Shown: positions 1-64,000 of the stretch, one piece after another
Layout: each line of letters opens with the position of its first letter
How positions within the stretch are numbered: position 1 is the first letter of the stretch
Source: Escherichia coli
Lineage (GTDB): Bacteria > Pseudomonadota > Gammaproteobacteria > Enterobacterales > Enterobacteriaceae
DNA length: 64,000 bases
Strand: one strand, 5' to 3'
Assembly: GCF_003790525.1 (NCBI RefSeq)
Contig: NZ_CP033635.1
Program-made: the position numbers and the translations under genes
Notes under the pieces: model-generated
Databases searched by the model: none
The model's input: the letters and a program-made list of their open reading frames with translations, nothing else
Told to the model about the DNA's origin: nothing

Positions 1-403
1 TACCCATCAGTTCGAAAATGGTTTCTGTCAGCACGCGGGTTGGATCTTCGCTAACCCCGTGAACCACCACAGGAAAACCGAGTTTGTGCAGGAGAATCGC
101 CAACAACGGCGTCAGGTTGGCCTGTTTACGCGCGCCGTTGTAACTGGGGATGACAATCGGCATCGGCTTGTCTGCAGGCGGCGTCAGCTTGATGGTGTGA
201 TTTTGCATGGCTTCGTAAAAGCCGAGCATCTCTGCTTCCCCTTCCCCTTTGATACGCAGCGCAATCAATACGCCGCCCAACTCAAGGTCAGGGACTTCAC
301 CATTGAGCATATGGGCATACAGACCGCGCGCAGTATCCCGGTCTAAATCGCGCGCGTGGTTTTTCCCGCGCCCGATCTCTTTAATGATTTTGCGATAGTC
401 CAT
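1..403 (-). CDS. ybiB: YbiB, anthranilate phosphoribosyltransferase-like protein (N-terminal part only; gene continues beyond window start)
   Basis: ATG at 401-403 (reverse); translation MDYRKIIKEIGRGKNHARDLDRD... is open to the window edge; lies directly downstream of dinG as in the E. coli dinG-ybiB operon. Confidence 0.85.
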   Translation of the reverse strand, partial: MDYRKIIKEIGRGKNHARDLDRDTARGLYAHMLNGEVPDLELGGVLIALRIKGEGEAEMLGFYEAMQNHTIKLTPPADKPMPIVIPSYNGARKQANLTPLLAILLHKLGFPVVVHGVSEDPTRVLTETIFELMG

Positions 404-430
404 TTACGACTCCTTACCTGACTCACATCA

Positions 431-2581
431 TTAACGCCGCCGACGGCGTGGGGATTTCGTTTTTTCTTTCTTTTTAACTATACCTTCAGGGACTTCCGGT
501 TGCTCTATCGGAAATACCGGTAATGCATCCAGTAGCCGCTTGCCGTAGTTTTTGGTGAGCAAGCGTTTATCGTAAATCACCACTTCGCCCCAGCAACCGT
601 GGCTTCGAATCAGTCGCCCAACCTGCTGAATCAGGTTAAACGAGGCGCTCGGCAGGCTTTGCACCTCAAACGGATAGCGGTTGAGGCTTTTCAGCCATTC
701 CCCTTCGGTGATCACCACGGGGCTGTCGATGGGCGGAAAAGCGATTTTGTGGATATGCACCTGGCTGAGCAGATCGCCTTTCAGATCAAGCCCTTCGGCA
801 AATGACTGTAAGCCCACCAGCACGCTGCGCTCACCGTTGGCGACGCGTTTGCGGTGCAGTTCAACTAAACGGTAACGCGGCTGATCGCCCTGCACCAGCA
901 ACATCAGACGTAAATCCGTCACATAGTCGAGAAAGCGCTGCATCGCCCGTCCGCTGGCAAACAGTACCAACATACCGAGATGTTTTTTGCTCTCCACCTG
1001 CTTACGGAAAAAGGCCGCCATTTCGGCAATATGCTGCTCTTCGTTGTCGAGGGAAGGCTCAACGCGCATCCGGGGAATAACAATTTTGCCCTGTTCGCAG
1101 TGGTTAAAGGGGGAATCCAGCGCCACAAAACGGTCGCCCGCTTTCTCTTTCAGCCCACTCATCTCCTGCAAACGCGAAAAACTGTTCAGCGAACGCAAGG
1201 TTGCGGAGGTAACAATAATGTGCGGAATACTGCGCCACAGCAGCCTTTCCAGTTGGTCGCTAACACGAATACCCACACAGTGAAACCAGAGATGCAGCTG
1301 CCCTTCGCGCTCTTCCCGCGTCGCCCATTTGGTCACCGGCGCACCGGAAGATTGCGCCAGAGACGCCAGCCGCCAGAGTTTGCTTTGCGCCTCGAACATC
1401 CCCAACGCGCGGTTCATCTGCAAAATCAACCGATGCAGGCGTACAATGTCATGGCTGCCGGTTTTCTCACTTAAATCGTTAAGAAATAACTCCGCCAGGC
1501 CACGCAGCATCTCGGTGAGTTTTGCCAGCCGCTGGCAGATCTCCAGTACTTCATCAGGCAGTTCGCCCATCGCAAAACGGTGCTCTGCCTCCTGCCCGGC
1601 AGGCATGTAGAGGTTGAGAATGTTGTTTAACGAGGCGATAAGCTCATACAACTCTTCACAATGGGCATTCAAACGTTCAGGGATCGCCAGCGGCGGGATG
1701 GTCTTCGGGCGAAACTGCTCCATGCAGGTAGCGACCAGTTTCGTGAACAAGTCCAGCTGTAGCCGATACCACGGTGCGGTGATTTCTGCACTCATCTCCA
1801 GCGCATCCCGCGCCACATCCGGCAGGTGATGACCTTCGTCCAGCACCAGCAGTAAATTTTTCGGGTCAGGCAATACGGCTTCGCTTTCCATCGCCGCCAT
1901 CACCAGCGCATGGTTTGCCACCACCACTTCCGCTTCCTGAATCTCCCGACGAGCGACAAAAAACGGGCATTCGCGATAGTAATAACAGTTGCGGTTAAGG
2001 CAACTGGCCTTGTCGGTGCTCAAACGACGCCAGAGATCGTCATCTATAGCGATATCAGTATGATCACGCAGACCATCCCATTTATAAGTGTCGAGATCGC
2101 CCTTCAGCTTCGCACAACGTTTTTGTTCTTCCTGATTGTTCGGCGTCAGTTCGTCGTCAAGAAACGCCAGCAAATCCTGTTGCGTGGGTTCAGTGCTGGC
2201 GAGCGCCGTCAGATTACGCGGACAAACGTAGCGCCCACGCCCAAAAGCGGCAGTGAATTTAAGATCGGGAATGATCTTTTTCAGCAGCGGTAAATCTTTA
2301 CTGTAGATCTGATCCTGCAATGCCACGTTGGCGGTACTCACCACCAGCGTTTTTTGCTCTTCGCGGGCAATGGCGATGCCAGGGATCAAATAGGAGAGCG
2401 TTTTCCCAACGCCAGTGGGGGCTTCAATCGCCAGATGCCGCCCTTCTTCTCCGGCCAGCGTTTTGGCGACGTCCGCAATCATCTGCCGCTGCGGCGCACG
2501 GGGAATAAAGTCGGGGATCTGTTCCTGAAGCGCCTTATACCAGGCGGCAATTTGCGCTTTAAGCGCGGCGGTTAATGCCAT
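431..2581 (-). CDS. dinG: ATP-dependent DNA helicase DinG (716 aa)
   Basis: ORF track 716 aa, MALTAALKAQIAAWYKALQEQ...; length and sequence match recalled DinG; LexA box upstream. Confidence 0.97.
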   Translation of the reverse strand: MALTAALKAQIAAWYKALQEQIPDFIPRAPQRQMIADVAKTLAGEEGRHLAIEAPTGVGKTLSYLIPGIAIAREEQKTLVVSTANVALQDQIYSKDLPLLKKIIPDLKFTAAFGRGRYVCPRNLTALASTEPTQQDLLAFLDDELTPNNQEEQKRCAKLKGDLDTYKWDGLRDHTDIAIDDDLWRRLSTDKASCLNRNCYYYRECPFFVARREIQEAEVVVANHALVMAAMESEAVLPDPKNLLLVLDEGHHLPDVARDALEMSAEITAPWYRLQLDLFTKLVATCMEQFRPKTIPPLAIPERLNAHCEELYELIASLNNILNLYMPAGQEAEHRFAMGELPDEVLEICQRLAKLTEMLRGLAELFLNDLSEKTGSHDIVRLHRLILQMNRALGMFEAQSKLWRLASLAQSSGAPVTKWATREEREGQLHLWFHCVGIRVSDQLERLLWRSIPHIIVTSATLRSLNSFSRLQEMSGLKEKAGDRFVALDSPFNHCEQGKIVIPRMRVEPSLDNEEQHIAEMAAFFRKQVESKKHLGMLVLFASGRAMQRFLDYVTDLRLMLLVQGDQPRYRLVELHRKRVANGERSVLVGLQSFAEGLDLKGDLLSQVHIHKIAFPPIDSPVVITEGEWLKSLNRYPFEVQSLPSASFNLIQQVGRLIRSHGCWGEVVIYDKRLLTKNYGKRLLDALPVFPIEQPEVPEGIVKKKEKTKSPRRRRR

Positions 2582-2593
2582 GAGAAAACCTGA

Positions 2594-2613
2594 AATACTG
2601 TATAAACAGCCAA
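2594..2613 (-). promoter_or_regulatory. LexA box (CTG-N10-CAG type, CTGTTTATACAG on the coding strand) in the dinG promoter
   Basis: aatactgtataaacagccaa about 15 nt upstream of the dinG ATG; matches SOS-box consensus. Confidence 0.6.
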
Positions 2614-2751
2614 TATTGTGGCATTTTTCGGTTTTCAGGGGTAATGGTTTTTCTGTTTCTGGAAAGCGGCTCGCAATAACGTTTTCTGGCTGTGGGGTTT
2701 TCTCGCAACAGAAGAAACATCATTGCGTAGTAAAAGACAATGCACGCAGGC

Positions 2752-3033
2752 TTATTGCGCTGGTGGCCATTGCAGGGCGGTATGTAAAACACGCAGTACC
2801 GAGAGCGTATCGCCCTCCACTTGGTAGATCAGCACATAATGCGGCCTGACAACGGCTTCATGTGTACCAGCGACTCGTCCGGCCCGGTACATCTCCGGGC
2901 GTTCACAGGCCTGTTCCGCAATGGCTTCAAATTGATTATCAAGGGCTATTGCCGCTAGCGGATTATCTTTACTGATGTATTCCATGATTTGCTCCCTGTC
3001 AGACAGGGACATTGGCTTCCATTCCAGACGCAT
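2752..3033 (-). CDS. Type II toxin, ParE/RelE superfamily (93 aa)
   Basis: MRLEWKPMSLSDREQIMEYISKDNPLAAIA...HYVLIYQVEGDTLSVLRVLHTALQWP has the length and conserved pattern of ParE/RelE toxins; its ATG overlaps the stop of the upstream ORF by 1 nt (TAATG). Confidence 0.8.
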   Translation of the reverse strand: MRLEWKPMSLSDREQIMEYISKDNPLAAIALDNQFEAIAEQACERPEMYRAGRVAGTHEAVVRPHYVLIYQVEGDTLSVLRVLHTALQWPPAQ

Positions 3034-3473
3034 TAATCCCCCTTCAGCAAGGCTTTTTTACGGGCAGCAAATAGACTTTTGGCCTCTTCATGAGAGAGCG
3101 CCGGGCGTGGATCGTCAATGGCGGCCTGTACCTGTTCACGAAACCAGGCGTCATACGCGGCAGCTTCATGAGCTCGTTTTAATGCCTCTGCCCTGTCTGG
3201 TCGGGTCGTTTTCTTCTGACCGTCCGGGTCGTAATGAGAGGCGTCGACTTCAAACCGGGCAATACCAACATCTTTCAGGTAGTTGACAACCGTTTCCAGC
3301 CGTTTAAACAAGCGAATTTGCCGACTGCGTTGTGCTGCAAGAGGCCGTTCAGTGTGGCCGTATTTCACGGTCAACGACCAGCCTCCCTGGGTGCCAATAA
3401 CGTGTGCTGCATCCACTACGCCAGATTCAACCAGTTTATGTAAGGTTGAGTGATCGATCGTTTCTGGTGCCAT
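3033..3473 (-). CDS. Putative cognate antitoxin (146 aa) with a ParD/PaaA2-like C-terminal tail and an unassigned N-terminal domain
   Basis: ATG start with AAGAGG ribosome-binding site 8 nt upstream; C-terminal ...YDAWFREQVQAAIDDPRPALSHEEAKSLFAARKKALLKGD resembles the W-x-R...DPRPA tail of ParD/PaaA2-type antitoxins (from memory); translationally coupled to the toxin. Confidence 0.65.
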   Translation of the reverse strand: MAPETIDHSTLHKLVESGVVDAAHVIGTQGGWSLTVKYGHTERPLAAQRSRQIRLFKRLETVVNYLKDVGIARFEVDASHYDPDGQKKTTRPDRAEALKRAHEAAAYDAWFREQVQAAIDDPRPALSHEEAKSLFAARKKALLKGD

Positions 3474-3501
3474 AATGCGCTAACCTCTTTGTATACGGCA
3501 T

Positions 3502-3563
3502 GCAATTTATAATTAAAGATAGCGCAATTAATAATAAATTGCAGCACCTTAATCGTAAATTGC
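3502..3563 (-). promoter_or_regulatory. Putative promoter/operator of the toxin-antitoxin cassette: repeated GCAATT/AATTGC hexamers and a 13-bp imperfect inverted repeat
   Basis: gcaatttataatt (3502-3514) pairs 12/13 with aataataaattgc (3530-3542); further GCAATT at 3524-3529 and AATTGC at 3558-3563; AT-rich; 30-90 nt upstream of the antitoxin ATG. Confidence 0.45.
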
Positions 3564-3604
3564 CCAGGATAAAATTGCGGTAGAAAGAGATTTGTTGCGA
3601 ATAT

Positions 3605-3621
3605 GCCGGGCATCGCCCGGC
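3605..3621 (-). terminator. Hairpin just downstream of rhlE stop (7-bp GC stem, 3-nt loop); possible terminator
   Basis: gccgggc-atc-gcccggc located 9 nt after the rhlE stop codon; no strong U-tract. Confidence 0.35.
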
Positions 3622-3629
3622 ATAAAAGA

Positions 3630-4994
3630 TTACTGCGCAGCGGCAGGTTTACGCGGACGGCGACGGCGTTGTTGTTCGCCTGCCGGTTTGGCATCACCAA
3701 GACGACGAGATGTTTTTTCTGCGGGCTTCGCGCTAGCTGATTTCGCACCACCTTCTCCACGGCGTGGTTGCTGTTGACCGCGACCACCACCTTGCCCACG
3801 ACCGCCGCCGCCACGTTGCTGGCGACCGTTCTGGATCGGTTCGGCTTTGATTGACGGGTCCGGCTCATAACCCGGAATCGCAATGCGCGGGATCTCTTTT
3901 TTCAGCAGTTTTTCGATATCACGCAGCAGTTTGTGTTCATCAACACACACCAGCGACAACGCTTCACCGGTAGCAGCCGCACGACCGGTACGCCCGATAC
4001 GGTGGACATAATCTTCCGGTACGTTTGGCAGTTCATAGTTGACCACGTGCGGCAGCTCTTCAATATCCAGGCCGCGCGCAGCGATGTCAGTTGCCACCAG
4101 TACACGAATATCGCCCGATTTAAAATCAGCCAGCGCACGGGTACGCGCACCTTGCGATTTATTGCCGTGGATCGCCGCACTGCGGATGCCATCTTTATTA
4201 AGCTGTTCAGCCAGATGGTTAGCGCCATGTTTGGTACGGGTAAACACCAGCACCTGCTGCCAGTTCCCTTTCCCAATCATATGCGACAGCAATTCGCGTT
4301 TGCGTTTCTTATCGACAAAGTGAACGTGCTGGGTCACCTGATCAGACGCAGTATTGCGGCGTGCCACTTCGATTTCCAGCGGGTTGTGCAACAGTTTTTC
4401 CGCCAGGGCTTTAATATCGTCAGAGAAGGTCGCGGAGAACAACAGGTTCTGGCGCTTCGCTGGCAGTTTTGTTAACACGCGACGGATATCGTGGATAAAG
4501 CCCATGTCGAGCATGCGGTCAGCTTCATCAAGGACGAGGATTTCAACCTGATCCAGCTTCACTGCATTTTGATGTTCCAGGTCCAGCAGACGTCCCGGCG
4601 TTGCCACCAGCACATCAACGCCGCCGCGCAACTTCATCATTTGTGGGTTAATGCTGACACCGCCAAACACCACCAGCGAACGAATGTTCAGGTATTTGCT
4701 GTAATCACGGACGTTTTCGCCAATCTGCGCCGCCAGTTCACGGGTCGGGGTAAGAATGAGCGCACGTACCGGACGACGCCCTTTGGCGTGCGGCTGGCGA
4801 GTGATCAGGTGTTGCAACAGCGGCAGCGTAAAGCCCGCTGTTTTGCCGGTGCCGGTCTGGGCGCTGGCCATCAGGTCGCGGCCTTCCAACACCGCAGGGA
4901 TCGCCTGCTGCTGAATAGGGGTGGGTTCACGGTAACCCTGCTCGGCAACGGCGCGCAGGATATCAGGGCTTAAACCCAAAGAATCGAAAGACAT
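3630..4994 (-). CDS. rhlE: ATP-dependent RNA helicase RhlE (DEAD-box, 454 aa)
   Basis: ORF track 454 aa, [33 protein letters not shown]..., Gly/Arg-rich C-terminus. Confidence 0.96.
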
Positions 4995-5187
4995 AACTAC
5001 TCCGAACCGCCCCGACCGTTACCGGTGTAGTTTTCAGGGAGATACTGAAAAGGAAAATGACAAAAACCACAATGTCATGAGGGAGCGGAGTGTAGCAGTT
5101 TTTGTGACGCAGCGCATAAATTATCCCTGCGACTGGCGTAGCTAAAATTCTTAGCCATACTGGACAACTCCCCTATGGAGTCATAAT

Positions 5188-5209
5188 CTTAATCAATCAT
5201 TTGATTAAG
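5188..5209. promoter_or_regulatory. Perfect 9-bp inverted repeat (CTTAATCAA-N4-TTGATTAAG), candidate TetR-type operator for CecR
   Basis: cttaatcaa tcat ttgattaag located 14 nt upstream of the cecR ATG. Confidence 0.45.
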
Positions 5210-5222
5210 AATGGACTGTGCG

Positions 5223-8613
<3,391 letters not shown>

Positions 8614-8621
<8 letters not shown>

Positions 8622-9747
8622 TCCGATCCTGTCCTGGCGTCGCGTGCGGGCACTGTGCGTCAAAGAGACGCGGCAGATCGTTCGCGATCCGAGTAGCTGG
8701 CTGATTGCGGTAGTGATCCCACTGCTACTGCTGTTTATTTTTGGATACGGCATTAACCTCGACTCCAGCAAGCTGCGGGTCGGGATATTGCTGGAACAGC
8801 GTAGCGAAGCGGCGCTGGATTTCACCCACACCATGACCGGTTCGCCCTACATCGACGCCACCATCAGCGATAACCGTCAGGAACTGATCGCCAAAATGCA
8901 GGCGGGGAAAATTCGCGGTCTGGTGGTTATTCCCGTGGATTTCGCCGAACAGATGGAGCGCGCCAGCGCCACCGCACCGATTCAGGTGATCACCGACGGC
9001 AGTGAGCCGAATACCGCTAACTTTGTGCAGGGGTATGTCGAAGGGATCTGGCAGATCTGGCAAATGCAGCGAGCGGAGGATAACGGGCAGACTTTTGAAC
9101 CGCTTATTGATGTACAAACCCGCTACTGGTTTAACCCGGCGGCGATTAGCCAGCACTTTATTATCCCCGGTGCGGTGACCATTATCATGACGGTCATCGG
9201 CGCGATTCTCACCTCGCTGGTGGTGGCGCGAGAATGGGAACGCGGCACCATGGAGGCTCTGCTCTCTACGGAGATTACCCGCACGGAACTGCTACTGTGT
9301 AAGCTGATCCCTTATTATTTTCTCGGGATGCTGGCGATGCTGCTGTGTATGCTGGTGTCAGTGTTTATTCTCGGCGTGCCGTATCGTGGGTCACTGCTGA
9401 TTCTGTTTTTTATCTCCAGCCTGTTTTTACTCAGTACCCTGGGGATGGGGCTGCTGATTTCCACGATTACCCGCAACCAGTTCAATGCCGCTCAGGTCGC
9501 TCTGAACGCGGCTTTTCTGCCGTCGATTATGCTTTCCGGCTTTATATTTCAGATAGACAGTATGCCCGCGGTGATCCGCGCGGTGACGTACATTATTCCC
9601 GCACGTTATTTCGTCAGCACCCTGCAAAGCCTGTTCCTCGCCGGGAATATTCCGGTGGTACTGGTGGTGAACGTGCTGTTTTTGATCGCTTCGGCGGTGA
9701 TGTTTATCGGCCTGACGTGGCTGAAAACCAAACGTCGGCTGGATTAG
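8614..9747 (+). CDS. ybhS: ABC-2 family permease YbhS (377 aa)
   Basis: [22 protein letters not shown]..., multi-TM; overlaps ybhF stop. Confidence 0.93.
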
Positions 9748-9757
9748 GGAGAAGAGC

Positions 9758-10864
9758 ATGTTTCATCGCTTATGGACGTTAATCCGCAAAGAGTTGCAGT
9801 CGCTGCTGCGCGAACCGCAAACCCGCGCAATTCTGATTTTACCCGTGCTGATTCAGGTGATCCTGTTCCCGTTCGCCGCCACGCTGGAAGTGACCAACGC
9901 CACCATCGCCATCTACGATGAAGATAACGGCGAGCATTCGGTGGAACTTACTCAACGTTTTGCCCGCGCCAGCGCCTTTACCCATGTGCTGCTGCTGAAA
10001 AGCCCGCAGGAGATCCGCCCGACCATCGACACACAAAAGGCGTTACTCCTGGTGCGTTTCCCGGCTGACTTCTCGCGCAAACTGGATACCTTCCAGACCG
10101 CGCCGTTACAGTTGATCCTAGACGGGCGTAACTCCAACAGTGCGCAAATTGCCGCCAACTACCTGCAACAGATCGTCAAAAATTATCAGCAGGAGCTGCT
10201 GGAAGGAAAACCGAAACCCAACAACAGCGAGCTGGTGGTACGCAACTGGTATAACCCGAATCTCGACTACAAATGGTTTGTGGTGCCGTCGCTGATCGCC
10301 ATGATCACCACTATCGGCGTAATGATCGTCACGTCACTTTCCGTCGCCCGCGAACGTGAACAAGGTACGCTCGATCAGTTACTGGTTTCGCCGCTCACCA
10401 CCTGGCAGATATTTATCGGCAAAGCCGTACCTGCGTTAATTGTCGCCACGTTTCAGGCCACCATTGTGCTGGCGATTGGTATCTGGGCGTATCAAATCCC
10501 CTTCGCCGGATCGCTGGCGCTGTTCTACTTTACGATGGTGATTTACGGTTTATCGCTGGTGGGATTCGGTCTGTTGATTTCATCACTCTGTTCAACACAA
10601 CAACAGGCGTTTATCGGCGTGTTTGTCTTTATGATGCCCGCCATTCTTCTTTCCGGTTACGTTTCGCCGGTGGAAAACATGCCAGTATGGCTGCAAAACC
10701 TGACGTGGATTAACCCTATTCGCCACTTTACGGACATTACCAAGCAGATTTATTTGAAGGATGCGAGTCTGGATATTGTGTGGAATAGTTTGTGGCCGCT
10801 ACTGGTGATAACGGCCACGACAGGGTCAGCGGCGTACGCGATGTTTAGACGCAAGGTGATGTAA
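9758..10864 (+). CDS. ybhR: ABC-2 family permease YbhR (368 aa)
   Basis: ORF track 368 aa, [23 protein letters not shown]..., paralogous to ybhS. Confidence 0.93.
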
Positions 10865-11236
10865 TTTTTTATCTTTCGCCAGCAAAGACACTACCGCCGG
10901 GCCAGCAAGGATTGCCAGCCCTGCAATTGCCAGCAAAAAGTTGTTTTCCAGTACACGGGACAACAGCCACAGCACAATCAGCGCTGCGCCAAAATACCAG
11001 GTCGTGGTCAGCTCTTCCAGCACGTCTGCCACCTCACGCCAGCGTTGCTCGGGGTGGCGCTGAAACACCAGCATCATCACTACCGTGACACAATACAGTG
11101 CGCATAATCCCACGCCGACGTGAACCAGAGTCTTACTCATCCAGCCCACCACCAGCAGCGCCACTACCAGTAAATGCAACATAATCTGCCAGCAACTTAG
11201 GCCAGTTGCGACACGAACACGTTGTTGCCACTTCAT
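10826..11236 (-). CDS. ybhQ: Inner membrane protein YbhQ (136 aa)
   Basis: ORF track 136 aa, hydrophobic; position between ybhR and ybhP. Confidence 0.88.
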
Positions 11237-11368
11237 GGCTTCTCTCCTGAAGAATTTATCTCTACTTATTCAGAGTACCGAACTTTACGGAAAATTCCGT
11301 AAGACCGCACCTTTTTGTGACGCCGACTACACTATTTCAATGAGATAAGAGGCAAAGACAGGAAAATT

Positions 11369-12130
11369 ATGCCCGATCAAACACAACAATTTTCGTTCAA
11401 GGTGCTCACCATCAATATTCACAAAGGCTTTACCGCGTTTAACCGACGCTTCATTTTGCCGGAACTTCGCGACGCCGTGCGTACCGTCAGTGCCGATATT
11501 GTTTGCCTGCAGGAAGTGATGGGCGCGCACGAAGTTCATCCGCTGCATGTGGAAAACTGGCCCGATACCTCGCACTACGAGTTTCTCGCCGACACCATGT
11601 GGAGCGATTTCGCCTACGGTCGCAATGCCGTATACCCGGAAGGACATCACGGTAATGCGGTTCTTTCACGTTATCCCATTGAACATTATGAGAATCGTGA
11701 TGTTTCGGTCGATGGTGCGGAAAAGCGCGGCGTGCTCTACTGCCGCATTGTGCCGCCGATGACCGGGAAAGCGATTCATGTGATGTGCGTACATCTGGGC
11801 CTGCGTGAGGCGCACCGTCAGGCGCAGCTTGCGATGCTCGCCGAATGGGTGAATGAGCTGCCGGACGGCGAACCGGTATTGGTGGCGGGTGATTTCAACG
11901 ACTGGCGGCAAAAAGCTAATCATCCGTTAAAAGTGCAGGCCGGGCTGGATGAGATATTTACCCGCGCCCACGGACGCCCGGCGCGCACGTTTCCGGTGCA
12001 ATTTCCTCTACTACGACTGGACAGGATCTACGTCAAAAATGCCAGCGCCAGCGCGCCAACCGCGTTGCCGCTGCGGACATGGCGACACCTTTCTGATCAT
12101 GCCCCTTTAAGTGCGGAGATTCATTTATGA
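11369..12130 (+). CDS. ybhP: Endonuclease/exonuclease/phosphatase family protein YbhP (253 aa)
   Basis: ORF track 253 aa; overlaps clsB start. Confidence 0.9.
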
Positions 12131-13368
12131 AATGTAGCTGGCGCGAAGGCAATAAGATCCAGTTGCTGGAAAACGGCGAGCAATATTATCCCGCGGTGTT
12201 TAAGGCGATTGGCGAGGCGCAAGAACGCATCATTCTTGAAACGTTTATCTGGTTTGAGGATGACGTCGGCAAACAGCTGCATGCGGCGCTACTGGCAGCA
12301 GCGCAACGCGGGGTGAAAGCGGAAGTCTTGCTGGATGGCTACGGTTCGCCGGATCTCAGCGATGAGTTTGTCAATGAACTGACGGCAGCTGGCGTGGTAT
12401 TTCGCTACTACGATCCCCGCCCGCGCCTTTTTGGTATGCGCACCAATGTGTTTCGCCGGATGCATCGCAAAATTGTGGTGATCGACGCGCTTATCGCCTT
12501 TATTGGCGGGCTGAATTACTCCGCCGAGCATATGTCCAGCTACGGTCCAGAGGCCAAACAGGATTACGCGGTACGCCTTGAAGGGCCGATTGTTGAAGAT
12601 ATCCTCCAGTTTGAACAGGAAAATCTGCCAGGACAGAGCGCGGCCCGACGCTGGTGGCGACGTCATCACAAAGCGGAAGAAAATCGCCAGCCGGGAGAAG
12701 CGCAGGTATTGCTGGTCTGGCGCGATAACGAAGAACATCGCGATGATATCGAACGTCACTATCTGAAAATGCTCACTCAGGCGCGGCGAGAAGTGATTAT
12801 CGCCAACGCCTACTTCTTCCCCGGCTATCGATTTTTACACGCCTTGCGTAAAGCGGCACGGCGCGGGGTGCGGATCAAACTGATCATTCAGGGCGAACCG
12901 GATATGCCGATTGTCAGAGTCGGTGCGCGTTTGCTGTATAACTATCTGGTTAAAGGCGGCGTTCAGGTGTTTGAGTACCGCCGCCGTCCGCTACATGGCA
13001 AAGTGGCATTGATGGACGATCACTGGGCGACGGTAGGATCCAGTAATCTCGATCCGCTCAGTTTGTCACTGAATCTCGAAGCAAATGTCATCATCCACGA
13101 TCGTCATTTTAACCAGACGCTGCGTGATAATCTGAACGGCATTATCGCCGCAGATTGTCAGCAGGTGGATGAGACCATGCTGCCGAAACGCACCTGGTGG
13201 AATCTGACCAAAAGCGTGCTGGCCTTCCACTTTTTACGCCACTTCCCGGCGCTGGTCGGCTGGCTTCCGGCACACACGCCACGTCTGGCGCAGGTTGATC
13301 CCCCCGCACAACCGACAATGGAAACGCAGGATCGGGTAGAAACTGAAAACACGGGGGTAAAACCCTGA
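12127..13368 (+). CDS. clsB: Cardiolipin synthase B (phospholipase D family, 413 aa)
   Basis: ORF track 413 aa; two HxK...D (HKD) motifs ([17 protein letters not shown]). Confidence 0.93.
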
Positions 13369-14324
13369 TGAGTAAATCACACCCGCGCTGGCGCTTAGCA
13401 AAGAAACTCCTCACCTGGCTGTTTTTTATCGCGGTGATTGTGTTACTGGTGGTCTACGCCAAAAAAGTGGACTGGGAAGAGGTCTGGAAGGTCATCCGCG
13501 ACTACAATCGCGTTGCGCTGCTTAGTGCGGTCGGGCTGGTGGTCGTCAGTTATCTGATTTACGGTTGCTACGACCTGCTCGCCCGTTTCTACTGCGGTCA
13601 CAAACTGGCGAAGCGCCAGGTGATGCTGGTGTCGTTTATCTGCTACGCCTTCAACCTGACACTCAGTACCTGGGTCGGCGGCATTGGTATGCGCTATCGT
13701 TTGTACTCCCGGCTAGGGTTACCGGGCAGCACTATTACGCGGATTTTCTCGCTCAGTATTACCACCAACTGGCTGGGCTATATTTTGCTGGCAGGGATTA
13801 TCTTTACCGCAGGCGTGGTGGAGCTGCCGGACCACTGGTATGTCGATCAAACCACGCTGCGCATTCTCGGCATTGGCTTACTGATGATTATCGCGGTTTA
13901 TTTGTGGTTTTGCGCTTTCGCGAAGCACCGCCATATGACCATCAAAGGACAAAAACTGGTGCTGCCTTCATGGAAATTCGCCCTCGCCCAAATGCTGATT
14001 TCCAGTGTTAACTGGATGGTAATGGGGGCGATTATCTGGCTGTTACTTGGTCAAAGCGTGAACTATTTCTTTGTACTGGGCGTGTTACTGGTTAGTAGTA
14101 TTGCTGGCGTCATCGTGCATATTCCAGCGGGGATTGGTGTGCTGGAAGCGGTGTTTATCGCGCTACTGGCTGGGGAGCATACATCCAAGGGCACAATTAT
14201 CGCCGCCCTACTCGCTTACCGTGTGCTGTATTACTTTATCCCGCTGCTGCTGGCGCTGGTTTGCTATCTGGTACTGGAAAGCCAGGCGAAGAAGCTGCGG
14301 GCGAAAAATGAAGCGGCGATGTGA
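13368..14324 (+). CDS. ybhN: Inner membrane protein YbhN (318 aa)
   Basis: ORF track 318 aa, multi-TM; start overlaps clsB stop. Confidence 0.9.
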   Translation: MSKSHPRWRLAKKLLTWLFFIAVIVLLVVYAKKVDWEEVWKVIRDYNRVALLSAVGLVVVSYLIYGCYDLLARFYCGHKLAKRQVMLVSFICYAFNLTLSTWVGGIGMRYRLYSRLGLPGSTITRIFSLSITTNWLGYILLAGIIFTAGVVELPDHWYVDQTTLRILGIGLLMIIAVYLWFCAFAKHRHMTIKGQKLVLPSWKFALAQMLISSVNWMVMGAIIWLLLGQSVNYFFVLGVLLVSSIAGVIVHIPAGIGVLEAVFIALLAGEHTSKGTIIAALLAYRVLYYFIPLLLALVCYLVLESQAKKLRAKNEAAM

Positions 14325-14359
14325 AGTATAGTTAAGTTCTTTAGTATGTGCATTTACGG

Positions 14360-15073
14360 CTAATGAAAAAACCGCGTATGCCTTTGCCAGACAAGCGTTA
14401 TAGCTATAGCGGCAAGAATCCCAAAGAAGCCGATAAAATAGTAATAGAGTGTTAATGCACCTATAAAAGCACAACGAACCGGACTCCATAATTCTTCACT
14501 ATGGCATTTTCCTGCCAGTTCAAGGAGCTTATTTCGTCCATGCGAGATAATGCCTGACCATAAGACAATCATTAAGCAACTTATTACCCAAATGGGTCGT
14601 TCACTCATTAATGTGGCATTCACGATGATTACCAGGGCCAACCCTGTCAACGTCATCATAATGGTAAAACGGTGAGAGCCAGGATCAACATTGAATAATA
14701 AACCAGCCAGCATACTGATAAAAAACATCGCGCCCGCTGTGCTGAATACGACGATAATGGCAGATACAGGCGCTAAACTCGCAACGACAATCGCCACCAA
14801 AGAGATTAAAAACAAATATATTACGCCCGCGATGGCGGTATTTATCTTGTTGATATCTTTACTTAAGCCATACATAGAAAGTAATAATAATCCTATAGCA
14901 ATATACATTTCCGGTGAATCATATTTTGTTGCCGTAATTTCGAGATACTTAGCGCCCCAGGCCAGCCCTGCGGTTGCCACCAAACCCAAAGCGGTAATGA
15001 GCCATATGCCGTTTAATATCCTGGCTTCGTGCTGAAAATCTAATTTATTGCTATTTTGCGAGTATGATTCCAT
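14360..15073 (-). CDS. ybhM: BAX inhibitor-1 family inner membrane protein YbhM (237 aa)
   Basis: MESYSQNSNKLDFQHEARILNG... multi-TM; start taken at the internal ATG of the 246-aa track ORF. Confidence 0.88.
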   Translation of the reverse strand: MESYSQNSNKLDFQHEARILNGIWLITALGLVATAGLAWGAKYLEITATKYDSPEMYIAIGLLLLSMYGLSKDINKINTAIAGVIYLFLISLVAIVVASLAPVSAIIVVFSTAGAMFFISMLAGLLFNVDPGSHRFTIMMTLTGLALVIIVNATLMSERPIWVISCLMIVLWSGIISHGRNKLLELAGKCHSEELWSPVRCAFIGALTLYYYFIGFFGILAAIAITLVWQRHTRFFH

Positions 15074-15279
15074 TCTTTTAGTTGTCCTCAGAAAAAACAT
15101 TAATATTCACCATCAATAAATTTAAAACCACGCATACAAAATACTTTTGCATTTATGGATACAGAAAACACTTCCGCTCGGCCATAAGGCATATTTTATA
15201 CCTGGTACTTGTTAAGTGTCGTTTTTAGTAAGAAAAAAAATCCCGACACATGGCCGGGATATTGATGGTGAAAAAAGAA

Positions 15280-15984
15280 TTAACGGCGGTTGCCGAAGAT
15301 CCGCAGCAACATCAGGAACAGGTTGATGAAGTCCAGATACAAGGTCAACGCGCCAAGAATGGAATATTTGCGCAGGTTCGACGTGTCGCGGGTATCAATC
15401 TGCTCACCCATATTTTTCAGTTTCTGGGTGTCATACGCCGTCAATCCGACAAAGACAATCACGCCGATGTATGTGACTGCCCACATCAACGCTTCGCTTT
15501 TCAGCCAGAAGTTGACCAGCGATGCCAGCACAATGCCGATCAACGCCATAAACAGCATATTGCCGAAACCACTTAGATCGCGCTTCGTGGTGTAACCGTA
15601 CAGGCTCATTGCGCCGAACATCCCGGCAGTAACGACGAAAGTACTGGCGATAGAAGCAGCGGTATAGACAATGAAAATACTGGAAAGCGTCAGGCCAGTC
15701 AGCGCGGAATAAAGCATAAAGAGCATCGTCGTTACACCTGCGCTCAGCTTTTGAATCATCGCTGATAACACAATAACCAGAGCTAATTGTGCTATTACCA
15801 GACCAATTAAAAAGATGCGGTTGGTGAATAATAGCTCCATAACGGCCGCGGAATTAGCCGCATACCAGGCAACAAACGCAGTAAGCAGCAAGCCTACTGT
15901 CATCCAGCCATAGACCTGTGCCATATAGGTTTGCAGGCCAGTTCGGGTTTGTACGATTGAATCAGAACGTGGGAATCTGTCCAT
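15280..15984 (-). CDS. ybhL: BAX inhibitor-1 family inner membrane protein YbhL (234 aa)
   Basis: MDRFPRSDSIVQTRTGLQTYMAQVYGWMTVGLL...; start at the internal ATG of the 261-aa track ORF. Confidence 0.9.
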   Translation of the reverse strand: MDRFPRSDSIVQTRTGLQTYMAQVYGWMTVGLLLTAFVAWYAANSAAVMELLFTNRIFLIGLVIAQLALVIVLSAMIQKLSAGVTTMLFMLYSALTGLTLSSIFIVYTAASIASTFVVTAGMFGAMSLYGYTTKRDLSGFGNMLFMALIGIVLASLVNFWLKSEALMWAVTYIGVIVFVGLTAYDTQKLKNMGEQIDTRDTSNLRKYSILGALTLYLDFINLFLMLLRIFGNRR

Positions 15985-16120
15985 GACGATCTCCTGAAGA
16001 TATAAGGAATATCTTAAGGATACTGCAAAATGATGAGGCTGTGCATCGACGCAGCGTAAACGCATATACTGAGCGGTGAAATTGCCGGACGCAGCGGTGC
16101 CTTATCCGGCTAACAAAAAA

Positions 16121-16573
16121 CTACCAGCGTTTTGCCGCCTGCTGATCGCTCTCCCGAGCTTCGACCCAGCGGTCGCCTTCCGGCGTGGCTTCGCGCTTCC
16201 AGAACGGTGCGCGGGTTTTGAGATAATCCATAATAAACTGCCCGGCTTCAAACGCACTGCTGCGATGCGCACTGGTGACACCGACAAAAACGATTTCATC
16301 GCCCGGCCATAATTCCCCGATGCGGTGAATCACCGTGACGCGCCCCAGCGGCCAGCGGTTACGCGCTTCATCGACAATTTCTGCCAGTGCTTTTTCAGTC
16401 ATCCCCGGATAGTGTTCGAGGGTTAATGCTTTGACGCTGTCGCCAAGGTTATGGTTGCGCACCTTACCGGTAAAGGTGACTACCGCACCGTCTTCATCAC
16501 GCTCCGCCAGCCACGGATACTCTTCTCCTACGCTGAACGGCTGCGGGCCGATAACAATTTTGGTTTCTGCCAT
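16121..16573 (-). CDS. moaE: Molybdopterin synthase catalytic subunit MoaE (150 aa)
   Basis: ORF track 150 aa, MAETKIVIGPQPFSVGEEYPWL... Confidence 0.96.
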   Translation of the reverse strand: MAETKIVIGPQPFSVGEEYPWLAERDEDGAVVTFTGKVRNHNLGDSVKALTLEHYPGMTEKALAEIVDEARNRWPLGRVTVIHRIGELWPGDEIVFVGVTSAHRSSAFEAGQFIMDYLKTRAPFWKREATPEGDRWVEARESDQQAAKRW

Positions 16574-16574
16574 C

Positions 16575-16820
16575 TTAACCTCCGGTTACCGGCGGGAAGA
16601 AAGCCACTTCGTCGCCGTCAGTCAGCGGATGGTCAAAACTCACCAGCGTCTGGTTGACAGCAGCCAGCAATTTGCCATCTTCCAGCGCCAGCGCCCAGCG
16701 ATCGCTCTGCGCAGCCAGATGTTGGCGTAACGCTTCAACGGTTGGGAAATCCGCAGCTACTTCGGTTGCATCTGTTCCCACCAACTCGCGCACCTGGGCG
16801 AAAAAAAGAACTTTAATCAT
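16575..16820 (-). CDS. moaD: Molybdopterin synthase sulfur-carrier subunit MoaD (81 aa, C-terminal GG)
   Basis: [18 protein letters not shown]...PPVTGG; start at the internal ATG of the track ORF; overlaps moaC stop. Confidence 0.95.
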
Positions 16821-17298
16821 CCGCTTCCACCTTAAAGTCACCCGACTTGCCGCCGCTCTTCGCCAGCAAACGTACCGGACCAATCACCATATCTTTTTGC
16901 ACCGCTTTGCACATGTCATAAATGGTCAGCGCCGCCACGGAGGCCGCGGTTAATGCTTCCATTTCGACACCGGTTTTCCCGGTCAGGCGGCATAAGGTTT
17001 CTATACGTACCCGATTGTGCTCCGGCTCAGCCTGTAAATTGACTTCAACTTTGCTGAGCATCAGCGGGTGACACAGCGGGATCAGATCCCAGGTGCGTTT
17101 TGCCGCCTGAATACCGGCAATACGCGCAGTGGCAAATACGTCGCCTTTGTGGTGGCGACCATCAATAATCATCGCCAGCGTCTCGCTGCGCATGGTGACA
17201 AAGGCTTCGGCGCGCGCTTCACGCACGGTTTCCGCTTTGGCGGAGACATCCACCATGTGCGCTTCGCCAGCGGCGTTGATATGGGTCAGTTGCGACAT
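16813..17298 (-). CDS. moaC: Cyclic pyranopterin monophosphate synthase MoaC (161 aa)
   Basis: ORF track 161 aa, [21 protein letters not shown]... Confidence 0.96.
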
Positions 17299-17300
17299 AC

Positions 17301-17813
17301 TTATTTCTTCAAATGTGGATGGAAATTACACGGACGCGTACGGGCATCCAGCTGCGGCGCAATGATATTTTCCCATGCGGTACGGCACGCTTTGGTCGAA
17401 CCCGGCATGGCGAAAATCAGCGTTTTGTTAGCGACGCCCGCTACCGCACGAGATTGCAACGTGGAAGTGCCAATCTCTTCGAACGACAACATCCGGAACA
17501 CTTCACCAAAACCTTCAACTTCACGGTCGAACAACGGCAGCAGCGCTTCGGGAGCCTGATCTCCTTCCGTCAGGCCAGTACCACCCGTAATCAACACCAC
17601 TTGTACATCGTCGCTGGCGATCCACGCAGATACCTGAGCGCGAATAGCGTAGCGGTTTTCTTTCACAATGGCTTTATCGACAACGTGATGGCCCGCTTCT
17701 TGCGCCGAGTCGCGCAGATAGTGACCGGAGGTATCGTCTTCTTCACCGCGACGATTAGAAACCGTAAGAATAGCAATACGGGTCGGGATAAATTCAGTGC
17801 TTACCTGACTCAT
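17301..17813 (-). CDS. moaB: Molybdenum cofactor biosynthesis protein MoaB (170 aa)
   Basis: ORF track 170 aa, [27 protein letters not shown]... Confidence 0.95.
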
Positions 17814-17834
17814 CTGATCTCTCCTTTTGACGTT

Positions 17835-18824
17835 TTAGCCACCAATGTACGATAAGTTTTGCGTAATACCGGTGTTGTTTTGATGCAGGAAATGGGTCTG
17901 TTTTTTCTCCCGCAGCGCCGCTGAAATACGCGCTTCCAGCGCCTGTTGCTGGGTATCGTCTTCCAGCAGATCGCGCAGGTTAACGCCGCCTTCACCAAAC
18001 AGGCAGAGATGGAGTTTACCAATGGAGGAAACGCGCAGGCGGTTGCAAGTGGCGCAGAAGTCTTTTTCATACGGCATGATAAGGCCAATCTCTCCGGCGT
18101 AATCCGGATGACAAAAGACTTGCGCGGGACCGTCGCTGCGTTGACGTAATTGGTGGATCCAGCCGCGACGCAGTAGCTCGTCACGCAGAACCTGACCAGA
18201 GATGTGATGCTTACGGAAGAGCTCGCTGCCCTCGCCCGTTTCCATCAATTCGATGAAACGCAGCTGGATAGGGCGATGCTGGATCCAGTTCAGAAAGGTG
18301 TCGAGCTGATGATGATTAACATCACGCATCAGCACGGTATTGACTTTGACCTTCTCAAAACCGGCCTCAAATGCAGCATCGATTCCTGCCATGACCTGGT
18401 TGAATTTATCCTGCCCGGTAATGGCATGAAACTGGCGGGCGTCCAGACTATCAACGCTGACGTTGATGCCAGTAAGTCCAGCATCGCGCCAGTTCGCCAC
18501 ATCGCGTTCCAGACGGTAACCATTGGTGGTGACAGCAATCTGGCGGATAGCGTCGTTTTCTCGCACAGCGGCGATGATATCGGTAAAGTCGCGGCGTAAA
18601 GACGGCTCACCGCCCGTCAGACGGACTTTTTCGGTGCCCAGACTGGCGAAGGCGCGCGTAACCCGGCGAATTTCATCGACGGTAAGAAAGCCTTTATTGG
18701 TGACGCCGCTCGGTTTGTAGCCATCCGGCAGGCAGTAGGTGCAACGAAAGTTACACACATCGGTAATCGACAGGCGCAAGTAGTAAAACTTACGCGCAAA
18801 TGCATCAGTCAGTTGTGAAGCCAT
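17835..18824 (-). CDS. moaA: GTP 3',8-cyclase MoaA (radical SAM, 329 aa)
   Basis: [31 protein letters not shown]... (CxxxCxxC motif); track ORF extends 27 codons upstream from a TTG into the leader; coordinate uncertain by +/-1. Confidence 0.94.
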
Positions 18825-18825
18825 G

Positions 18826-18965
18826 TACACCTTTCCAGATACGGGAGGCGAAGTCATTTCTTCCTTCGCCCTGGTGGCAATCTTTACGAGCATTGTCACG
18901 GCCAAAGCACCGTATCAGTTGACCCAGGTGCAGAGGCTAGAGTGTTTAGTGGTTAAGCCGATACT
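18826..18965 (-). ncRNA. Molybdenum-cofactor (Moco) riboswitch in the moaA 5' leader
   Basis: Structured GC-rich leader immediately upstream of the moaA ATG; position matches the known E. coli moaA Moco RNA element; boundaries approximate. Confidence 0.55.
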
Positions 18966-18999
18966 AGCGTGTAAATGAGATTTTTACCATCCACACTTT

Positions 19000-19023
19000 C
19001 GCTATGTAATCATGTATATAGCG
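19000..19023. promoter_or_regulatory. ModE-type palindromic operator (CGCTATGTA-N6-TATATAGCG) upstream of moaA
   Basis: cgctatgtaatcatgtatatagcg; TAYAT half-sites in inverted arrangement as in ModE sites. Confidence 0.5.
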
Positions 19024-19160
19024 TCATGATCGTGCTATTTCGCTACAGAATAAGGGAAAATGGCGGTTTTACTTTGATATACATCATCAGGAAGGCATAG
19101 CGTACATCGTCCTTTAGAGGTAGAAGAAAATAGTTTGTATCCTCAATATTGGCAGGTTAA

Positions 19161-20129
<969 letters not shown>

Positions 20130-20130
20130 C

Positions 20131-20159
20131 ACGAAGCCGGAAGAATATTCCGGCTTCGT
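20131..20159. terminator. Perfect 11-bp-stem hairpin between convergent ybhK and uvrB (candidate bidirectional terminator)
   Basis: acgaagccgga-agaatat-tccggcttcgt. Confidence 0.4.
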
Positions 20160-20166
20160 CATCTTG

Positions 20167-22188
20167 TCACGACGCGGCAATAAACAGCTCACGCAGCTGA
20201 TGCAACTGGTCACGAATTTGCGCCGCTTCTTCGAACTCCAGATTCTGCGCGTGTTGCATCATCAACCCTTCCAGTTCATGGATCTTCTGCTGCAACGCTT
20301 TAGGCGACATATCCATCGGCACATTATCTGGCTCAACAATCGGGCGCGATTTTCCTCTGCCCTTCGCTTTGGTTTTGGCAATGTTCTGCCCCAGCGCCAG
20401 GATATCGACCACTTTCTTGTTCAAGCCTTGCGGCGTAATGCCGTGTTCCTCGTTGTACTTCTGCTGTTTCTCGCGGCGACGTTCGGTTTCGCCAATCGCT
20501 TTCGCCATTGATGGGGTGATCTTATCGCCGTAGAGAATCGCTTTACCGTTAACGTTACGTGCCGCACGACCAATGGTCTGGATCAACGAACGTTCGGAAC
20601 GCAGGAAGCCTTCTTTGTCAGCGTCGAGGATCGCCACCAGCGACACTTCCGGCATATCCAGACCTTCGCGCAGTAAGTTGATCCCTACCAATACGTCGAA
20701 CTCACCCAGACGCAAGTCGCGGATAATCTCCATACGTTCGACGGTGTCGATATCTGAGTGAAGATAACGCACGCGCTCACCGTGTTCTTCGAGATATTCA
20801 GTGAGATCTTCCGCCATCCGCTTGGTCAGAGTTGTAACCAGTACGCGTTCGTTAATTGCCGCTCGCTGACGAATCTCCGATAGAAGATCATCGACCTGTG
20901 TCGCTACCGGACGCACTTCAATAATCGGGTCAAGTAAGCCTGTTGGACGCACCACCTGATCCACCACATCGCCGCCGGATTTTTCCAGCTCGTAATTACC
21001 CGGCGTCGCCGAAACATAGATGGTTTGCGGCGCTAATGCTTCGAACTCTTCAAATTTCAGCGGACGGTTATCCAGCGCTGATGGCAGGCGGAAGCCGTAC
21101 TCCACCAGCGTCTCTTTACGCGCCCGGTCACCGCGATACATGCCGCCAATTTGCGGAATGGTAACGTGAGATTCATCGACGACCAGCAGCCCATCGGCAG
21201 GCAGGTAATCAAACAGCGTCGGCGGTGGCTCACCCGGTCCACGACCGGAGAGGAAGCGCGAGTAGTTTTCAATCCCCGAACAGTAGCCCAGCTCGTTCAT
21301 CATCTCCAGATCAAACTGGGTACGCTGGGTCAGCCGCTGCTCTTCCAGCAGTTTGTTGTTTTCCAACAGCACCTTGCGTCTGGCAGCCAGTTCTTCTTTA
21401 ATTTCTTCCATCGCCTGCACAATGCGCTCGCGCGGTGTGACGTAGTGCGTTTTCGGGTAGATGGTAAAACGTGGAATAGTGGAAACAATCTGCCCGGTGA
21501 GCGGATCAAATAACGACAATCGTTCCACTTCCTCGTCAAACAGTTCCACGCGAAGTGCAATGTCATCCGATTCTGCCGGGAAGATGTCAATCACCTCCCC
21601 ACGAACGCGGAAAGTACCGCGCTGGAAGGCTTGATCATTACGAGCGTATTGCAGCTCCGCCAGTCGACGCAGGATCGCGCGCTGATCGATAATCATACCG
21701 ACCGTAAGATGGAGCATCATCTTGAGATATAAATCAGGATCGCCCAGACCATAAATCGCGGAAACCGATGCCACCACAACCACATCACGCCGCTCCAGCA
21801 TCGCTTTGGTGGCGGACAAACGCATCTGCTCGATATGTTCGTTTACCGAGGCATCTTTCTCAATGAAGGTGTCGGAACTCGGTACATAGGCTTCCGGCTG
21901 ATAATAGTCGTAGTAGGAGACGAAATACTCCACCGCGTTTTCCGGGAAGAATTCTTTCATTTCGCCATACAACTGGGCCGCCAGCGTTTTGTTGGGCGCA
22001 AGTACCATGGTAGGGCGCTGAAGGTCAGCAATGACATTGGCAATGGTGAAGGTTTTCCCGGAGCCAGTCACGCCAAGTAACGTCTGGTGCGCCAGGCCAT
22101 CTTCCAGCCCCTCTTCGAGACGTCGAATCGCCTCTGGCTGATCGCCAGAAGGTTTAAAAGCGGAATTCAGTTTGAACGGTTTACTCAT
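20167..22188 (-). CDS. uvrB: Excinuclease ABC subunit B UvrB (673 aa)
   Basis: ORF track 673 aa, [28 protein letters not shown]..., Walker A GVTGSGKT. Confidence 0.97.
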
Positions 22189-22264
22189 GAGTCGCTACCT
22201 GAAGGAGTTGGGCGGGCAGGTATGTAATTTTACTCGTCGTACTTAATTATGCCAACAAATTATA

Positions 22265-22280
22265 CTGGATAAAAAAACAG
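22265..22280 (-). promoter_or_regulatory. LexA box of the uvrB promoter (CTGTTTTTTTATCCAG)
   Basis: ctggataaaaaaacag on the top strand, about 80 nt upstream of uvrB ATG, next to TATAAT-like sequence. Confidence 0.65.
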
Positions 22281-22584
22281 TTTCTCACCATAATATTTCT
22301 GTTACAGCGTAAACTCCGCTGTCAATCATGAGCAAAATTTACTCTGTGGCGAGATAAAACTCCGGCCTTACCGGGTTATCCCCAAAGCAACGGCTTTTTT
22401 AACATTTGTCAAGATGATTGATGACAGTTTTATGGCAAGAGATGCCTGTTCAGTGACTGCCATTGCAATTATCTAACCTGTTAAAAAATAAAAAATATTT
22501 CTTTGAGCCGTCTTTAACGCCAATTCGCGTGCAAGCCGCGTATTCTCTCGCTTGCCTCGTGTTTTCTAACTCTAATACACATGG

Positions 22585-22608
22585 TTATCCACAGGAATAG
22601 TGGATAAC
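22585..22608. promoter_or_regulatory. Pair of inverted DnaA-box-like 9-mers (TTATCCACA / GTGGATAAC) in the distal uvrB promoter region
   Basis: ttatccaca ggaata gtggataac. Confidence 0.45.
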
Positions 22609-22766
22609 TGTCTGCAGCCCCTATCCCCCGCCGCCTGGGCAATTCCCACATTCACCGCATGATGCGGAGGTAAAATTTTTTTCGTGATTTTTTTAGAATT
22701 TAATTGGTTAAATTGCAGTCAATCGAAGACGCGATCTCGCTCGCAATTTAACCAAGTACAGGATGA

Positions 22767-23444
22767 CTACATTAAGGCAAGATTGATGTACTTTCCGGTT
22801 GCCGCATTTTCTGGATTTTCTGCAAGCCAGGGAATTTCGCCCAGCAGCGGAGCGGGAATCATGCGGGTGAGCGTGGTCATATATTCAGCGTGACGTTTTC
22901 CCGGAGGCGTGACATCATTCGCCACCCAACCCGCCAGAGTCAGTCCGGCGTGTTGTATTGCCTGTGCCGTCAACATCGCGTGATTAATACAGCCGAGTTT
23001 CACACCAACTACCAGTATCACCGGCAGTTGTTCCTGTGTTACCCAATCCGCAAAAGTGAAAGTGTCAGAAAGCGGCGTAAACCAGCCGCCAGCACCTTCC
23101 ACTAACACCCAGTCAGCCTGTTGTTCAAGCGCGCGTAATCCGGCGCTCATTACCAATGATTCTATCGGCCTGCCCTCTTGTGCGCTGATGATGTGCGGCG
23201 AAGTGGGTTCTGCGAAGGTGTAAGGATTTACCGTTGCGTAATCCAGCTGCAGGCTGCTGTTGCGCTGTAACGCCAGCGCGTCGCTATTACGTAAGCCTTC
23301 CGGGATCTTTTCGCTGCCAGAGGCGACCGGTTTATAACCTGCCGTCCGGTAGCCTACTGCCTTTGCGGCTTGTAAAAGTGCACAACTGGCGACGGTTTTC
23401 CCCACTTCGGTATCCGTTCCGGTGACAAAATAACGTTTACTCAC
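22767..23444 (-). CDS. bioD: Dethiobiotin synthetase BioD (225 aa, GTG start)
   Basis: (M)[27 protein letters not shown]...; GTG start overlapping bioC end. Confidence 0.94.
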
Positions 23445-24192
23445 GAGCAATCACTCCCAAAAAAAGATGATACGTCAGAGGATATCGCCCCTGTTTTTGT
23501 GGCCAGGCCAGTTGCAATCGCTGCAACTGCGAACGCGTTAATATCCGCGGGTCGCGCCCTTCATGAAGATGCGTGGCACCGATGCCTTTCAGCGAACGCA
23601 TGGCACTGAGCGCATCATCAAACCACAGCGTGATGGGCTGAATATGATGTTGATAATGCAGGCCGTTCAGCGACTGTTCGATTTCATCTGGCGGTAAAAA
23701 GCGATTAGCATGCGGGCGCTCGTCCACCGCCTGCCACGCCTGATGTAATTCAGGGAGCGATCCCTGCACCAGCGTGGTAAACGCGACCACGCCTCCGGGG
23801 CGCACCACCCTGTATAGCTCGCGGAGTGCCGTGGATAAATTACCGCACCACTGTACCGCGAGATTGCTCCATGCAAGATCGAAGGTTGCAGTCGCTAACG
23901 GCAGGGATTCGATATCTCCCGCCAGATAATGGTCTGCGGCATCCTTCTGGCGTGCCTGAACAAGCATTGGCGGAGAGAGATCTAACGCCGTCACCTGCGC
24001 GTGACGTTCCCGCCAGTGGCGGCTCATCCAGCCAGGTCCACAACCCGCATCCAGTACGTGGGTGTATTTACGCTGTGGGAGCATTGCCAGTAAGACGTCA
24101 GCACTCTGGCGCTGTAGATCCGCATGTTGCTCATAGTGCGCGGCTGCCCGACCAAATGCCGCTGCAATGGCTTGTTTATTAACCGTTGTCAT
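23437..24192 (-). CDS. bioC: Malonyl-ACP O-methyltransferase BioC (251 aa)
   Basis: [29 protein letters not shown]..., SAM-binding LDAGCGPG; start at the internal ATG of the track ORF. Confidence 0.94.
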
Positions 24193-25333
24193 GCAGCACC
24201 TCCAGCAGACGGTCGATATCCTGCATTTCATGCGCGGCGGTTAGTGTTAAGCGCAGTCGCGCAGTACCAGCAGGTACGGTTGGCGGGCGAATCGCCGTGA
24301 CCCAGCAACCTTGCTGGCGCAGTTTTTCTGCCAGTTGTAACGCACGGCTGTTATCACCGACGATCAATGGCTGGATGGCGCTCCATGAATCAGCAAGCGT
24401 AAACGGCAAATCCTGCACTCCGGCACGAAAACGCGTAATGAGTGCCGCCAGTTTTTCGCGCCGTGCATCACCCTCATCACTGCGAATGACCGCCAGCGAC
24501 GCACGTAATGCCTGCGCCTGAGCGGGCGGCATACTGGTGCTGTAGATAAGATGGCGGGCGAATTGCAGCAGATAATCCGCCACCGTATTGGAGCAAAGCA
24601 CCGCTGCCCCGCTGACGCCAAATCCTTTGCCAAAAGTCACCACCAGCAATTCTGGTTTTACCTTTTGCAGCCAGCAGCTGCCACGCCCCTGCTCCCCGAT
24701 AACGCCCGTGCCGTGGGCGTCATCGACCATCAACCAGCCATCGTGCTGTTGCGTTACCTGCTGGATTTCCTCCAGTGGCGCACTATCGCCGTCCATGCTG
24801 AACACGCCTTCTGTCACTACCAGTTGCTGCCCCGGACAGGGGGAAGCAAGCAGTCGCGCCAGATGAGTGACATCGTTATGAGCAAAACGGCGAAGCGGCG
24901 ACGGGCTTAAACTTGCAGCCTCCAGCAATGAGGCATGGCTAAGCCGGTCGGCAACAATACGGTCCTCTTTCGCCATCATCGCGGTAATAACTGCCTGGTT
25001 AGCGGCAAAACCAGAGATAAACAGCAGTGCCCGCGAATAGCCCAGCCACTCGGCCAGTTCTTCTTCCAGCGCCTGATGCGCCACGCTATAACCGCTGACG
25101 TGACCGGAGCCGCCGCTACCGACGCCAAATTGCTCCGCACTCAGCTTCCAGGCACGGATAATTTGCGGATGATGGCTTAAACCTAAATAATCGTTACTGG
25201 AAAAGTTCAGATAATGGCGATCGTCCGCCACCAGCCAGCGTCCGGCTCCTTGCGCCACTGGATAACGGCGACGCAGGGCATCGGCAGCACGCCGCGCATC
25301 GAGCGCCGCGTTGATTTTCTCCTGCCAGCTCAT
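24179..25333 (-). CDS. bioF: 8-amino-7-oxononanoate synthase BioF (384 aa)
   Basis: ORF track 384 aa, [23 protein letters not shown]... Confidence 0.95.
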
Positions 25334-26370
25334 AGTGCTGCCGCGTTGTAATATTCGTCAGTGTCCGGGGTCATCAGCGCCTGCTCCAGACGCTGCTGTT
25401 GTTCGTTATCGCCCGCCAGCACGGCAGTTTGCTGCGGATTTAGCCCCAGTTTGCGGAACAGTTGCAGGTCTTTATCTTCTTCCGGATTCGGCGTGGTCAG
25501 CAGTTTGCAACCGTAGAAAATCGAGTTTGCGCCAGCCATAAAGCACATCGCCTGAGTCTGTTCGTTCATCTGCTCGCGTCCGGCAGAAAGGCGTACGTAA
25601 GAGGTCGGCATCATGATCCGCGCAACTGCAATGGTGCGAATAAAATCAAAGGCATCGACATCATCGTTATCAGCAAGCGGCGTGCCTTTCACCTTCACCA
25701 GCATGTTGATTGGTACGCTTTCCGGCGGCGTTGGCAGGTTTGCCAGTTGCAGCAATAATCCGGCGCGATCTTTTACTGTTTCGCCTAAGCCCACAATGCC
25801 GCCCGAGCAGACTTTGATCCCGGCGTCGCGCACTTTTTCCAGCGTATCGAGGCGTTCCTGATAGGTACGCGTGGTGATGATATTGCCGTAAAACTCCGGC
25901 GAGGTGTCGAGGTTGTGGTTGTAGTAATCCAGCCCGGCGTTCGCAAGGCGCTGCGCCTGAGATTCACTCAACGTACCCAGCGTCATACACGCCTCCAGCC
26001 CCATCGCTTTTACTCCCTGCACCATTTGTTCCAGGTAGGGCATATCGCGTTCGTGGGGATTCTTCCACGCCGCGCCCATGCAGAAGCGCGTCGATCCTGC
26101 CGCTTTCGCTTTGCGCGCCGACTCCAGCACCTGTTCAACTTCCATCAACCGCTCGGCTTCCAGCCCGGTTTTGTAGCGCGAGCTTTGCGGGCAGTATTTG
26201 CAATCTTCCGGACAAGCTCCGGTCTTAATCGACAGCAAAGTGCTGACCTGCACCTGACGTGGATCGAAATGCTGACGATGCACCTGCTGCGCTTCAAACA
26301 GCAGATCCAGCAACGGTTTTTCAAATAATTCTGTGACTTGCGACAATGTCCAGCGTGGGCGGTGAGCCAT
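25330..26370 (-). CDS. bioB: Biotin synthase BioB (radical SAM, 346 aa)
   Basis: ORF track 346 aa, [33 protein letters not shown]..., CPEDCKYC motif. Confidence 0.96.
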
Positions 26371-26410
26371 AGGGCTTCTCCAAAACGTGTTTTTTGTTGT
26401 TAATTCGGTG

Positions 26411-26450
26411 TAGACTCGTAAACCTAAATCTTTTCAATTTGGTTTACAAG
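26411..26450. promoter_or_regulatory. bio operator (BirA binding site), imperfect palindrome in the divergent bioA/bioBFCD promoter region
   Basis: tagactcgtaaacctaaatcttttcaatttggtttacaag with GTAAACC / GGTTTAC half-sites. Confidence 0.7.
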
Positions 26451-26456
26451 TCGATT

Positions 26457-27746
26457 ATGACAACGGACGATCTTGCCTTTGACCAACGCCATATCTGGCA
26501 CCCATACACATCCATGACCTCCCCGCTACCGGTTTATCCGGTGGCGAGCGCCGAGGGTTGCGAGCTAATTTTGTCTGACGGCAGACGCCTTGTTGACGGT
26601 ATGTCGTCCTGGTGGGCGGCGATCCACGGTTACAATCACCCGCAGCTTAATGCGGCGATGAAATCGCAAATTGATGCTATGTCGCATGTGATGTTTGGCG
26701 GTATCACCCATGCGCCCGCCATTGAGCTGTGCCGCAAATTGGTGGCAATGACGCCGCAACCGCTGGAGTGCGTTTTTCTCGCGGACTCCGGCTCCGTAGC
26801 GGTAGAAGTGGCGATGAAAATGGCGTTGCAGTACTGGCAGGCCAAAGGCGAAGCGCGCCAGCGTTTTCTGACCTTCCGCAATGGTTATCATGGCGATACC
26901 TTTGGCGCGATGTCGGTGTGCGATCCGGACAACTCAATGCACAGCCTGTGGAAAGGCTATCTGCCAGAAAACTTGTTTGCTCCCGCCCCGCAAAGCCGCC
27001 TGGATGGTGAATGGGATGAACGCGATATGGTGGGCTTTGCCCGCCTGATGGCGGCGCATCGTCATGAAATCGCCGCAGTGATCATTGAACCGATTGTCCA
27101 GGGCGCAGGCGGGATGCGCATCTACCATCCGGAATGGTTAAAACGAATCCGCAAAATGTGCGATCGCGAAGGTATCTTGCTGATTGCCGACGAGATCGCC
27201 ACCGGATTTGGTCGTACCGGCAAACTGTTTGCCTGTGAACATGCAGAAATCGCGCCGGATATTTTGTGTCTCGGTAAAGCCTTAACCGGCGGCACAATGA
27301 CCCTTTCCGCCACGCTCACCACGCGCGAGGTTGCGGAAACCATCAGTAACGGCGAAGCCGGCTGCTTTATGCATGGGCCAACTTTTATGGGCAATCCGCT
27401 GGCCTGCGCAGCAGCAAACGCCAGCCTGGCGATTCTCGAATCTGGCGACTGGCAGCATCAGGTGGCGGCTATTGAAGGGCAGCTACGCGAGCAACTTGCC
27501 CCCACCTGTGACGCCGAAATGGTTGCCGATGTGCGCGTACTGGGGGCAATCGGCGTGGTCGAAACCACTCGTCCGGTGAATATGGCAGCGCTGCAAAAAT
27601 TCTTTGTCGAACAGGGTGTCTGGATCCGGCCTTTTGGCAAACTGATTTACCTGATGCCGCCCTATATTATTCTCCCGCAACAGTTGCAGCGTCTGACCGC
27701 AGCGGTTAATCGTGCGGTGCAGGATGAAACATTTTTTTGCCAATAA
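26457..27746 (+). CDS. bioA: Adenosylmethionine-8-amino-7-oxononanoate aminotransferase BioA (429 aa)
   Basis: [29 protein letters not shown]...; start at the internal ATG of the 450-aa track ORF. Confidence 0.95.
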
Positions 27747-27804
27747 CGGGAAGTTAGCGTGAGGGTTTCTGGCTACACTTTCTGCAAACAAGAAAGGAGG
27801 GCTC

Positions 27805-28281
27805 ATGAAACTCATCAGTAATGATTTACGCGATGGCGATAAGTTGCCACATCGTCATGTCTTTAACGGCATGGGTTACGATGGCGATAATATTTCACCG
27901 CATCTGGCGTGGGATGATGTTCCTGTGGGAACGAAAAGTTTTGTTGTCACCTGCTACGACCCGGATGCGCCAACCGGCTCCGGCTGGTGGCACTGGGTAG
28001 TTGTTAATTTACCCGCTGATACCCGTGTATTACCGCAAGGGTTTGGCTCTGGTCTGGTAGCAATGCCAGACGGCGTTTTGCAGACGCGTACCGACTTTGG
28101 TAAAACCGGGTACGATGGTGCAGCGCCGCCGAAAGGCGAAACCCATCGCTACATTTTTACCGTTCACGCGCTGGATGTAGAACGTATTGATGTCGATGAA
28201 GGTGCCAGCGGCGCGATGGTCGGGTTTAACGTTCATTTCCACTCTCTGGCGAGTGCCTCGATTACTGCGATGTTTAGTTAA
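27805..28281 (+). CDS. ybhB: PEBP/kinase-inhibitor-like protein YbhB (158 aa)
   Basis: ORF track 158 aa, MKLISNDLRDGDKLPHRHVFNGMGYDGDNISPHLAW... Confidence 0.92.
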   Translation: MKLISNDLRDGDKLPHRHVFNGMGYDGDNISPHLAWDDVPVGTKSFVVTCYDPDAPTGSGWWHWVVVNLPADTRVLPQGFGSGLVAMPDGVLQTRTDFGKTGYDGAAPPKGETHRYIFTVHALDVERIDVDEGASGAMVGFNVHFHSLASASITAMFS

Positions 28282-28432
28282 TCACTCTGCCAGATGGCGC
28301 AATGCCATCTGGTATCACTTAAAGGTATTAAAAACAACTTTTTGTCTTTTTACCTTCCCGTTTCGCTCAAGTTAGTATAAAAAAGCAGGCTTCAACGGAT
28401 TCATTTTTCTATTTCATAGCCCGGAGCAACCT

Positions 28433-29716
28433 GTGAACACATTTTCAGTTTCCCGTCTGGCGCTGGCATTGGCTTTTGGCGTGACGCTGACCGCCTGTAG
28501 CTCAACACCGCCCGATCAACGTCCTTCTGATCAAACCGCGCCAGGTACCTCTTCTCGCCCGATTCTGTCGGCAAAAGAAGCGCAGAATTTCGATGCTCAA
28601 CACTATTTTGCATCCCTGACACCAGGTGCTGCAGCGTGGAATCCTTCCCCGATTACCCTGCCTGCACAACCTGACTTTGTTGTCGGCCCGGCGGGTACTC
28701 AAGGTGTAACGCATACCACGATTCAGGCGGCGGTAGATGCGGCAATTATCAAGCGTACCAACAAGCGCCAGTATATTGCCGTGATGCCTGGTGAGTATCA
28801 GGGAACGGTGTATGTCCCTGCCGCTCCGGGTGGAATTACTCTGTACGGTACAGGTGAAAAACCGATTGATGTGAAGATTGGGCTTTCCCTTGATGGTGGC
28901 ATGAGCCCTGCCGACTGGCGTCACGACGTCAACCCGCGCGGCAAATATATGCCAGGTAAACCGGCGTGGTATATGTACGATAGCTGCCAGAGTAAACGCA
29001 GCGACAGTATCGGTGTTCTCTGCTCTGCGGTCTTCTGGTCACAAAACAATGGCCTGCAACTGCAAAACCTGACCATCGAAAACACGCTGGGCGATAGCGT
29101 AGATGCGGGTAACCATCCGGCGGTGGCACTGCGTACTGATGGCGACAAAGTGCAGATCAATAACGTCAACATTCTCGGTCGTCAGAACACCTTCTTTGTC
29201 ACCAACAGCGGTGTGCAGAACCGTCTGGAAACCAACCGTCAGCCGCGTACGCTGGTGACCAACAGCTATATTGAAGGGGATGTGGATATCGTTTCTGGTC
29301 GCGGCGCAGTGGTGTTCGATAACACCGAATTCCGCGTGGTGAACTCCCGTACCCAGCAAGAAGCGTATGTGTTTGCACCGGCTACGCTGTCCAACATTTA
29401 CTACGGTTTCCTCGCCGTAAACAGCCGTTTCAATGCTTCCGGTGATGGCGTGGCGCAACTGGGCCGCTCGCTGGATGTTGATGCCAATACCAACGGTCAG
29501 GTAGTGATCCGTGATAGCGCCATCAACGAAGGTTTTAACACGGCGAAACCGTGGGCCGATGCGGTGATTTCCAATCGTCCGTTTGCGGGTAATACTGGCA
29601 ACGTTGATGATAACGACGAAGTACAGCGCAATCTGAATGACACTAACTACAACCGCATGTGGGAATACAATAACCGCGGCGTGGGTAGCAAAGTGGTTGC
29701 AGAGGCGAAGAAGTAA
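28433..29716 (+). CDS. ybhC: Pectinesterase-family outer-membrane lipoprotein YbhC (427 aa)
   Basis: ORF track 427 aa; lipoprotein signal ...LTACSS. Confidence 0.92.
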   Translation: MNTFSVSRLALALAFGVTLTACSSTPPDQRPSDQTAPGTSSRPILSAKEAQNFDAQHYFASLTPGAAAWNPSPITLPAQPDFVVGPAGTQGVTHTTIQAAVDAAIIKRTNKRQYIAVMPGEYQGTVYVPAAPGGITLYGTGEKPIDVKIGLSLDGGMSPADWRHDVNPRGKYMPGKPAWYMYDSCQSKRSDSIGVLCSAVFWSQNNGLQLQNLTIENTLGDSVDAGNHPAVALRTDGDKVQINNVNILGRQNTFFVTNSGVQNRLETNRQPRTLVTNSYIEGDVDIVSGRGAVVFDNTEFRVVNSRTQQEAYVFAPATLSNIYYGFLAVNSRFNASGDGVAQLGRSLDVDANTNGQVVIRDSAINEGFNTAKPWADAVISNRPFAGNTGNVDDNDEVQRNLNDTNYNRMWEYNNRGVGSKVVAEAKK

Positions 29717-29760
29717 AAAAAGAAAACCCGATAGTCTGAACCATCGGGTTAATGAAACTG

Positions 29761-29788
29761 GGCGCTATATTTCATAGCGCCTTTTTTT
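29761..29788 (+). terminator. Rho-independent terminator after ybhC (stem GGCGCTAT/ATAGCGCC followed by a T7 tract)
   Basis: ggcgctatatttcatagcgcctttttttac. Confidence 0.6.
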
Positions 29789-32048
29789 ACATCTGACGGT
29801 TTTTATTGAAGTTAATCAAACTACCCGCCTTGATAATCTCGCGCTCTTCGGCCGTCAGGCTTTCCATGTAAAGCGTAATTTCCGTTACCGGCGCATCTTC
29901 ATGGATCACATAACCTTTAAACGTCGTACCCGGATTATCCAGTGCCGCTTTAATGCCAGGGATGTAAATGTAATCCCCCACTTCAAAGGTTGGCGCTTCC
30001 GCCATCTGCAGCGGTAACATCCCCCAGTTGATGACGTTAGAACGATAGCGTTTAGTCGCGTACTCCTCGGCAATATTCGCCAGACCGCCAATCACACGCT
30101 GACAACTCGCCGCCTGTTCACGCGCAGAACCATCGCCTGGTTTCACCGCATAGACCATACTGCCAATTTCAGTTTGCAGCGGATCAATATGCTCCTGACC
30201 AGCAATCTGCTTAATGCGCGCAAACACCTCTGTCAGCTCGCTGACATTTCCCGCCAGACGCTGATTTTCCAGCTCGGCAGTCGCTTTACTTCTGCCAACA
30301 TAACCTGGATCGCGGCGTGACAGAGTAAACTCCGCCAGACCAATCGGATTTGAACGATATGAAGAGGTTTCACCGGAAGGAATCAGTTCGTCGGTGGTGG
30401 TCACTTCGTCGAGGATCTTCGAGCACACTTTGAGGACGATATTGTCAGTCAGCGCACCCAATTCTGGCCAGTCTTTAATGTTCGGTCCGTAAATCAGCGG
30501 TTGCTGGGTCGCCCCTTTCACAAAGCCCTGATAAACACGGTTTTTATACGGCGTTACATCGAAGGCGTACTCCGGCACGTTGTCCCAGCAATCCAGCTCG
30601 CTGGCAGAGGTTAAATAGCCACCGTTTGCCGCAGTCGCAGCGATAGAACGAGCGTCCATCAACGCCACCGCTGACATCTGCCCATTAGCTGGCTTAGAGC
30701 CTTCGCGGTTCGGGAAGTTACGCGTGGTGTGGCGAATACTCAAACCGTTATTGATTGGTGTATCGCCCGCGCCAAAGCATGGGCCGCAGAACGCGGTTCT
30801 GATGATTGCGCCTGCGCCAATCAAATCTGCTACCACACCTTTTTTGGCGAGATCCATAAACACGGGCTGTGATGACGGGTAAACCGCTAACGAGAAGGTG
30901 TCATTGCCACAGGATTGACCGCGCAGTGCATTCGCCGCCGCGATGACGTTTTCGTAGTTACCGCCAGAACAGCCCGCGATAATCCCCTGCTGCACTTTCA
31001 GGCGACCGTTTTCGACTTTATCCAGCAGCGAGAGTTTGGCTTTACCGTGCGCCACGCGCTCGGACTCAATTTCAATCTCACGCAGAATGTCGGTCAGGTT
31101 CTGGTTCAGCGTGTCGATTTCATACACGTTGCTCGGGTGAAACGGCAGCGCAATCATTGGTTTGATGGCGCTTAAATCAACGCTGATGCAGCCATCGTAG
31201 TACGCCATCGGTTGAGGGTTAAGCTGGCAGTAATCCTGGCCGCGACCGTGCAGCGCCAGCCAGTTATGGACTTCTTCATCGGTTTGCCAGACAGAACTTA
31301 AACAGGTCGTTTCAGTGGTCATCACGTCAACGCTGTTACGGAAATCGGTAGAGAGCGCAGCAACACCGGGACCTACGAATTCCATCACTTTGTTTTTGAC
31401 GTAGCCGTTTTTGAACACGGCACCGATGATAGCCAGCGCAACATCCTGTGGCCCCACATACGGCGCAGGTTTTCCGGTCAAATGCACCGCAACAACTCCC
31501 GGATAGTCGATATCCCAGGTGTCATTAAGCAGCTGTTTTACCAACTCACCGCCACCCTCACCGACTGCCATTGTCCCTAATGCACCGTAACGGGTATGGC
31601 TGTCTGACCCGAGAATCATTTTGCCGCCGCCCGCCATCATTTCACGCATATATTGATGGATGACCGCAATATGCGGTGGCACAAAAATACCGCCATAACG
31701 TTGCGCTGCCGATAAGCCAAAAATATGGTCATCGCCATTAATAGTACCGCCGACGGCGCAGAGTGAGTTATGGCAGTTGGTCAGCACATACGGCAGCGGG
31801 AAACGTTCCATACCGGACGCTTTAGCGGTCTGTACAATACCAACAAAGGTAATATCGTGAGAGGCTAATGAATCAAACTTAATTTTAAGTTTATCCATAT
31901 TACCAGACGTATTATGAGAAGAGAGAATAGACCAGGCAATAGTGCCTTTTTTGGCTTCTTCTTTTTTAATTTCACCGGTGAAATGTTCTTCGGCAATTAT
32001 TTCGTTATTACTGGCGAGAAACACGCCTTTTTCAGATAACTTGATCAT
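29787..32048 (-). CDS. ybhJ: Aconitase-family protein YbhJ (753 aa)
   Basis: [25 protein letters not shown]...; start at the internal ATG of the 761-aa track ORF. Confidence 0.9.
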
Positions 32049-32230
32049 CAAATGCTCCAGATATCTGCGCACCGTGAAGTGCGCAGAAAGATAATAAATG
32101 GATATACTCTAAATAATTCGAGTTGCAGGAAGGCGACAAGCGAGTGAATCCCCAGGAGCTTACATAAGTAAGTGACTGGGGTGAGCGAACGCAGACGCAG
32201 CACATGCAACTTGAAGTATGACGAGTATAT

Positions 32231-33664
32231 TTACAGCATGTTCCAGCCGATCAGCATATTCCACCACCACACGCCGAGGGTGATATGCACCAGGAAGGTT
32301 AATATCGTCAGTACCGCACCGACCAACCACCAGGATTTAATATCGTTGTAACCCACGCCAAAGATGACCGGACCTGCCGCGCCGCCATAGTGAGTAACCA
32401 TGCCGCCATAGGAGTTAGAGAACAACAGTGCCAGCGCGGTTAACATTAACGGCGCGCCGGAGACGTTCGCCAGCATGGCAAATACCGGTAACATGGCAAC
32501 GATATAGGCACTACCGGAAGCGAAGAAATAACGCACGATGATGCTGAGGAAAATAATAACGAAGAAAGCAACGTTACCGTGACCATCAAATGCCAGGTTA
32601 TTTTTAAAGACTTCAGCTAACCATTCGAAGAATTTAACTTTCGATAATAAGGAGCTTAAGCCGATAATACCGCCGTACCAGATTAAGGTATTCCAGCCGC
32701 CTTTATTTTTAACCACGTCTTCCCAGGTAACGATACCCAGCAGCAGCATAGTCGCCATAACAACGATTGCCACGGTGGATTCATCAACCCCCAGTGACTT
32801 ACTGAAAATCCAGCCCAGCAGCGCCAGCACGAAGACACCGAGCAGCATTTTTTCGCGGATTTTCATCGGTCCCAGTTCGGCAAGGCCCGCTTTGGCGATG
32901 GTTTTGTTATCCACCTTCTTAATTTCTGGCGGATACATGGTGTAAATCACCAGCGGGGTGACCAGCAGCATAATGATGCCAGGCAATCCGGCGGCTAGCG
33001 CCCATCCACCCCAGCTAATTTGCAGGTGCAGAATGTCGTTGATCATTTTCAGCGCCAGAATGTTCCCCGCCATTGCGGTAAAGAACATATAGCTGGTGGT
33101 TTTGGTGACCATGTAAATGGACATCATCAGGTAATGTCCAACACGACGCGGACTTTTTTCCGGTTCTGATCCCAAAGCCACTGCCACGCTGTTGATGATC
33201 GGTAACACGATGCCGCCCGCACGCGCGGTGTTAGACGGTGTTGCCGGAGCCAGTACCAGATCGAGAAATACCGTAACGTAACCCAGACCCAGGGTAGTGC
33301 TACCAATTTTACCAATCAGCAGATAGGCAATACGTTTACCTAAGCCTGTGGTTACAAACGCGGCGCTTAAAGTAAACGCAGAAAACACCAGCCAGGTGGT
33401 ACCGGAAGAGTAACCGCTTAATACAGCGGTGGTTTTAAATTCCCCACCTGATAAGTTACCCACCACTACCATCGATGCGGCGACGGCAATTAACAGTACG
33501 ACAGGTTCCGGGAAAGGCTTGATAACCAGCCCCACAATGGCCGCCAGGTAAATACCAAAAAGCACCCACGCCAGTTCGCTTAATCCTGCTGGAGCTGGCA
33601 TAAAGCCAATAATACATGGGATTGCTAATATCAGAATTAGCTTCCATAACGATTTCTTATTCAT
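32231..33664 (-). CDS. ybhI: DASS-family anion transporter YbhI (477 aa)
   Basis: ORF track 477 aa, multi-TM, MNKKSLWKLILILAIPCIIGF... Confidence 0.92.
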   Translation of the reverse strand: MNKKSLWKLILILAIPCIIGFMPAPAGLSELAWVLFGIYLAAIVGLVIKPFPEPVVLLIAVAASMVVVGNLSGGEFKTTAVLSGYSSGTTWLVFSAFTLSAAFVTTGLGKRIAYLLIGKIGSTTLGLGYVTVFLDLVLAPATPSNTARAGGIVLPIINSVAVALGSEPEKSPRRVGHYLMMSIYMVTKTTSYMFFTAMAGNILALKMINDILHLQISWGGWALAAGLPGIIMLLVTPLVIYTMYPPEIKKVDNKTIAKAGLAELGPMKIREKMLLGVFVLALLGWIFSKSLGVDESTVAIVVMATMLLLGIVTWEDVVKNKGGWNTLIWYGGIIGLSSLLSKVKFFEWLAEVFKNNLAFDGHGNVAFFVIIFLSIIVRYFFASGSAYIVAMLPVFAMLANVSGAPLMLTALALLFSNSYGGMVTHYGGAAGPVIFGVGYNDIKSWWLVGAVLTILTFLVHITLGVWWWNMLIGWNML

Positions 33665-33739
33665 TTAATATCCTGTTCTTTCTGTATGACTCATACAGAA
33701 TTCCTTTATTGATTGTCATTATCACGACAACAAAATTTT

Positions 33740-34792
33740 TCAGGGAAGATAAACTTCACCGGAAAATATTTTTCTGGTCGTCCGAATAACAGATGCGCGT
33801 AACGTCGTGGCATCCTGACCTTCATTACTTAAATGAACGTCGAGCGCACCACTGGGGTGTTCAATATTGATATTGCCGTATCCTACAGAAGGGACGATTT
33901 GTCGGGTGACGGTGCCTTCCAATGCACAACTACTGGAAATAGCAATAGCACCGGTTATCGCCAAAGCGCGATGGCAAGAATGCGGCATAAAATAACGCAC
34001 ATTAATTGCCCCGCCTTTCTGCGCTGGAGAAATAAGTACAGGTTTAGGGATAACCATATTACTGACATCGCCTAAGCCCATTGCTTTACCCGCTTGTAGA
34101 CGGATAGATTCAATGCGGGCTAATAATGCTTTGTCGGCATCCAGCTCTGCCGGTAATTCATAGCCTGTTTTTCCCAGATATTCAGCAGGAATAATGACAA
34201 TTGGCATCGCCATATCGATACAGGTCACCGGGACATCGTCAAAATAATCAATCTGATTATCTGTCGGGAAGACTTTTCCGGTTTTCGTTCCGGCGGCATT
34301 CAGGAAAGTGAGCGCAACCGGTGCGGCAGTACCCGGTACGCCGTCAATTCTGGCGCTACCCTCGTACTCGACAACACCATTTGGCGTTTGCACATCAGCT
34401 TCGATGAACGTACCCGTATTGACGTTGCGGATACGTACGCGGGTAACTGGCGAAGTCGCTGCAATCAAACCATTTTCAATGGCGAATGCCCCAACGCCAG
34501 ACAGCATATTGCCGCAGTTAGGCGTGGTATCGACACGTTGCTCATGGACGATAACTTGAGCAAACAGATAATCGACATCTGCATGCGGATCGCTGGAGCG
34601 GCTAATAATGGCGACTTTACTGGTCAGCGGATTACCGCCGCCAATACCGTCAATTTCCAGATCGTTACCGGAACCCATAATTGCCATCAATATTTTATCG
34701 CGCTGCGTTTGATCTTCGGGTAGATGTTCCGCTAACAGGAACGCGCCCCTCGAGGTTCCACCTCGCATCATCACGCAGGGTATTTTTTTCAT
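33740..34792 (-). CDS. ybhH: PrpF/AcnD-accessory-like isomerase YbhH (350 aa)
   Basis: ORF track 350 aa, MKKIPCVMMRGGTSRGAFLLAEHLPED... Confidence 0.92.
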   Translation of the reverse strand: MKKIPCVMMRGGTSRGAFLLAEHLPEDQTQRDKILMAIMGSGNDLEIDGIGGGNPLTSKVAIISRSSDPHADVDYLFAQVIVHEQRVDTTPNCGNMLSGVGAFAIENGLIAATSPVTRVRIRNVNTGTFIEADVQTPNGVVEYEGSARIDGVPGTAAPVALTFLNAAGTKTGKVFPTDNQIDYFDDVPVTCIDMAMPIVIIPAEYLGKTGYELPAELDADKALLARIESIRLQAGKAMGLGDVSNMVIPKPVLISPAQKGGAINVRYFMPHSCHRALAITGAIAISSSCALEGTVTRQIVPSVGYGNINIEHPSGALDVHLSNEGQDATTLRASVIRTTRKIFSGEVYLP

Positions 34793-34975
34793 AATAATGC
34801 CCTCAATTTAAAAACATAACTTATTGCGATATGGTTACATTAAGGGCAAAGCATCTCTAATGACTTTAGCTCAACGATTAATAACATTTTTTCATTAATT
34901 TAAGTTGGTTAAATGCAGTTAAAATTTTTAACGGTCAGCCACCCAAAATCGACGCTTCCATTTTCCGGAGTAATA

Positions 34976-35929
34976 ATGAAGCATGAATTATCAAGTATGA
35001 AGGCATTTGTCATACTGGCAGAGTCCAGTTCATTTAACAATGCCGCTAAATTACTCAATATTACGCAACCTGCATTAACGCGAAGAATAAAAAAGATGGA
35101 GGAAGATTTACATATCCAACTATTTGAGCGTACAACTCGCAAGGTTACGTTAACAAAAGCAGGAAAAAGATTGCTCCCGGAGGCGCGGGAATTAATAAAG
35201 AAATTCGATGAAACGATTTTTAATATTCGTGATATGAATGCTTATCATCGTGGTATGGTGACATTAGCGTGTATTCCGACCGCAGTATTTTATTTTTTAC
35301 CGCTGGCAATCGGTAAATTTAATGAGCTGTATCCCAATATTAAAGTGCGGATTCTGGAACAAGGCACGAATAATTGCATGGAATCGGTGCTGTGTAACGA
35401 ATCAGACTTTGGCATAAACATGAACAACGTCACAAATTCATCCATCGATTTTACCCCACTGGTCAACGAGCCGTTCGTGCTGGCCTGTCGGCGTGACCAT
35501 CCATTGGCCAAAAAGCAGCTTGTAGAATGGCAGGAGTTAGTGGGTTACAAAATGATTGGCGTACGCTCCTCCAGCGGCAACCGACTGTTGATAGAACAAC
35601 AGCTAGCCGACAAGCCCTGGAAGCTGGACTGGTTTTACGAAGTGCGTCATCTTTCGACGTCATTAGGACTGGTGGAGGCAGGACTGGGGATTTCGGCGCT
35701 TCCAGGCCTGGCAATGCCCCATGCGCCCTATTCTTCGATTATTGGTATCCCACTGGTGGAACCCGTTATACGTCGGACATTGGGGATTATTCGCCGCAAA
35801 GATGCCGTGCTTTCTCCGGCAGCTGAACGCTTTTTTGCCTTGCTGATTAATTTGTGGACTGACGATAAAGACAATTTGTGGACCAATATCGTCGAACGCC
35901 AGAGACATGCGTTACAGGAGATAGGTTAA
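34976..35929 (+). CDS. ybhD: LysR-family transcriptional regulator YbhD (317 aa)
   Basis: MKHELSSMKAFVILAESSSFNNAAKLLNITQPALTRRIKKMEEDL... (HTH); divergent from ybhH; start at the internal ATG of the track ORF. Confidence 0.9.
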   Translation: MKHELSSMKAFVILAESSSFNNAAKLLNITQPALTRRIKKMEEDLHIQLFERTTRKVTLTKAGKRLLPEARELIKKFDETIFNIRDMNAYHRGMVTLACIPTAVFYFLPLAIGKFNELYPNIKVRILEQGTNNCMESVLCNESDFGINMNNVTNSSIDFTPLVNEPFVLACRRDHPLAKKQLVEWQELVGYKMIGVRSSSGNRLLIEQQLADKPWKLDWFYEVRHLSTSLGLVEAGLGISALPGLAMPHAPYSSIIGIPLVEPVIRRTLGIIRRKDAVLSPAAERFFALLINLWTDDKDNLWTNIVERQRHALQEIG

Positions 35930-35969
35930 TACACCGGCGCAGGAGAGACTGCGCCGGGTAAATCAGCGG

Positions 35970-37001
<1,032 letters not shown>

Positions 37002-37119
37002 CTAAAATTAGTCGCTTTTGGCGGTGAATGCTGAATTAAAACGCAGAATTTTGTCCGATAGTGGTATCGGTGTACCATTCGCGCAGACGAAAATTCTTAA
37101 CCTTAATCTGGAATACGCC

Positions 37120-37938
37120 ATGACCACACGCGTGATTGCTCTCGACTTAGACGGCACCTTATTGACCCCGAAAAAGACCCTGCTTCCTTCATCGATAGAA
37201 GCCCTGGCCCGTGCTCGCGAAGCAGGCTATCGATTAATCATCGTCACAGGTCGCCATCACGTCGCTATTCATCCTTTTTATCAGGCGCTGGCGCTGGATA
37301 CACCTGCTATTTGCTGTAATGGCACCTATTTGTATGATTATCATGCAAAAACCGTGCTGGAAGCGGACCCAATGCCCGTTAATAAAGCCCTGCAACTCAT
37401 TGAGATGCTGAATGAACACCACATTCACGGTCTGATGTATGTCGATGATGCAATGGTCTATGAGCACCCGACCGGGCATGTCATTCGCACGTCTAACTGG
37501 GCGCAAACCCTGCCGCCGGAACAGCGTCCGACTTTCACACAAGTCGCTTCTCTGGCTGAAACGGCGCAACAAGTTAACGCCGTATGGAAGTTCGCCCTGA
37601 CGCACGACGACCTGCCGCAATTGCAGCATTTTGGTAAGCATGTCGAACATGAACTGGGACTGGAGTGTGAATGGTCCTGGCACGATCAGGTTGATATTGC
37701 ACGCGGCGGCAACAGCAAAGGTAAACGTTTGACGAAATGGGTTGAGGCGCAAGGCTGGTCGATGGAAAACGTCGTGGCGTTCGGCGATAACTTCAATGAT
37801 ATTAGTATGCTGGAAGCCGCTGGTACAGGCGTGGCGATGGGCAACGCCGATGACGCAGTAAAAGCGCGCGCCAACATTGTGATTGGTGAGAACACCACCG
37901 ACAGCATTGCCCAGTTCATTTATAGCCACCTGATTTAA
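37120..37938 (+). CDS. ybhA: HAD-family phosphatase YbhA (pyridoxal phosphate phosphatase, 272 aa)
   Basis: MTTRVIALDLDGTLLTPKK... (DxDGT motif); start at the internal ATG of the track ORF. Confidence 0.93.
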   Translation: MTTRVIALDLDGTLLTPKKTLLPSSIEALARAREAGYRLIIVTGRHHVAIHPFYQALALDTPAICCNGTYLYDYHAKTVLEADPMPVNKALQLIEMLNEHHIHGLMYVDDAMVYEHPTGHVIRTSNWAQTLPPEQRPTFTQVASLAETAQQVNAVWKFALTHDDLPQLQHFGKHVEHELGLECEWSWHDQVDIARGGNSKGKRLTKWVEAQGWSMENVVAFGDNFNDISMLEAAGTGVAMGNADDAVKARANIVIGENTTDSIAQFIYSHLI

Positions 37939-38997
37939 TCAGGCGGTTATCGACACACTTTTAATTTGCGCGTACAGCCACAGGCCTGGTTTGATCGCCA
38001 GTTCATCCCTGGCCCACGGGCTGATACGCGCCCACAGCGTTTTACCGCCGACTTCCAGCTCCACTTCCACCTGGCCGTTGTCGTCATAACTATTAACAAC
38101 TTTTGCCCGCAATACGTTACGAATGCTGGTTTGCTGCGGCGGTTGTAAAACCAGAGAAACATCGGAAGCCTGAATGCGGATACGTAGCGCAGCTTGCAGC
38201 GGTTCGTCCAGCTTATTGACCCACAAATGCTGATCGCCCAGCGCCAGCGCGGTCATCGCGTAATGCGGATGATGCTCAAGCACCGTCACTTTCAGAATGC
38301 TACTTTGTTGCTCTTTCGGCAGCCACGGATTCATCACGCTACTGCCCCACACTTCTTCCAGCGCGCCAAAGGCTTTCACCTGACCGTTTTCCAGTACCAT
38401 CACTCTGTCTGCCAGATGGAGGATCTCATCCAGCGAATGGCTGACATACAACATCGGAATGTTGATTTCCCGCGTCAGACGTTGCAGATAAGGCAACAGT
38501 TCGCGTTTACGCGGAATATCCAGTGACGCCAGCGGTTCATCCAGCAACAGCAATTCCGGTGCTGTCAGCAAAGCCCGACCAATCGCCACGCGCTGTTTTT
38601 CGCCTCCGGACAGGCTGCCTGGTAAACGATCAAGCAACGGTTCAATGCCTAAAAGCGCCACCAGCTTATCGAACTGATCGACCATGCTTTTCGCCATGCC
38701 GTAGCGCAGATTGCCACGCACTTTGTAATGCGGGAACAGCCGCGCATCCTGAAACACATAGCCTACGCGACGCTTTTCTGGCGTCAGGCAGATACCTTTA
38801 TCGGCGTCATTTAGTACCCGACCATTGAGGACAATCCGCCCTTTTTGCGGGCGCGTCAGCCCACTGATGGCGTTAATCAGCGAGGTTTTTCCGGCACCAG
38901 AGACACCAAAAATAGCGGTGATGCCATTGGCGGGCAGCGTTTCATTAATCGTCAGGCAATGGTTGCCCAACGTCTGGGAAAAATTCAGTTCCAGCAT
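37939..38997 (-). CDS. modC: Molybdate ABC transporter ATP-binding protein ModC (352 aa)
   Basis: ORF track 352 aa, Walker [18 protein letters not shown]. Confidence 0.96.
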
Positions 38998-38999
38998 GA

Positions 39000-39689
39000 T
39001 TAGCGCCCCGCCCGTTCACGGCTGATTCTGGCCAGCCATTCTGAAATCAACAGGGAGATCATCGCCAGCGCAATAGAAATAATACACAGTCTCGCCGCGC
39101 CACTTTCCCCACCTGGGGTCTGGATCAGGGTATACATAGCAGAAGGAATGGTTCGCGTTTCACCAGGAATGTTCGACACAAAGGTGATGGTTGCGCCAAA
39201 TTCACCGAGCGAACGAGCGAATGCCAGTACCGTACCAACAATAATTCCCGGCAACGTCAGCGGTAAGGTAATAGTGAAGAAGACACGCCAGCGCCCGGCA
39301 CCCAACGTTCTTGCGGCCTGCTCCAGTTTGATATCAACACCTTCCAGCGCCAGACGAATCGCCCGCACCATCAGCGGAAAAGACATGACAGCGGCAGCGA
39401 GAACCGCACCACGCCAGCTAAACGCGAAAGAAAGACCAAACCAGTCATACAGACGTTCACCGATAAATCCGCGCCGTCCCATCGAAACTAATAATAGGTA
39501 ACCGACGACCACGGGCGGTAACACCAGCGGTAGATGCAGTACGCTGTCGAGCAGAGCTTTGCCCGGAAACGTGCAACGCACCAGTAACCAGGCAAAAAAG
39601 ATCCCAAACGGCAGGCTAAACAGCACAGCCAGGGAAGAAACTTTCAGGCTTAGTAAAACCGCCTGCCATTCTGGATCGGTCAGTATCAT
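39000..39689 (-). CDS. modB: Molybdate ABC transporter permease ModB (229 aa)
   Basis: ORF track 229 aa, multi-TM. Confidence 0.96.
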
Positions 39690-40462
39690 TACTTGGTTGT
39701 AAATCCGTAACGTTTAAAGATTTCCGCTGCCTGCGGTCCCTTCAGATAATCATAAAATGCTTTCACTGTCGCATTGTTATGCCCTTCCACAACAGCAACC
39801 GGATATTCCACTTTTTTATGTGAATCTTCCGGGAAGGTGGCAACCACTTTTACCCCTTTGCTGGCAACTGCGTCAGAACCGTAAACAATACCCAGCGGCG
39901 CTTCATTGCGTTCGACCAACGCCAGCGCGCCACGAACATCTTCCGCCGGAGCCAGTTTCGGGGAGAGCGTATCCCATGCGCCCAGTTTTTGCAGTGCTTC
40001 TTTCGCATAAATGCCAGCAGGGACATGTTCCGGATCACCAACCGCGAGGCGACCGCCATTCAGCAGCGAAGTCCAGTTGGTTTTGCTGTCGATGGTGAAA
40101 TCTTTCTGCTCGCTGGCTTTCGGTGCTACAACGACCAGGCTATTGCCGAGCAGTGTCTGGCGCGAAGCCGTATCGATCGCTTTTTTATCAACCGCATAAT
40201 CCATCCATTTCTGATCGGCAGAAATAAACAGATCCGCAGGCGCACCCGCTTCAATCTGACGGGCCAAAGTAGATGACGAAGCGAAAGAAGAAACCACATC
40301 CACGCCTTTCTCTTTTTTATACTGCGTAGCAATGTCCTGCATTGCGTTAGTCAGTGATGCGGCGGCGAACACCGTGATTTTCCCTTCATCTGCCAGTGCA
40401 TTGCCAGCAACAGCGAAAGAGAGCGCCGCCCCGGTAAACAAGTTCAACCATTTACGAGCCAT
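39689..40462 (-). CDS. modA: Molybdate-binding periplasmic protein ModA (257 aa)
   Basis: ORF track 257 aa with signal peptide MARKWLNLFTGAALSFAVAGNALA. Confidence 0.96.
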   Translation of the reverse strand: MARKWLNLFTGAALSFAVAGNALADEGKITVFAAASLTNAMQDIATQYKKEKGVDVVSSFASSSTLARQIEAGAPADLFISADQKWMDYAVDKKAIDTASRQTLLGNSLVVVAPKASEQKDFTIDSKTNWTSLLNGGRLAVGDPEHVPAGIYAKEALQKLGAWDTLSPKLAPAEDVRGALALVERNEAPLGIVYGSDAVASKGVKVVATFPEDSHKKVEYPVAVVEGHNNATVKAFYDYLKGPQAAEIFKRYGFTTK

Positions 40463-40481
40463 TGGTAACCCCTTAATCTAA

Positions 40482-40505
40482 CGTTATGTAGGCGTCAATA
40501 TAACG
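40482..40505. promoter_or_regulatory. ModE operator at the modA promoter (CGTTATATTG-N5-TACATAACG palindrome)
   Basis: cgttatgtaggcgtcaatataacg, 20 nt upstream of modA ATG. Confidence 0.65.
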
Positions 40506-40628
40506 GCAAGTTCGGAATTTTCCCAGCAGTTATTGCTAACCTTTGTGAGGTAGATGAGAAAAAATATCGGCAGGAAAAGCAGGAAGTTGAGAAAAAGAAA
40601 ATGCCCGACTAAGCGGGCATTCAGGGAA

Positions 40629-40796
<168 letters not shown>

Positions 40797-40906
40797 TCAT
40801 GAGACTATTCTAACCGCTAAGCACAGAAAAGCACTCCCCTTTTGTGCGGTCAGCTTTGCGTGGCGTTCGTTTTCCGTCACAATAAGACTTTTGCCAGGAT
40901 ATTGTT

Positions 40907-41695
40907 ATGCAGGCCGAAATCCTTCTCACCCTTAAGCTCCAAGAAAAATTATTCGCCGACCCGCGCCGCATTTCGCTACTAAAACACATTGCGCTTTCCG
41001 GTTCCATTAGCCAGGGAGCGAAAGATGCCGGTATCAGCTATAAAAGCGCCTGGGATGCCATTAACGAAATGAATCAGTTAAGTGAGCATATTCTGGTCGA
41101 GCGCGCAACAGGCGGTAAAGGTGGCGGCGGCGCAGTACTGACCCGCTATGGTCAGCGACTGATTCAGCTCTATGACTTACTGGCGCAAATCCAGCAAAAA
41201 GCCTTTGATGTGTTAAGTGACGATGACGCCCTGCCGCTGAACAGCCTGCTGGCCGCGATCTCACGTTTTTCACTGCAAACCAGCGCCCGTAACCAGTGGT
41301 TCGGTACCATCACCGCCCGCGATCATGATGACGTTCAACAGCATGTTGATGTCTTACTGGCTGATGGAAAAACACGCCTGAAAGTCGCAATTACCGCACA
41401 AAGCGGCGCACGTCTGGGGCTGGATGAAGGCAAAGAAGTGTTGATATTGCTAAAAGCGCCGTGGGTAGGGATTACTCAGGACGAGGCGGTCGCGCAAAAC
41501 GCTGACAACCAATTACCGGGTATTATTAGTCATATTGAGCGCGGCGCAGAGCAGTGCGAAGTATTAATGGCGCTACCCGACGGGCAAACACTGTGCGCCA
41601 CAGTGCCGGTAAATGAAGCGACTTCTCTTCAGCAAGGACAGAATGTCACGGCCTACTTTAATGCCGACAGCGTGATTATCGCCACGCTGTGCTAA
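40907..41695 (+). CDS. modE: Molybdate-responsive transcriptional regulator ModE (262 aa)
   Basis: ORF track 262 aa, MQAEILLTLKLQEKLFADPRRISLLKHIALSGSISQGAKDAGISYKSAW... Confidence 0.96.
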   Translation: MQAEILLTLKLQEKLFADPRRISLLKHIALSGSISQGAKDAGISYKSAWDAINEMNQLSEHILVERATGGKGGGGAVLTRYGQRLIQLYDLLAQIQQKAFDVLSDDDALPLNSLLAAISRFSLQTSARNQWFGTITARDHDDVQQHVDVLLADGKTRLKVAITAQSGARLGLDEGKEVLILLKAPWVGITQDEAVAQNADNQLPGIISHIERGAEQCEVLMALPDGQTLCATVPVNEATSLQQGQNVTAYFNADSVIIATLC

Positions 41696-41762
41696 GCGTG
41701 TTGACAATTTGTTATGAAACACGTATCCCTGTCAGTAATCGCTGCACAAAATGGGATATAAA

Positions 41763-43235
41763 ATGTCATCGTTGCAAATTTTGCAAGGCACGTTTCGTCT
41801 TGGCGACACAAAAACGCTGCAATTGCCTCGGCTAACGTTAAACGCGGGTGATAGTTGGGCGTTTGTCGGTTCGAATGGAAGCGGGAAATCGGCGCTGGCC
41901 CGCGCGCTGTCGGGGGAACTTCCGCTTTTGAAAGGTGAACGGCAAAGCCAGTTTTCCCACATCACTCGTCTCTCCTTCGAGCAATTGCAAAAGCTCGTCA
42001 GCGACGAATGGCAGCGGAATAACACCGATATGCTTAGTCCTGGCGAAGATGACACCGGGCGTACCACGGCTGAGATCATTCAGGATGAAGTAAAGGATAC
42101 TCCGCGTTGCATGCAACTGGCGCAGCAGTTCGGTATTACCGCCCTCCTCGACCGACGCTTTAAATACCTTTCCACTGGCGAGACGCGAAAAACCCTGCTG
42201 TGTCAGGCGCTGATGTCGGAGCCTGACTTGTTGATTCTTGATGAGCCGTTCGATGGCCTGGATGTTGCCTCACGTCAGCAGCTGGCTGAGCTACTCGCCT
42301 CGTTACATCAGTCCGGTATTACTCTGGTACTGGTGCTCAATCGCTTCGATGAGATCCCAGAATTTGTCCAGTTTGCTGGCGTGCTGGCGGATTGTACGTT
42401 AGCGGAAACTGGCGCTAAAGAGGAACTGCTCCAGCAAGCACTCGTCGCGCAACTGGCACATAGCGAACAGCTTGAAGGTGTGCAAATGCCGGAGCCGGAT
42501 GAACCTTCAGCACGTCACGCCTTACCCGCCAACGAACCGCGCATTGTGCTGAACAATGGAGTGGTTTCTTATAACGAACGCCCCATTCTTAATAACCTTA
42601 GCTGGCAGGTGAATCCAGGCGAACACTGGCAAATTGTCGGGCCAAATGGCGCGGGAAAATCGACGTTATTAAGCCTGATTACTGGCGATCATCCGCAAGG
42701 TTACAGCAACGATTTGACGCTTTTCGGACGACGTCGCGGCAGCGGCGAAACCATCTGGGATATCAAAAAGCATATCGGTTACGTCAGCAGTAGTTTGCAT
42801 CTGGATTACCGGGTCAGCACTACTGTGCGTAATGTGATCCTTTCTGGCTATTTTGATTCGATTGGCATTTATCAGGCCGTATCGGATCGCCAGCAAAAAC
42901 TGGTGCAGCAGTGGCTGGATATTCTCGGCATTGATAAACGCACGGCTGACGCTCCTTTCCATAGTCTTTCCTGGGGACAGCAGCGTCTGGCGCTGATCGT
43001 CCGTGCGCTAGTGAAACATCCGACATTGCTTATTCTCGATGAACCACTACAGGGGCTTGATCCGCTCAATCGCCAGCTTATCCGCCGTTTTGTTGATGTG
43101 CTGATTAGCGAAGGTGAAACGCAATTGTTGTTTGTTTCGCACCACGCTGAAGATGCGCCTGCCTGTATTACCCATCGTCTGGAGTTCGTGCCGGACGGTG
43201 ACTTTTATCGCTATGCGCTGACAAAAATAAACTGA
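41763..43235 (+). CDS. modF: ABC-type ATPase ModF (two ATP-binding domains, 490 aa)
   Basis: MSSLQILQGTFRLGDTK...; Walker A GSNGSGKS and GPNGAGKST; start at the internal ATG of the track ORF. Confidence 0.94.
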   Translation: MSSLQILQGTFRLGDTKTLQLPRLTLNAGDSWAFVGSNGSGKSALARALSGELPLLKGERQSQFSHITRLSFEQLQKLVSDEWQRNNTDMLSPGEDDTGRTTAEIIQDEVKDTPRCMQLAQQFGITALLDRRFKYLSTGETRKTLLCQALMSEPDLLILDEPFDGLDVASRQQLAELLASLHQSGITLVLVLNRFDEIPEFVQFAGVLADCTLAETGAKEELLQQALVAQLAHSEQLEGVQMPEPDEPSARHALPANEPRIVLNNGVVSYNERPILNNLSWQVNPGEHWQIVGPNGAGKSTLLSLITGDHPQGYSNDLTLFGRRRGSGETIWDIKKHIGYVSSSLHLDYRVSTTVRNVILSGYFDSIGIYQAVSDRQQKLVQQWLDILGIDKRTADAPFHSLSWGQQRLALIVRALVKHPTLLILDEPLQGLDPLNRQLIRRFVDVLISEGETQLLFVSHHAEDAPACITHRLEFVPDGDFYRYALTKIN

Positions 43236-43402
43236 GTCGGTAGTGCTGACCGTGCCGGAGGCGGCGTAAACGTGTTATCCGGCCAACGGTTTGACGCATG
43301 CAGGCATGAAACCGCGTCTTTTTTTCAGATAAAAAGTGCAATCATTCATAAACCCTCTGTTTTATAATCACTTAATCGCGCATAAAAAACGGCTAAATTC
43401 TT

Positions 43403-43418
43403 GTGTAAACGATTCCAC
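43403..43418. promoter_or_regulatory. gal operator OE (GTGTAAACGATTCCAC), GalR/GalS site
   Basis: Exact 16-mer upstream of gal -10 region (tatgctatggttatttcatacc). Confidence 0.75.
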
Positions 43419-43496
43419 TAATTTATTCCATGTCACACTTTTCGCATCTTTGTTATGCTATGGTTATTTCATACCATAAGCCTAATGGAGCGAATT

Positions 43497-44513
43497 ATGA
43501 GAGTTCTGGTTACCGGTGGTAGCGGTTACATTGGAAGTCATACCTGTGTGCAATTACTGCAAAACGGTCATGATGTCATCATTCTTGATAACCTCTGTAA
43601 CAGTAAGCGCAGCGTACTGCCTGTTATCGAGCGTTTAGGCGGCAAACATCCAACGTTTGTTGAAGGCGATATCCGTAACGAAGCGTTGATGACCGAGATC
43701 CTGCACGATCACGCTATCGACACCGTGATCCACTTCGCCGGGCTGAAAGCCGTTGGCGAATCGGTACAAAAACCGCTTGAATATTACGACAACAATGTCA
43801 ACGGTACTCTGCGCCTGATTAGCGCCATGCGCGCCGCTAACGTCAAAAACTTTATCTTTAGCTCCTCCGCCACCGTTTATGGCGATCAGCCCAAAATTCC
43901 ATATGTTGAAAGCTTCCCGACCGGCACACCGCAAAGCCCTTACGGCAAAAGCAAGCTGATGGTGGAACAGATCCTCACCGATCTGCAAAAAGCCCAGCCG
44001 GACTGGAGCATTGCCCTGCTGCGCTACTTCAACCCAGTTGGCGCGCATCCGTCGGGCGATATGGGCGAAGATCCGCAAGGCATTCCGAATAACCTGATGC
44101 CATACATCGCCCAGGTTGCTGTAGGCCGTCGCGACTCGCTGGCGATTTTTGGTAACGATTATCCGACCGAAGACGGTACTGGCGTGCGCGATTACATCCA
44201 CGTAATGGATCTGGCGGACGGTCACGTCGTAGCGATGGAAAAACTGGCGAACAAGCCAGGCGTACACATCTACAACCTCGGCGCTGGCGTGGGCAGCAGC
44301 GTGCTGGACGTGGTTAATGCCTTCAGCAAAGCCTGCGGCAAACCGGTTAATTATCATTTTGCACCGCGTCGCGAGGGCGACCTTCCGGCCTACTGGGCGG
44401 ACGCCAGCAAAGCCGACCGTGAACTGAACTGGCGCGTAACGCGCACACTCGATGAAATGGCGCAGGACACCTGGCACTGGCAGTCACGCCATCCACAGGG
44501 ATATCCCGATTAA
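43497..44513 (+). CDS. galE: UDP-glucose 4-epimerase GalE (338 aa)
   Basis: MRVLVTGGSGYIGSHTCVQLL...; start at the internal ATG of the track ORF. Confidence 0.97.
   Translation: MRVLVTGGSGYIGSHTCVQLLQNGHDVIILDNLCNSKRSVLPVIERLGGKHPTFVEGDIRNEALMTEILHDHAIDTVIHFAGLKAVGESVQKPLEYYDNNVNGTLRLISAMRAANVKNFIFSSSATVYGDQPKIPYVESFPTGTPQSPYGKSKLMVEQILTDLQKAQPDWSIALLRYFNPVGAHPSGDMGEDPQGIPNNLMPYIAQVAVGRRDSLAIFGNDYPTEDGTGVRDYIHVMDLADGHVVAMEKLANKPGVHIYNLGAGVGSSVLDVVNAFSKACGKPVNYHFAPRREGDLPAYWADASKADRELNWRVTRTLDEMAQDTWHWQSRHPQGYPD
43516..43531. promoter_or_regulatory. gal operator OI (GTGGTAGCGGTTACAT) inside the 5' end of galE
   Basis: 16-mer within galE codons 7-12. Confidence 0.7.
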
Positions 44514-44522
44514 GGAACGACC

Positions 44523-45569
44523 ATGACGCAATTTAATCCCGTTGATCATCCACATCGCCGCTACAACCCGCTCACCGGGCAATGGATTCTGGTTTCACCG
44601 CACCGCGCTAAGCGCCCCTGGCAGGGGGCGCAGGAAACGCCAGCCAAACAGGTGTTACCTGCGCACGATCCAGATTGCTTCCTCTGCGCAGGTAATGTGC
44701 GGGTGACAGGCGATAAAAACCCCGATTACACCGGGACTTACGTTTTCACTAATGACTTTGCGGCCTTGATGTCTGACACGCCAGATGCGCCAGAAAGCAA
44801 CGATCCGCTAATGCGTTGCCAGAGCGCGCGCGGTACCAGCCGGGTGATCTGCTTTTCACCGGATCACAGTAAAACGTTGCCAGAACTGAGCGTTGCGGCA
44901 TTGACGGAAATCGTCAAAACCTGGCAGGAGCAAACCGCAGAGCTGGGAAAAACGTACCCGTGGGTACAGGTCTTTGAAAACAAAGGCGCGGCGATGGGCT
45001 GCTCTAACCCGCATCCGCACGGACAGATTTGGGCAAATAGCTTCCTGCCTAACGAAGCTGAGCGCGAAGACCGCCTGCAAAAAGAATATTTCGCCGGGCA
45101 GAAATCACCAATGCTGGTGGATTATGTTCAGCGCGAGCTGGCAGACGGTAGCCGTACCGTTGTCGAAACCGAACACTGGTTAGCCGTTGTACCTTACTGG
45201 GCTGCCTGGCCGTTCGAAACGCTACTGCTGCCCAAAGCCCACGTTTTGTGGATCACCGATTTGACCGACGCCCAGCGCAGCGATTTGGCACTGGCGTTGA
45301 AAAAGCTGACCAGTCGTTATGACAACCTCTTCCAGTGCTCCTTCCCCTACTCTATGGGCTGGCACGGCGCGCCATTTAATGGCGAAGAGAATCAACACTG
45401 GCAGCTGCACGCGCACTTTTATCCGCCTCTGTTGCGCTCCGCCACCGTACGTAAATTTATGGTTGGTTATGAAATGCTGGCAGAAACCCAGCGAGACCTG
45501 ACCGCAGAACAGGCAGCAGAGCGTTTGCGCGCAGTCAGCGATATCCATTTTCGCGAATCCGGAGTGTAA
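44523..45569 (+). CDS. galT: Galactose-1-phosphate uridylyltransferase GalT (348 aa)
   Basis: ORF track 348 aa, [35 protein letters not shown]... Confidence 0.97.
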
Positions 45570-45572
45570 GAA

Positions 45573-46721
45573 ATGAGTCTGAAAGAAAAAACACAATCTC
45601 TGTTTGCCAACGCATTTGGCTACCCTGCCACTCACACCATTCAGGCGCCTGGCCGCGTGAATTTGATTGGTGAACACACCGACTACAACGACGGTTTCGT
45701 TCTGCCCTGCGCGATTGATTATCAAACCGTGATCAGTTGTGCACCACGCGATGACCGTAAAGTTCGCGTGATGGCAGCCGATTATGAAAATCAGCTCGAT
45801 GAGTTTTCCCTCGATGCGCCCATTGTCGCACATGAAAGCTATCAATGGGCTAACTACGTTCGTGGCGTGGTGAAACATCTGCAACTGCGTAACAACAACT
45901 TCGGCGGTGTGGACATGGTGATCAGCGGCAATGTGCCGCAGGGTGCCGGGTTAAGTTCTTCCGCTTCACTGGAAGTCGCGGTCGGAACCGTATTGCAGCA
46001 GCTTTATCATCTGCCGCTGGACGGCGCACAAATCGCGCTTAATGGTCAGGAAGCAGAAAACCAGTTTGTAGGCTGTAACTGTGGAATCATGGATCAACTG
46101 ATTTCCGCGCTCGGCAAGAAAGATCATGCCTTGCTGATCGATTGCCGCTCACTGGGGACCAAAGCTGTTTCCATGCCGAAAGGCGTGGCTGTCGTCATCA
46201 TCAACAGTAACTTCAAACGTACCCTGGTTGGCAGCGAATACAACACCCGTCGTGAACAGTGCGAAACCGGTGCGCGTTTCTTCCAGCAGCCAGCGCTGCG
46301 CGATGTCACCATTGAAGAGTTCAACGCTGTTGCGCATGAACTGGACCCAATCGTGGCGAAACGCGTGCGTCATATCCTGACTGAAAACGCCCGCACCGTT
46401 GAAGCTGCCAGCGCGCTGGAGCAAGGCGACCTGAAACGTATGGGCGAGTTGATGGCGGAGTCTCATGCCTCTATGCGCGATGATTTCGAAATCACCGTGC
46501 CGCAAATTGACACTCTGGTAGAAATCGTCAAAGCTGTGATTGGCGACAAAGGTGGCGTACGCATGACCGGCGGCGGATTTGGCGGCTGCATCGTCGCGCT
46601 GATCCCGGAAGAGCTGGTGCCTGCAGTACAGCAAGCTGTCGCTGAACAATATGAAGCAAAAACAGGTATTAAAGAGACTTTTTACGTTTGTAAACCATCA
46701 CAAGGAGCAGGACAGTGCTGA
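45573..46721 (+). CDS. galK: Galactokinase GalK (382 aa)
   Basis: ORF track 382 aa, [45 protein letters not shown]... Confidence 0.97.
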
Positions 46722-47755
46722 ACGAAACTCCCGCACTGGCACCCGATGGTCAGCCGTACCGACTGTTAACTTTGCGTAACAACGCAGGGATGGTAGTCAC
46801 GCTGATGGACTGGGGTGCGACTTTACTTTCCGCCCGTATTCCGCTTTCCGATGGCAGCGTCCGCGAGGCGCTGCTTGGCTGCGCCAGCCCGGAATGCTAT
46901 CAGGATCAGGCCGCATTTCTGGGGGCCTCTATTGGTCGTTATGCCAACCGCATCGCCAATAGCCGTTATACCTTTGACGGTGAAACCGTGACGCTTTCGC
47001 CAAGTCAGGGCGTTAACCAGCTGCACGGCGGCCCGGAAGGGTTCGACAAACGTCGCTGGCAGATTGTGAACCAGAATGATCGTCAGGTGCTATTTGCCCT
47101 GAGTTCAGATGATGGCGATCAGGGCTTCCCGGGTAATCTCGGCGCGACGGTGCAATATCGTCTGACCGACGATAACCGTATCTCCATTACTTATCGCGCC
47201 ACAGTTGATAAACCTTGCCCGGTGAATATGACTAATCACGTCTATTTCAACCTCGACGGCGAGCAGTCTGACGTGCGCAATCACAAGTTGCAGATTCTGG
47301 CGGACGAATATCTGCCGGTTGATGAAGGCGGCATTCCGCACGACGGTCTGAAATCTGTCGCCGGAACATCTTTTGATTTCCGCAGCGCCAAAATCATCGC
47401 CAGTGAGTTTCTTGCCGACGACGATCAGCGCAAAGTGAAAGGTTACGATCACGCGTTCTTGTTACAGGCCAAAGGCGATGGCAAGAAAGTGGCGGCGCAT
47501 GTCTGGTCAGCAGATGAAAAATTGCAGCTGAAGGTCTACACCACCGCTCCGGCTCTGCAATTCTACTCCGGCAACTTCCTCGGCGGCACACCGTCGCGGG
47601 GAACCGAACCTTACGCCGACTGGCAAGGGCTGGCTCTGGAAAGCGAATTTCTGCCGGACAGTCCGAACCACCCTGAATGGCCGCAACCGGACTGCTTCCT
47701 GCGTCCTGGCGAAGAGTATTCCAGCCTGACGGAATATCAGTTTATTGCTGAGTAA
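46715..47755 (+). CDS. galM: Aldose 1-epimerase (galactose mutarotase) GalM (346 aa)
   Basis: ORF track 346 aa; overlaps galK stop. Confidence 0.96.
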
Positions 47756-47759
47756 TGTT

Positions 47760-47785
47760 AAGCCCTCGTCATGAGGGCTTTATCT
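47760..47785 (+). terminator. Hairpin after galM (7-bp stem AGCCCTC/GAGGGCT) followed by T-rich tract
   Basis: agccctcgtcatgagggctttatcttcat. Confidence 0.5.
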
Positions 47786-47910
47786 TCATATTGTTCAAAT
47801 CACCAGCAAACACCGACATATTTGCAACTCAATATTCACAACAACCTTACACTGCGACACTATTTTCGCTATGGTTATGCGTAAGCATTGCTGTTGCTTC
47901 GTCACGGCAA

Positions 47911-47929
47911 TATAATGAGAATTATTATC
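47911..47929. promoter_or_regulatory. Fur-box-like 19-mer overlapping the gpmA -10 region
   Basis: tataatgagaattattatc, 16/19 match to GATAATGATAATCATTATC. Confidence 0.5.
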
Positions 47930-47957
47930 ATTAAAAGATGATTTGAGGAGTAAGTAT

Positions 47958-48710
47958 ATGGCTGTAACTAAGCTGGTTCTGGTTCGTCATGGCGAAAGTC
48001 AGTGGAACAAAGAAAACCGTTTCACCGGTTGGTACGACGTGGATCTGTCTGAGAAAGGCGTAAGCGAAGCAAAAGCAGCAGGTAAGCTGCTGAAAGAGGA
48101 AGGTTACAGCTTTGACTTTGCTTACACCTCTGTGCTGAAACGCGCTATTCATACCCTGTGGAATGTGCTGGACGAACTGGATCAGGCATGGCTGCCCGTT
48201 GAGAAATCCTGGAAACTGAACGAACGTCACTACGGTGCATTGCAGGGTCTGAACAAAGCGGAAACCGCTGAAAAGTATGGCGACGAGCAGGTGAAACAGT
48301 GGCGTCGTGGTTTTGCGGTGACTCCGCCGGAACTGACTAAAGATGATGAGCGTTATCCGGGTCACGATCCGCGTTACGCGAAACTGAGCGAGAAAGAGCT
48401 GCCACTGACGGAAAGCCTGGCGCTGACCATTGACCGCGTGATCCCTTACTGGAATGAAACCATTCTGCCGCGTATGAAGAGCGGTGAGCGCGTCATCATC
48501 GCTGCACACGGTAACTCGTTACGTGCGCTGGTGAAATATCTCGATAACATGAGCGAAGAAGAGATTCTTGAGCTGAATATCCCGACCGGCGTGCCGCTGG
48601 TTTATGAGTTTGACGAGAACTTCAAACCGCTGAAACGCTATTATCTGGGTAATGCTGATGAGATCGCGGCGAAAGCAGCAGCCGTTGCGAACCAGGGTAA
48701 AGCGAAGTAA
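47958..48710 (+). CDS. gpmA: 2,3-bisphosphoglycerate-dependent phosphoglycerate mutase GpmA (250 aa)
   Basis: [25 protein letters not shown]...; start at the internal ATG of the track ORF. Confidence 0.97.
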
Positions 48711-48734
48711 ACGTCATTCGTTTAAAAATGAGAA

Positions 48735-48762
48735 AGCCGACTGCAAGTGAGTCGGCTTTTTG
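48735..48762 (+). terminator. Rho-independent terminator after gpmA
   Basis: agccgact-gcaagtg-agtcggct followed by tttttgttt. Confidence 0.65.
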
Positions 48763-48790
48763 TTTGTCGTTGCTAACAATGGAGCACATT

Positions 48791-48821
48791 GCCTGATGCG
48801 ACGCTGCGCGTCTTATCAGGG
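48791..48821. repeat. REP (repetitive extragenic palindromic) element between gpmA and aroG
   Basis: gcctgatgcgacgctgcgcgtcttatcaggg matches the GCCTGATGCGACGCT...CTTATCAGGC REP pattern. Confidence 0.6.
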
Positions 48822-48856
48822 CTGCAAACGTACAGTCATAGCGATTCGACTATAAA

Positions 48857-49909
48857 TTACCCGCGACGCGCTTTTACTGCATTCGCCAGTTGACGTAACA
48901 GAGCATCGGTATCATCCCAGCCAATGCAGGCATCGGTGATGCTCTTGCCATAAGCCAGCGGTTCCCCGCTCTCCAGGCTCTGATTGCCTTCCACCAGATG
49001 GCTTTCCACCATCACGCCAATAATAGCCTTTTCGCCACCGGCAATCTGCTGGCAAACGTCAGCACAAACATCCATCTGCTTTTTGAATTGTTTTGACGAG
49101 TTAGCATGGCTGAAATCGATCATCACCTGTGCTGGCAGGCCTGCTTTGTTCAGCCCTTCTTTCACTTCAGCAACGTGCTTCGCGCTGTAGTTAGGCTCTT
49201 TACCGCCGCGCAGAATGATATGGCAATCGCCGTTACCGCTGGTATTCACAATCGCCGAATGCCCCCATTTCGTTACGGACAGGAAGCAGTGCGGCGCACC
49301 GGCGGCATTAATAGCATCGATAGCCACTTTAATCGTACCATCAGTGCCATTTTTGAAGCCTACCGGGCAAGAAAGACCAGACGCCAGTTCGCGGTGCACC
49401 TGCGATTCCGTAGTACGTGCGCCAATTGCGCCCCAGCTCATCAGGTCAGCGAGATATTGTGGGGTGATCATATCCAGGAATTCACCCGCCGCTGGCAGAC
49501 CGCTGTCGTTAATATCGAGCAGCAATTTGCGGGCAATACGCAGACCGTCGTTGATCTGGAAGCTGTTATCCATATGCGGATCGTTAATCAGCCCTTTCCA
49601 GCCCACCGTTGTACGCGGCTTTTCAAAATAGACGCGCATTACGATTTCCAGCTCATCTTTCAGCTCTTCACGCAGCGCCAGCAAGCGAGTGGCATACTCT
49701 TTTGCTGCGACAGGATCATGGATTGAGCATGGGCCAATCACCACCAACAGGCGATCATCATTACCTTTCAGGATCTTATGGATCGCTTTTCGGGCATGGG
49801 CGACCGTATTCGCGGCATTTTCAGTAGCGGGGAATTTTTCCAGCAATGCGACAGGAGGAAGTAACTCTTTGATTTCTTTGATGCGTAAATCGTCGTTCTG
49901 ATAATTCAT
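48857..49909 (-). CDS. aroG: Phe-sensitive 3-deoxy-D-arabino-heptulosonate-7-phosphate synthase AroG (350 aa)
   Basis: ORF track 350 aa, MNYQNDDLRIKEIKELLPPVALLEKFPATENAANTVAHARKAIHKIL... Confidence 0.97.
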   Translation of the reverse strand: MNYQNDDLRIKEIKELLPPVALLEKFPATENAANTVAHARKAIHKILKGNDDRLLVVIGPCSIHDPVAAKEYATRLLALREELKDELEIVMRVYFEKPRTTVGWKGLINDPHMDNSFQINDGLRIARKLLLDINDSGLPAAGEFLDMITPQYLADLMSWGAIGARTTESQVHRELASGLSCPVGFKNGTDGTIKVAIDAINAAGAPHCFLSVTKWGHSAIVNTSGNGDCHIILRGGKEPNYSAKHVAEVKEGLNKAGLPAQVMIDFSHANSSKQFKKQMDVCADVCQQIAGGEKAIIGVMVESHLVEGNQSLESGEPLAYGKSITDACIGWDDTDALLRQLANAVKARRG

Positions 49910-49979
49910 GTCTGTTCCAGTGTTGCCATACTTATCTTAGTGAATGCAATACTTCCAATCTATATCTTCCGTCAGAATG

Positions 49980-61842: not shown

Positions 61843-63411
61843 TTAGCGTGCCGGCTGAGTAGTCGTGGAAGACTGCTCAAAGTGATAGCGACCGGTTTTC
61901 AGGCTGCTTGGGCCGAGGCGTGCAAACTTGAACATTAAGAACAATTCTGCCACCAGGAACAGGGTATACAGGCCGCAAATCAGCACCATTGAGAAGATGA
62001 GATCGCCTGCGGTCAGTGACGAGTTCGCCACAGCTGTCGGTAGCACTTCACCGATAGCCCACGGTTGGCGGCCATATTCAGCCACAAACCAGCCCGCTTC
62101 TACAGCAATCCACGGCAGCGGAATACCGTACAGCGCGGCGCGCAGCAGCCATTTTTTCTCGCCAATGCGGTTGCGGATGACACTCCAGAAAGAGAGCGCG
62201 ATGATTGCCAGCAGCAGGAAGCCACACGCCACCATGATACGGAACGCGAAGTACAGCGGCGCTACACGCGGAATGGAGTCTTTGGTTGCCTGTTGAATCT
62301 GCGCTTCAGTCGCATCAGCCACGTTTGGCGTATAGCGTTTCAGCAGCAGACCGTAACCGAGGTCTTTCTTCATGCTATTGAACTGGTCACGAACCGCCTG
62401 GTCGGTAGAACCAGAACGCAGTTGCTCGAGCAGAGAGTACGCCTTCATCCCGTTACGAATGCGTTCTTCATGCTGCACCATCAGTTCTTTCAGGCCGATA
62501 ACTGGAGTATCCACGGAACGCGTTGCAATGATGCCCAGCGCGTAAGGGATCTGGATCGCAAATTTGTTCGTCTCCTCTTCCTGATCAGGAATGCCGAACA
62601 GAGTAAAGGCAGCAGGCGCAGGTTGCGTTTCCCACTCGGCTTCAATAGCAGCCAGTTTGGTTTTCTGCACGTCGCCCATTTCGTAACCAGATTCATCACC
62701 CAGAACAATAACAGACAGAACGGCAGCCATACCGAAGCTGGCAGCGATAGCAAAGGAGCGTTTAGCGAAGGCGAAGTCACGACCTTTCAGCATATACCAT
62801 GCGCTGATACCGAGGATGAACATCGCGCCAGTCACATAACCAGACGCTACAGTGTGAACGAATTTCACCTGAGCAACCGGGTTAAGCACCAGCTCGGAGA
62901 AGCTCACCATCTCCATACGCATAGTTTCAAAGTTGAAATCGGACGCGATTGGGTTTTGCATCCAGCCGTTCGCAACCAGAATCCACAGTGCGGACAGGTT
63001 TGAACCGAGCGCCACCAGCCAGGTGACACACATATGCTGAACTTTACCCAAACGATCCCAACCGAAGAAGAACAGACCTACAAAGGTGGATTCGAGGAAG
63101 AAGGCCATTAGACCTTCGATTGCCAGCGGCGCACCGAAGATATCCCCTACATAGTGGGAATAGTAAGACCAGTTAGTCCCGAACTGGAACTCCATGGTCA
63201 GACCGGTAGCCACACCCAGAGCGAAGTTGATACCAAACAACTTGCCCCAGAACTTGGTCATATCTTTATAAATCTGTTTGCCGGAAAGGACGTAGACCGT
63301 TTCCATAATGGCCAGCAGGAACGCCATACCGAGCGTCAGTGGCACAAAAAGGAAGTGGTACATCGCGGTCAAGGCAAACTGTAAGCGCGACAGTTCGACT
63401 ATATCTAACAT
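61843..63411 (-). CDS. cydA: Cytochrome bd-I ubiquinol oxidase subunit I CydA (522 aa)
   Basis: [31 protein letters not shown]...; track ORF begins one ATG earlier at 63414. Confidence 0.97.
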
Positions 63412-63554
63412 CATGACTCCTTGCTCATCGCATGAAGACTCCGAGAGTGAACCCCGTTAGAAAGGGTCACACGCATGCCCCAATACAAAATTATTTGCTC
63501 GCCTCTATCGTTGCCATTTCATCAAAAGAGGAAAAGACAATGATAAAAAAGTTA

Positions 63555-63794
63555 CAAATATGTTAATGAATAAACCAAATTGATCCCGTAATTATATTAC
63601 GCCGCAAAATCCTTACAATAAACAGGTTTTTATTGAGCAAATTTGCATTTTTCGACAGTGATCAATTTATAGCGAAATTGTCACGATCTCACCAATTTGA
63701 TCTACGACAATTTATCGTGTTTTGCAGATTTTTTTCAAGAATTAAAAATTGATTTATATCAAAACCAACCAAATATGTTAATTATGTATAAACC
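63555..63794. promoter_or_regulatory. AT-rich cydAB control region with two copies of an AAATATGTTAAT(G/T)...ATAAACC direct repeat (ArcA-box-like TGTTAATTA cores)
   Basis: acaaatatgttaatgaataaacc (about 63555-63577) and ccaaatatgttaattatgtataaacc (about 63769-63794). Confidence 0.4.
63749..63762. promoter_or_regulatory. FNR-type site (TTGAT-N4-ATCAA) in the cydA upstream region
   Basis: ttgatttatatcaa, about 340 nt upstream of cydA ATG in an AT-rich region. Confidence 0.5.
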
Positions 63795-64000
63795 ATAGAT
63801 CATTGGTGATTTTATTGTTAATTTATTGTGAAATATTTATGCAACACAATTATTACAATGAAAAGGTATAGATAAAAAACCAGTGTTTTATTTAACAGAA
63901 CCGCCTTATCCACTTTTTATAATACCAATTGATTAGATTAGCCAATTTGTTGCTATTTTACATAACATATTTTTATCAAAGTTAATTGATTGTTGCCTTT

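Follow-up and report, generated by a model that had tools for sequence, protein, structure and literature searches.

A two-gene ParE/PaaA2 toxin-antitoxin cassette with a ParC-like antitoxin domain in the polymorphic rhlE-dinG gap of Escherichia coli

The paaR2-paaA2-parE2 system of E. coli O157:H7 (Hallez et al. 2010; Sterckx et al. 2016; PDB 5cw7, 3zbe) provides the closest solved relative of the toxin described here. It is a three-gene, prophage-borne system in which the regulator, PaaR, is a protein of its own and the antitoxin, PaaA2, has 63 aa and no DNA-binding domain, and its ParE2, the nearest characterised toxin, was reported to show no GyrA interaction. Classical parDE systems (plasmid RK2, Vibrio cholerae ParDE2, Caulobacter ParDE1, and M. 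tuberculosis ParDE1) are two-gene operons with the antitoxin gene first; their ParD antitoxins possess a ribbon-helix-helix (RHH) DNA-binding domain, and gyrase poisoning has been shown for their toxins. A separate group of K-12 toxin-antitoxin (TA) loci is linked to the SOS response, namely the dinB-yafN-yafO-yafP operon, dinJ-yafQ, tisB/istR, and symE/symR, and these loci sit behind a LexA box or carry one. The partition-associated ParC family (NF041544; PF28031) is a further relative, through the N-terminal part of the antitoxin.

The window analysed here, a 64,000-nucleotide stretch of E. coli DNA (contig NZ_CP033635.1), carries on its minus strand rhlE, an antitoxin gene, a toxin gene, the dinG LexA box, dinG, and ybiB in this order (Table 1), and rhlE, antitoxin, toxin, and dinG are all co-directional. 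The same gene order and coordinates had been given in an earlier sequence-only reading and are correct according to the list of open reading frames (ORFs) and the 100% identical record NZ_CP029747.1; the ORF list holds no ORF in 3474-3629, between rhlE and the antitoxin gene. The segment 2681-3602 is very probably a horizontally acquired, self-contained two-gene type II ParE/PaaA2 module that replaced ybiA in a minority of E. coli lineages.

Table 1. Features of the rhlE-dinG region (positions in the window)
Feature	Position	Strand	Basis or remark
dinG, ATP-dependent DNA helicase; downstream neighbour	431..2581	-	716-aa ORF; annotated in 100% identical record NZ_CP029747.1
Conserved 99-bp block upstream of dinG, with dinG promoter and operator; outside the cassette	2582..2680	-	sequence comparison
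dinG LexA (SOS) box TACTGTATAAACAGCCAATA	2596..2615	.	consensus scan
dinG promoter candidate: -35 ATGCCA (2624..2619), 16-nt spacer, -10 TACAGT (2602..2597)	2597..2624	-	lenient consensus scan, 8/12
Strain-specific 922-bp segment, the whole cassette, in place of ybiA	2681..3602	-	BLAST junctions against K-12, LF82, and an O157-like strain
Cassette 3' tail, 71 bp, non-coding, poorly conserved	2681..2751	-	allele comparison
Marginal terminator-like hairpin over the toxin stop codon (stem 2773-2737), then CUUUUAC (2736-2730)	2730..2773	-	local fold
ParE-class toxin gene (predicted), 93 aa	2752..3033	-	Pfam ParE_toxin; TIGR02385; family profile against PDB
Antitoxin gene, 146 aa: ParC-like N-terminal domain (~4-83) and PaaA2-like toxin-binding C-terminus (~94-145)	3033..3473	-	Pfam, PDB, NCBIfam, AF2
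Antitoxin Shine-Dalgarno AGAGG, 10 nt before ATG	3484..3488	-	read from sequence
Further GCAATT/AATTGC half-sites around the promoter	3501..3578	.	repeat families D3, D4, I3, I4, I9, I16
Palindromic operator candidate TGCAATTTATTATTAATTGC (TGCAAT-N9-ATTGC)	3524..3543	.	inverted repeat I23/I3
Cassette promoter candidate: -35 TTTACG (3559..3554), 17 nt, -10 TATTAT (3536..3531)	3531..3559	-	best promoter-like site of the region, 9/12
rhlE 3' hairpin	3602..3624	-	10-bp perfect stem (inverted repeat I13); common to K-12 and LF82
rhlE, RNA helicase; upstream neighbour	3630..4994	-	454-aa ORF; rhlE annotation in 100% identical record NZ_CP029747.1

Toxin, antitoxin, and control signals of the cassette

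The toxin matches Pfam ParE_toxin (PF05016) with E=1.2e-13, its residues 3-86 being aligned to positions 1-86 of the 89-position model. When the toxin family profile was compared with PDB, the best match was O157 ParE2 (5cw7; 3e-15) and five other ParE structures came next, including 5ceg (8e-8) and 6x0a (1e-5); the same profile found ParE_SO (9e-4) and Caulobacter ParE1 (6e-3), with ParE structures extending down to E=0.01. These profiles place the toxin in the ParE class and not in the RelE mRNA-interferase class, and the toxin-antitoxin cassette with a ParE-family toxin of the sequence-only reading is borne out as a type II pair. The toxin target is probably DNA topology or gyrase, although the toxin is acidic and its kinship with ParE2 is distant. 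The statement in the same reading that ParE toxins are established gyrase poisons is unsafe to transfer to this protein in view of the O157 ParE2 report.

The antitoxin combines two parts. At the C-terminus it matches Pfam PaaA2 (PF21217; E=4.2e-10) over residues 104-130, the toxin-binding "stability determinant" region, and residues 82-139 match the PaaA2 structure 3zbe (1.9e-4); it also scores just under the cut-off of the NF050103 RelB-family antitoxin equivalog (47.1 vs 50 bits), through residues 102-131 only. At the N-terminus residues 6-83 cover almost all 80 positions of the ParC model NF041544, at 32.7 bits, far under the 95-bit cut-off, and the precomputed Pfam match to ParC-like PF28031 is weak; no RHH or HTH match was obtained for this domain. 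The AF2 model (pLDDT 78) shows an N-terminal alpha/beta domain and two long C-terminal helices.

The homologues of the antitoxin form 895 clusters; with the Pfam matches given above, this puts both ORFs well outside what chance would produce. The combination of a ParC-like domain with a PaaA2 tail is widespread, being found in 832 representative clusters at 50% identity. RefSeq often labels antitoxins of this kind "hypothetical protein", and the literature search returned nothing specific on the cassette, on the antitoxin architecture, or on experiments with this subfamily. Stand-alone 89-aa ParC-like relatives, about 52% identical, occur on small Aeromonas and E. coli plasmids; the TGCAAT palindrome is absent from these genes, which are uninformative on N-terminal DNA binding.

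The candidate promoter of the cassette has its -10 hexamer in the centre of the palindrome. In eight loci from six genera or lineages the bases of the palindrome arms are invariant while the flanks diverge, and the -10 retains TAnnnT in 8/8 aligned loci; additional half-sites are located at -105, -90, -69, -56, and -34 from the antitoxin ATG. The position of the palindrome around the -10 is consistent with a putative autoregulatory operator. As regards translation, the AGAGG preceding the antitoxin gene is kept in enterobacterial homologues, the antitoxin and toxin ORFs overlap as TAATG, and a strong GGGGG Shine-Dalgarno sequence precedes the toxin start. The Rfam scan of 2300-3900 gave as its sole match a sub-threshold miRNA on the AT-rich palindrome, which was rejected as noise.

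In the proposed mechanism the operon would be transcribed from its own sigma-70 promoter, with the antitoxin made first and the toxin translationally coupled to it through the ORF overlap and the upstream Shine-Dalgarno sequence. Like PaaA2 on ParE2, the two C-terminal helices of the antitoxin would wrap around the ParE-fold toxin and neutralise it, and the antitoxin, alone or toxin-bound and presumably via its highly conserved ParC-like N-terminus, would occupy the palindrome and keep transcription of the cassette low; loss or degradation of the antitoxin would leave free toxin to arrest growth. It is fairly likely that in this fusion with a PaaA2-type tail the ParC-like domain represents a new class of antitoxin domain for DNA binding and regulation, which would take the place of PaaR and recognise TGCAAT-N9-ATTGC; as the candidate operator is deeply conserved, such a role in DNA binding is directly testable.

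Polymorphism of the rhlE-dinG gap and relatives of the module

Among 5,426 complete E. coli genomes the cassette is present in 324, in single copy and at this site only, while the same gap holds ybiA in 3,429 and espX2 in 542. At least four alternative fillings exist (ybiA, a ybiA remnant, espX2, and the TA cassette), and the junctions of ybiA, espX2, and the cassette agree within 4 bp on the dinG side. Homology with ybiA-type genomes stops at 2680, and the right junction of the cassette is marked by a conserved flank, the rhlE 3' hairpin. The rhlE-dinG gap is a clean case of a multi-allelic replacement locus in E. coli, and the carriers of the cassette are without the NADAR enzyme YbiA.

Two E. 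coli alleles of the cassette diverge by about 2% of nucleotides in the coding regions, which results in 1-2 amino-acid changes per protein, vs 15 differences in the 71 positions of the 3' tail (21%), the least conserved part of the cassette. The tail shows no homology to plasmid copies, where the match begins near 2760.

Homologous two-gene modules were found on Klebsiella, Salmonella, Yersinia, and Rhizobium plasmids and on other chromosomes, the plasmid copies numbering 13 at the DNA level and 232 at the protein level, with IS elements, colicin genes, and others as neighbours; none of the loci examined outside E. coli had the module as a neighbour of dinG. The order of a ParC-like+PaaA2 gene followed by a PF05016 toxin gene also occurs in Xenorhabdus, in an ENA genome, and in a betaproteobacterial MAG. 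In total the pairing is kept in three plasmids and three other chromosomal lineages, the Xenorhabdus toxin gene being truncated to 49 aa. The cassette is of plasmid origin and an ordinary mobile type II module.

The dinG control region, read-through, and alternative explanations

The 99-bp block upstream of dinG is identical to that of K-12/C600, of LF82, and of the second TA allele. Its LexA box, TACTGTATAAACAGCCAATA, is the reverse complement of TATTGGCTGTTTATACAGTA, agrees with the consensus at 15/20 positions with one core mismatch, is joint best in the 64-kb window with the uvrB box, and overlaps the candidate dinG promoter; this sequence is given as the dinG SOS motif in PMC3009722. It is the sole LexA match in 2300-3800, with none in or upstream of the cassette. 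With no box of its own, and with the dinG box situated downstream of it, the cassette is not predicted to come under SOS control.

The hairpin that covers the toxin stop codon (UAA, 2754-2752) is interrupted, has 14 pairs, and folds at -12.6 kcal/mol; the terminator scan flagged a 5-pair version of it, and the whole scan returned three terminator-like sites vs 2.7 expected by chance. In the commoner E. coli cassette allele (allele B, locus L008) the hairpin is destroyed. The earlier remark that no convincing terminator separates the toxin from dinG holds in so far as no strong one is present, and it has to be amended for the window, where this marginal hairpin and its CUUUUAC run are found. 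Since the terminator is marginal and not kept in the commoner allele, read-through from the toxin into dinG may be possible. In the untranslated gap of 170 nt C is abundant and G scarce, with C/G reaching 2.09; the window as a whole has a median of 1.0, and its 95th percentile is 1.71. It is considered that dinG would receive at most little read-through, from a normally repressed promoter, and keeps its own LexA-controlled promoter.

Two structural candidates in this interval were rejected. The 209-nt toxin-dinG interval has a fold z-score of -2.67, but the fold is not conserved between alleles. Pairing of the tail with the dinG leader (inverted repeats I1, I6, and I15, with a 9-nt perfect match just before the dinG ATG) was discarded because approximately one such 9-mer is expected by chance and the tail positions differ between alleles.

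Functional coupling of the cassette to its neighbour, either by read-through from the TA promoter or from rhlE into dinG, or by freed toxin that poisons gyrase and so leads to SOS and to dinG induction, or by both, is very unlikely. The co-directional genes, the weakness and allelic loss of the only terminator candidate after the toxin, and the induction of SOS by several ParE toxins (review PMC10886550) speak for it; however, the module is found in many unrelated contexts, other strains have ybiA or espX2 in the same gap, and the 3' tail, the would-be carrier of a coupling signal, is the part that diverges most. No change is seen in the promoter and operator of dinG, autorepression of the TA promoter is expected, and the C-rich, G-poor gap could support Rho-dependent termination. 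As to the toxin, the gyrase/SOS argument is weakened because its closest studied relative, O157 ParE2, was reported not to bind GyrA, and an SOS response set off by any toxin would induce dinG irrespective of where the gene for that toxin is located. The link with dinG and SOS raised in the sequence-only reading is unsupported, given a mobile module with unrelated neighbours, a gap with alternative fillings, a cassette free of LexA boxes, and a dinG control region that is base-for-base that of K-12; the place beside dinG is best read as an accident of insertion at a recombination-prone gap, of little importance for SOS biology. It is likewise unlikely that in the approximately 6% of E. coli with the cassette the loss of the convergent gene ybiA and a weak terminator create a rhlE-TA-dinG-ybiB read-through unit, which, if true, would give dinG a LexA-independent input dependent on the toxin:antitoxin ratio, and such a unit jointly with a new ParC-like antitoxin regulatory class is highly improbable.

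Other readings concern the module itself. A toxin of the RelE/StbE type, acting as a ribosome-dependent mRNA interferase and not as a ParE-type topoisomerase poison, is suggested by 38.3 bits for TIGR02385 RelE_StbE, above the 27.9 cut-off, and by the many RefSeq records named "mRNA interferase toxin, RelE/StbE family". This has a very small probability, as the family profile that collects ParE structures to E=0.01 reaches YafQ/RelE-type interferases only at E~0.7, Pfam YafQ_toxin gives 0.08 vs 1.2e-13 for ParE_toxin, the antitoxin paired with it has the ParE2-binding domain PaaA2, and its pI of 5.25 is acidic, in contrast to the strongly basic RelE toxins that bind the ribosome. Full-length ORFs in the window and in the alleles examined, low coding divergence with so few amino-acid changes, and intact start-stop coupling, Shine-Dalgarno sequences, promoter, and palindrome make it extremely improbable that an old insertion has here decayed to a remnant without function, despite the chromosomal location of the module without mobility genes, its degenerating 3' tail, and the truncated toxin variants of Xenorhabdus nematophila (49 aa) and of some E. 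coli records. A chromosomal role in defence, as abortive infection against phages or as anti-addiction against plasmids with related modules, is compatible with the mobile-module explanation and unlikely: neither protein matches PADLOC defence models and no defence genes are nearby, the neighbours of the cassette being core genes, although plasmids of the same hosts commonly have related modules, phage protein families include relatives of the toxin (phrog_2455, 1e-14), and the O157 system resides in a prophage. In phage records there was just a distant match to the N-terminal domain (36% identity, Burkholderia phages). The cassette is preferably explained as a mobile two-gene module at a replacement locus.

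Comparison with known systems

Like the SOS-linked TA loci of K-12, the cassette physically adjoins an SOS gene; unlike them, it has no LexA box, that of dinG being downstream of it. With the ParC family it shares the N-terminal residues 6-83 of the antitoxin, while in the cassette the ParC-like domain is fused to a predicted toxin-neutralising tail and there are no partition genes near the antitoxin. Classical parDE systems have in common with it the ParE-fold toxin (PF05016), the two-gene operon with the antitoxin first, and plasmid-borne relatives; they differ in the ParD RHH domain, in place of which the cassette antitoxin has an alpha/beta N-terminus, and in the demonstrated gyrase poisoning, which for the cassette subfamily is a prediction.

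The O157 paaR2-paaA2-parE2 system is similar in the toxin, in the antitoxin C-terminus, which matches the PaaA2 toxin-binding region, and in the antitoxin gene preceding the toxin gene, although as single sequences the proteins are only distantly similar (toxin, E=1.2e-6; antitoxin, E=1.9e-4). In place of three components in a prophage, the cassette consists of two genes in a core intergenic gap, with no separate upstream regulator gene and with a 146-aa antitoxin enlarged by a ParC-like domain of about 90 aa.

Gene order and the polymorphic rhlE-dinG gap

The window is chromosomal DNA of E. coli, 100% identical to strain 2016C-3878 over the compared stretch, and the 50-kb surroundings of the toxin-antitoxin (TA) cassette represent ordinary core genome from ybiB to aroG. 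The minus-strand order rhlE, antitoxin, toxin, dinG LexA box, dinG, and ybiB, described in the sequence-only reading, was correct, since the ORF layout, the LexA consensus scan, and the dinG motif tabulated in PMC3009722, which is the same sequence as the box at this locus, agree. In the scan of the whole window the dinG box and a box upstream of uvrB ranked top (15/20 each), and no further LexA box was detected in 2300-3800 besides that of dinG. The second site is the known uvrB SOS box and served as the positive control of the scan.

Features of the locus and of the stand-alone relatives of the antitoxin domain (window positions unless a locus is named)
Feature	Position	Strand	Details
dinG	431-2581	-	ybiB comes next
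dinG SOS (LexA) box	2596-2615		TACTGTATAAACAGCCAATA, reverse complement of TATTGGCTGTTTATACAGTA
Candidate dinG promoter			-35 ATGCCA, 16 nt, -10 TACAGT; brackets the LexA box
Cassette 3' tail	2681-2751		71 bp
Interrupted hairpin past the toxin stop codon	2773-2737		-12.6 kcal/mol, then CUUUUAC
Toxin ORF	2752-3033	-	93 aa; overlaps antitoxin ORF as TAATG
Antitoxin ORF	3033-3473	-	146 aa
Palindrome	3543..3524		TGCAATTTATTATTAATTGC; centre holds the cassette -10
Candidate cassette promoter	3559..3531	-	-35 TTTACG (3559..3554), 17-nt spacer, -10 TATTAT (3536..3531)
rhlE 3' hairpin	3602-3624		10-bp perfect GC-rich stem
rhlE	3630-4994	-	ORF
LexA box upstream of uvrB	22263-22282		TACTGGATAAAAAAACAGTT; perfect CTG...CAG core; ~75-93 bp upstream of uvrB
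Stand-alone ParC-like gene	L018 2998-3267		E. coli 5.6-kb ColRNAI plasmid
Stand-alone ParC-like gene	L019 3498-3767		Aeromonas media plasmid

Junction mapping against K-12/C600, LF82, and an O157-like strain showed that the dinG-side homology ended sharply at 2680 (2676 for the O157-like strain) and the rhlE-side homology resumed at 3603 (3629 for the O157-like strain). The 922 haplotype-specific bp sit where ybiA, divergent from dinG, lies in K-12, and the same gap holds a ybiA remnant in LF82 and espX2 in O157-type strains. A survey of 5,426 complete E. coli genomes counted 3,429 with the full ybiA segment in the gap, 542 with espX2, and 324 with the TA cassette, which is without exception single-copy, chromosomal, and located at this site. 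The cassette has two alleles: 66 of the carriers are at least 99% identical to the window in this segment and 258 about 96.3%. The gap is a multi-allelic replacement locus, and the dinG-side breakpoints of all its alleles fall within 4 bp of each other. It contains neither an integrase nor att-like repeats or IS elements, which suggests that the fillings are exchanged through homologous recombination in the core genes on either side, and the mosaic patterns seen in E. coli GF43 (L009) and 980-2 (L010) point to recombination between cassette alleles. A TCGCAA(C) motif occurs in the conserved flank of the left junction (2670-2676), in the cassette tail (2701-2708), and, as reverse complement, at the right junction (3594-3601), and CTCGCAA is present twice at the espX2-type junction (L004); for a 6-7-mer such recurrence may be chance.

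Toxin, antitoxin, and the candidate operator

The identification of a TA pair was supported and could be refined to a ParE_toxin protein with a PaaA2-tailed antitoxin. The toxin, which is acidic (pI 5.25), matched Pfam ParE_toxin (E=1.2e-13), and a PDB search with a profile of 12 family members retrieved the O157 ParE2 structure (3e-15), then five other ParE structures, while RelE/YafQ-type mRNA interferases reached only E of about 0.7; by sequence it is of the ParE class. The inconsistent RefSeq naming of its gene arises because the toxin also exceeds the cut-off of NCBIfam RelE_StbE, which is a broad model.

Antitoxin residues ~94-145 correspond to the PaaA2 "stability determinant" (4.2e-10 in Pfam; also PDB 3zbe) and form two long helices in the AlphaFold model (mean pLDDT 78). 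Residues ~4-83 constitute a compact alpha-beta-beta-beta-alpha-beta domain, labelled ParC-like (PF28031) by precomputed Pfam hits and matching NCBIfam ParC weakly (32.7 bits vs a cut-off of 95). The combination of both domains is common, with 895 clusters when sequences are grouped at 90% identity and 832 representatives at 50%. It is strongly conserved (mean column identity 71% in alignment A1), and a literature search found no paper describing it. Mutually identical stand-alone 89-aa ParC-like proteins, ~52% identical to the antitoxin N-terminal domain, are encoded on small plasmids of E. coli and Aeromonas; at the two genes checked (L018, L019) neither nearby ParA/ParB genes nor the TGCAAT palindrome was found.

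Of the promoter-like sites in the rhlE-antitoxin interval the candidate cassette promoter scored best, and the palindrome across its -10 is surrounded by further GCAATT half-sites. The 100 bp preceding the antitoxin start were aligned for eight loci, namely both E. coli alleles, three plasmids, and the copies of Xenorhabdus, an ENA genome, and a betaproteobacterial MAG. Invariant in 8/8 were the arms of the palindrome (TGC.AT ... TTGC) and, in the -10 hexamer, the A and the final T, while the flanks diverged, and the palindrome thus bears the signature of a candidate operator overlapping a promoter. Mainly because of this conserved palindrome enclosing the -10, we infer that the antitoxin would bind DNA and repress its own operon; DNA binding would likely fall to the N-terminal domain, which is highly conserved and has a basic stretch (AAQRSRQxRLF). 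GF43 has a 21-bp insertion upstream of the antitoxin, at about window position 3547; it is a partial copy of the operator region (TATTAATTGCGCTATCTTTAAT) and adds one AATTGC half-site.

Outside E. coli, too, the unit is made up of a 441-bp and a 282-bp gene that share one base. Plasmids of Klebsiella, Salmonella, and Yersinia carry it at ~70% DNA identity, with neighbours such as IS elements and colicin genes; at the protein level it occurs on 232 plasmids, mostly of Rhizobium, Aeromonas, and Xanthomonas, and chromosomal copies lie in Xenorhabdus, the 4.8-Mb ENA genome, and the betaproteobacterial MAG. Neither dinG nor another SOS gene neighbours these copies in the loci examined. In Xenorhabdus nematophila (L011-L013, 4441-4590) the module is in an orphan-antitoxin state, with a full-length antitoxin next to a toxin gene cut down to 49 aa.

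Transcription towards dinG

Since the 99 bp from the dinG start codon to the junction show 0 differences from K-12, dinG keeps its normal promoter and LexA operator. The earlier remark that no convincing intrinsic terminator separates toxin and dinG holds: the hairpin past the toxin stop codon appears at best a marginal terminator and is destroyed by substitutions in the commoner cassette allele. The 3' tail is the least conserved part of the cassette: the two E. coli alleles differ at 15 of its 71 positions (21%) compared with ~2% in the coding parts (toxin gene 6/282, antitoxin gene 10/441), and nothing in the plasmid copies corresponds to it, which argues against a selected signal there. 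The 170 untranslated nt are rich in C and poor in G on the transcribed strand (C/G up to 2.09; window median 1.0, 95th percentile 1.71), so that Rho-dependent termination is a possibility. Read-through into dinG from the cassette promoter, presumed normally repressed, may be possible; there is no sign that it is selected or important.

Transcription of rhlE could also run into the cassette, because the rhlE 3' hairpin has no U-tract on the rhlE strand, in the window and K-12 alike, and the REP element adjoining it in K-12 is missing from the TA haplotype. Any ybiA promoter in the conserved dinG-ybiA divergent region (2582-2680) would point antisense into the toxin gene, and the ybiA-direction strand of this interval holds no good sigma-70 match (best 8/12).

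The cassette among known systems

A functional link between the cassette and dinG is unsupported and improbable, given the K-12-identical sequence upstream of dinG, the unrelated neighbours elsewhere, and the divergent 3' tail. The argument that ParE toxins poison gyrase and in this way induce SOS is weaker than was stated; SOS induction by the toxin would act on dinG regardless of the position of the toxin gene. The cassette is an ordinary type II module, mobile and already annotated automatically, that occupies a multi-allelic intergenic site; it is mildly novel in its uncharacterised ParC-like/PaaA2 fusion antitoxin and deeply conserved candidate operator and in nothing else.

In K-12 the dinB-yafNOP and dinJ-yafQ loci are SOS-linked TA systems; unlike them, the cassette has no LexA box in the consensus scan. 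With no regulator gene and an extra domain in the antitoxin, it falls outside the three-component paaR-paaA-parE type, and it differs from classical ParDE in the DNA-binding part of the antitoxin. Its closest functional parallel is the PaaA2-ParE2 pair of O157:H7.

Follow-up and report, generated by a model that had tools for sequence, protein, structure and literature searches.

Known ParE-Type Toxin–Antitoxin Systems

Classical ParD–ParE modules are autoregulated two-gene operons in which the C-terminus of the antitoxin wraps the toxin. Among solved toxins, the closest relative of the one described here is ParE2, encoded by the paaR2–paaA2–parE2 system of the E. coli O157:H7 prophage CP-933P (3zbe, 5cw7, 5cze, and 5czf). 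PaaA2 is a disordered protein of 63 aa with no DNA-binding domain; it depends on a separate regulator, PaaR2, which is encoded by the third gene of the O157 operon and is embedded in prophage immunity control (PMC8630535). ParE2 colocalizes with the nucleoid and induces the SOS response, although its target is unproven, and the PaaA2–ParE2 pair is ClpXP/ClpAP-sensitive and addictive (PMC8630535). A survey of E. coli toxin–antitoxin systems distinguishes 21–22 ParE groups, and does not single out the cassette considered below (PMC10790755).

The cassette lies between rhlE and dinG in a 64,000-nucleotide stretch of E. coli DNA (hereafter, the window). It very probably encodes a functional toxin–antitoxin pair, judging from its sequence, and is quite likely to be a chromosomal type II toxin–antitoxin operon of the PaaA2–ParE2 kind in a two-gene form. 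The cassette is fairly ordinary, and public E. coli genomes already carry labels for it; what sets it apart is only the domain at the front of the antitoxin.

The rhlE–dinG Locus

The window matches the K-12 locus up to position 2680 at 99.3% identity and again from position 3603 at 91.9% identity (blastn), and a comparison of three haplotypes places the junctions at 2680/2681 and 3602/3603. Between them, a 922-bp segment (2681–3602) stands in place of the 707-bp K-12 segment containing ybiA, which encodes a NADAR enzyme that reverses DNA ADP-ribosylation. The replacement of ybiA by the gene pair had been proposed in a preliminary description of the sequence, and a tblastn search of the whole window with K-12 YbiA indeed gave no match with an E value below 1. 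The rhlE–dinG interval contains two genes only. In line with the K-12 gene order given in that description, the window is collinear with K-12 across 1–29,252 except for the cassette. Positions 29,253–54,000 are covered to at least 80% in 5,360 of 5,426 genomes; the claim that the cassette is the sole accessory content stands for these parts of the window, positions 54,001–64,000 having been covered by Rfam only. The rhlE–dinG spacer occurs in three states, with an intact ybiA, a truncated ybiA, or the toxin–antitoxin cassette, and represents an old polymorphism.

The right junction is marked by a terminator-like hairpin of rhlE (TATGCCGGGC / GCCCGGCATA, 3602–3624; inverted repeat I7, with 10-nt arms that are 100% complementary), where K-12 homology restarts. 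The junctions of the cassette show no sign of mobile elements, with neither an IS element nor an integrase, a tRNA, or a flanking direct repeat. The sole repeat at the junctions, at 3559–3574, echoes an arm of the rhlE hairpin over 16 nt at 81% and is attributed to chance or to a scar of recombination. The conserved left flank contains, 65 bp away from the junction, TATTGGCTGTTTATACAGTA (2596–2615, minus strand), which we take to be the dinG SOS (LexA) box from the published dinG operator. This box is outside the cassette and is given as context; the cassette adjoins an SOS-controlled gene.

Gene Organization

Both genes lie on the minus strand and start with ATG, the antitoxin gene (3033–3473, 146 aa, WP_000035214.1) being followed by the toxin gene (2752–3033, 93 aa, WP_001235510.1). 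The open reading frame list and the sequence agree with the two overlapping reading frames described previously: in GGGGATTAATGCGT, the TAA of the antitoxin gene and the ATG of the toxin gene overlap by one base, and this TAATG is predicted to couple translation of the toxin to that of the upstream gene. Shine–Dalgarno-like purine runs are present at both starts (AAAGAGG at 3484–3490 for the antitoxin, and AAGGGGGA just before 3033 for the toxin). In RefSeq, the 146-aa protein is labelled “hypothetical protein” or “antitoxin PaaA2 family protein”, and the 93-aa product is named RelE/ParE toxin, or, in many genomes, “mRNA interferase, RelE/StbE family” (PGAP). The locus had been suggested to be under-described; this does not hold for its annotation, as RefSeq names both genes and Pfam has both PF28031 and PF21217, but it does hold for the literature, since no experimental paper on the cassette was found, whether under rhlE, dinG, or ybiA with toxin–antitoxin systems or under SMS-3-5 with ParE, and searches on PF28031, PF21217, NF041544, or “PaaA2 family” likewise returned no papers.

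The Antitoxin and Its ParC-Like Domain

The antitoxin carries a PaaA2-type toxin-binding motif, AAAYDAWFREQVQAAIDDPRPALSHEE, at codons 104–130 (3084–3164, minus strand). The PaaA2 model suggested earlier as a check, Pfam PF21217, matches these residues with an E value of 4.2e-10; the PaaA2 chains of the PDB (3zbe/5cw7/5czf) align to residues 82–139 with an E value of 2e-4; and the NCBIfam model NF050103 (“RelB family antitoxin”) gives 47.1 bits, just short of its cut-off of 50. On these matches, the last third of the protein can be assigned as a putative PaaA2-type toxin-neutralizing motif, and the structure model places two long helices there, at residues 94–120 and 128–145. The alternative suggestion of a ParD-like ribbon–helix–helix antitoxin was not borne out, the antitoxin being of the PaaA2 type with an extra N-terminal domain: Pfam lists PaaA2 only (E up to 10) and no ribbon–helix–helix or other DNA-binding family, NCBIfam finds only the RelB-antitoxin motif and ParC, and the structure model contains no ribbon–helix–helix.

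The N-terminal domain fused to the PaaA2 motif went unnoticed in the preliminary description. It comprises codons 1–83 (3225–3473, minus strand), and is assigned to PF28031 (“ParC-like”) by a weak precomputed match. These 83 residues match the full 80-position NF041544 model (“ParC family partition-associated protein”) with an E value of 4e-8, but the antitoxin scores 32.7 bits, far under the equivalog cut-off of 95, and related stand-alone and fused proteins score 34–48 bits; the relation is one of homology at the domain level only. The architecture is stable, with 895 homologues of approximately 146 aa all carrying PF28031 and PF21217, and residues 1–83, conserved among them, are modelled as a folded α/β domain with moderate confidence (pLDDT 74.7, pTM 0.42). 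The nearest folds to the modelled domain are eL38 and the FtsH N-domain, neither of which is a DNA-binding fold. The domain is near-neutral overall (pI 7.0), and contains an invariant basic stretch, AAQRSRQxRLFKR (pI 11.8). ParC-like domains are widespread, with 782 clusters at 50% identity and no solved structure. The IncP-9 (NAH7) parC product was considered as a further relative and is judged unrelated, because it has no NCBIfam match and an hhalign probability of 0.2%.

Promoter and Candidate Operator

The spacer upstream of the antitoxin gene (3474–3602) has a G+C content of 34%, compared with 52% for the window, in agreement with the AT-rich upstream region noted earlier. A σ70-like pair is found there on the minus strand, consisting of a −35-like hexamer TTTACG (3559–3554) and, after 17 nt, a −10-like TATTAT (3536–3531), although the consensus match is no better than chance (2 sites against 1.4 expected) and the hexamer is not significant alone. 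The −10-like box is enclosed by an operator-like palindrome, GCAATTTATTATTAATTGC (3524–3542; inverted repeat I9/I1), of the form GCAA-N11-TTGC. Of 78 related loci, 40 have this exact palindrome at 52–76 nt before the start codon, where about 0.34 would be expected from its background density in other parts of these loci (0.0044 per 120 nt), and 14 further loci carry it with one mismatch. The palindrome overlaps the −10-like box and is enriched more than 100-fold across relatives. Stand-alone ParC-like genes, which have neither a PaaA2 tail nor a toxin gene beside them, have this palindrome as well, at −73. It is also unchanged between E. coli and E. whittamii, while the spacer around it differs. 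An extra AATTGC half-site between the palindrome and the ribosome-binding site (3502–3507, minus strand) is kept in E. coli strain 1579, E. whittamii, and Klebsiella/Pantoea relatives. Two GCAATT half-sites upstream of the −35-like hexamer (3573–3578 and 3558–3563) are weak evidence, because they are conserved within E. coli only and are altered in E. whittamii.

Because the palindrome travels with the ParC-like domain across Proteobacteria, stand-alone copies included, we infer that this domain is an autorepressor domain, and the pattern tilts our judgment towards an operator-binding module. N-domain subfamilies with another loop at residues 46–57 carry different repeats, and the basic stretch co-varies with the repeat type; both the palindrome/N-domain and the loop/operator associations are confounded by shared ancestry. 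GCAA-N11-TTGC would probably be read via the invariant basic loop AAQRSRQxRLF. Whether the domain represents a sequence-specific DNA-binding fold undescribed for antitoxins, eL38/FtsH-N-like and α/β, that reads GCAA-N11-TTGC, we regard as evenly balanced; a literature search found no paper that describes DNA binding by the ParC-like domain.

The domain could instead serve protein interaction, oligomerization, or partition, acting for example as a sensor or as the partner of a ParA-type ATPase, with the palindrome bound otherwise by the toxin–antitoxin complex, or by a host factor. This we consider unlikely. The nearest named family is indeed “ParC family partition-associated protein”, and the structural neighbors and the near-neutral pI do not suggest a DNA binder. 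The small pMF1 protein called ParC, a possible relative, is reported to form a soluble complex with ParA and to act through ParA rather than DNA (PMC7843461). However, no parA or parB lies beside the chromosomal cassette or most of its relatives, the NF041544 score is far below the cut-off, and the NAH7 ParC is unrelated. Moreover, the stand-alone copies retain the palindrome at the same distance, and the basic stretch changes together with the repeat type.

The Toxin

The 93-aa protein matches Pfam PF05016 (ParE_toxin) with an E value of 1.2e-13, residues 3–86 covering positions 1–86 of the 89-position model, and scores 38.3 bits against NCBIfam TIGR02385 (RelE_StbE), above the cut-off of 27.9. 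These matches bear out the ParE/RelE identity originally proposed, and, together with the PDB matches, assign the protein by sequence to the ParE-type toxins of the RelE/ParE superfamily. ParE2 of O157 is the PDB match to the single sequence (E = 1.2e-6), and a profile of the toxin family retrieves it over its full length with an E value of 2e-17. Further ParE chains follow in the profile search (5ceg at 4e-6, 6x0a at 5e-5, and 7ycs at 0.025; also 8c24), and RelE/YafQ-type chains (YafQ, HP0894-type) appear only at E values of 0.25–1. By this profile comparison, the toxin is nearer in sequence to characterized ParE proteins than to the RNase members RelE/YoeB/YafQ/HigB, which inclines us to regard it as ParE2-like and DNA-directed.

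It is quite improbable, in contrast, that the toxin works like RelE, as a ribosome-dependent mRNA interferase, and the operon as a RelBE-type translation-arrest module, although this is what the PGAP name in many genomes implies. Such a toxin would fit the above-cut-off score for TIGR02385, a model titled “mRNA interferase toxin, RelE/StbE family”, and the near miss of the antitoxin motif at the “RelB family antitoxin” cut-off (47.1/50 bits), as well as the PF05016 match, since this last model spans the entire RelE/ParE superfamily and covers RelE and ParE alike. ParE2 and three ParE chains nevertheless precede any RelE/YafQ-type chain, and the C-terminus of the toxin, LRVLHTALQWPPAQ, resembles by eye the ParE2 ending and is without the Arg/Tyr pair that we take to be the catalytic residues of RelE. 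In addition, the partner protein has a PaaA2 motif, which is known only with ParE toxins (PMC8630535).

Distribution, Selection, and Age

The preliminary description considered the cassette a candidate for a strain-specific module, but 324 of 5,426 complete E. coli genomes, SMS-3-5 among them, have it between rhlE and dinG, as do E. whittamii and an E. ruysiae/marmotae-type contig. The carriers fall into two allele groups, 66 at ≥99% and 258 at approximately 96.3% identity. The window is 99.9% identical to SMS-3-5, which we take to belong to phylogroup F. The synonymous divergence of the cassette inside E. coli equals that of the flanking rhlE, and the cassette is an old polymorphism, not a recent gain. 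Its proposed role as a defence module found no support, as neither protein matched a PADLOC-DB family at E values up to 1. An origin as a prophage module was also considered and rejected: PHROGs returned unnamed families only, and in tblastn against phages the only match was to the N-domain, at 36% identity, in nine Burkholderia phages.

The pairing of the two genes is conserved: of 80 related loci in other genera of gamma- and beta-proteobacteria, 76 have a ParE-like reading frame directly after the antitoxin gene. The pairing is also found on Rhizobium and Xanthomonas plasmids, and no third conserved gene was found in the relatives inspected. Both reading frames are intact in all sampled genomes, and pN/pS values of 0.04–0.15 for both genes within Escherichia, and of 0.2–0.33 against plasmid relatives, show strong purifying selection. 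It is very improbable that the cassette is left over from a plasmid addiction module, decaying, without function, and carried as a passenger in the rhlE–dinG spacer: chromosomal toxin–antitoxin modules often lack a measurable phenotype, related cassettes lie beside IS elements on Klebsiella, Salmonella, and Yersinia plasmids, and a few cluster members are shortened (86, 127, and 139 aa), but the intact frames, the low pN/pS, the palindrome kept identical in E. whittamii, and a synonymous divergence that indicates long residence without decay all speak against it.

Proposed Mechanism and Implications

In the operon we propose, a single promoter in the AT-rich spacer would drive both genes, with the toxin translated by coupling through TAATG. 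The ParC-like N-domain would dimerize and bind the GCAA-N11-TTGC palindrome over the −10 box, and the operon would therefore repress itself. The C-terminal helices of the antitoxin (about residues 94–145) probably wrap and neutralize the toxin, as in the solved PaaA2–ParE2 complex. Free toxin would most likely disturb DNA topology, acting on DNA gyrase or a related topoisomerase, and trigger the SOS response. The homology to PaaA2–ParE2 suggests that a labile antitoxin would neutralize the toxin by direct binding, and the module may be addictive. It is possible that the old chromosomal copy serves as an anti-addiction module against IncF/IncR plasmids bearing a roughly 70%-identical cassette.

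In practice, the cassette is minor, being one more lineage-restricted, RefSeq-named ParE module in the E. coli pangenome. It is also the natural two-gene counterpart of the much-studied three-gene paaR2–paaA2–parE2 system, lends itself to simple tests of the coupling between a disordered PaaA2-type neutralizing motif and transcriptional control, and points to a widespread small domain without an assigned function, together with a predicted DNA target. If our reading is correct, the ParC-like domain gives in cis the regulator role that PaaR2 gives the O157 systems in trans, and those copies that stand alone, on plasmids and in a few phages, would belong to the same class of small autoregulators. 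The three-state spacer may interest those who study the DNA-damage response and the chromosomal fixation of toxin–antitoxin systems.

Comparison with Known Systems

The cassette shares with paaR2–paaA2–parE2 the neutralizing motif PF21217 and the gene order, antitoxin then toxin, although single-sequence searches match the solved ParE2 (E = 1.2e-6) and PaaA2 (E = 2e-4) chains only weakly. It consists of two genes without a paaR2, its 146-aa antitoxin has, unlike PaaA2, a ParC-like N-domain that is modelled as folded, and it has its own predicted palindromic operator in a core chromosomal spacer rather than in a prophage.

The classical ParD–ParE systems (RK2, Caulobacter, Vibrio cholerae, Mesorhizobium 5ceg/6x0a, and M. 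tuberculosis 8c24) likewise have a toxin of the ParE fold. However, ParD antitoxins bind DNA through an N-terminal ribbon–helix–helix, whereas none was detected in the antitoxin of the cassette, the N-domain of which is modelled as α/β. The small ParC-like proteins (PF28031; NF041544) include stand-alone homologues of 83–89 aa on small plasmids, whereas the domain in the cassette continues into a fused PaaA2 tail and has a toxin as its partner.

The plasmid copies, found on the K. pneumoniae IncR plasmid pRHBSTW-00973_4, the S. Javiana IncF plasmid pCFSAN006269, and a Y. frederiksenii plasmid, share with the window both genes and their lengths, approximately 70% DNA identity over 2760–3543, and the position of the palindrome. 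These copies sit beside IS elements, whereas the copy in the window is chromosomal, at a fixed site common to several Escherichia lineages.

The cassette and its surroundings

The 922-bp cassette (2681-3602) between rhlE and dinG carries two minus-strand ORFs with ATG starts, the antitoxin gene (146 aa; 3033..3473) and the toxin gene (93 aa; 2752..3033), each preceded by a purine-rich ribosome-binding sequence. As the preliminary description stated, the two overlap, and one base is common to the antitoxin stop TAA and the toxin ATG at ...GGGGATTAATGCGT.... Homology to a K-12 genome extends up to window position 2680 (99.3%) and begins again at 3603 (91.9%), with 922 bp of the window in place of 707 bp of K-12 that comprise ybiA, on the opposite strand, and REP elements. 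YbiA of K-12 has no tblastn match in the whole window, in agreement with the earlier view that the cassette sits where K-12 has ybiA.

The cassette was also thought to be the sole clearly accessory content of the window, which holds for the checked part (1-54,000): positions 1-29,252 are otherwise collinear with K-12, 5,360 of the 5,426 complete genomes cover positions 29,253-54,000, and this checked remainder is core. About 150 bp found between uvrB and yvcK in K-12 are missing at 20154-20157, probably through a REP-type indel. The Moco riboswitch (18812-18956), the array of six tRNA genes (53709-54300) and the cpoB/ybgF thermometer (55227-55365), all minus-strand Rfam matches, are ordinary core features.

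Several observations concern the immediate flanks. The last 200 nt of rhlE (3603-3802), encoding an Arg/Gly-rich tail, differ from K-12 at 16 positions, compared with 0-8 differences per 100 nt in the remainder of the gene; the tail region is locally hypervariable. A 16-nt direct repeat (81%), ATTGCCCAGGATAAAA / ATCGCCCGGCATAAAA, has one copy in the spacer, immediately upstream of the promoter of the cassette (3559-3574), and the other within an arm of the terminator hairpin of rhlE (3612-3627); it may be a recombination scar or a chance match. On the other side, TATTGGCTGTTTATACAGTA (2596-2615, minus strand), which we take to be the dinG LexA box, is 65 bp from the left junction. The cassette operon, with its presumably SOS-inducing toxin, is transcribed toward the SOS-regulated dinG promoter, from which it is separated only by a weak terminator-like hairpin (2744-2760).

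The antitoxin and its predicted operator

The sole Pfam-A match of the antitoxin, at residues 104-130 (E 4.2e-10), is to the PaaA2 'stability determinant', and residues 82-139 align to the solved PaaA2. Residues 1-83, the N-domain, cover the NCBIfam model NF041544 ('ParC family partition-associated protein') from end to end but score just 32.7 bits where the cut-off is 95; the precomputed Pfam label for the region is PF28031 'ParC-like'. The AlphaFold model (pLDDT 74.7) has a compact N-terminal alpha/beta domain (helix 8-17, three strands in 20-45, helix 59-69, strand 74-77), followed by two long helices, 94-120 and 128-145. Among 895 homologues, all 120 listed are about 146 aa long and nearly all have the same two-part architecture; the N-terminal part of the antitoxin is more conserved than the remainder.

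A profile of the ParC-like domain alone matches 782 clusters at 50% identity; a PaaA2 tail is present in 79 of the best 150, and most of the others are stand-alone proteins of 60-120 aa. Examples of 83-89 aa are encoded on small mobilisable plasmids, E. coli pRHB31-C04_3 (L088:2998-3267) and Aeromonas pAH06-06-3 (L091:2998-3249), with no toxin partner directly downstream on either. An unannotated homologue of the N-domain (36% identity) occurs in nine Burkholderia phages (PV072748.1, PQ789814.1 and seven others), and in a 171-aa metagenomic protein (P0131) the ParC-like domain apparently shares a single polypeptide with the C-terminal half of a toxin of the ParE type, which is a natural fusion or else an artefact caused by a frameshift.

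The 129-bp spacer upstream of the antitoxin (3474-3602) has 34% G+C compared with 52% in the window, so that the AT-rich part of the proposed own AT-rich promoter stands; the sigma-70-like pair itself (TTTACG, 17 nt, TATTAT) is no better than chance, with 2 found against 1.4 expected in shuffled sequence. The -10-like TATTAT is enclosed by a perfect palindrome, GCAATTTATTATTAATTGC (3524-3542), and the spacer holds extra GCAATT/AATTGC half-sites. The comparison covered 78 related loci (Enterobacterales, Pseudomonas and Betaproteobacteria) with spacers that cannot otherwise be aligned. In 40 of them an exact GCAA-N11-TTGC occurs at a distance of 52-76 nt upstream of the start of the antitoxin gene, and another 14 have it with one mismatch; the background in the remainder of the same loci (0.0044 per 120 nt) would give about 0.34 loci by chance. 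The same palindrome, as CCTGCAA-N11-TTGCAGG, is found at -73 of stand-alone ParC-like genes, those of pRHB31-C04_3 and pAH06-06-3 included, which have neither a PaaA2 tail nor an adjacent toxin. Residues 46-56 of the N-domain, AAQRSRQxRLF, form a basic stretch that is invariant (local pI 11.8), and subfamilies in which it is substituted have other repeats, CACTT...AAGTG with AATRGxPxxFRQ and TTGCA...TTGYRT with GTQRTDKPRxW. Shared ancestry partly confounds these palindrome and loop associations. On the simplest reading of these sequence patterns, the N-domain would act as a dimer that binds the operator; that it instead mediates protein interactions is unlikely.

The toxin

The toxin matches Pfam ParE_toxin over its full length (E 1.2e-13) and NCBIfam RelE_StbE above the cut-off, which bears out its earlier description as ParE/RelE-type. 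Because both models span the whole RelE/ParE superfamily, a profile was built from 20 orthologues and searched against all PDB sequences. The best match was ParE2 of E. coli O157:H7 (E 2e-17, full length), followed by the ParE-type chains 5ceg, 6x0a and 7ycs; RNase-type chains (YafQ, HP0894) appeared at E 0.25-1, and M. tuberculosis ParE1 (8c24) only alongside them, at E 0.5. This ranking by sequence places the toxin on the ParE2 side of the superfamily, as an ordinary ParE-family member. PGAP uses two names for each protein. The toxin appears as 'type II toxin-antitoxin system RelE/ParE family toxin' in some annotations and as 'mRNA interferase toxin, RelE/StbE family' in others; the antitoxin is labelled 'antitoxin PaaA2 family protein' where it is not simply a 'hypothetical protein'. 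That the toxin is a RelE-type mRNA interferase, as the second name has it, is quite improbable given the ranking.

Distribution and age

The segment is present as one chromosomal copy in 324 of 5,426 complete E. coli genomes, 66 at at least 99% identity and 258 at about 96.3%. SMS-3-5, to which the window is 99.9% identical over 24.7 kb, has both proteins in identical form at the rhlE-dinG site. The same site is occupied in E. whittamii and, with a toxin variant, in contigs assigned by NCBI to E. ruysiae/E. marmotae, so the cassette is not strain-specific as first supposed. At least three versions of the rhlE-dinG spacer exist in E. coli: intact ybiA of the K-12 type in 3,429 genomes, the cassette in 324, and a 5'-truncated NADAR (ybiA) pseudogene in those genomes sampled from the other ~1,670. 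In comparison with K-12 (L002) and TUM13770 (L092), the point of divergence is one and the same for the three versions, directly following ...GGCTCGCAATAAC (2680/2681). Copies of the two-gene unit (2760-3543) at about 70% identity adjoin IS elements on Klebsiella, Salmonella and Yersinia plasmids.

Synonymous divergence between the two E. coli alleles is 0.06-0.085 in the cassette, equal to the 0.088 of rhlE next to it. In comparisons between species the cassette shows about half the divergence of its flanks, though on small genes. The cassette is an old, maintained polymorphism of the genus. A dead remnant is contradicted by purifying selection (pN/pS 0.04-0.15 in both genes) and is very improbable.

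Proposed mechanism and comparison with known systems

In the putative model, one promoter would drive both genes, the C-terminal helices of the antitoxin would neutralise the ParE2-like toxin, free toxin would interfere with DNA topology and induce the SOS response, and the N-domain would repress the operon through the palindrome; we consider this model as a whole reasonably probable. The preliminary description was right in outline, and the cassette is real, if considerably less remarkable than claimed: both domains and both proteins are already catalogued in databases. The suggested defence role found no counterpart in PADLOC, which matched neither protein, and a literature search found no experimental work on the cassette.

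Of the ParD, PaaA2 and RHH models suggested for the antitoxin, PaaA2 applies: the protein has the defining PaaA2 motif and not the RHH feature of ParD. Unlike described PaaA2 antitoxins, it is not a short disordered protein, and the cassette has no separate PaaR regulator. The PaaA2-ParE2 pair of E. coli O157:H7 comes with a third gene, paaR2, that controls transcription as part of the immunity circuitry of a prophage (PMC8630535); the cassette has no third gene. The lead worth following is the ParC-like domain with its predicted GCAA-N11-TTGC operator: if the N-domain binds it, the cassette would amount to a PaaA2-ParE2 system that is complete with two genes and regulates itself.

Follow-up and report, generated by a model that had tools for sequence, protein, structure and literature searches.

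A ParE-type cassette between dinG and rhlE

The window, a 64,000-nucleotide stretch of the Escherichia coli chromosome, carries dinG (431-2581) and rhlE (3630-4994) on the minus strand, followed by cecR/ybiH and ybhG. Between dinG and rhlE lie two overlapping open reading frames, also on the minus strand, coding for proteins of 146 and 93 amino acids (Table 1). The longer is the frame that a preliminary description of this DNA had singled out as an oversized antitoxin candidate, and it is present with exactly the sequence quoted there. Its start codon is consistent with the alignment of homologues, and an AAGAGG motif lies 8 nt 5' of it (3484-3489). A third gene, which would be expected for a PaaR2-like regulator, is absent between rhlE and dinG.

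Table 1. Genes, protein segments and predicted regulatory elements of the cassette, in coordinates of the window.
Feature	Position	Strand	Basis
Whole inserted cassette, 922 bp	2681-3602	-	BLAST against K-12: homology stops at 2680 and restarts at 3603
ParE-family toxin gene, 93 aa	2752-3033	-	ATG overlaps the antitoxin stop (TAATG)
Antitoxin gene, 146 aa	3033-3473	-	ATG at 3473, stop 3033-3035; RefSeq WP_000035214.1, "hypothetical protein"
PaaA2-type tail, putatively ParE-neutralising, residues 103-146	3036-3167	-	PF21217 and PDB PaaA2 matches; two predicted helices
Linker, RPDR motif (91-94) and start of helix 94-120, residues 83-102	3168-3227	-	pLDDT; alignment A1
ParC-like alpha/beta domain (predicted fold), residues 1-82	3228-3473	-	AlphaFold2 model; NF041544; PF28031 on homologues
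Extra half-site, AATTGC on the coding strand	3502-3507	.	22 bp downstream of the dyad's right arm
Predicted sigma-70 promoter	3516-3544	-	-35 CTGCAA (3539-3544), 17-nt spacer, -10 TATCTT (3516-3521)
Predicted main operator, 19 bp, GCAATT-TATTATT-AATTGC (GCAA-N11-TTGC)	3524-3542	.	Conserved dyad
Two GCAATT half-sites	3558-3563, 3573-3578	.	21 and 36 bp upstream of the dyad's left arm

The 93-residue protein scores above the cut-off of the RelE/StbE family TIGR02385 (38.3 bits against 27.9), and among solved structures it is closest to E. coli O157 ParE2 (5cw7_B, E 1e-6). [quoted passage not shown] In the copy of the example genome SMS-3-5, the toxin is annotated as a RelE/ParE family protein and its 146-residue neighbor as a hypothetical protein. 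PADLOC returned no defense-system match, and the PHROGs matches were to families of unknown function only.

In K-12, 707 bp including ybiA occupy the place of the 922-bp cassette (L090, 2765-3471). The exchange for ybiA, an N-glycosidase gene, is precise: it is bounded by the hairpin of the rhlE terminator (3602-3624) and by the upstream region of dinG. No flanking repeats or recombination sites were recognized at the junctions with K-12, and neither partition genes nor an Xer site were found near the cassette in the window. Of 5426 complete E. coli genomes, 324 (about 6%), SMS-3-5 included, have the cassette at full length. The sequence is 100% identical among many unrelated strains, and the cassette also occurs in Escherichia whittamii, where it is 98% identical at the protein level. 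For E. coli genomics, these results put right a "hypothetical protein" label carried by about 6% of the complete genomes, and they identify an accessory cassette that replaces ybiA.

The antitoxin has a PaaA2-type tail

Residues 104-130 match the Pfam PaaA2 family, PF21217, well enough to place the protein in it (E 4.2e-10, 39.9 bits). The PaaA2 structure 3zbe_A aligns to residues 82-139 (E 2e-4), and in the full-length AlphaFold2 model two helices, 94-120 and 128-144, correspond to PaaA2. That residues from about 105 to 146 form a PaaA2-like tail, as the preliminary description had it from the letters alone, is therefore confirmed by profile and structure matches. We regard it as practically certain that the 146-residue protein is an antitoxin with such a tail. 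It scores 47.1 bits against NF050103, the NCBIfam equivalog for the TA_RelB_antitoxin, below the curated cut-off of 50, and the "hypothetical protein" label in RefSeq is consistent with a score just under that line.

PaaA2 itself is encoded in the paaR2-paaA2-parE2 operon of the O157:H7 prophage CP-933P (PDB 3zbe, 5cw7). Residues from about 82 to 139 of the window antitoxin cover essentially the whole of PaaA2, and the motif Y-x-x-W-[FL]-R-x-x-V...DPRP is common to both. Because the tail resembles PaaA2 and the toxin is nearest to ParE2, neutralization of ParE would be expected to work as in PaaA2-ParE2. The two systems differ in that the window antitoxin has a folded domain of about 100 residues before the tail, and in that the window cassette has only two genes and is not a three-component PaaA2 system in the strict sense. 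PaaA2 has no DNA-binding domain, and transcription of its operon is controlled by the third gene, paaR2 (PMC8630535). Whether an ancestral DNA-binding domain of PaaA2 decayed was left open by the authors of that work (PMC8630535).

The N-terminal domain is probably ParC-like

At 146 residues, against 52-71 for the matched PaaA2 chains, the protein is about twice the usual antitoxin size, as had been noted, because a separate folded N-terminal domain is apparently fused to the tail. AlphaFold2 modeled residues 1-82 from a 100-sequence alignment with a pLDDT of 94.1 and a pTM of 0.81. The predicted topology is a helix (8-17), a three-stranded meander (22-28, 31-38, 41-46), a short fourth strand, a second helix (59-69) and a last strand (75-77). 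In the full-length model pLDDT drops at residues 81-100, consistent with a linker, and the prediction as a whole supports a separate folded module. So do the relatives of the domain, about half of which are proteins that stand alone. In alignment A1, whose members are close homologues with 61-86% identity to the window protein, the invariant columns number 43 and include R91, P92, D93 and R94. The helix that begins with RPD is also found in stand-alone ParC-like proteins. Acidic and basic residues are equally numerous in the N-terminal domain (10 each by manual count).

The preliminary description stated that residues 1-100 match nothing that could be named and called the domain unassigned. 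The first statement is true of a Pfam-A release without PF28031, in which these residues had no match. NCBIfam ParC (NF041544) does align to residues 6-83 (E 4e-8), at 32.7 bits against a cut-off of 95. PF28031, the recently added family "ParC-like", appears in the precomputed annotation of P0001, a cluster representative 99% identical to the window protein, and in that of almost every homologue, accompanied in the homologues by PF21217. By this annotation the domain is already assigned in Pfam, and the fused proteins are named in UniRef (for example "antitoxin PaaA2 family protein").

The predicted fold resembled none of the known antitoxin DNA-binding folds in the fold search, and no solved structure was close. 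A ribbon-helix-helix match was found neither by sequence nor by fold, setting the domain apart from ParD, RelB and CcdA. Profile and fold searches likewise gave no Phd/YefM, AbrB/MazE or helix-turn-helix (HigA, HipB) match. Some entries of the family in AFDB are named "Phd antitoxin" or "RelB/DinJ"; these are automatic labels that none of our matches backs. "Partition protein C" was among the fold matches of the domain. No ligand-binding or protease-adaptor family was found in the profile searches.

The ParD-ParE systems (RK2; Vibrio cholerae ParD2-ParE2; PrpA-PrpT) resemble the window cassette in having two genes in an operon that starts with the antitoxin, an antitoxin made of an N-terminal domain and a C-terminal ParE-binding tail, and an operator at the promoter, which in the window is predicted. 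However, their antitoxins use a ribbon-helix-helix (PMC9731233), whereas the window domain is predicted to be alpha/beta with another topology. PrpA/PrpT was ruled out as a relative since PrpA is a ribbon-helix-helix protein (PMC9731233). Toxin-antitoxin modules of the Tn3 family were also checked, and none has this type of antitoxin.

The ParC proteins of NF041544, from pXAC33 of Xanthomonas citri and pJG1 of Acidovorax, are homologous to residues 6-83 and have the same size and predicted fold family as the window domain. Unlike the window protein, which belongs to a chromosomal toxin-antitoxin cassette, true ParC stands alone with about 104 residues, lies between parA-parB and rep, and has no toxin beside it. 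We found no description of its function in the literature searched. On pXAC33, TAGGTATATATATAC repeats are found 5' of parA and directly 5' of the true parC (L098, 2277-2375 and 3334-3374); in this plasmid family they probably serve as the centromere or as operators for ParB. The "ParC" of the IncP-9 plasmid NAH7, a helical protein of 150 residues (L092, 2016-2468), shares only its name with the ParC-like domain. It was ruled out as a relative by an hhalign probability of 0.2%, a name collision, and the deletion data on NAH7 parC therefore do not apply here. The name that NAH7/IncP-9 parC shares with the NCBIfam and Pfam families may mislead annotation transfer.

A conserved dyad overlaps the predicted promoter

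The preliminary description had noted repeats at about 3500-3565 upstream of the antitoxin gene. They are real: the 77 bp from 3502 to 3578 contain five GCAATT half-sites, the whole window 55, and the dyad within this cluster is the only GCAA-N11-TTGC match in the window. One half-site falls after the predicted -10 and before the ribosome-binding site (Table 1); relatives in Serratia, Photorhabdus and Xenorhabdus have a similar third half-site. The window -35, CTGCAA, coincides with the left arm of the dyad. In the relatives the left arm coincides with a -35-like TTGCAA, followed after 16-18 nt by TAnnnT directly behind the right arm. The promoter in the window was read by eye on this analogy and is tentatively placed, as a consensus promoter scan gave another, overlapping -35/-10 pair.

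The comparison covered 84 related loci, 80 of them from genomes of different species. A perfect GCAA-N11-TTGC is present in 49 of the 84 upstream regions and in 11 of 1312 control windows. After de-replication, 36 of 68 clusters have it as compared to 12 of 2666 control windows, about half versus 0.5%. The gap is always 11 nt and the position always -37 to -79 from the ATG. Allowing one mismatch adds about a dozen loci, and in about a quarter of the loci the dyad is not present. A Rhizobium (α-proteobacterial) plasmid copy of the cassette also has the dyad with one mismatch. It is found in Enterobacterales, Pseudomonas, several β-proteobacterial orders and Methylococcales, with the flanking sequence unconserved. 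As the dyad spans the core promoter, the arrangement is the classic one for autorepression; part of its conservation could be promoter constraint.

In a divergent clade that includes Gallionella, Nitrosospira and Solimicrobium, a different dyad, CCCRTTT...CGGG followed by TATAGT, is found upstream at about -62 (L062-L064, L067, L069, L071-L073, L081). The proteins of this clade also differ in the basic loop that joins strand 3 to helix 2 (residues 46-52): it is one residue shorter, AAKRG-A in place of AAQRSRQ. This is a hint that the loop may read DNA, the covariation of loop and dyad amounting to about one phylogenetic event. Yet other dyads occupy the same place in L060, L044, L046 and L093. 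GCAA-N11-TTGC is absent near the true parC genes of pXAC33, which have TATATA-rich, centromere-like repeats instead.

Distribution of the fused antitoxin

A search of 5.8 billion proteins returned 895 relatives, and all 120 of those listed are close full-length homologues. The N-terminal domain alone as query gave 457 clusters (50% identity). Of the 150 best, 53 have a recognizable PaaA2-type tail and 48 are stand-alone, the remainder being fragments, frameshifts or proteins with divergent tails. The two-domain architecture has hundreds of homologues in α-, β- and γ-proteobacteria and is encoded on more than 200 plasmids. For the ParC-like domain, tblastn gave 209 and 445 matches to plasmid records. 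The 84 loci come from Enterobacterales, Pseudomonas, Burkholderiales, Nitrosomonadales and Methylococcales, and in 79 of them an open reading frame for ParE directly follows the antitoxin. The pair is also found on plasmids of Xanthomonas, Rhizobium, Klebsiella and Serratia. The fusion architecture is thus already catalogued in Pfam and UniRef and well populated; no characterized member of the fused family was found in the literature searched. We describe the cassette as a ParE/PaaA2 module that has no separate regulator and in which the antitoxin bears a ParC-like domain.

Stand-alone ParC-like genes had no consistent partner gene in the contexts examined. One of them lies within an operon of overlapping small genes (L088, 2576-3844). 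The next product there has 57 residues, a weak match to the Fic antitoxin VbhA and an S-x-x-x-E-G motif; the contig stops within the gene after it, which is not recognizably Fic. In P0130, a metagenomic representative of 171 residues, the ParC-like domain with its RPD helix is continued directly by the second, C-terminal half of a ParE toxin, apparently through an in-frame deletion that fused antitoxin to toxin.

Predicted role of the ParC-like domain

We think it likely that the 146-residue protein is a two-module antitoxin, its PaaA2-type tail neutralizing ParE and its ParC-like domain binding the promoter dyad for autorepression. The C-terminal 45 residues or so would fold onto the toxin and neutralize it. 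The N-terminal domain of about 100 residues would dimerize, and the dimer would bind the 19-bp dyad GCAATT-N7-AATTGC that overlaps the -35 box and spacer. The flanking half-sites, about two helical turns away, may be bound together with the dyad. The antitoxin, probably with ParE as co-repressor, would in this way shut off its own operon. Such a fusion would provide in cis the repressor function that paaR2-paaA2-parE2 obtains in trans from PaaR2.

The case for dimerization, DNA binding and autorepression is comparative and proceeds by elimination. Since the cassette moves between classes of bacteria with just two proteins encoded, a binder of its own is the economical explanation. As these are ParE and the 146-residue protein, the N-terminal domain is the obvious candidate. 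We lean towards an operator-binding role for the domain itself. The preliminary description had offered such a role as one of two options, and the conserved promoter dyad and the lack of another cassette-encoded candidate speak for it, whereas the domain matches no DNA-binding fold or profile. The other option it offered, a sensor, drew nothing from the searches.

An alternative is that the N-terminal domain is an oligomerization or partner-binding module taken from plasmid-maintenance proteins and not a DNA binder. Its partner could be, for example, the partition or Xer machinery, and the dyad would be bound by another factor or be mere promoter architecture. Consistent with this, the family takes its name from proteins beside parA-parB and rep on Xanthomonas and Acidovorax plasmids, no DNA-binding fold was recognized in the domain, and the dyad's left arm is also the -35 box. 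Dif/cer-like Xer sites at a fixed distance 5' of about 18 cassettes, and Xer sites bracketing stand-alone ParC-like genes on small plasmids, also fit. However, the right arm (TTGC after exactly N11) has no promoter role and yet is equally conserved in the α-, β- and γ-proteobacteria, and one host factor common to all three classes is unlikely. The E. coli cassette, moreover, has no Xer site or nearby partition genes, and type II toxin-antitoxin operons are normally autoregulated via the antitoxin (PMC8630535). We judge this explanation unlikely.

It is still more improbable that the domain is a sensor or stability module that binds a signal or delivers the antitoxin to a protease (Lon or ClpXP, for example), timing the release of ParE. 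PaaA2 is degraded by ClpAP and ClpXP (PMC8630535), and a folded domain could modulate that degradation. Against this, no ligand-binding or protease-adaptor family is matched in the profile searches, the domain also occurs alone without any toxin, and the conserved dyad is left unexplained. That the pair is a decayed remnant whose long frame has no current function is very improbable: chromosomal toxin-antitoxin cassettes are often inert and the RefSeq name is hypothetical protein, yet both frames are intact, the cassette is identical in many unrelated E. coli and nearly so in E. whittamii, and alignment A1 has its 43 invariant columns.

Returning to the two-module antitoxin, a further reading can be put forward tentatively. 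The ParC-like domain may be an unrecognized class of sequence-specific DNA-binding domain that reads GCAAT-N9-ATTGC, and the fusion may be the ancestral form of PaaA2. The domain would then be a further operator-binding fold of type II antitoxins, beside the ribbon-helix-helix, helix-turn-helix, AbrB and Phd/YefM folds, and the dyad would be read through the conserved basic loop (residues ~43-58). The PaaA2 of O157 would have lost the N-terminal domain and become dependent on PaaR2.

PaaA2-ParE2 is a structural model system whose antitoxin is unusual in having no DNA-binding domain. With a widespread relative that has an N-terminal domain, a two-gene cassette and a conserved dyad, the question of domain decay in PaaA2 becomes directly testable. 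If the ParC-like domain does bind the dyad, a catalogued domain on several hundred plasmid records gains a function and a recognition sequence, and the role of the "ParC" proteins beside plasmid partition genes would also be clarified.

Xer-like sites and inverted repeats near related cassettes

In about 18 loci a dif/cer-like Xer site lies 5' of the cassette, with its distance and orientation fixed. It consists of a XerC arm, a 6-7 bp spacer and a XerD arm, for example GGTGCGGGCAA-tgtgcgg-TTATGGTAAAT, and is located about -117 to -132 from the antitoxin ATG in the loci listed (L001, L002, L005, L006, L047, L056, L058, L067, L068, L070, L071, L074, L078, L080, L081, L083); in L093 it is at 3379-3407. 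Matches to Xer-type sites number 21 in 130 kb near cassettes as compared to 8 in 454 kb elsewhere, which suggests that the cassette travels with Xer recombination sites or inserts beside them. A GTTATG element 5' of many cassettes was considered as an integron attC core, but this was dropped in favor of the dif/cer-like site because the full pattern of XerC arm, spacer and XerD arm fits.

On a Serratia plasmid and in Photorhabdus, a unit of about 960 bp comprising Xer-like site, promoter, antitoxin and toxin lies inside inverted repeats of 44-48 bp (L001, 4819-4866 and 5729-5776; L008, 3833-3876 and 4756-4799). The repeats are 93-96% complementary and end in GGGG, like the ends of Tn3-family elements; no target-site duplication was seen around either unit. 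In bacteria other than E. coli the cassette thus seems to move beside Xer sites or within small units bounded by inverted repeats.

Two small mobilizable plasmids, E. coli pRHB31-C04_3 and Aeromonas salmonicida pAsa10, carry a stand-alone ParC-like gene between two inverted Xer-type sites (L084, 2867-2895 and 3263-3290; L094, 12-40 and 408-435), one of which has a perfect XerC arm, GGTGCGCATAA. This bracketed layout resembles the "dif modules" of Acinetobacter plasmids.

Follow-up and report, generated by a model that had tools for sequence, protein, structure and literature searches.

What purpose is served by the GCAATT repeats that lie in front of the antitoxin gene of a two-gene cassette in Escherichia coli, and which protein reads them? 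The repeats lie in a 64-kb stretch of E. coli DNA, analyzed here at full length and referred to as the window. A sequence-only reading of it had taken four hexamers in front of the antitoxin gene for an autoregulatory operator array and the cassette for a self-contained, autoregulated unit. Operators that overlap promoters are standard in type II toxin-antitoxin systems. Comparing the region with homologous loci in other genera, we consider it likely that positions 3502–3563 constitute the autorepression operator of a ParE-type cassette, which overlaps the core promoter and is read by the N-terminal domain of the antitoxin (N-domain).

Results

The toxin and antitoxin genes are the only two genes of the insert that carries them, according both to its open reading frames and to the SMS-3-5 annotation, and paaR2 is absent from it (Table 1). 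Homology to K-12 ends at 2680 and restarts at 3603 (blastn breakpoints, 2680/2681 and 3602/3603), so that the insert includes the entire 129-bp region bearing the repeats (3474–3602), which is bounded by the antitoxin start codon on one side and by the rhlE terminator hairpin on the other. The repeat region therefore arrived together with the two genes, and to this extent the cassette is indeed self-contained. The terminator hairpin is host sequence common to K-12; located at the right-hand junction, it insulates the cassette promoter from rhlE. The neighboring genes are dinG (431–2581, minus strand), rhlE (3630–4994, minus strand), cecR and ybhG/F. The cassette was found in 324 of 5,426 complete E. 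coli genomes and was chromosomal in every case.

Table 1. Window coordinates of the cassette, its genes and the elements around its promoter.
Feature	Position	Strand	Description
Two-gene cassette	2681..3602	-	922 bp; takes the place of K-12 ybiA and REP sequences, between dinG and rhlE
Toxin gene	2752..3033	-	93 aa; ParE/RelE superfamily
Antitoxin gene	3033..3473	-	146 aa; N-domain and PaaA2-like C-terminus
Downstream half-site R5	3502..3516	+	GCAATTTATAATTAA; strong; 10-nt half-site at 3502-3511
Candidate promoter, predicted by homology	3516..3544	-	-35 CTGCAA (3544..3539), 17 nt, -10 TATCTT (3521..3516)
Core operator (putative; R4 and R3)	3524..3542	none	19-bp 9-1-9 palindrome GCAATTAATAATAAATTGC, GCAA-N11-TTGC
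Alternative candidate promoter	3531..3559	-	-35 TTTACG (3559..3554), 17 nt, -10 TATTAT (3536..3531)
Upstream half-site R2	3549..3563	-	GCAATTTACGATTAA; 21 bp from R3; weak; 10-nt half-site at 3554-3563
Fifth GCAATT copy R1	3564..3578	-	GCAATTTTATCCTGG; poor half-site fit
rhlE terminator hairpin	3602..3624	-	TATGCCGGGC / GCCCGGCATA; 10-nt arms, 100% complementary

The two genes are adjacent and co-oriented, the toxin gene overlapping the antitoxin stop codon by 1 nt. The toxin scored 38.3 bits against the RelE/StbE subfamily model TIGR02385 (cut-off, 27.9), its nearest solved relative is ParE2 of O157 (PDB 5cw7, E = 1.2e-6), and PF05016 is present on the toxin of an 86%-identical relative. In the antitoxin, residues 104–130 matched PF21217, the PaaA2 'stability determinant' family (Pfam, E = 4.2e-10), and the C-terminus matched the PaaA2 chains 5czf_A and 3zbe_A in a PDB profile search (E about 1e-7); residues 100–146, approximately, are the predicted PaaA2-like toxin-neutralizing region.

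The N-terminal part of the antitoxin, roughly residues 1–85, is of a different kind. Residues 6–83 span the whole 80-position NF041544 ParC model (E = 4e-8), with a score of 32.7 bits against a curated cut-off of 95, and stand-alone relatives scored 34–40 bits; judged by these scores, the N-domain is a distant relative of the NF041544 ParC family and not a member. The 'ParC-like' family PF28031 is precomputed on a 99%-identical protein (P0001) and on nearly all listed homologues, and on the 86%-identical relative the match is flagged 'weak'. We found no described function for the PF28031/NF041544 family. IncP-9 (NAH7) ParC, considered as a characterized relative of the N-domain, proved to be unrelated (hhalign probability, 0.3%; no NCBIfam match), and the findings on that ParC (PMC12421886) are therefore not transferable. 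Pfam and NCBIfam gave no ribbon-helix-helix match on the antitoxin, no recognized DNA-binding domain was found in it, and a family-profile sequence search of the PDB matched the PaaA2 part alone and not the N-domain. An AF2 model of the N-domain, made from a 73-sequence alignment, reached a pLDDT of 93.7 and has a predicted alpha-beta-beta-beta-alpha-beta fold; the full-length model (pLDDT 70) was set aside. Comparison of the N-domain model with solved structures returned no known DNA-binding fold, the nearest solved folds being eL38 and the FtsH periplasmic domain. Among the basic segments of the domain, RPLAAQRSRQIRLFKR (residues 43–58) is the most strongly conserved. Clustered at 50% identity, the N-domain family falls into about 400 groups, in which the domain is found either fused to a PaaA2-like tail (about 145–160 aa) or alone (about 80–120 aa); stand-alone proteins of about 80–110 aa are present on small plasmids. 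Database names for these proteins are 'hypothetical protein', 'stability determinant domain-containing protein' and 'antitoxin PaaA2 family protein'. Searches of a phage collection and of PHROGs gave weak, uninformative matches only.

We then examined the repeats themselves. Between 3502 and 3578, GCAATT occurs on the plus strand at 3502 and 3524, and AATTGC at 3537, 3558 and 3573. The four copies listed by the sequence-only reading are all correct, as is their placement upstream of the antitoxin ATG (3473, minus strand; 29–90 nt by our count), but the total is five, the copy that had been overlooked being AATTGC at 3573–3578. The reported 13-nt inverted repeat was found as described, gcaatttataatt (3502–3514) and aataataaattgc (3530–3542) being complementary at 12 of 13 positions, and it grows to 16 nt at 94% (3501–3516/3528–3543). 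An outer inverted pair (3502–3516/3549–3563) is 87% complementary, and the outer and inner palindrome centers coincide within 0.5 bp, which justifies calling the palindromes nested. A repeat finder identified the hexamers as the ends of longer repeat units, with direct repeats at two spacings, 22 bp and 21 bp. Read along the minus strand, the order is R1 (GCAATTTTATCC, from 3578), R2 (from 3563), the R3/R4 palindrome, R5 (TTAATTATAAATTGC, 3516..3502), a stretch of 28 nt that includes AGAGG, and the ATG. The arms of the R3/R4 palindrome are GCAATTAAT-A-ATAAATTGC, and this is the only GCAA-N11-TTGC in the whole 64-kb window. R5, the repeat closest to the antitoxin gene, repeats R4 in direct orientation 22 bp away. 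When scored with a 10-nt half-site matrix, GCAAT[C/T][A/T]A[T/C][A/T], built from other genera without Escherichia, R3, R4 and R5 each reached 13.7 of a maximum of 14.3 bits, R2 reached 9.5 and R1 stayed below 7.

The palindrome overlaps core elements of both candidate promoters. The homology-based promoter agrees with the consensus at 7 of 12 positions in the window; its counterpart in non-enteric relatives consists of TTGCAA (−35), 16 nt and TAnnAT immediately after the palindrome. With this promoter, the palindrome would occupy the −35 box and spacer, and the predicted start site would fall inside R5. The alternative promoter, obtained by a consensus scan, matches the consensus at 9 of 12 positions and has its −10 box at the palindrome center and its TTTACG −35 candidate inside R2, but it is not generalizable to Pseudomonas relatives.

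We next collected 78 loci with antitoxin relatives (46–98% identity), taking one genome per species; 68 of them were analysable. In 47 of the 68 loci, the 200 nt preceding the antitoxin homologue contained a strict GCAA-N11-TTGC. Many of the 68 loci come from closely related Pseudomonas, which reduces the effective count of independent cases to something closer to 36 distinct palindromes from about 8 clades. The palindrome starts 48–80 nt before the start codon in 46 of the 47 loci and 139 nt before it in the remaining one (L030). Altogether, the strict motif occurred 48 times in 13.5 kb of upstream regions, as against 10 times in the other 316.6 kb of these loci, and most loci without it have a one-base variant at the same location. 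The loci derive from gamma-, beta- and alpha-proteobacteria, from chromosomes as well as plasmids, and their hosts include Escherichia, Erwinia, Pantoea, Serratia, Xenorhabdus, Photorhabdus, Pseudomonas, Chromobacterium, several beta-proteobacteria and a Rhizobiales bacterium. In 64 of 65 loci, the gene immediately downstream, on the same strand, encodes a toxin homologue. The sequence flanking the palindrome is unrelated between the enterics, two Pseudomonas groups, the beta-proteobacteria, Rhizobiales and Chromobacterium. A third half-site, in the same orientation and 22–23 nt from the inner one, was found in Escherichia, Erwinia, Pantoea, Serratia, Xenorhabdus, a Klebsiella plasmid and Chromobacterium; outside Enterobacterales, most members of the family have one palindrome only. 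At the level of sequence conservation, these comparisons identify the palindrome, together with the third half-site 22 bp downstream of it, as conserved cis-elements that travel with the antitoxin family. Because the palindrome is kept at a near-fixed distance from the gene and its flanks are unrelated between clades, it behaves as one would expect an operator to do in a cassette that regulates itself. The earlier proposal of an operator is thus strengthened, whereas its hexamer array gives way to a different unit, a 19-bp palindrome with an additional half-site.

Among close relatives, R5 shows no variation: it is the same in all E. coli alleles examined, in E. whittamii and also in the 86%-identical relative. 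The major E. coli allele (252 of the 324 genomes) has five differences in the 129 bp, none of them inside the 10-nt half-sites, and E. whittamii matches the window at every base from the palindrome through the ATG and has diverged upstream of the palindrome. Of the R2 hexamer, E. coli GF43 has the variant ACAATT and E. whittamii the variant AGAATT, and the 86%-identical relative (L085) lacks it; the R1 hexamer, at 3573, is retained in Escherichia alleles and not in L085. Weak as half-sites and unstable in evolution, the 3558 and 3573 hexamers are probably auxiliary at most.

Distant homologues (47% identity or less) lack GCAA-N11-TTGC, and so do four of six stand-alone N-domain loci. Since this is so, the motif characterizes, as far as the compared sequences go, the clade with more than about 50% identity, together with some stand-alone members. 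Distant fused homologues have other 9-1-9 palindromes at about −60, namely CCAAATTATCGTTATTTGG in Polaromonas and ACACTTTTTAGAAAAGTGT in Shinella, as would be expected if the specificity co-evolved with the protein.

Granted an operator, its reader might be a host transcription factor, or the toxin-antitoxin complex might contact it through the PaaA2-like or linker region rather than through the N-domain. Consistent with this, the N-domain has no known DNA-binding fold, and the palindrome shares the 9-1-9 geometry of the Fur box and agrees with it at 11 of 19 positions. The Fur box itself was rejected, however, as the family keeps GCAA/TTGC rather than the GATAAT/ATTATC of Fur. Moreover, the motif follows the gene into alpha-, beta- and gamma-proteobacterial hosts and onto plasmids; a host factor of this specificity would therefore need to be universal, and the window contains no second GCAA-N11-TTGC. 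The strict motif is also carried by two unrelated stand-alone N-domain genes that have neither the PaaA2 part nor a ParE toxin: one (L083) encodes an 89-aa protein on small E. coli and Aeromonas plasmids, with the motif at −73, and the other (L098) an 83-aa protein adjoining a Gp49/HTH_37 pair, with the motif at −46. By our own estimate, the eight fixed bases are expected by chance about 0.003 times per 200-nt upstream region. Finally, O157 PaaA2 has no DNA-binding domain, does not bind DNA by itself and is regulated by a separate protein, PaaR2 (PMC8630535); this dependence on PaaR2 makes the fused N-domain the natural candidate regulator of the present cassette. We therefore regard another reader as unlikely, and the N-domain is the presumed DNA-binding module of the antitoxin.

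A second possibility is that the palindrome serves mainly as a promoter, TTGCAA being the −35 box with A+T-rich DNA after it, that no repressor is involved, and that the E. coli repeats are by-products of a 22-bp tandem duplication. TTGCAA does resemble TTGACA and lies 16–17 nt before TAnnAT in most relatives; in addition, R4 and R5 form a 22-bp direct repeat, and E. coli GF43 shows a spontaneous duplication of that unit. Nevertheless, the right arm TTGC (positions 16–19), which sits in the promoter spacer, is conserved like the left one (33–35 of 36 at positions 1, 2 and 4, and 29 of 36 at position 3), and sigma-70 sets no sequence requirement in the promoter spacer. Among the 36 distinct palindromes, positions 1–4 and 8 are near-invariant, with a single base-pair type on both arms, and position 6/14 switches symmetrically, being C-G in 14 and T-A in 15. 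The constant spacing of the third half-site across genera, with differing intervening bases, likewise argues against this reading. A promoter without a repressor is thus a distinctly unlikely explanation.

The nested repeats could also reflect structure, in the form of an RNA hairpin in the 5′-UTR, a cruciform, or a recombination site or mobile-element end left by insertion of the cassette. The cassette is an insertion, and the minus strand of 3474–3600 folds at −32.2 kcal/mol (z = −3.5 versus shuffles). However, positions 5, 7 and 9 of the palindromes are often non-complementary, the inner stem positions being unpaired in 11, 17 and 21 of the 36, and the outer positions are conserved in sequence, without covariation; on this conservation pattern, the RNA hairpin was rejected despite the better-than-shuffle folding. 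Under either promoter candidate, the palindrome would not be fully transcribed. Insertion ends fared no better: attC core sites (GTTRRRY/RYYYAAC) are absent from 3474–3629, the cassette ends carry no terminal inverted repeats (they agree at 13 of 40 positions), and no duplicated sequence at the junctions indicates a target-site duplication, so that all three identities were rejected for the repeats. The distance between motif and start codon is, moreover, preserved in unrelated genomic contexts. Taken together, a structural role is very improbable. Because positions 1–4 and 8 are near-invariant as one base-pair type and positions 5, 7 and 9 are often unpaired, the symmetry of the palindrome fits a site for a symmetric dimeric protein rather than a hairpin or a sigma-70 spacer.

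It remained to ask whether the cluster could be a chance product of A+T-rich intergenic DNA. Counted on both strands, GCAATT occurs at 55 sites in the window, five of them within 77 bp, and none of 20,000 dinucleotide-preserving shuffles of 3474–3602 gave five GCAATT copies. When any hexamer was counted, as a correction for post-hoc choice, 1.4% of the shuffles gave five, and the hexamer count by itself is therefore only moderately convincing. With the Escherichia-independent matrix, the 129 bp contain three sites of at least 10 bits, equaled in 2 of 5,000 shuffles, and four of at least 8 bits, equaled in 3 of 5,000; the window as a whole has 16 sites that reach 10 bits, 3 of which sit in this region. 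As the palindrome is also kept across genera, the palindrome and R5 can no longer be put down to chance; chance is a possible origin of the 3558 and 3573 copies taken alone, and as an account of the whole cluster it is scarcely credible.

Discussion

The autorepression operator that we propose would work as follows. An antitoxin dimer would bind the palindrome via its N-terminal ParC-like domains, with RPLAAQRSRQIRLFKR (residues 43–58) as the likely DNA contact surface. The palindrome would cover the −35 box and spacer, or the −10 box under the alternative promoter, and the downstream half-site the start-site region, so that bound antitoxin would exclude RNA polymerase. R5 in the enterics, and perhaps R2, would recruit more dimers to the same helical face at 21–22-bp spacing, and the C-terminal PaaA2-like helices would hold the ParE-type toxin. 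As in other type II systems, bridged complexes of higher order would probably let the toxin:antitoxin ratio tune the occupancy of the extra half-sites.

The closest known counterpart is paaR2-paaA2-parE2 of E. coli O157:H7 CP-933P (3zbe, 5cw7, 5cze, 5czf), with which the cassette shares a ParE2-related toxin, a PaaA2-like antitoxin C-terminus and the position of the antitoxin gene ahead of the toxin gene. O157 PaaA2 is about 70 aa long (71 residues in the 3zbe chain), whereas the present antitoxin has an extra folded N-domain of about 85 aa. In the three-gene system, PaaR2 acts at 18-bp GTTTAGTAA-type repeats in a lambdoid immunity region (PMC8630535); by contrast, the present system has two genes, no paaR2 and a putative GCAA-N11-TTGC operator. 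The antitoxin may also be compared with those of ParD-ParE and CopA(SO)-ParE(SO), in that its N-terminal part probably binds inverted repeats in its own promoter and its C-terminus probably neutralizes a ParE toxin. ParD and CopA(SO) are ribbon-helix-helix antitoxins with a disordered or helical C-terminus. The N-domain, by contrast, is not predicted to be ribbon-helix-helix, its AF2 fold being alpha-beta-beta-beta-alpha-beta, and the operator differs in sequence and in its 9-1-9 geometry; CopA(SO) binds two GTANTAC repeats (PMC8706911). In geometry alone, the region is reminiscent of the relBE, phd-doc and ccdAB arrays, having half-sites on one helical face (21–22 bp) and a palindrome that overlaps the promoter. 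By analogy with systems showing conditional cooperativity, the antitoxin C-terminus would bind a toxin that could bridge DNA-bound dimers.

The element is probably an ordinary, if putative, type II toxin-antitoxin operator, and what is probably new is the DNA-binding domain. A literature search found no publications on this antitoxin, locus or domain. With moderate confidence, we further propose that PF28031 is a previously unrecognized class of sequence-specific DNA-binding domain, with an alpha-beta-beta-beta-alpha-beta fold nearest to eL38, that reads the 9-1-9 sequence GCAA-N11-TTGC, supplies the repressor function both in a widespread two-gene PaaA2/ParE toxin-antitoxin family and, as a protein standing alone, on small plasmids. 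The known antitoxin DNA-binding domains are ribbon-helix-helix, helix-turn-helix, AbrB/SpoVT and Phd/YefM. If confirmed, the N-domain would add a new fold to these few.

For E. coli, the cassette marks a variable locus, directly upstream of dinG and co-oriented with it; dinG is an SOS gene. For the family, which has so far gone under 'hypothetical', 'stability determinant' or 'ParC-like' names, the comparison provides a concrete candidate function and a DNA target, GCAA-N11-TTGC. The domain fusion illustrates how the logic of the three-gene paaR2-paaA2-parE2 system can fit into two genes: to judge from the loci compared, this variant appears to be a two-gene PaaA2/ParE module in which the role of the regulator is supplied by a fused, uncharacterized domain with a family-wide DNA motif.

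Cassette boundaries and the dinG side

The cassette (window 2681-3602) replaces ybiA, which encodes an N-glycosidase, together with the neighbouring REP sequences of K-12. Among the 5,426 complete genomes of E. coli, 324 carry it, and nearly all of the others gave matches to the flanks only. On its right-hand side the insert is bounded exactly by the rhlE terminator hairpin, in which a single loop base differs between K-12 and the window (see table). To the left of the cassette lies TATTGGCTGTTTATACAGTA, the non-canonical LexA (SOS) box of dinG. Because only ~66 nt separate this sequence from the cassette end at 2681, and because dinG and the cassette have the same orientation, transcription of the toxin gene could conceivably continue into dinG. 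A convincing terminator was not found downstream of the toxin gene in the window sequence.

Coordinates of features in the window and in plasmid NAH7
Feature	Location	Strand	Detail
rhlE terminator hairpin	window 3602-3624		10-nt perfect arms
TATTGGCTGTTTATACAGTA	window 2596-2615	-	
IncP-9 parC	L093 (plasmid NAH7) 2016-2468		product 150 aa

Variation in the probable operator

When aligned to window positions 3502-3542, the operator of E. coli GF43 (L095, NZ_CP172127.1) was seen to carry a 22-bp tandem duplication (ATTATTAATTGCGCTATCTTTA), from which an extra ATTGC half-site at 22-bp spacing results. Since half-sites R4 and R5 of the window likewise form a 22-bp direct repeat, the array appears to lengthen through duplication of such a unit.

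In Photorhabdus cinerea and P. heterorhabditis (L013, L074), a ~90-bp element (…gagcatagcgaactatgtgaccggggtgagcga…) is inserted between an operator-like sequence and the antitoxin gene, in the region ~150 to 30 nt upstream of that gene, and the usual operator-to-gene distance is thereby lost. On a Shinella plasmid (L091), a different nested palindrome (TTGCATAGTG … ACACTTTTTAGAAAAGTGT … CACTATGCAA) precedes the antitoxin homologue, in the region between ~90 and 25 nt upstream; it shares the "palindrome within palindrome" layout of the window, whereas its sequence is unrelated.

The ParC-like domain outside the cassette

We considered the ParC of the IncP-9 plasmid NAH7 as a relative of the ParC-like domain and rejected it, as the two are unrelated; the name "ParC" that they have in common is therefore misleading. 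No NCBIfam model matched the NAH7 parC product. Region 332-1283 of a metagenomic contig (L098, SRR13258545_25757) holds a stand-alone ParC-like gene (83 aa) with its own GCAA-N11-TTGC site; immediately downstream of this gene come one for Gp49 (HigB-like) and one for HTH_37. Given this site and these neighbours, the ParC-like domain may also control other toxin-antitoxin pairs, acting there as a separate regulator.

Follow-up and report, generated by a model that had tools for sequence, protein, structure and literature searches.

The perfect inverted repeat located directly upstream of cecR is very probably the operator of CecR. It lies in the window, the whole 64-kb stretch of Escherichia coli DNA that was analysed. 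The strain is SMS-3-5, as shown by an 801-bp query around the palindrome with 100% identity to NC_010498.1. The earlier note had put the palindrome forward as a candidate CecR operator in the position expected for autoregulation. This proposal is supported by a core that is shared across species and by the literature on the spacer in which it lies. A CecR operator at this place is already known; the finding is correct and ordinary, and brings no new biology. What is added to the CecR literature that was found is comparative, namely a conserved 20-bp core with the consensus TTAATCAATCGATTGATTAA across Enterobacteriaceae, a TCGA centre outside Escherichia, and persistence in a recognisable form to about 40% protein identity. 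A likely promoter architecture, in which the core abuts a conserved −10 element, is also added.

CecR controls YbhG and the ABC-type efflux system YbhFSR, which have an effect on sensitivity to cephalosporins and chloramphenicol. The CecR operator would be the switch for this conserved enterobacterial resistance determinant.

The palindrome and its genetic setting

Read directly from the window, positions 5188-5196 are CTTAATCAA, 5197-5200 are tcat and 5201-5209 are TTGATTAAG, which is an exact match to the palindrome with 9-bp arms and a tcat centre described in the earlier note. The repeat finder adds one more matching pair, so that the perfect arms, TCTTAATCAA and TTGATTAAGA, are each 10 nt long (Table 1). 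The core within this repeat reads TTAATCAATCATTTGATTAA in Escherichia and TTAATCAATCGATTGATTAA in other genera. It has an internal tandem structure, in which TT and two AATC units on one side of the dyad are followed by two GATT units and AA on the other, giving four AATC/GATT units. The half-site of the candidate operator is TTGATTAA, and both half-sites are found within 5180-5215. There are 13 nt between the end of the 9-nt arm and the ATG of cecR at 5223. Counted from the palindrome, the A of this ATG is base 14, which makes the distance of 14 nt originally given acceptable. The identical 24-bp sequence is present in E. coli K-12, with the distance to cecR unchanged.

Table 1. Coordinates of the palindrome, its surrounding genes and the predicted promoter elements, with mean information across the sampled species where calculated.
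Feature	Position	Strand	Remarks
Full perfect inverted repeat, E. coli form	5187-5210	.	Arms 5187-5196 / 5201-5210 around tcat
Conserved 20-bp core of the candidate CecR operator	5189-5208	.	Defined by conservation and PWM; dyad between 5198 and 5199; 1.94 of 2 bits per position
Predicted cecR −35 hexamer, TGGACA	5161-5166	+	1.68 bits per position; 66/79 species
Predicted cecR −10 hexamer, CATAAT	5182-5187	+	1.64 bits per position
Promoter spacer (predicted)	5167-5181		0.58 bits per position
ATG-proximal stretch	5210-5222		0.43 bits per position
Further upstream block	5129-5158		0.26 bits per position
Likely rhlE −10, GATAAT	5120-5125	-	Poor −35; read by eye
cecR (ybiH), TetR-family regulator gene	5223-5894	+	RefSeq
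ybhG (hlyD-type adaptor; RefSeq hlyD), ybhF (ABC ATPase), ybhS and ybhR (ABC permeases)	5897-10864	+	RefSeq
rhlE, divergent DEAD-box helicase gene	3630-4994	-	RefSeq

The palindrome is situated within the 229-bp spacer that separates the divergent rhlE and cecR-ybhGFSR. It is the sole perfect repeat with closely spaced arms, and the sole operator-sized dyad, of this spacer. The other perfect repeats present have arms of 7-8 nt which are placed 7-52 nt apart. An operator of the TetR family is expected to be dyad-symmetric DNA of about 15-30 bp that adjoins the gene of a TetR-family regulator. The palindrome is of this form, and the identity of the adjoining gene is established by its domains, equivalog and PDB matches.

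The product of cecR is a protein of 223 aa with two Pfam domains, TetR_N and CecR_C. It scores 417.7 bits (cutoff 365) with NF008587, the NCBIfam equivalog ‘transcriptional regulator CecR’, and matches the PDB entry 9i1x (E. coli CecR) with E=1.7e-147. A further match is to PDB 1t33, a deposit titled ‘putative transcriptional repressor (TetR/AcrR family)’. The description of a TetR-family gene at the head of cecR-ybhGFSR therefore holds, the identity of CecR being borne out by NF008587, 9i1x and RefSeq. The adjacent ybhG matches NCBIfam NF002939. The ATG at 5223 aligns with the cecR start in other genera. An in-frame ATG at 5211, which would add the four residues MDCA, was considered as the true start and ruled out, as it is found in Escherichia only.

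On the far side of rhlE, between this gene and dinG, a toxin-antitoxin-like gene pair is located on the minus strand at 2752-3473. The toxin-like member is a 93-aa protein of the ParE/RelE family (PF05016), annotated in RefSeq as a RelE/StbE toxin. Its partner of 146 aa carries the PaaA2 ‘stability determinant’ domain (PF21217) and is a hypothetical protein in RefSeq.

Conservation and uniqueness of the core

Conservation was followed in one genome per species with a CecR alignment, giving 80 loci with a CecR identity of 73-100%. The genera covered include Escherichia, Citrobacter, Salmonella, Kluyvera, Klebsiella, Enterobacter, Raoultella, Kosakonia and Leclercia, among others. The core is kept in 79/79 loci having upstream DNA. 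Absence from orthologous promoters had been named beforehand as an outcome that would refute the operator, and the idea is not refuted. In 77 of the 79 loci, 10-14 nt separate the element from the point where the CecR match starts; in the two exceptions (L069 and L080) the tblastn match begins inside the gene, at residue 9 or 5.

Positions ±3 to ±10 from the dyad are invariant (n=79), apart from a single exception at ±7 and another at ±9. At the centre, G is present at +1 in 73 and A at +2 in 69 of the 79 loci, which results in the perfect 20-bp palindrome of the consensus. An A,T centre (TCAT) is a feature of all six Escherichia species sampled. One further Enterobacteriaceae locus (L036) also reads TCAT in its upstream sequence, although the count by position gives only six loci with A at +1; the tally of TCAT is accordingly six or seven loci. 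On comparison of these sequences, the TCAT centre of Escherichia is a derived, slightly asymmetric departure from the TCGA found elsewhere. The ±11 pair (C...G at 5188/5209) is symmetric in only 30/79 species, and the outer two pairs of the E. coli repeat are not conserved beyond Escherichia and Citrobacter. The conserved recognition unit thus appears to be the 20-bp core without the outer C/G pair. Free variation is seen across species in the 12 nt downstream of the core and in the promoter spacer.

Among complete E. coli genomes, 5408/5423 (99.7%) carry the 32 nt of 5183-5214 with 100% identity. For a control 32-mer taken 55 nt further upstream (5128-5159), the figure is 34/5140 genomes (0.7%). 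In the single-mismatch E. coli variant that was inspected (Ec-U10), the change is at 5212, outside the palindrome.

The element is also unique. The palindrome pattern with up to 3 mismatches has 1 occurrence in the 64-kb window against 0.01 expected, and a PWM built from the orthologous sites scores 33.2 bits at the palindrome against 2.2 for the next-best match in the window. Neither the pattern nor the PWM search found further sites in the window, and there are no extra CecR half-sites in the rhlE/cecR spacer. Each of 5423 E. coli genomes has the sequence at a single place, a count equal to that of the whole 801-bp locus, with no second genomic copy at BLAST sensitivity. An inverted repeat belonging to a repetitive or mobile element (REP, IS end) was ruled out by this single copy per genome.

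For more distant orthologues, the representatives of 50%-identity clusters were searched, and the genomic contexts of the orthologues obtained were then compared. Related cores are present in four of five more distant lineages, in which CecR identity is 40-59%. At 59% identity (L083), a 30-bp perfect palindrome, TAAACTTAATCAATCGATTGATTAAGTTTA, contains the same core and is located 11 nt before the ATG. The upstream element is TTAATCAtatGATTGATTAA at 49% identity (L085/L086), AAATCAAACGATTGATCAA at 43% (L090) and TTAATCAATCGATTGAcctA at 40% (L091). The exception is the AT-rich pair L087/L088 (46% identity, invariant HTH), which has no recognisable core upstream of cecR. At positions 3700-4000 of these loci, which retain the full rhlE-like/cecR/ybhGFSR synteny, only a half-like element, GATTGATGAA, is found, 136 nt before the ATG.

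All distant orthologues compared have the HTH stretch ATTRxIA..GQNIAAIxYxF without variation, and the cecR-ybhGFSR gene order is the same in orthologues down to 40% CecR identity. The divergent DEAD helicase is retained in distant orthologues; at L090 a DabA gene lies upstream rather than rhlE, and the core is still present. This persistence with cecR in distant lineages, even where rhlE is not the neighbour, indicates that the operator tracks its regulator beyond the divergence seen within Enterobacteriaceae. The site is thus conserved together with the regulator and its DNA-reading helix, as expected of an operator, with the exception of L087/L088.

Predicted promoter and alternative explanations

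The sequences TGGACA and CATAAT look like the −35 and −10 hexamers of cecR, as a prediction only. CATAAT or a one-off variant is present in most of the 79 species, and ends one base before the operator core. The resulting TGGACA-N15-CATAAT arrangement has a variable spacer of 15 nt. A consensus promoter scan called no cecR promoter, since it required spacers of 16-18 nt and the predicted one is short. The core probably covers the transcription start of cecR, which is predicted at about 5193-5196, inside the left arm.

CecR bound to the core would occupy roughly −6 to +15, where steric repressors classically sit, and would block RNA polymerase at the cecR-ybhGFSR promoter. This block would lead to negative autoregulation and to repression of the efflux genes. 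Binding of a ligand (cephalosporins, chloramphenicol) in the C-terminal tunnel would release CecR from the DNA, and the operon would be de-repressed. We infer the steric occlusion and the ligand-induced release, as well as the assignment of the promoter and start. The same single site, whose dyad precedes the likely start and −10 element of rhlE by about 85 bp, may also account for the positive effect on rhlE. It had been suggested that the palindrome be looked for upstream of rhlE; no separate copy is found, and rhlE shares the single site.

The rhlE-proximal half of the spacer, 4995-5125, is a separate observation. Its cross-genus conservation in Enterobacteriaceae almost equals that of coding DNA. 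Inverted repeats are present at 4995-5004/5023-5032, 5031-5037/5045-5051 and 5060-5067/5098-5105, and the stretch has no match to an Rfam family. An as yet uncharacterised 5′ leader of rhlE with a defined structure could lie here.

A role for the inverted repeat in RNA, as a hairpin in the cecR 5′ UTR that modulates translation or mRNA stability, is very unlikely. If the whole repeat is transcribed, the region 5180-5240 can fold into a 10-bp stem with an MFE of −14.7 kcal/mol (z = −2.6 relative to shuffled sequences), separated from the start codon by 12 nt and close to a weak Shine-Dalgarno region. However, this AT-rich stem contains 2 G-C pairs of 10 and has no Rfam match at E≤1, and a transcript from the predicted start in the left arm would be without most of that arm. 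The arms are invariant in sequence across the 79 species with no compensatory changes, and the symmetry ends abruptly at ±11, which argues for base-specific recognition by a protein and not for pairing. An intrinsic terminator was also ruled out, as the AT-rich stem is followed by no T-run and the terminator scan reports nothing here.

It is similarly hard to credit that the palindrome binds a regulator other than CecR, with CecR binding elsewhere in the spacer. Such a reading draws on the strong conservation of the rhlE-proximal part of the spacer, and on the fact that the match to the published footprint is made by elimination and not by coordinates. Against this, the palindrome travels with cecR even where DabA replaces rhlE upstream, the core is kept at L091, and no other dyad-symmetric element of operator size is present in the spacer. 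The conservation of the core parallels that of the invariant CecR HTH, and one site per genome fits a single SELEX target. The third alternative, a chance palindrome or the remnant of a mobile or repetitive element without function, is effectively refuted by the conservation data. For perfect palindromes whose arms reach 10 nt or more and whose spacer does not exceed 8 nt, the chance expectation from a first-order Markov simulation is about 0.9 per 64 kb, or roughly one in a stretch of this length, and about 0.003 in the 229-bp spacer. The size of the palindrome alone is therefore unremarkable, and the case for function rests on position and conservation. The core holds 1.94 bits per position among the 79 species against 0.26-0.58 in the flanks, and identity among E. 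coli genomes is near complete in comparison with the neighbouring control. With a single copy per genome, the site is not a member of a repeat family.

Relation to published CecR sites and other palindromes

Binding of CecR in the rhlE/cecR spacer has been reported by SELEX and gel shift (PMC12998191, PMC5934670, PMC6237786). A CecR recognition sequence was identified in the cecR-ybhGFSR/rhlE spacer, and reporter assays placed cecR-ybhGFSR under negative and rhlE under positive CecR control (Yamanaka 2016, via PMC12998191). CecR is described as a single-target regulator by genomic SELEX (PMC5934670), and the in vivo ChIP-exo pattern is consistent with SELEX (Gao 2018, PMC6237786). Binding of antibiotics to CecR has also been reported (PMC12998191, FEBS J 2025). 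The YbiH motif is given as a palindromic AT-rich inverted repeat ‘separated by 7 nt’, derived from several ChIP peaks (Gao 2018, PMC6237786). This separation of 7 nt has no obvious fit to the 4-nt or 0-nt centre seen here. A cecR/rhlE intergenic mutation is reported to have arisen in a CCCP evolution study.

The published CecR site is identified with this palindrome by elimination and with high confidence, because it is the sole operator-sized perfect palindrome and the sole PWM match in the spacer. The 2016 abstract by Yamanaka is said to describe DNase I footprinting and a single binding site that includes a complete palindrome. The site published for E. coli K-12 (Yamanaka 2016, Microbiology 162:1253; Gao 2018) shares its organism, spacer and regulator with the one described here, and there is probably no difference between them, both being the same element. 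The CecR box sequence is, as far as found, not printed in papers citing Yamanaka 2016. Full-text literature searches with the palindrome sequence and its half-sites returned nothing relevant.

Similar to classical TetR-family operators (TetR/tetO, AcrR/acrAB, QacR/IR1), the element is an AT-rich dyad adjoining the regulator gene, with a predicted overlap of promoter and start, a regulator with a TetR_N HTH and an efflux target. The tetO core is roughly 15 bp and QacR IR1 is 28 bp; the conserved 20-bp dyad of CecR is longer than the former and shorter than the latter. Another difference is the internal tandem AATC/GATT structure, which sets the CecR core apart from the classical operators. Activation of a divergent gene, as reported for CecR, is unusual for the TetR family.

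The tandem units bring to mind a composite operator, bound in a QacR-like manner by two CecR dimers rather than one, which is conceivable from the sequence and rather doubtful. If it were true, the Escherichia change from TCGA to TCAT would break the inner unit on one side. In Escherichia, the TCAT centre might then tune how strongly CecR represses, or how repression of cecR is balanced against activation of rhlE. There is no CecR-DNA complex in the PDB. The 20-bp consensus, the likely promoter architecture and the derived form of the E. coli site could help in designing CecR-based biosensors or DNA for a co-crystal with CecR.

Other palindromes of the window are noted in their own right. In the bioD-uvrB intergenic region, the perfect palindrome GTTATCCACAGGAATAGTGGATAAC at 22584-22608 is formed by TTATCCACA, the DnaA-box consensus, in two inverted copies. 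A perfect 21-bp palindrome, TTCTGTATGACTCATACAGAA, is present at 33680-33700 between ybhH and ybhI, 16 nt upstream of ybhI. With the LysR-family gene ybhD close by, it is a candidate binding site for a regulator; the spacing in its CTG-N11-CAG exceeds that of a LexA box by one base. The longest palindrome of the window, at 60215-60252, has 16-nt arms arranged as TAAAAATTTATGGGCC-tgaagc-GGCCCATAAATTTTTA. With A/T runs on both sides, it resembles a bidirectional terminator.

What the first reader, a model, noticed from the sequence alone, without database searches (positions are those of the whole stretch)
18826..18965. moaA leader carries the Moco riboswitch; the track's 356-aa moaA ORF is an artefactual 5' extension
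The ORF track starts moaA at a TTG 27 codons upstream of the real ATG (MASQLTDAF...), running into the structured leader. That leader corresponds to the known E. coli molybdenum-cofactor riboswitch, with a ModE-type palindrome further upstream at about 19000-19023.
Basis: established knowledge. Interest (0 to 1): 0.3.

Follow-up and report, generated by a model that had tools for sequence, protein, structure and literature searches.

The report
Known Moco riboswitch before moaA
The leader of the E. coli moaA gene in this window is the well-known molybdenum-cofactor (Moco) riboswitch, and the longer moaA reading frame that runs into it is a gene-calling artefact, so the finding is correct but ordinary.

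Summary
The finding is confirmed and the element is already known. Rfam's Moco RNA model (RF01055) matches window 18956..18812 on the minus strand over its full length, at 103.4 bits against a gathering score of 36. RefSeq annotates the same 145 nt as "molybdenum cofactor riboswitch" in 100%-identical E. coli genomes. The aptamer differs from the experimentally studied K-12 sequence at one unpaired base.

moaA starts at the ATG at 18824 and encodes 329 aa. The 356-aa ORF starting at TTG 18905 is not coding, nor is a 340-aa form starting at ATG 18857 that some gene callers pick:
- MoaA family models and the S. aureus MoaA structure begin at the 329-aa start.
- Relatives carry in-frame stops or an 11-nt indel in the "extension".
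- Substitutions there avoid third codon positions, and the stems covary.

The Shine-Dalgarno sequence lies in the 3' strand of P1. This fits the published model: Moco-dependent repression of translation, with Rho termination inside moaA and CsrA counter-regulation.

The ModE palindrome at 19000-19023 is real, with one mismatch to the consensus and 0.01 matches expected by chance. An FNR-like site lies at 19074-19087.

Direct Moco binding to this RNA was not shown in the papers I could read. That gap is in the field, not in this window.

The parts
18812..18956 (-). Moco RNA motif (riboswitch aptamer plus built-in expression platform), 145 nt
   Evidence: Rfam RF01055 at 103.4 bits against a gathering score of 36, full model. 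RefSeq annotates a 'molybdenum cofactor riboswitch' at the same coordinates in a 100%-identical genome. Present in 5424 of 5426 complete E. coli genomes and at least 99% identical in 5396.
18940..18946 (-). P1, 5' strand
   Evidence: Rfam consensus structure mapped onto the window sequence. Every P1 pair shows covariation in the 93-sequence alignment (helix 3).
18826..18831 (-). P1, 3' strand (GGUGUA), which contains the core of the Shine-Dalgarno sequence
   Evidence: Structure mapping. PMC2408646 places the ribosome binding site within P1.
18901..18937 (-). P2 hairpin with an internal loop. CCUGGG...UACGG resembles an 11-nt tetraloop receptor. The artefactual TTG (18905-18903) lies in its 3' strand.
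   Evidence: All 11+3 P2 pairs show changes on both sides across relatives (helices 5-6). The resemblance to the classic CCUAAG...UAUGG receptor is my own reading of the sequence.
18874..18899 (-). P3 hairpin. In PMC2408646 its presence marks the Moco-type rather than the tungsten-cofactor-type variant.
   Evidence: All 5 pairs covary (helix 7). Disrupting P3 and then restoring it abolishes and restores regulation in K-12 (PMC2408646).
18846..18871 (-). P4 hairpin with an 11-pair stem and a GAAA tetraloop (18860-18857). It contains an SD-like AAGGAAG and the in-frame ATG at 18857-18855.
   Evidence: helix 8: 7 pairs change on both sides. The 340-aa form that starts at this ATG is present in public annotations.
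18835..18845 (-). P5 mini-hairpin (CC...GG) within the invariant core GCCUCCCGUAUCUGGAAAGG
   Evidence: The core pattern retrieved 120 loci across many phyla, and 92 of the 99 searched match a full aptamer model.
18828..18832 (-). Shine-Dalgarno core AGGUG, 3 nt upstream of the AUG
   Evidence: Read from the sequence. The GGAAAGG-N5/6-start codon arrangement is conserved in enteric, Aeromonas and Vibrio moaA leaders.
17835..18824 (-). moaA coding sequence (329 aa, GTP 3',8-cyclase). The true start codon ATG is at 18824-18822.
   Evidence: RefSeq and K-12 annotation. TIGR02666 positions 1-336 map to residues 32-356 of the long ORF. Residue 1 of S. aureus MoaA (1TV7) aligns to residue 28. 73-89% of CDS substitutions fall at third codon positions.
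18825..18905 (-). Artefactual 27-codon 5' extension of the ORF track (TTG 18905). It also contains in-frame ATGs at 18893 and 18857.
   Evidence: Shown to be non-coding. The 356-aa form matches the original CFT073 GenBank protein AAN79335.1.
18954..18954 (-). Proximal, ModE-dependent transcription start S1 (about +/-1 nt). A -10-like TAGTAT lies at 18966-18961 and a weak -35-like TGGTAA at 18989-18984.
   Evidence: Inferred from primer sequences that begin at AACCACTAAAC in PMC2408646 and PMC7815308. The hexamers were read from the sequence; the consensus promoter scan found none.
19000..19023 (.). ModE operator, centred about -57.5 from S1
   Evidence: Inverted repeat. One mismatch to the ModE consensus core, against 0.01 matches expected by chance. 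Consensus taken from PMC545781. ModE activation of S1 is cited in PMC2408646.
19074..19087 (.). FNR-like site TTGAT-ATAC-ATCAT, centred about 40 nt upstream of the distal start S2 (about 19041)
   Evidence: one mismatch, but 6 matches in the window against 2.5 expected by chance, so it is not significant on its own. The position fits S2 at -87 and the FNR dependence described in PMC2408646.
18816..18816 (-). Position equivalent to the abundant Term-seq RNA 3' end at K-12 817052, just past the base of the aptamer
   Evidence: PMC7815308 supplementary tables. Mapped to the window through the K-12 alignment.

Best explanation
Window 18812-18956 (minus strand) is the E. coli moaA leader RNA. It is a member of the Moco RNA motif (Rfam RF01055), the candidate molybdenum-cofactor riboswitch.

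Transcription. There are two weak, activator-dependent promoters: the proximal S1 (start about 18954), activated by molybdate-bound ModE at the operator 19000-19023, and the distal S2 (start about 19041), which depends on FNR.

The RNA. The 5' UTR folds into five helices (P1-P5) around a conserved junction. The moaA Shine-Dalgarno sequence (AGGUG, 18832-18828) lies in the 3' strand of P1 and the adjoining junction.

The switch. When Moco or a late Moco-pathway product is abundant, the folded, liganded aptamer keeps P1 closed. The ribosome cannot load, so moaABCDE translation is repressed. Untranslated moaA mRNA is then open to Rho-dependent termination inside the ORF. CsrA binding within the aptamer counteracts repression.

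The ORF. The true moaA start is the ATG at 18824 (329 aa). The 356-aa ORF (TTG 18905) and the 340-aa form (ATG 18857) are gene-calling artefacts that read through the aptamer.

What is shown here: family membership, structure with covariation, the start-codon assignment, and the ModE site.
What comes from the literature on the near-identical K-12 sequence: Moco-dependent repression, P3 dependence, the Rho and CsrA effects, and the transcription starts.
What is inferred: direct binding of Moco to the RNA.
For: Family membership and annotation:
- The RF01055 hit scores 103.4 bits against a gathering score of 36 over the full model.
- RefSeq annotates the riboswitch at the same coordinates, with moaA starting at 18824.
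- The aptamer differs from K-12 only at the unpaired first base.

Structure:
- 35 of the 41 consensus pairs are standard pairs in the window sequence.
- A model built from 4 enteric sequences found full-length aptamers in 92 of 99 loci retrieved with only the 17-base core.
- On that alignment 89.4% of cells pair, against 37-46% when partners are slid. 34 of 41 pairs change on both sides.

Start codon:
- MoaA homologues start 5-6 nt after GGAAAGG.
- TIGR02666 and the 1TV7 structure begin at or just after Met28 of the long ORF.
- Vibrio and Aliivibrio have an in-frame stop 11 codons upstream. Citrobacter Cu233 has a stop at -25. The Enterobacter aptamer match is 11 nt shorter.
- 73-89% of CDS substitutions are at codon position 3. 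The 81-nt 'extension' changes mainly at positions 1 and 2, and none of the 11 third positions in its last 11 codons changes.

Regulatory sites and literature:
- The ModE pattern has 2 matches in the window, at moaA and at the modA operator, against 0.01 expected by chance.
- PMC2408646, PMC7815308 and PMC7652899 supply the functional evidence.
Against: - PMC2408646 calls the RNA a riboswitch 'candidate' because Moco was too unstable to test for binding in vitro. A 2024 paper states that the regulating metabolite is still unidentified (PMC10845959).
- I found no ligand-bound structure.
- Single-sequence folding does not reproduce the consensus: the minimum free energy is -42 kcal/mol against -32.4 for the consensus structure, with a z-score of only -1.57.
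- The simple sigma-70 scan found no promoter.
- The FNR-like site is not significant on sequence alone.
- I could not read Anderson et al. 2000 or Patterson-Fortin et al. 2013, so promoter coordinates and CsrA sites come second-hand.
Confidence: 0.92

Rival explanations
1. The leader is a conserved structured RNA, but it is not a direct Moco sensor. Repression is instead mediated by an unidentified Moco-binding protein, or by CsrA alone, acting on the RNA.
For: - Direct ligand binding has not been shown (PMC2408646; PMC10845959).
- CsrA does bind two sites in the aptamer and changes translation (PMC7652899).
Against: - The motif is conserved with strong covariation across very distant phyla.
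- It is joined to different expression platforms in different organisms (PMC2408646).
- No protein factor has been found.
- CsrA activates rather than represses.
- P3-containing and P3-lacking variants track Moco and tungsten-cofactor metabolism respectively.
Confidence: 0.06
2. The 5' extension is real. E. coli makes an N-terminally extended MoaA, either 356 aa from TTG 18905 or 340 aa from ATG 18857, the latter preceded by the SD-like AAGGAAG.
For: - The frame is open.
- Both long forms exist in GenBank and in automated gene calls: CFT073 AAN79335.1 (356 aa) and ATCC 8739 ACA78490.1 (340 aa).
- An SD-like AAGGAAG ends 3 nt before ATG 18857 (read from the sequence).
Against: - Family models and the solved homologue start at Met28.
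- Vibrio and Aliivibrio have an in-frame stop 11 codons upstream and start at the homologous position. Citrobacter Cu233 has a stop inside the extension. The Enterobacter aptamer match is 11 nt shorter, which shifts the frame.
- The substitution pattern is that of an RNA, not of a coding region.
- Both false starts are buried in helices supported by covariation: the TTG in P2, and the ATG in the loop and stem of P4.
- 329 aa is the form on at least 1000 contigs and in the curated K-12 annotation.
Confidence: 0.02
3. The element acts mainly by premature transcription termination (Rho-dependent attenuation) rather than by blocking translation initiation.
For: - There is an abundant 3' end 8 nt into the ORF and a Rho-dependent region inside moaA.
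- A moaA 5' UTR+ORF fusion rises more than 2-fold in the rho R66S mutant (PMC7815308).
Against: - The SD lies inside P1 and no intrinsic terminator follows the aptamer.
- The 3' end at the aptamer base has a Rho score of 1.24 and is scored not Rho-dependent.
- Regulation was seen with translational fusions driven by a constitutive promoter.
- Rho termination in the ORF is the expected consequence of untranslated mRNA, so it complements the main explanation rather than competing with it.
Confidence: 0.1

Closest known systems
Moco RNA motif / molybdenum-cofactor riboswitch of E. coli K-12 moaA (Rfam RF01055; Regulski et al. 2008, PMC2408646)
   Same: It is the same locus and the same gene order (uvrB, ybhK/yvcK, moaABCDE). 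The aptamer is identical to K-12 except for the unpaired first base (U in the window, A in K-12). It has the same P1-P5 architecture with the SD in P1, and the same ModE and FNR sites.
   Different: Nothing functional. There are three single-base differences from K-12 in the 397-bp intergenic region, at 19104, 19092 and 18956. The window is 100% identical over a 551-bp segment to other strains, including FDAARGOS_497.
P3-lacking Moco-motif variants proposed to sense the tungsten cofactor (PMC2408646)
   Same: They share the junction core and helices P1, P2, P4 and P5.
   Different: The window element has a P3 hairpin (18874-18899), so it belongs to the Moco-type group.
Other translational OFF riboswitches with the SD inside P1 (for example SAM-II/SAM-V or preQ1-II type platforms)
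   Same: The aptamer and the expression platform are merged, and ligand-stabilised pairing hides the ribosome binding site.
   Different: The fold and the ligand are unrelated. The comparison concerns mechanism only and rests on general knowledge; it was not tested here.

Membership tests
Moco RNA motif (Rfam RF01055) | Covariance-model score at or above the curated gathering score | tested here: met
   103.4 bits against 36, E 1.2e-24, model positions 1-135 of 135.
Moco RNA motif (Rfam RF01055) | Five helices P1-P5 around a multistem junction, supported by covariation | tested here: met
   35 of 41 consensus pairs are standard pairs in the window sequence. Across 93 sequences, 89.4% of cells pair against 37-46% when partners are slid, and 34 of 41 pairs change on both sides. 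Two caveats: the alignment was fitted to the model, and the basal P4 pairs and P5 are fixed by my search pattern.
Moco RNA motif (Rfam RF01055) | Conserved junction core (GCCUCCC...UGGAAAGG) | tested here: met
   The core is present at 18849-18830. The same core retrieved 120 loci, of which 92 of the 99 searched carry a full aptamer.
Moco RNA motif (Rfam RF01055) | GNRA tetraloop on P4 and a tetraloop receptor in P2 | tested here: inconclusive
   The GAAA loop at 18860-18857 is present. The P2 internal loop reads CCUGGG...UACGG where relatives have CCUAAG...UA(U/A)GG, so it is a deviant receptor. The tertiary contact cannot be tested here.
Moco RNA motif (Rfam RF01055) | Located upstream of a Moco biosynthesis, molybdate transport or Moco-enzyme gene | tested here: met
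   moaA-moaB-moaC follow directly. 51 of the 120 core matches elsewhere also precede a MoaA homologue.
Moco RNA motif (Rfam RF01055) | P3 present (Moco-type as opposed to tungsten-cofactor-type) | tested here: met
   P3 lies at 18899-18874, with 4 of its 5 model pairs standard. The criterion comes from PMC2408646.
Metabolite-sensing riboswitch (strict sense) | Direct, selective binding of the ligand by the RNA without protein | not testable with these tools
   This was not shown in the literature I could read (PMC2408646; PMC10845959). No structure was found.
Metabolite-sensing riboswitch (strict sense) | Ligand-dependent control of the downstream gene through the RNA structure | not testable with these tools
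   Published for the near-identical K-12 leader: repression when Moco synthesis is on, lost in the P3 mutant M1 and restored in the compensatory mutant M2 (PMC2408646).
ModE operator | Match to ATCGNTATATA-N6-TATATANCGAT | tested here: met
   19000-23 has one mismatch to the 18-base core, against 0.01 matches expected by chance. The only other match in the window is the modA operator.
FNR site (class II activator position) | TTGAT-N4-ATCAA centred near -41.5 of the start site | tested here: inconclusive
   There is one mismatch at 19074-19087, but such matches are not rarer than chance (6 found, 2.5 expected). The centre is about -40 from S2, as derived from PMC2408646 numbering.

The most novel reading that the evidence does not exclude
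The ~139-nt RNA running from S1 (about 18954) to the abundant 3' end at 18816 is essentially the aptamer alone. It could accumulate as a stable fragment with a function in trans. Because it carries the two CsrA binding sites, it might act as a Moco-responsive CsrA sponge that links cofactor status to the Csr regulon. My evidence does not address this. It only shows that the 3' end reported in K-12 maps exactly to the base of the aptamer.
Probability: 0.04. Interest if true: 0.5.

Novelty: already known. Interest (0 to 1): 0.07.

Why it matters
The finding has little scientific weight because it re-identifies a textbook element that RefSeq already annotates at these coordinates. Its practical value is for annotation. 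A naive longest-ORF track, the original CFT073 GenBank annotation (356 aa), and some automated gene calls (340 aa) all read MoaA through the riboswitch. The aptamer's purine-rich conserved core mimics a Shine-Dalgarno sequence and keeps the frame open. Masking RNA-family hits before choosing start codons would avoid this. The real open question is whether and how this RNA binds Moco directly, and this window does not advance it.

Tried and rejected
- Single-sequence RNA folding of the aptamer. The minimum-free-energy fold (-42 kcal/mol, z -1.57) recovers P4 and part of P3 but not P1, P2 or P5. The consensus structure scores -32.4 kcal/mol. I rejected it as evidence either way, since riboswitch aptamers commonly depend on tertiary and ligand contacts.
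- The consensus sigma-70 and terminator scan. It found no promoter. The one terminator-like site lies inside the yvcK start region on the wrong strand and was not used.
- A plain MAFFT alignment of 35 leaders (A2). The core aligned well but the variable stems did not, so I replaced it with a model-guided alignment.
- Fetching Anderson et al. 2000 (PMC94831), Studholme & Pau 2003 (PMC317290) and Patterson-Fortin et al. 2013 (PMC3710303). None is held. Promoter positions, the ModE consensus and the CsrA data are therefore second-hand.
- A search for a ligand-bound structure or a binding study. None was found.
- Plus-strand ORFs antisense to the leader (18800-18922, 18823-18978). I considered them and rejected them because they are short, unannotated in K-12 and RefSeq, and overlap an RNA under structural constraint.

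Full report
**Observation**

A 356-aa ORF on the minus strand (17835..18905) starts at a TTG. Its first 27 residues ([27 protein letters not shown]) precede MASQLTDAF, whose ATG is at 18824-18822.

A scan of the whole window against Rfam 15 gives one riboswitch hit: RF01055, the Moco RNA motif. It lies at 18956..18812 on the minus strand and covers model positions 1-135 of 135. It scores 103.4 bits against a gathering score of 36, with E 1.2e-24.

The RNA element covers 18812-18956 and so includes the start codon and four further codons. 18957-18965 is promoter DNA.

**Identity with annotated genomes**

A 551-bp segment around the leader matches 5424 of 5426 complete E. coli genomes. In a 100%-identical genome, RefSeq annotates a "molybdenum cofactor riboswitch" at exactly the cmscan coordinates. 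It also annotates moaA (990 bp, 329 aa) starting at the position equivalent to 18824, between yvcK/ybhK and moaB. K-12 MG1655 b0781 has the same start.

The window differs from K-12 at three bases of the intergenic region. Only one of them is in the aptamer: its unpaired first base, 18956. The 145-nt aptamer alone is at least 99% identical in 5396 genomes, and only 28 fall in the 95-99% band.

**Structure**

I mapped the Rfam consensus onto the window sequence:
- P1: 18946-18940 paired with 18831-18826
- P2: 18937-18901
- P3: 18899-18874
- P4: 18871-18846, with a GAAA tetraloop at 18860-18857
- P5: 18845-18835

35 of the 41 model pairs are standard pairs.

For an independent look at covariation, I scanned one genome per species for the core GCCTCCCGTNNNTGGAAAGG. 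A covariance model built from only four enteric sequences plus the Rfam structure found aptamer matches in 92 of the 99 loci searched, nearly all spanning the whole model.

On that alignment 89.4% of cells form standard pairs, against 37-46% when the 3' partners are slid by 1-3 columns. 34 of 41 pairs show changes on both sides, and none of 500 shuffles reaches the observed values.

Two caveats apply. The alignment is fitted to the model. The basal P4 pairs and P5 are invariant by construction of my search pattern.

Single-sequence folding does not recover the consensus, so I do not use it as evidence.

**The ORF extension is an artefact**

Five lines of evidence agree.

1. The MoaA equivalog model TIGR02666 (positions 1-336) aligns to residues 32-356 of the 356-aa ORF. 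Residue 1 of the crystallised S. aureus MoaA (1TV7) aligns to residue 28.
2. 51 of the 120 retrieved loci have a MoaA homologue directly downstream. In enterics, Aeromonas, Vibrio and Aliivibrio the protein alignment begins at E. coli residues 1-5, with a start codon 5-6 nt after GGAAAGG.
3. In most Vibrio and all Aliivibrio loci the frame upstream of that start closes after 11 codons. Citrobacter sp. Cu233 has a stop 25 codons upstream. The Enterobacter aptamer match is 134 nt against 145 nt, an 11-nt difference that shifts the frame. Its upstream "peptide", like that of Lelliottia, is unrelated to the E. coli one.
4. Between the window and five enteric relatives, 73-89% of substitutions in the moaA CDS fall at third codon positions. 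In the 81-nt "extension" they fall mostly at positions 1 and 2. In its last 11 codons none of the 11 third positions changes, although about 43% of CDS third positions do in the same comparisons with the Citrobacter, Lelliottia and Enterobacter relatives.
5. The TTG lies in the 3' strand of P2, and the in-frame ATG at 18857 is the last A of the P4 tetraloop plus the first two stem bases. Both helices are supported by covariation.

An exact-sequence look-up shows that all three forms exist in public databases:
- The 329-aa form is on at least 1000 contigs.
- A 340-aa form starts at ATG 18857, for example in E. coli ATCC 8739 (ACA78490.1) and in many automated calls.
- The 356-aa form is in the original CFT073 annotation (AAN79335.1).

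The artefact is therefore a recurrent one. The SD-like AAGGAAG in P4 probably attracts gene callers to the 340-aa start.

**Regulatory DNA upstream**

The only inverted repeat in 18950-19230 is CGCTATGTA/TATATAGCG at 19000-19008 / 19015-19023. The E. coli ModE consensus is ATCGNTATATA-N6-TATATANCGAT (PMC545781).

Its core pattern, allowing up to two mismatches, has two matches in the 64-kb window against 0.01 expected by chance. One is this site, with one mismatch. The other is at 40482-40505. That second site lies 21 nt upstream of the modA start codon, between acrZ and modA, and is the modA operator. It acts as an internal positive control.

According to PMC2408646, citing Anderson et al. 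2000, the proximal start S1 is ModE-dependent and the distal start S2, 87 nt upstream, is FNR-dependent.

Primer sequences in PMC2408646 and PMC7815308 begin the transcript at AACCACTAAAC, which places S1 at about 18954 and S2 at about 19041. On that basis:
- The ModE site is centred near -57.5 of S1, just upstream of a weak -35-like TGGTAA (18989-18984), with a -10-like TAGTAT at 18966-18961.
- An FNR-like TTGATATACATCAT at 19074-19087 is centred about -40 from S2.

The FNR-like match is not significant on sequence alone, with 6 matches found against 2.5 expected. The simple promoter scan finds nothing, as expected for activator-dependent promoters.

**Mechanism**

What the sequence shows: the Shine-Dalgarno core AGGUG (18832-18828) and the purine tract GGAAAGG are part of P5, the junction and the 3' strand of P1. 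A closed P1 therefore occludes the ribosome binding site, which ends 3 nt from the AUG.

What the literature shows for the near-identical K-12 leader:
- A translational lacZ fusion driven by a constitutive promoter is repressed when Moco synthesis is switched on. It is derepressed by a P3-disrupting mutation and repressed again by the compensatory mutation.
- Tungstate does not substitute for molybdate, and variants lacking P3 track tungsten-cofactor metabolism (PMC2408646).
- CsrA binds two sites in the aptamer and activates translation (PMC7652899).
- Term-seq finds an abundant 3' end at K-12 817052, equivalent to window 18816, just beyond the base of the aptamer. There is a Rho-dependent region inside moaA, and a 5' UTR+ORF fusion rises more than 2-fold in rho R66S (PMC7815308).

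My reading is that translational repression is primary. Rho termination of the untranslated message follows from it, with 3' trimming back to the structured aptamer. That last step is inference.

Direct binding of Moco to the RNA had not been shown in the papers I could read. The word "riboswitch" therefore still rests on genetics and comparative analysis.

**Comparison, novelty and verdict**

This is not merely similar to the known E. coli Moco riboswitch. It is that element, in another E. coli strain. Every defining feature of RF01055 that can be tested in silico is met. The exceptions are the tetraloop receptor, which deviates from the usual CCUAAG...UAUGG, and ligand binding, which cannot be tested here.

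Novelty: already known. Interest is low.

The most novel reading the evidence does not exclude is that the aptamer-only fragment acts in trans, for example by titrating CsrA. I give that about 4%.

Noticed in passing
window 40482-40505: There is a second ModE-type palindrome, CGTTATGTAGGCGTCAATATAACG, 21 nt upstream of the modA start codon (ATG at 40461, minus strand). It lies between acrZ and modA and is the modA operator. It served as a positive control for the ModE pattern.
   Followed up: yes
window 19161-19222 (+ strand): The ORF list also over-extends the divergent gene yvcK/ybhK. It gives a 322-aa ORF from TTG 19161, whereas RefSeq and K-12 annotate a 909-bp CDS (302 aa) starting at ATG 19222. 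This is a 20-codon artefact of the same kind as the moaA one.
   Followed up: partly
window 18855-18857: An in-frame ATG inside the P4 loop and stem is preceded by the SD-like AAGGAAG. It is used as the moaA start (340 aa) in some GenBank records (for example ATCC 8739, ACA78490.1) and in many automated gene calls. This false start is more widespread than the TTG.
   Followed up: yes
window 55227-55365 (- strand): There is an Rfam hit to the CpoB/ybgF ICR thermometer (RF02782) at 140.2 bits against a gathering score of 51, covering the full model.
   Followed up: no
window 53706-54300 (- strand): A tRNA cluster holds six genes, in transcription order Lys(UUU), Val(UAC), Lys, Val, Lys, Lys. From memory, K-12 has seven at this locus (lysT valT lysW valZ lysY lysZ lysQ), so this strain may have one Lys copy fewer. 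I did not check this against K-12.
   Followed up: partly
window 63749-63762: There is a perfect FNR consensus, TTGATTTATATCAA. By collinearity with FDAARGOS_497 it lies about 127 bp upstream of the cydA start codon, which is consistent with FNR control of cydAB.
   Followed up: partly
window 18816: This position is equivalent to the abundant Term-seq RNA 3' end reported in K-12 (817052). It falls 2 nt beyond the outermost aptamer pair. A ~139-nt aptamer-only RNA may therefore accumulate. Its function, if any, is unknown.
   Followed up: partly
window 19000-19023 relative to about 19041: The ModE operator lies downstream (+18 to +41) of the distal FNR-dependent start S2. Bound ModE could in principle impede S2 transcripts while activating S1. 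I did not find this addressed in the papers I could read.
   Followed up: no
whole window /: The 356-aa ORF is identical to a CFT073 GenBank protein. The best genome match, FDAARGOS_497 (5,231,450 bp), is nearly the same length as CFT073 (5,231,428 bp). The window probably comes from CFT073 or a very close relative.
   Followed up: no

Follow-up and report, generated by a model that had tools for sequence, protein, structure and literature searches.

The locus analysed here lies in a 64,000-nt stretch of Escherichia coli DNA, referred to below as the window, where the convergent genes ybhK (yvcK) on the plus strand and uvrB on the minus strand are separated by 37 bp (20130–20166). A single hairpin fills 29 of these 37 bp. 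The SMS-3-5 record NC_010498.1 shows 100% identity to the window over a 901-bp query around the site, and the RefSeq annotation of this identical record contains both yvcK and uvrB in convergent orientation. Both transcription units end at the gap: ybhK and moaA diverge, and uvrB, a nucleotide excision repair gene under SOS regulation, has bioD upstream of it. The hairpin is thus one element placed between two convergent genes, located in the 3′ UTR of both and transcribed from both sides. The genes and the parts of the hairpin are as follows:

19221–20129, plus strand: ybhK/yvcK coding sequence, 302 aa; stop codon TAA at 20127–20129, 1 nt before the hairpin
20131–20159, both strands: hairpin (palindrome) with a 12-bp stem and a 5-nt loop
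20131–20142, plus strand: 5′ arm, ACGAAGCCGGAA, from direct reading and folding
20143–20147, plus strand: loop GAATA (UAUUC in the minus-strand RNA), from folding
20148–20159, plus strand: 3′ arm, TTCCGGCTTCGT; haplotypes C and D read TTCCGGCTTTTT at the same positions, which forms a U-tract
20167–22188, minus strand: uvrB coding sequence, 673 aa; stop codon TGA at 20169–20167, 7 nt ahead of the hairpin as read on the minus strand

The original prediction described a gap of 37 bp between convergent ybhK and uvrB with a hairpin nearly filling the space between the two stop codons, and our location of the stops, with which RefSeq agrees, bears out this arrangement. The predicted hairpin sequence at 20131–20159 was recovered letter for letter: direct reading gives ACGAAGCCGGAAGAATATTCCGGCTTCGT, 29 nt that form a perfect palindromic hairpin. 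The stem is perfect as predicted; its length had to be revised from 11 bp with a 7-nt loop to 12 bp with a 5-nt loop, since folding pairs A20142 with T20148 and leaves GAATA as the loop. Six of the 12 pairs are G–C. Folding is near-identical from either strand, with a minimum free energy (MFE) of −20.7 kcal/mol for the plus strand and −19.8 kcal/mol for the minus strand, corresponding to z-scores of −8.2 and −6.5, respectively, against dinucleotide shuffles, none of which (0/200) folds as stably. Our own exhaustive hairpin scan of the 64-kb window returned two perfect stems of 12 bp or more with loops of 3–9 nt, where 100 first-order Markov simulations give an expectation of 0.03, and the pattern of this hairpin, with up to 3 mismatches allowed, occurs once (0.01 expected). 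The hairpin is far beyond chance.

A scan of positions 18800–22600 with the Rfam 15 covariance models, at E-values up to 10, returned no match at the hairpin. The only real match in this interval is the molybdenum-cofactor (Moco) riboswitch upstream of moaA (18812–18956, minus strand; RF01055, 103 bits, E 7e-26), a known element that RefSeq annotates as well. On the minus strand, a sigma-70-like match (GTGACA-17-TATTCT, 9/12) runs from 20170 to 20142, overlaps the loop and the 3′ arm of the hairpin and points towards ybhK antisense; it is probably a chance match, as the region holds 7 such matches versus 6.7 expected from shuffles. Between bioD and uvrB, some 400 bp ahead of the uvrB start, we observed a perfect 9-bp inverted repeat at 22584–22608 (GTTATCCAC-AGGAATA-GTGGATAAC) made of two DnaA-box-like TTATCCAC motifs; a distal uvrB promoter region is reported to bind DnaA. 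Elsewhere in the window, zitB (about 50720–51661) is a RefSeq pseudogene with an internal stop in SMS-3-5, the rhlE–dinG interval (about 2750–3475) carries a gene pair encoding a hypothetical protein and a RelE/StbE-family toxin, and a 10-bp GC hairpin is found just beyond this pair (3602–3624).

The stem-loop has the dimensions of an intrinsic terminator (stem of about 5–14 bp, loop of 3–8 nt, GC-rich), and its tails are poor in U on both strands (CAUCUUGUCA on the plus strand, GUUAACCUAA on the minus strand). A U-tract, taken as at least 5 U in the 8 nt 3′ of the stem, is absent on both strands (tails CAUCUUGU on plus and GUUAACCU on minus), as is a 5′ A-tract, and a consensus terminator scan did not call the hairpin. 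We further determined a d'Aubenton-Carafa-type score with trimmed stems, which combines the 1990 formula with modern energy parameters and has an approximate zero threshold, and used terminators within the window as positive controls (48733–48759, 53675–53701, 60215–60252 and the back-to-back pair in the ybhJ/ybhC gap, 29720–29790). The hairpin scores +2.0 on the plus strand and +3.4 on the minus strand, marginal values that derive entirely from stem energy, and the canonical terminators in the window score +22 to +39. The T-tail term amounts to 2.8–3.1 for the hairpin versus 4.3–5.6 for every canonical terminator in the window. All of the controls show the order A-tract, stem and U-tract, and their sites include the position just past the Lys/Val tRNA cluster and the REP-adjacent aroG/gpmA gap.

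The absence of a flanking U-tract on either side, which the original prediction had pointed out, was confirmed by the U-poor tails and the negative consensus scan. Its proposal of a bidirectional terminator survives in part: position and symmetry suit both convergent units, but as a canonical factor-independent terminator the hairpin is only marginal. Taken as a whole, the evidence fits classes of U-less hairpins better than a canonical intrinsic terminator.

Downstream of the hairpin, C exceeds G in the RNA that would be synthesized by read-through in either direction:

20160–20393, plus strand: ybhK-sense read-through RNA, antisense to the 3′ end of uvrB; C/G 1.3–1.85 over the first 230 nt past the hairpin; candidate Rho loading region
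19871–20052, minus strand: uvrB-sense read-through RNA, antisense to the 3′ end of ybhK; C/G 1.85–2.9 at 79–260 nt past the hairpin; candidate rut region

Across the window, C/G has a median of 1.0 and a 95th percentile of 1.69. The rut-like excess of C over G that marks the Rho-associated stem-loops of Dar & Sorek, to which we return below, is therefore present in both directions, though it is weak evidence here because the strand opposite a gene is often rich in C in any case.

For the K-12 allele, Rho-dependent termination of ybhK read-through has been shown (PMC7815308). The Rho termination region that Adams et al. report lies antisense to uvrB at 815186 (minus strand) and has a Rho score of 7.6 and p = 5e-9 (PMC7815308, supplementary file 2); termination occurs ~360 nt into uvrB on the ybhK-orthologous strand. 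It follows from this region that ybhK-strand transcription crosses the gap and is then stopped by Rho, in data that concern a different allele, composed of a decayed hairpin and a BIME. Antisense Rho regions are likewise found in K-12 at the neighbouring convergent pairs pgl/ybhD, ybhM/ybhN and ybhQ/ybhR (PMC7815308). No curated Term-seq 3′ end is listed for the K-12 uvrB–ybhK gap (Adams et al., PMC7815308), no Rho region is reported in K-12 for the uvrB direction, and a literature search found no Term-seq for B2/F strains, which carry the compact allele A described below. In the window, the convergent pgl/ybhD gap of 40 bp (35930–35969) contains a hairpin of its own at 35934–35957, with a 9-bp GC stem (CCGGCGCAG-GAGAGA-CTGCGCCGG) and no U-tract on either side; the K-12 Rho termination region antisense to ybhD is located at 799946 on the plus strand, with a Rho score of 6.9 (PMC7815308).

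Comparison across genomes distinguishes four alleles of the gap in E. coli, with gap sizes of 37, 146–152, 191 and 211 bp:

Allele A: compact 37-bp gap with the perfect hairpin; MFE −21.3 kcal/mol
Allele B: 191-bp gap with a hairpin copy right after the ybhK stop, then a 154-bp insert with two REPs (BIME); found in K-12, BL21, O157 and the majority of other E. coli, and also in E. albertii and cryptic-clade genomes
Allele C: GC-rich palindromic element CCCTCACCC...GGGGCGAGGGGA, then the hairpin core with CTTTTTC behind it; carried by SCU-482, cS51a and Z142-7
Allele D: hairpin copy, BIME, then a second, degenerate copy and CTTTTTC; found in E. coli E69

The compact gap is present in 1362 of 5426 complete E. 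coli genomes, about a quarter, and 1337 of the 5426 show 100% identity over 61 bp with the hairpin at the centre. Carriers of the compact gap include O25b:H4-ST131 and Nissle 1917, both of phylogroup B2; SMS-3-5 belongs to phylogroup F. Within the 5,426 genomes, the hairpin occupies a median of one and a maximum of two places per genome, at a sensitivity sufficient for a second 29-bp copy. Membership in a repeat family was rejected, the hairpin being single-copy both in the window and in the 5,426 E. coli genomes.

The stability of the hairpin differs widely between alleles. In allele B, the MFE is −14.4 kcal/mol in E. albertii and −10.7 to −15.1 kcal/mol in other variants, and in K-12 and BL21 it reaches only −7.9 kcal/mol with z = −1.0, no better than random; allele C gives −9.4 and −11.9 kcal/mol. 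Alleles in which a half-copy of the hairpin is followed by U5 make up a minority of strains. Haplotype C2 carries the core hairpin followed by CUUUUUC and attains a terminator score of +15.5 in the ybhK direction, so in some lineages this site probably worked as a canonical terminator of ybhK.

Outside Escherichia, the hairpin is absent from all 80 loci sampled. Where uvrB lies beside ybhK in other Enterobacteriaceae, the gap measures 3–865 bp (in some loci only 3–18 bp), is unrelated, and holds REPs or BIMEs, tandem CCCTCACCCC...GGGAGAGGG arrays, canonical terminators or almost nothing. The CCCTCACCCC...GGGAGAGGG palindromic unit is reminiscent of the enterobacterial 'box C'-type repeats; Lelliottia (L037), Huaxiibacter (L040) and Pseudenterobacter (L055) carry roughly six to ten copies of it. 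In these sequence comparisons the hairpin core is Escherichia-specific and lies within a hotspot of repeat insertion and rearrangement. No argument from deep conservation is possible, because the hairpin was not found outside Escherichia, and the hairpin is dispensable, since the commonest E. coli allele has essentially lost it and other Enterobacteriaceae use gaps of 3–18 bp or unrelated ones. Covariation among 11 hairpin homologues gave 77.5% of cells paired versus 78.3% in shuffles, with a single double change, from alleles that are too few and too related for this test. Conservation of the hairpin core is conservation of sequence.

As to the origin of allele A, descent from a D-like allele that lost the segment between its two direct copies of the core by deletion seems slightly more likely than a pre-insertion state. 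The outer stem of allele A, ACGAAG/CTTCGT, shows five differences from an albertii-like left arm (GGAAAG) combined with a C/D-type right arm (CTTTTT), all of which keep or strengthen pairing; such a pattern would fit selection on the stem and a single templated (quasipalindrome) mutation equally. Between SMS-3-5 and EcN, the gap shows 0 differences versus 34 in the flanking 864 bp, where third-codon-position divergence is 9.4%. The flank differences are uneven: 29 fall towards ybhK and 5 towards uvrB (434 bp). About 24 of the 34 differences between SMS-3-5 and Nissle 1917 cluster within 140 bp in the 3′ part of ybhK (19955–20095), a divergence patch that suggests a recombination mosaic ending just before the hairpin. 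The probability of zero gap differences is 0.026 at the pooled third-position rate and ~0.35 at the uvrB-side rate alone (a hand estimate from 4 third-position differences in ~145 codons). Because flank divergence is very heterogeneous, this signal is weak, and we treat the unchanged gap as only suggestive of conservation.

Starting from what was observed directly, namely the structure and position of the hairpin, the missing U-tract, the excess of C over G downstream and the allele frequency, we consider it moderately probable that the hairpin is a shared bidirectional 3′-end element of the U-less class for monocistronic ybhK/yvcK (plus strand) and uvrB (minus strand), which combines an RNA polymerase (RNAP) pause and an exonuclease block with release by Rho or by collision. 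Both RNA polymerases would transcribe the hairpin immediately past their own stop codons, and the same stem of 12 bp, at about −20 kcal/mol, would form in either transcript. With no U-tract behind it, the hairpin would by itself probably release RNAP poorly and would most likely represent a pause or roadblock site, and the stem would act as a stop for the 3′→5′ exonucleases PNPase and RNase II. RNAP that reads through could be released by Rho on the untranslated, C-rich antisense RNA downstream; head-on and trailing RNAP collisions might provide an alternative or additional route of release. We infer that the mature 3′ ends of both mRNAs lie at the base of the hairpin in allele-A strains, with an effect on expression. 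The decay of the hairpin to −7.9 kcal/mol where a BIME adjoins it, as in the K-12 type, was counted in favour of this shared 3′-end reading.

Three other explanations have to be weighed against it. The hairpin could be a genuine factor-independent bidirectional terminator whose strong stem makes up for the poor U-tract, for instance if it reached into the UUCGU segment and sheared the hybrid, with neither Rho nor collisions required. The best trimmed scores are indeed slightly positive, if driven by stem energy, U residues are scattered over the 3′ arm and tail (UUCGUCAUCUU and UUCGUGUUAAC), and the sister haplotype C2 reaches +15.5 in the ybhK direction with its core hairpin and CUUUUUC. We nevertheless judge such a terminator distinctly unlikely in view of the low T-tail term, the silent consensus scan and the behaviour of the ybhK strand in K-12, which, in a different allele, reads into uvrB antisense and needs Rho. 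Translation bears on the question as well: a terminating ribosome near the stop codon is reported to repress an intrinsic terminator almost completely (PMC4824070), and this is relevant because the 5′ arm of the hairpin starts 1 nt past the ybhK stop and 7 nt past the uvrB stop, where a ribosome at either stop can reach it. A different origin altogether would leave the palindrome without selected function, as a by-product of rearrangement (deletion between the direct core copies flanking the BIME, or templated quasipalindrome correction) that was carried along by B2/F clonal descent. In allele D of E69, direct core copies (AACCGGAAGAACATTCCGGC and AACCAGAAAAACATTCCGGC) do stand on either side of the BIME, and allele A looks like the left arm of one copy fused to the right flank of the other. 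Statistical covariation is absent, the hairpin is decayed in the majority allele and missing outside Escherichia, the identity among 1337 genomes could reflect shared ancestry, and patches of high divergence in the neighbouring 3′ end of ybhK form a mosaic that indicates recombination. The five outer-stem changes, all of which keep or strengthen pairing, are what selection predicts, but a single templated mutation predicts the same. However, a stem of −21 kcal/mol in both 3′ UTRs would be expected to impede exonucleases and to pause RNAP, so that an absence of effect is improbable even for an unselected palindrome, and we regard this explanation as unlikely.

It is also conceivable, if highly improbable, that the hairpin acts not as RNA but as a degenerate or miniature REP-type element or as a DNA-level site, either a protein-binding palindrome or an insertion target. 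Its core GCCGGA...TCCGGC matches the basal stem of the adjacent REP in K-12-type alleles (GCCGGATGCGGCGTGAACGCCTTATCCGGCCTAC), and its immediate flank has repeatedly taken up REP/BIME and other palindromic repeats. The resemblance is confined to the 6-bp GCCGGA/TCCGGC stem base, however, with no REP interior and no flanking CTAC/GTAG. The hairpin occurs at one place per genome and once in the window, with no dispersed family and no Rfam match, and both neighbouring genes end here, at a site where the sole promoter-like match is weak (9/12) in a region with matches at shuffle expectation.

A further extension of the shared 3′-end reading concerns E. coli of the B2/F type, roughly 25% of genomes with ST131 and Nissle among them, in which the ybhK–uvrB junction might constitute a lineage-specific 3′-end 'switch'. 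The BIME would have been lost, the U-tract terminator (CUUUUUC, still present in alleles C and D) would have been turned by paired substitutions into the symmetric U-less 12-bp stem, and termination would have moved from a unidirectional intrinsic/BIME mode to a bidirectional hairpin/Rho/collision mode. We offer this as speculation with little claim to being correct; if it were true, phylogroups would differ heritably in the level or stability of uvrB and yvcK mRNA. If the shared 3′-end reading is right, the hairpin shows once more that E. coli can finish two convergent genes lying 37 bp apart with no canonical terminator. The gap also provides a natural allelic series at one locus, comprising the perfect U-less hairpin, the decayed hairpin with BIME, the hairpin with U5 and, in other genera, no hairpin, and this series could serve to set intrinsic, Rho-dependent, REP-mediated and collision-mediated 3′-end formation side by side for the same two genes. 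The practical value is modest and no new question is opened; the allelic series is the only mildly interesting aspect. In the searchable literature, no paper ties uvrB, ybhK and a terminator, and this hairpin is undescribed there.

Several known systems allow the hairpin to be placed. The canonical bidirectional terminators in the window (53675–53701, 60215–60252 and 48733–48759) share its GC-rich stem, short loop and location at gene ends, but they carry A/T runs on both sides and score +22 to +34, whereas the ybhK–uvrB hairpin has no such runs and scores +2 to +3. The hairpin between pgl and ybhD likewise combines a short convergent gap with a U-less GC stem; its sequence differs and its stem is shorter. 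REPs between convergent genes have been proposed as dual terminators and stabilisers whose positions vary between strains (Harris et al., preprint 10.64898/2026.03.23.713779), and they occupy the same niche, as a two-REP BIME lies in the same gap of most E. coli. The ybhK–uvrB hairpin differs from REP/BIME elements in being single-copy, without REP consensus or CTAC, and in belonging to no repeat family. Terminal REPs show no global effect on half-life (10.64898/2026.03.23.713779), so any stabilising effect of such hairpins would be context-dependent.

In Rho-terminated mRNAs, the 3′ ends seen at steady state are immediately preceded by stable stem-loops, which shield against PNPase and RNase II and resemble intrinsic terminators in energy and size, with fewer U, no A-tract and a mild excess of C over G downstream (Dar & Sorek, PMC6061677). 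At the level of sequence, the ybhK–uvrB hairpin presents the same picture, a stable stem-loop directly behind the gene that lacks both a U-rich tail and an A-tract and has C over G downstream, and Rho termination is also documented on the ybhK-orthologous strand in K-12. It departs from that class in that one hairpin serves two convergent genes. For convergent genes, the Liu laboratory describes in a preprint hundreds of bidirectional terminators that 'do not resemble intrinsic terminators' (Wang et al., 10.1101/2022.10.23.513370). In these overlapping bidirectional terminators, which go back to Ju et al. 2019 as told in the same preprint and for which ynaJ–uspE is the model pair, a shared hairpin pauses or traps RNAP, and release needs head-on and trailing collisions (10.1101/2022.10.23.513370). 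The ybhK–uvrB hairpin resembles them as a single hairpin in a short convergent gap that operates on both strands and has poor resemblance to intrinsic terminators. The collision model predicts low efficiency for weakly expressed pairs (10.1101/2022.10.23.513370), and uvrB and ybhK are not known as highly expressed. In the features that can be read from its letters, the hairpin belongs with both the Dar & Sorek and the convergent-pair classes, and it adds one new member to a kind of element that is ordinary and has been described before.

Follow-up and report, generated by a model that had tools for sequence, protein, structure and literature searches.

The window analysed here is a 64,000-nt stretch of Escherichia coli DNA, in which the biotin operon and the excision-repair gene uvrB are read from the minus strand in the order bioB-bioF-bioC-bioD, a 578-bp intergenic region and uvrB. 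As listed in Table 1, this intergenic region carries a LexA (SOS) box with promoter-like hexamers on the uvrB side and a cluster of DnaA boxes on the bioD side, with further DnaA-like 9-mers in between. A 701-nt stretch around these features was 100% identical to E. coli SMS-3-5 and was found at 95-100% identity in 5423 of the 5426 complete E. coli genomes, with the annotation bioD / uvrB. The alignment with K-12 MG1655 was gap-free at 99% identity. Within it, window positions 22495..22613, which cover the DARS1 core described below and 78 nt of its downstream flank, were 100% identical (alignment A1 columns 188-306), and one SNP (C in the window, G in K-12) was located 7 nt upstream of box I.

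Table 1. Features of the bioD-uvrB region, in window coordinates.
Feature	Position	Strand	Description and basis
uvrB CDS, 673 aa	20167..22188	-	ORF list; RefSeq annotation of identical E. coli DNA
Promoter-like TTGGCA-17-TAAAAT	22255..22227	-	Fits uvrB P1; promoter scan
Sigma-70-like promoter GTGAGA-18-TATAAT	22288..22259	-	Fits uvrB P2; promoter scan
LexA (SOS) box AACTGTTTTTTTATCCAGTA	22263..22282	-	20-mer identical to the published uvrB SOS box (PMC6015884)
Distal DnaA-like box TTATCCCCA	22376..22384	+	One mismatch; oriented like boxes II and III; 224 nt from box I start
Block TTGACAAATGTTAAAAAA	22395..22412	-	Invariant in nine aligned Enterobacteriaceae sequences (alignment A4 columns 200-215)
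Weak DnaA-like 9-mer TTTTTAACA	22396..22404	+	Inside block 22395..22412
Flank downstream of box III, ~50-bp DARS1 'regulatory region'	22523..22572	-	Approximate bounds; 100% identical to K-12
DARS1 box III TAATACACA	22573..22581	+	One mismatch; box II orientation, 3 bp apart
DARS1 box II TTATCCACA	22585..22593	+	Perfect consensus; DnaA-box6 of Wurihan et al.
DARS1 box I TTATCCACT	22599..22607	-	One mismatch; opposed to box II, 5 bp apart
bioD	22767..23450	-	Last gene of the bioBFCD operon, upstream neighbour; ORF list and annotation

Two copies of the bioD-uvrB intergenic region were met on records classed as plasmids in the E. coli genome collection. The Rfam search returned zero families at E-values up to 1 in 20000..24000, and the tRNA scan of the bioD-uvrB region was empty. 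Directly after the bioD stop codon, an inverted repeat at 22707..22755 (minus strand) has a 14-bp stem, GGUUAAAUUGC...GCAAUUUAACC, and a folding z-score of -2.86. It is the same in K-12, and the stem has no T-run directly after it.

The LexA core has the form CTG-N10-CAG (CTGTTTTTTTATCCAG, 22265..22280, minus strand). Nine of its ten central bases are A or T, and it fits a 16-bp palindrome with an AT-rich centre. In the promoter scan the hexamers GTGAGA and TATAAT bracket the box upstream of uvrB, and LexA-box1 was published between the -35 and -10 of uvrBp2 (PMC6015884). As a bare pattern, CTGT-N8-CCAG is no rarity in the window (3 matches versus 1.23 expected); the weight of the LexA box comes from its position, its identity with the published site and its conservation, and not from pattern rarity. 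Footprinting and mutation data have been published for the identical box (PMC6015884). Judged by this identity and position, the box is the known uvrB SOS operator at P2, so that the sequence-only reading, which had set a LexA box beside the proximal uvrB promoter, was right on this point. By mapping the published primer 71 and the -280 numbering (PMC6015884), the P1 start would lie at about 22221.

The -35 hexamer of P2 (22283..22288, minus strand) reads GTGAGA in the window versus GTGATG in K-12, which is a common E. coli polymorphism. Over the 76-bp P1/P2 region, most E. coli genomes differ from the window by 2 nt while the LexA box is unchanged. A weak DnaA-like 9-mer, TTATCCAGT, overlaps the LexA box at 22264..22272.

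On the bioD side, the sequence-only reading had noticed two head-to-head DnaA 9-mers about 300 nt from the LexA box and nearer to bioD than to uvrB. Both 9-mers are present, and these distances agree with our measurements: 305 nt edge to edge separate the pair from the LexA box, and it lies 159 nt away from the stop codon of bioD but about 397 nt away from the ATG of uvrB. The inventory of DnaA sites was nevertheless incomplete, since the third box, TAATACACA, had been missed. Scored against the DnaA box consensus TTATNCACA, boxes I, II and III have 1, 0 and 1 mismatches, respectively, and box II is the sole perfect match in the 64 kb. The gaps are 5 bp between boxes I and II (22594..22598) and 3 bp between boxes II and III (22582..22584).

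This arrangement agrees with published descriptions of the DnaA-reactivating sequence DARS1. DARS1 is located upstream of uvrB, is bound by DnaA in ChIP-seq, and comprises three DnaA boxes, of which I and II are opposed at a distance of 5 bp and II has the full consensus. A review states that the box spacing of DARS1 and DARS2 is equal, and the ChIP-seq table names cTAATACACAtggTTATCCACAg, that is boxes III and II together, as the DARS1 'double DnaA box' (PMC11317965). At our locus the number and orientation of the boxes, the 5-bp and 3-bp gaps, the location between bioD and uvrB and the identity with K-12 were all found. From sequence and geometry, the three boxes are the DARS1 core, and the pair seen earlier is two-thirds of it.

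Could such motif matches be functionless coincidences? The commonness of the bare CTGT-N8-CCAG pattern given above is the one observation that speaks for chance. For the DnaA boxes, 300 first-order Markov sequences of 64 kb yielded zero inverted pairs with at most one mismatch and zero three-box arrangements with at most 5 mismatches. Moreover, the core is near-invariant in 5423 E. coli genomes and conserved across several orders, and an experimental literature exists on the exact sequence. We therefore give the chance explanation no credence.

Another reading starts from the shape of the pair. The two 9-mers converge across the 5-bp gap; viewed as a palindrome, they form 9-bp arms around a 7-bp spacer, and GTGGATAAC at 22600..22608 (plus strand) carries TTATCCACT on the minus strand. 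Such an inverted repeat might form an RNA hairpin and act as an intrinsic terminator for the bio operon, and our scan did flag, on the minus strand, GTTATCCAC-TATTCCT-GTGGATAAC with CATGTGTATT after it. Its folding is, however, unremarkable, with a z-score of -1.33 and 18 of 200 shuffled sequences folding at least as well. The stem is invariant in 40 sequences with zero compensatory changes, which is the pattern of a protein site and not of an RNA. Furthermore, box III is equally conserved although it lies outside the hairpin, and the element is kept where bioD was undetected upstream (bioD was seen in 15 of the 80 loci, some flanks being too short). A bio operon terminator was thus rejected on folding and on the invariant stem, and we regard it as extremely improbable.

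Beyond box III, the DARS1 core continues into a flank that, according to the review, enhances ADP release in vitro. Inside this ~50-bp flank, 36-40 nt after box III, a GGCTT motif (22533..22537, minus strand) is conserved across orders: in 40 sequences from several of these, its G76 and T80 (alignment A3 columns 76-80) reach at least 90% conservation. Support for an RNA structure at the GGCTT motif was absent. A hairpin after box III (GCAAGC...GCTTGC, A3 columns 58-63 and 77-82) was also considered and rejected: RNAalifold predicted none, pairing was 55.8% versus 54.1% in shuffles, and there was no excess of covariation.

The conservation of the core was assessed at two depths. Within the species, 5423 of the 5424 E. 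coli genomes carrying the 47-bp core have it at 99% identity or more. For the wider comparison, 80 uvrB loci from species-representative genomes were collected, and the arrangement box I-5 bp-box II-3 bp-box III was scored upstream of uvrB. The three-box architecture was found in 19 of 20 Enterobacterales with 2-3 total mismatches; the exception, a Pantoea symbiont of Nezara viridula (L017), is without the core and without CTG-N10-CAG. At 2-5 mismatches it also occurs upstream of uvrB in Pasteurellaceae, Aeromonas, Aliivibrio and Shewanella. A more distant core, about 1.7-2.0 kb upstream of uvrB, was seen in Colwellia, Pseudoalteromonas, Rheinheimera, Lacimicrobium and Bowmanella. When at most four mismatches in total are allowed, the arrangement is present in the 19 Enterobacterales, in Pasteurellaceae, Aeromonas, Aliivibrio and Shewanella, and in several genera of Alteromonadales. 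The remaining gammaproteobacteria scored 7-12 mismatches, which is background. With distances to the uvrB ATG between about 315 and about 1970 nt, the core itself is invariant, and its orientation relative to uvrB is constant in nearly all taxa examined. The DnaA boxes noticed earlier are therefore conserved in orthologous regions. According to a review, DARS-like sequences have been reported at the same location for Vibrio cholerae, so that part at least of the broad conservation was known before.

Some neighbours of the core outside E. coli were recorded as well. In Pseudoalteromonas (L043), a 459-aa ORF at 625..2004, MATE-efflux-like as judged by eye only, stands between uvrB and the core, with its stop codon overlapping the start of uvrB; the core lies about 400 nt upstream of the ORF and ~1.8 kb from uvrB. 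A tRNA-Asn (GTT) gene on the strand opposite to uvrB occurs within a few hundred nt of the core in Aeromonas (L025 1793..1868). Such genes also stand near the core, again opposite to uvrB, in a gammaproteobacterial MAG (L030 1770..1845), Aliivibrio (L044 1448..1523), Haemophilus (L026 1472..1547) and Shewanella (L040 94..661, five copies). The E. coli window has no such tRNA-Asn gene.

The LexA box has a narrower distribution. In 19 of the 20 Enterobacterales loci, CTG-N10-CAG precedes the uvrB ATG by 51-143 nt. Within 250 nt of uvrB it was absent from the other sampled orders, with the exception of one match in Neptunomonas (L045, -220). Because the LexA box is confined to Enterobacterales and the core is present in several orders, the two are independent and separable modules; on this comparative evidence, they are adjacent to each other in Enterobacterales, and the DnaA-box core is the older partner of uvrB. 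The idea that LexA and DnaA sites are combined in one control region is thus weakened: both are indeed present in E. coli, but the core is kept in orders without CTG-N10-CAG within 250 nt. The region is almost certainly made up of two separate and already characterised elements, namely the uvrB SOS operator and the DARS1/uvrB P3 cluster, and no feature of the sequence speaks against this reading.

How the DnaA boxes bear on uvrB transcription has been described for K-12. uvrB has three promoters, and uvrBp3 'completely overlaps' DARS1, the boxes of which were numbered DnaA-box5, 6 and 7 (Wurihan et al. 2018, PMC6015884). In the same work DnaA and LexA footprints were shown at the uvrB region, a -567..-280 fragment containing uvrBp3 drove lacZ, and a TG-to-CA change in box6 raised uvrBp3-lacZ 5.9-fold, so that DnaA represses P3 (PMC6015884). 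We mapped the mutagenic primer CCACTATTCCCATGGATAACCATG to 22585..22593, and box6 is thus the perfect box II. Mapping of primer 71 set -280 at about window position 22501, which puts the DARS1 core at about -352..-386 and within the -567..-280 fragment. The DnaA boxes therefore do lie inside the mapped uvrBp3 fragment. On the uvrB strand, the promoter scan of 22560..22620 gave no sigma-70-like site at 9/12 or better, and the P3 hexamer candidates picked by eye were weak. The earlier proposal of multi-promoter regulation of uvrB accordingly stands as far as three promoters, LexA at P2 and DnaA repression of P3 are concerned, although the pair had not been recognised as DARS1.

It might then be argued that the DnaA boxes serve P3 alone, as a transcriptional operator, and that DnaA and LexA jointly tune the multi-promoter uvrB gene. 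The repression of uvrBp3 by DnaA, its derepression by the box II mutation (PMC6015884) and the nearly constant orientation of the core relative to uvrB would agree with this. Several observations do not. The same I-II inversion with the 5-bp and 3-bp gaps is found at DARS2, although DARS2 does not serve as a promoter of uvrB; published ADP release requires just a 70-bp DNA fragment and DnaA; and the core is unchanged over the whole range of distances to the uvrB ATG, including Pseudoalteromonas, where the intervening ORF removes it to about 1.8 kb. The main documented role of DARS1 is the regeneration of ATP-DnaA for replication initiation and not uvrB control. An operator-only function is therefore very unlikely, and DARS1 with an overlapping P3 is the reading retained.

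We also looked between the core and the LexA box, where the distal DnaA-like box TTATCCCCA is located. With box I as the anchor of 41 sequences, DnaA-like 9-mers oriented like boxes II and III clustered at offsets 202-207 and 221-227; the E. coli members of these clusters are TTTTTAACA and TTATCCCCA. TTATCCCCA is retained in 17 of 19 Enterobacterales, and outside Enterobacteriaceae the flanks are not alignable. At offsets 198-233, a distal box was present in 18 of 23 representative genera from at least five gammaproteobacterial groups, while the largest count among 200 permuted control motifs was 9. The distance from the distal box to the core is fixed at about 200-225 bp, whereas the distance to uvrB varies. 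Within E. coli, 5375 of 5421 genomes have block 22370..22415 unchanged, and polymorphism is seen in the spacer 22420..22500. By sequence, the invariant TTGACA (22407..22412) is a perfect -35 hexamer; it was considered as a promoter element and rejected, as an acceptable -10 at 16-19 bp was missing by eye in all Enterobacteriaceae sequences.

The published DnaA ChIP-seq data also lead to this site. The summit listed as 813331 ('DARS1', PMC11317965) maps to window position 22383, inside TTATCCCCA; it sits ~200 bp uvrB-ward of the core and away from the double box to which it was assigned. The footnote of Table 1 in that paper gives NC_000913.2 as the reference (PMC11317965). The DARS2 rows match NC_000913.3 positions, as checked on our DARS2 locus (L002). 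The oriC row appears to follow NC_000913.3 too. The table entry 813331 may be a misprint.

TTATCCCCA probably corresponds to one of the sites that Wurihan et al. named 'potential DnaA-box2-4' (PMC6015884), and the -279..-172 deletion built by these authors spans block 22395..22412 (PMC6015884). Searching the literature for TTATCCCCA and TGGGGATAA retrieved unrelated primer matches only. The positional conservation of the distal box, as it appears from our alignments, may be new. Tentatively, and at less than even chance, DARS1 could extend over a conserved module of about 240 bp, made up of the core, GGCTT and one or two distal boxes, and so be larger than the 101-bp in-vitro element. The distal box could loop back onto the core or, by analogy with the accessory boxes of DARS2, give ATP-DnaA feedback. 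For researchers working on DARS1, it offers a concrete site to mutate.

From publications on the identical K-12 sequence, the following course of events may be proposed for the locus. A LexA dimer on CTG-N10-CAG, between the -35 and -10 of P2 and just upstream of P1, would block RNA polymerase; upon DNA damage, RecA-stimulated self-cleavage of LexA would lift the block. At the core, ADP-DnaA would occupy box II first, as published for the identical K-12 sequence. The DnaA on box II would then recruit the box I protomer through a head-to-head AAA+ contact for which Gln208 is needed, and the box III protomer through a head-to-tail contact. ADP would be released from the box I and box II protomers in a Gln208-dependent manner; the nucleotide-free DnaA would depart and rebind ATP, by which an active initiator for oriC would be restored. 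Because P3 is overlapped by the DARS1 boxes, DnaA bound there would also repress this weak distal promoter.

For the identical K-12 sequence, the published outcomes of ADP-release, core-deletion, LexA-footprint and operator-mutation experiments are all supportive. ADP release, the rise in ATP-DnaA, and LexA binding and derepression would be expected at this locus from the literature on identical K-12 DNA, while our own analysis provides the K-12 sequence identity, the box geometry and the conservation. The uvrB SOS box, the three promoters, the DnaA control of P3 and DARS1 are already known (Wurihan 2018, Sugiyama 2019, ChIP-seq 2024). The value of the present work is hence a correct annotation of a stretch that links nucleotide-excision repair to replication-initiator control; the comparative result is of modest use, and the conservation of the distal box is a modest lead.

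Compared with known systems, the locus is closest to DARS1 of E. coli K-12, with the same location, boxes, orientations and spacings and with 100% identity over the core and 78 nt of flank; the differences, including the one SNP upstream of box I, are not material. The LexA part likewise corresponds to the uvrB P2 SOS operator of the E. coli SOS regulon, having the same 20-mer in the same slot between the P2 -35 and -10; the two differ in the -35 hexamer, which is GTGATG as published for K-12 and GTGAGA in the window. DARS2 of K-12 (mutH-rppH intergenic region, L002 636..670) shares the order of an inverted box I, a 5-bp gap, box II, a 3-bp gap and box III, but its core boxes are weaker than those of DARS1. 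In addition, DARS2 depends on a ~400-bp regulatory region with sites for IHF and Fis, whereas DARS1 is active on naked DNA with only a ~50-bp flank and, unlike DARS2, also serves as a promoter region (uvrB P3). The dnaA, mioC and nrdA promoters and datA use the same 9-mer consensus as DARS1, and the tandem boxes II-III of DARS1 with their 3-bp gap match the 'double DnaA box' preferred in vivo (PMC11317965). However, the dnaA, mioC, nrdA and datA sites are without the inverted box I and its 5-bp gap, the feature that is tied to ADP release, and datA drives ATP hydrolysis, the reaction opposite to that of DARS1.
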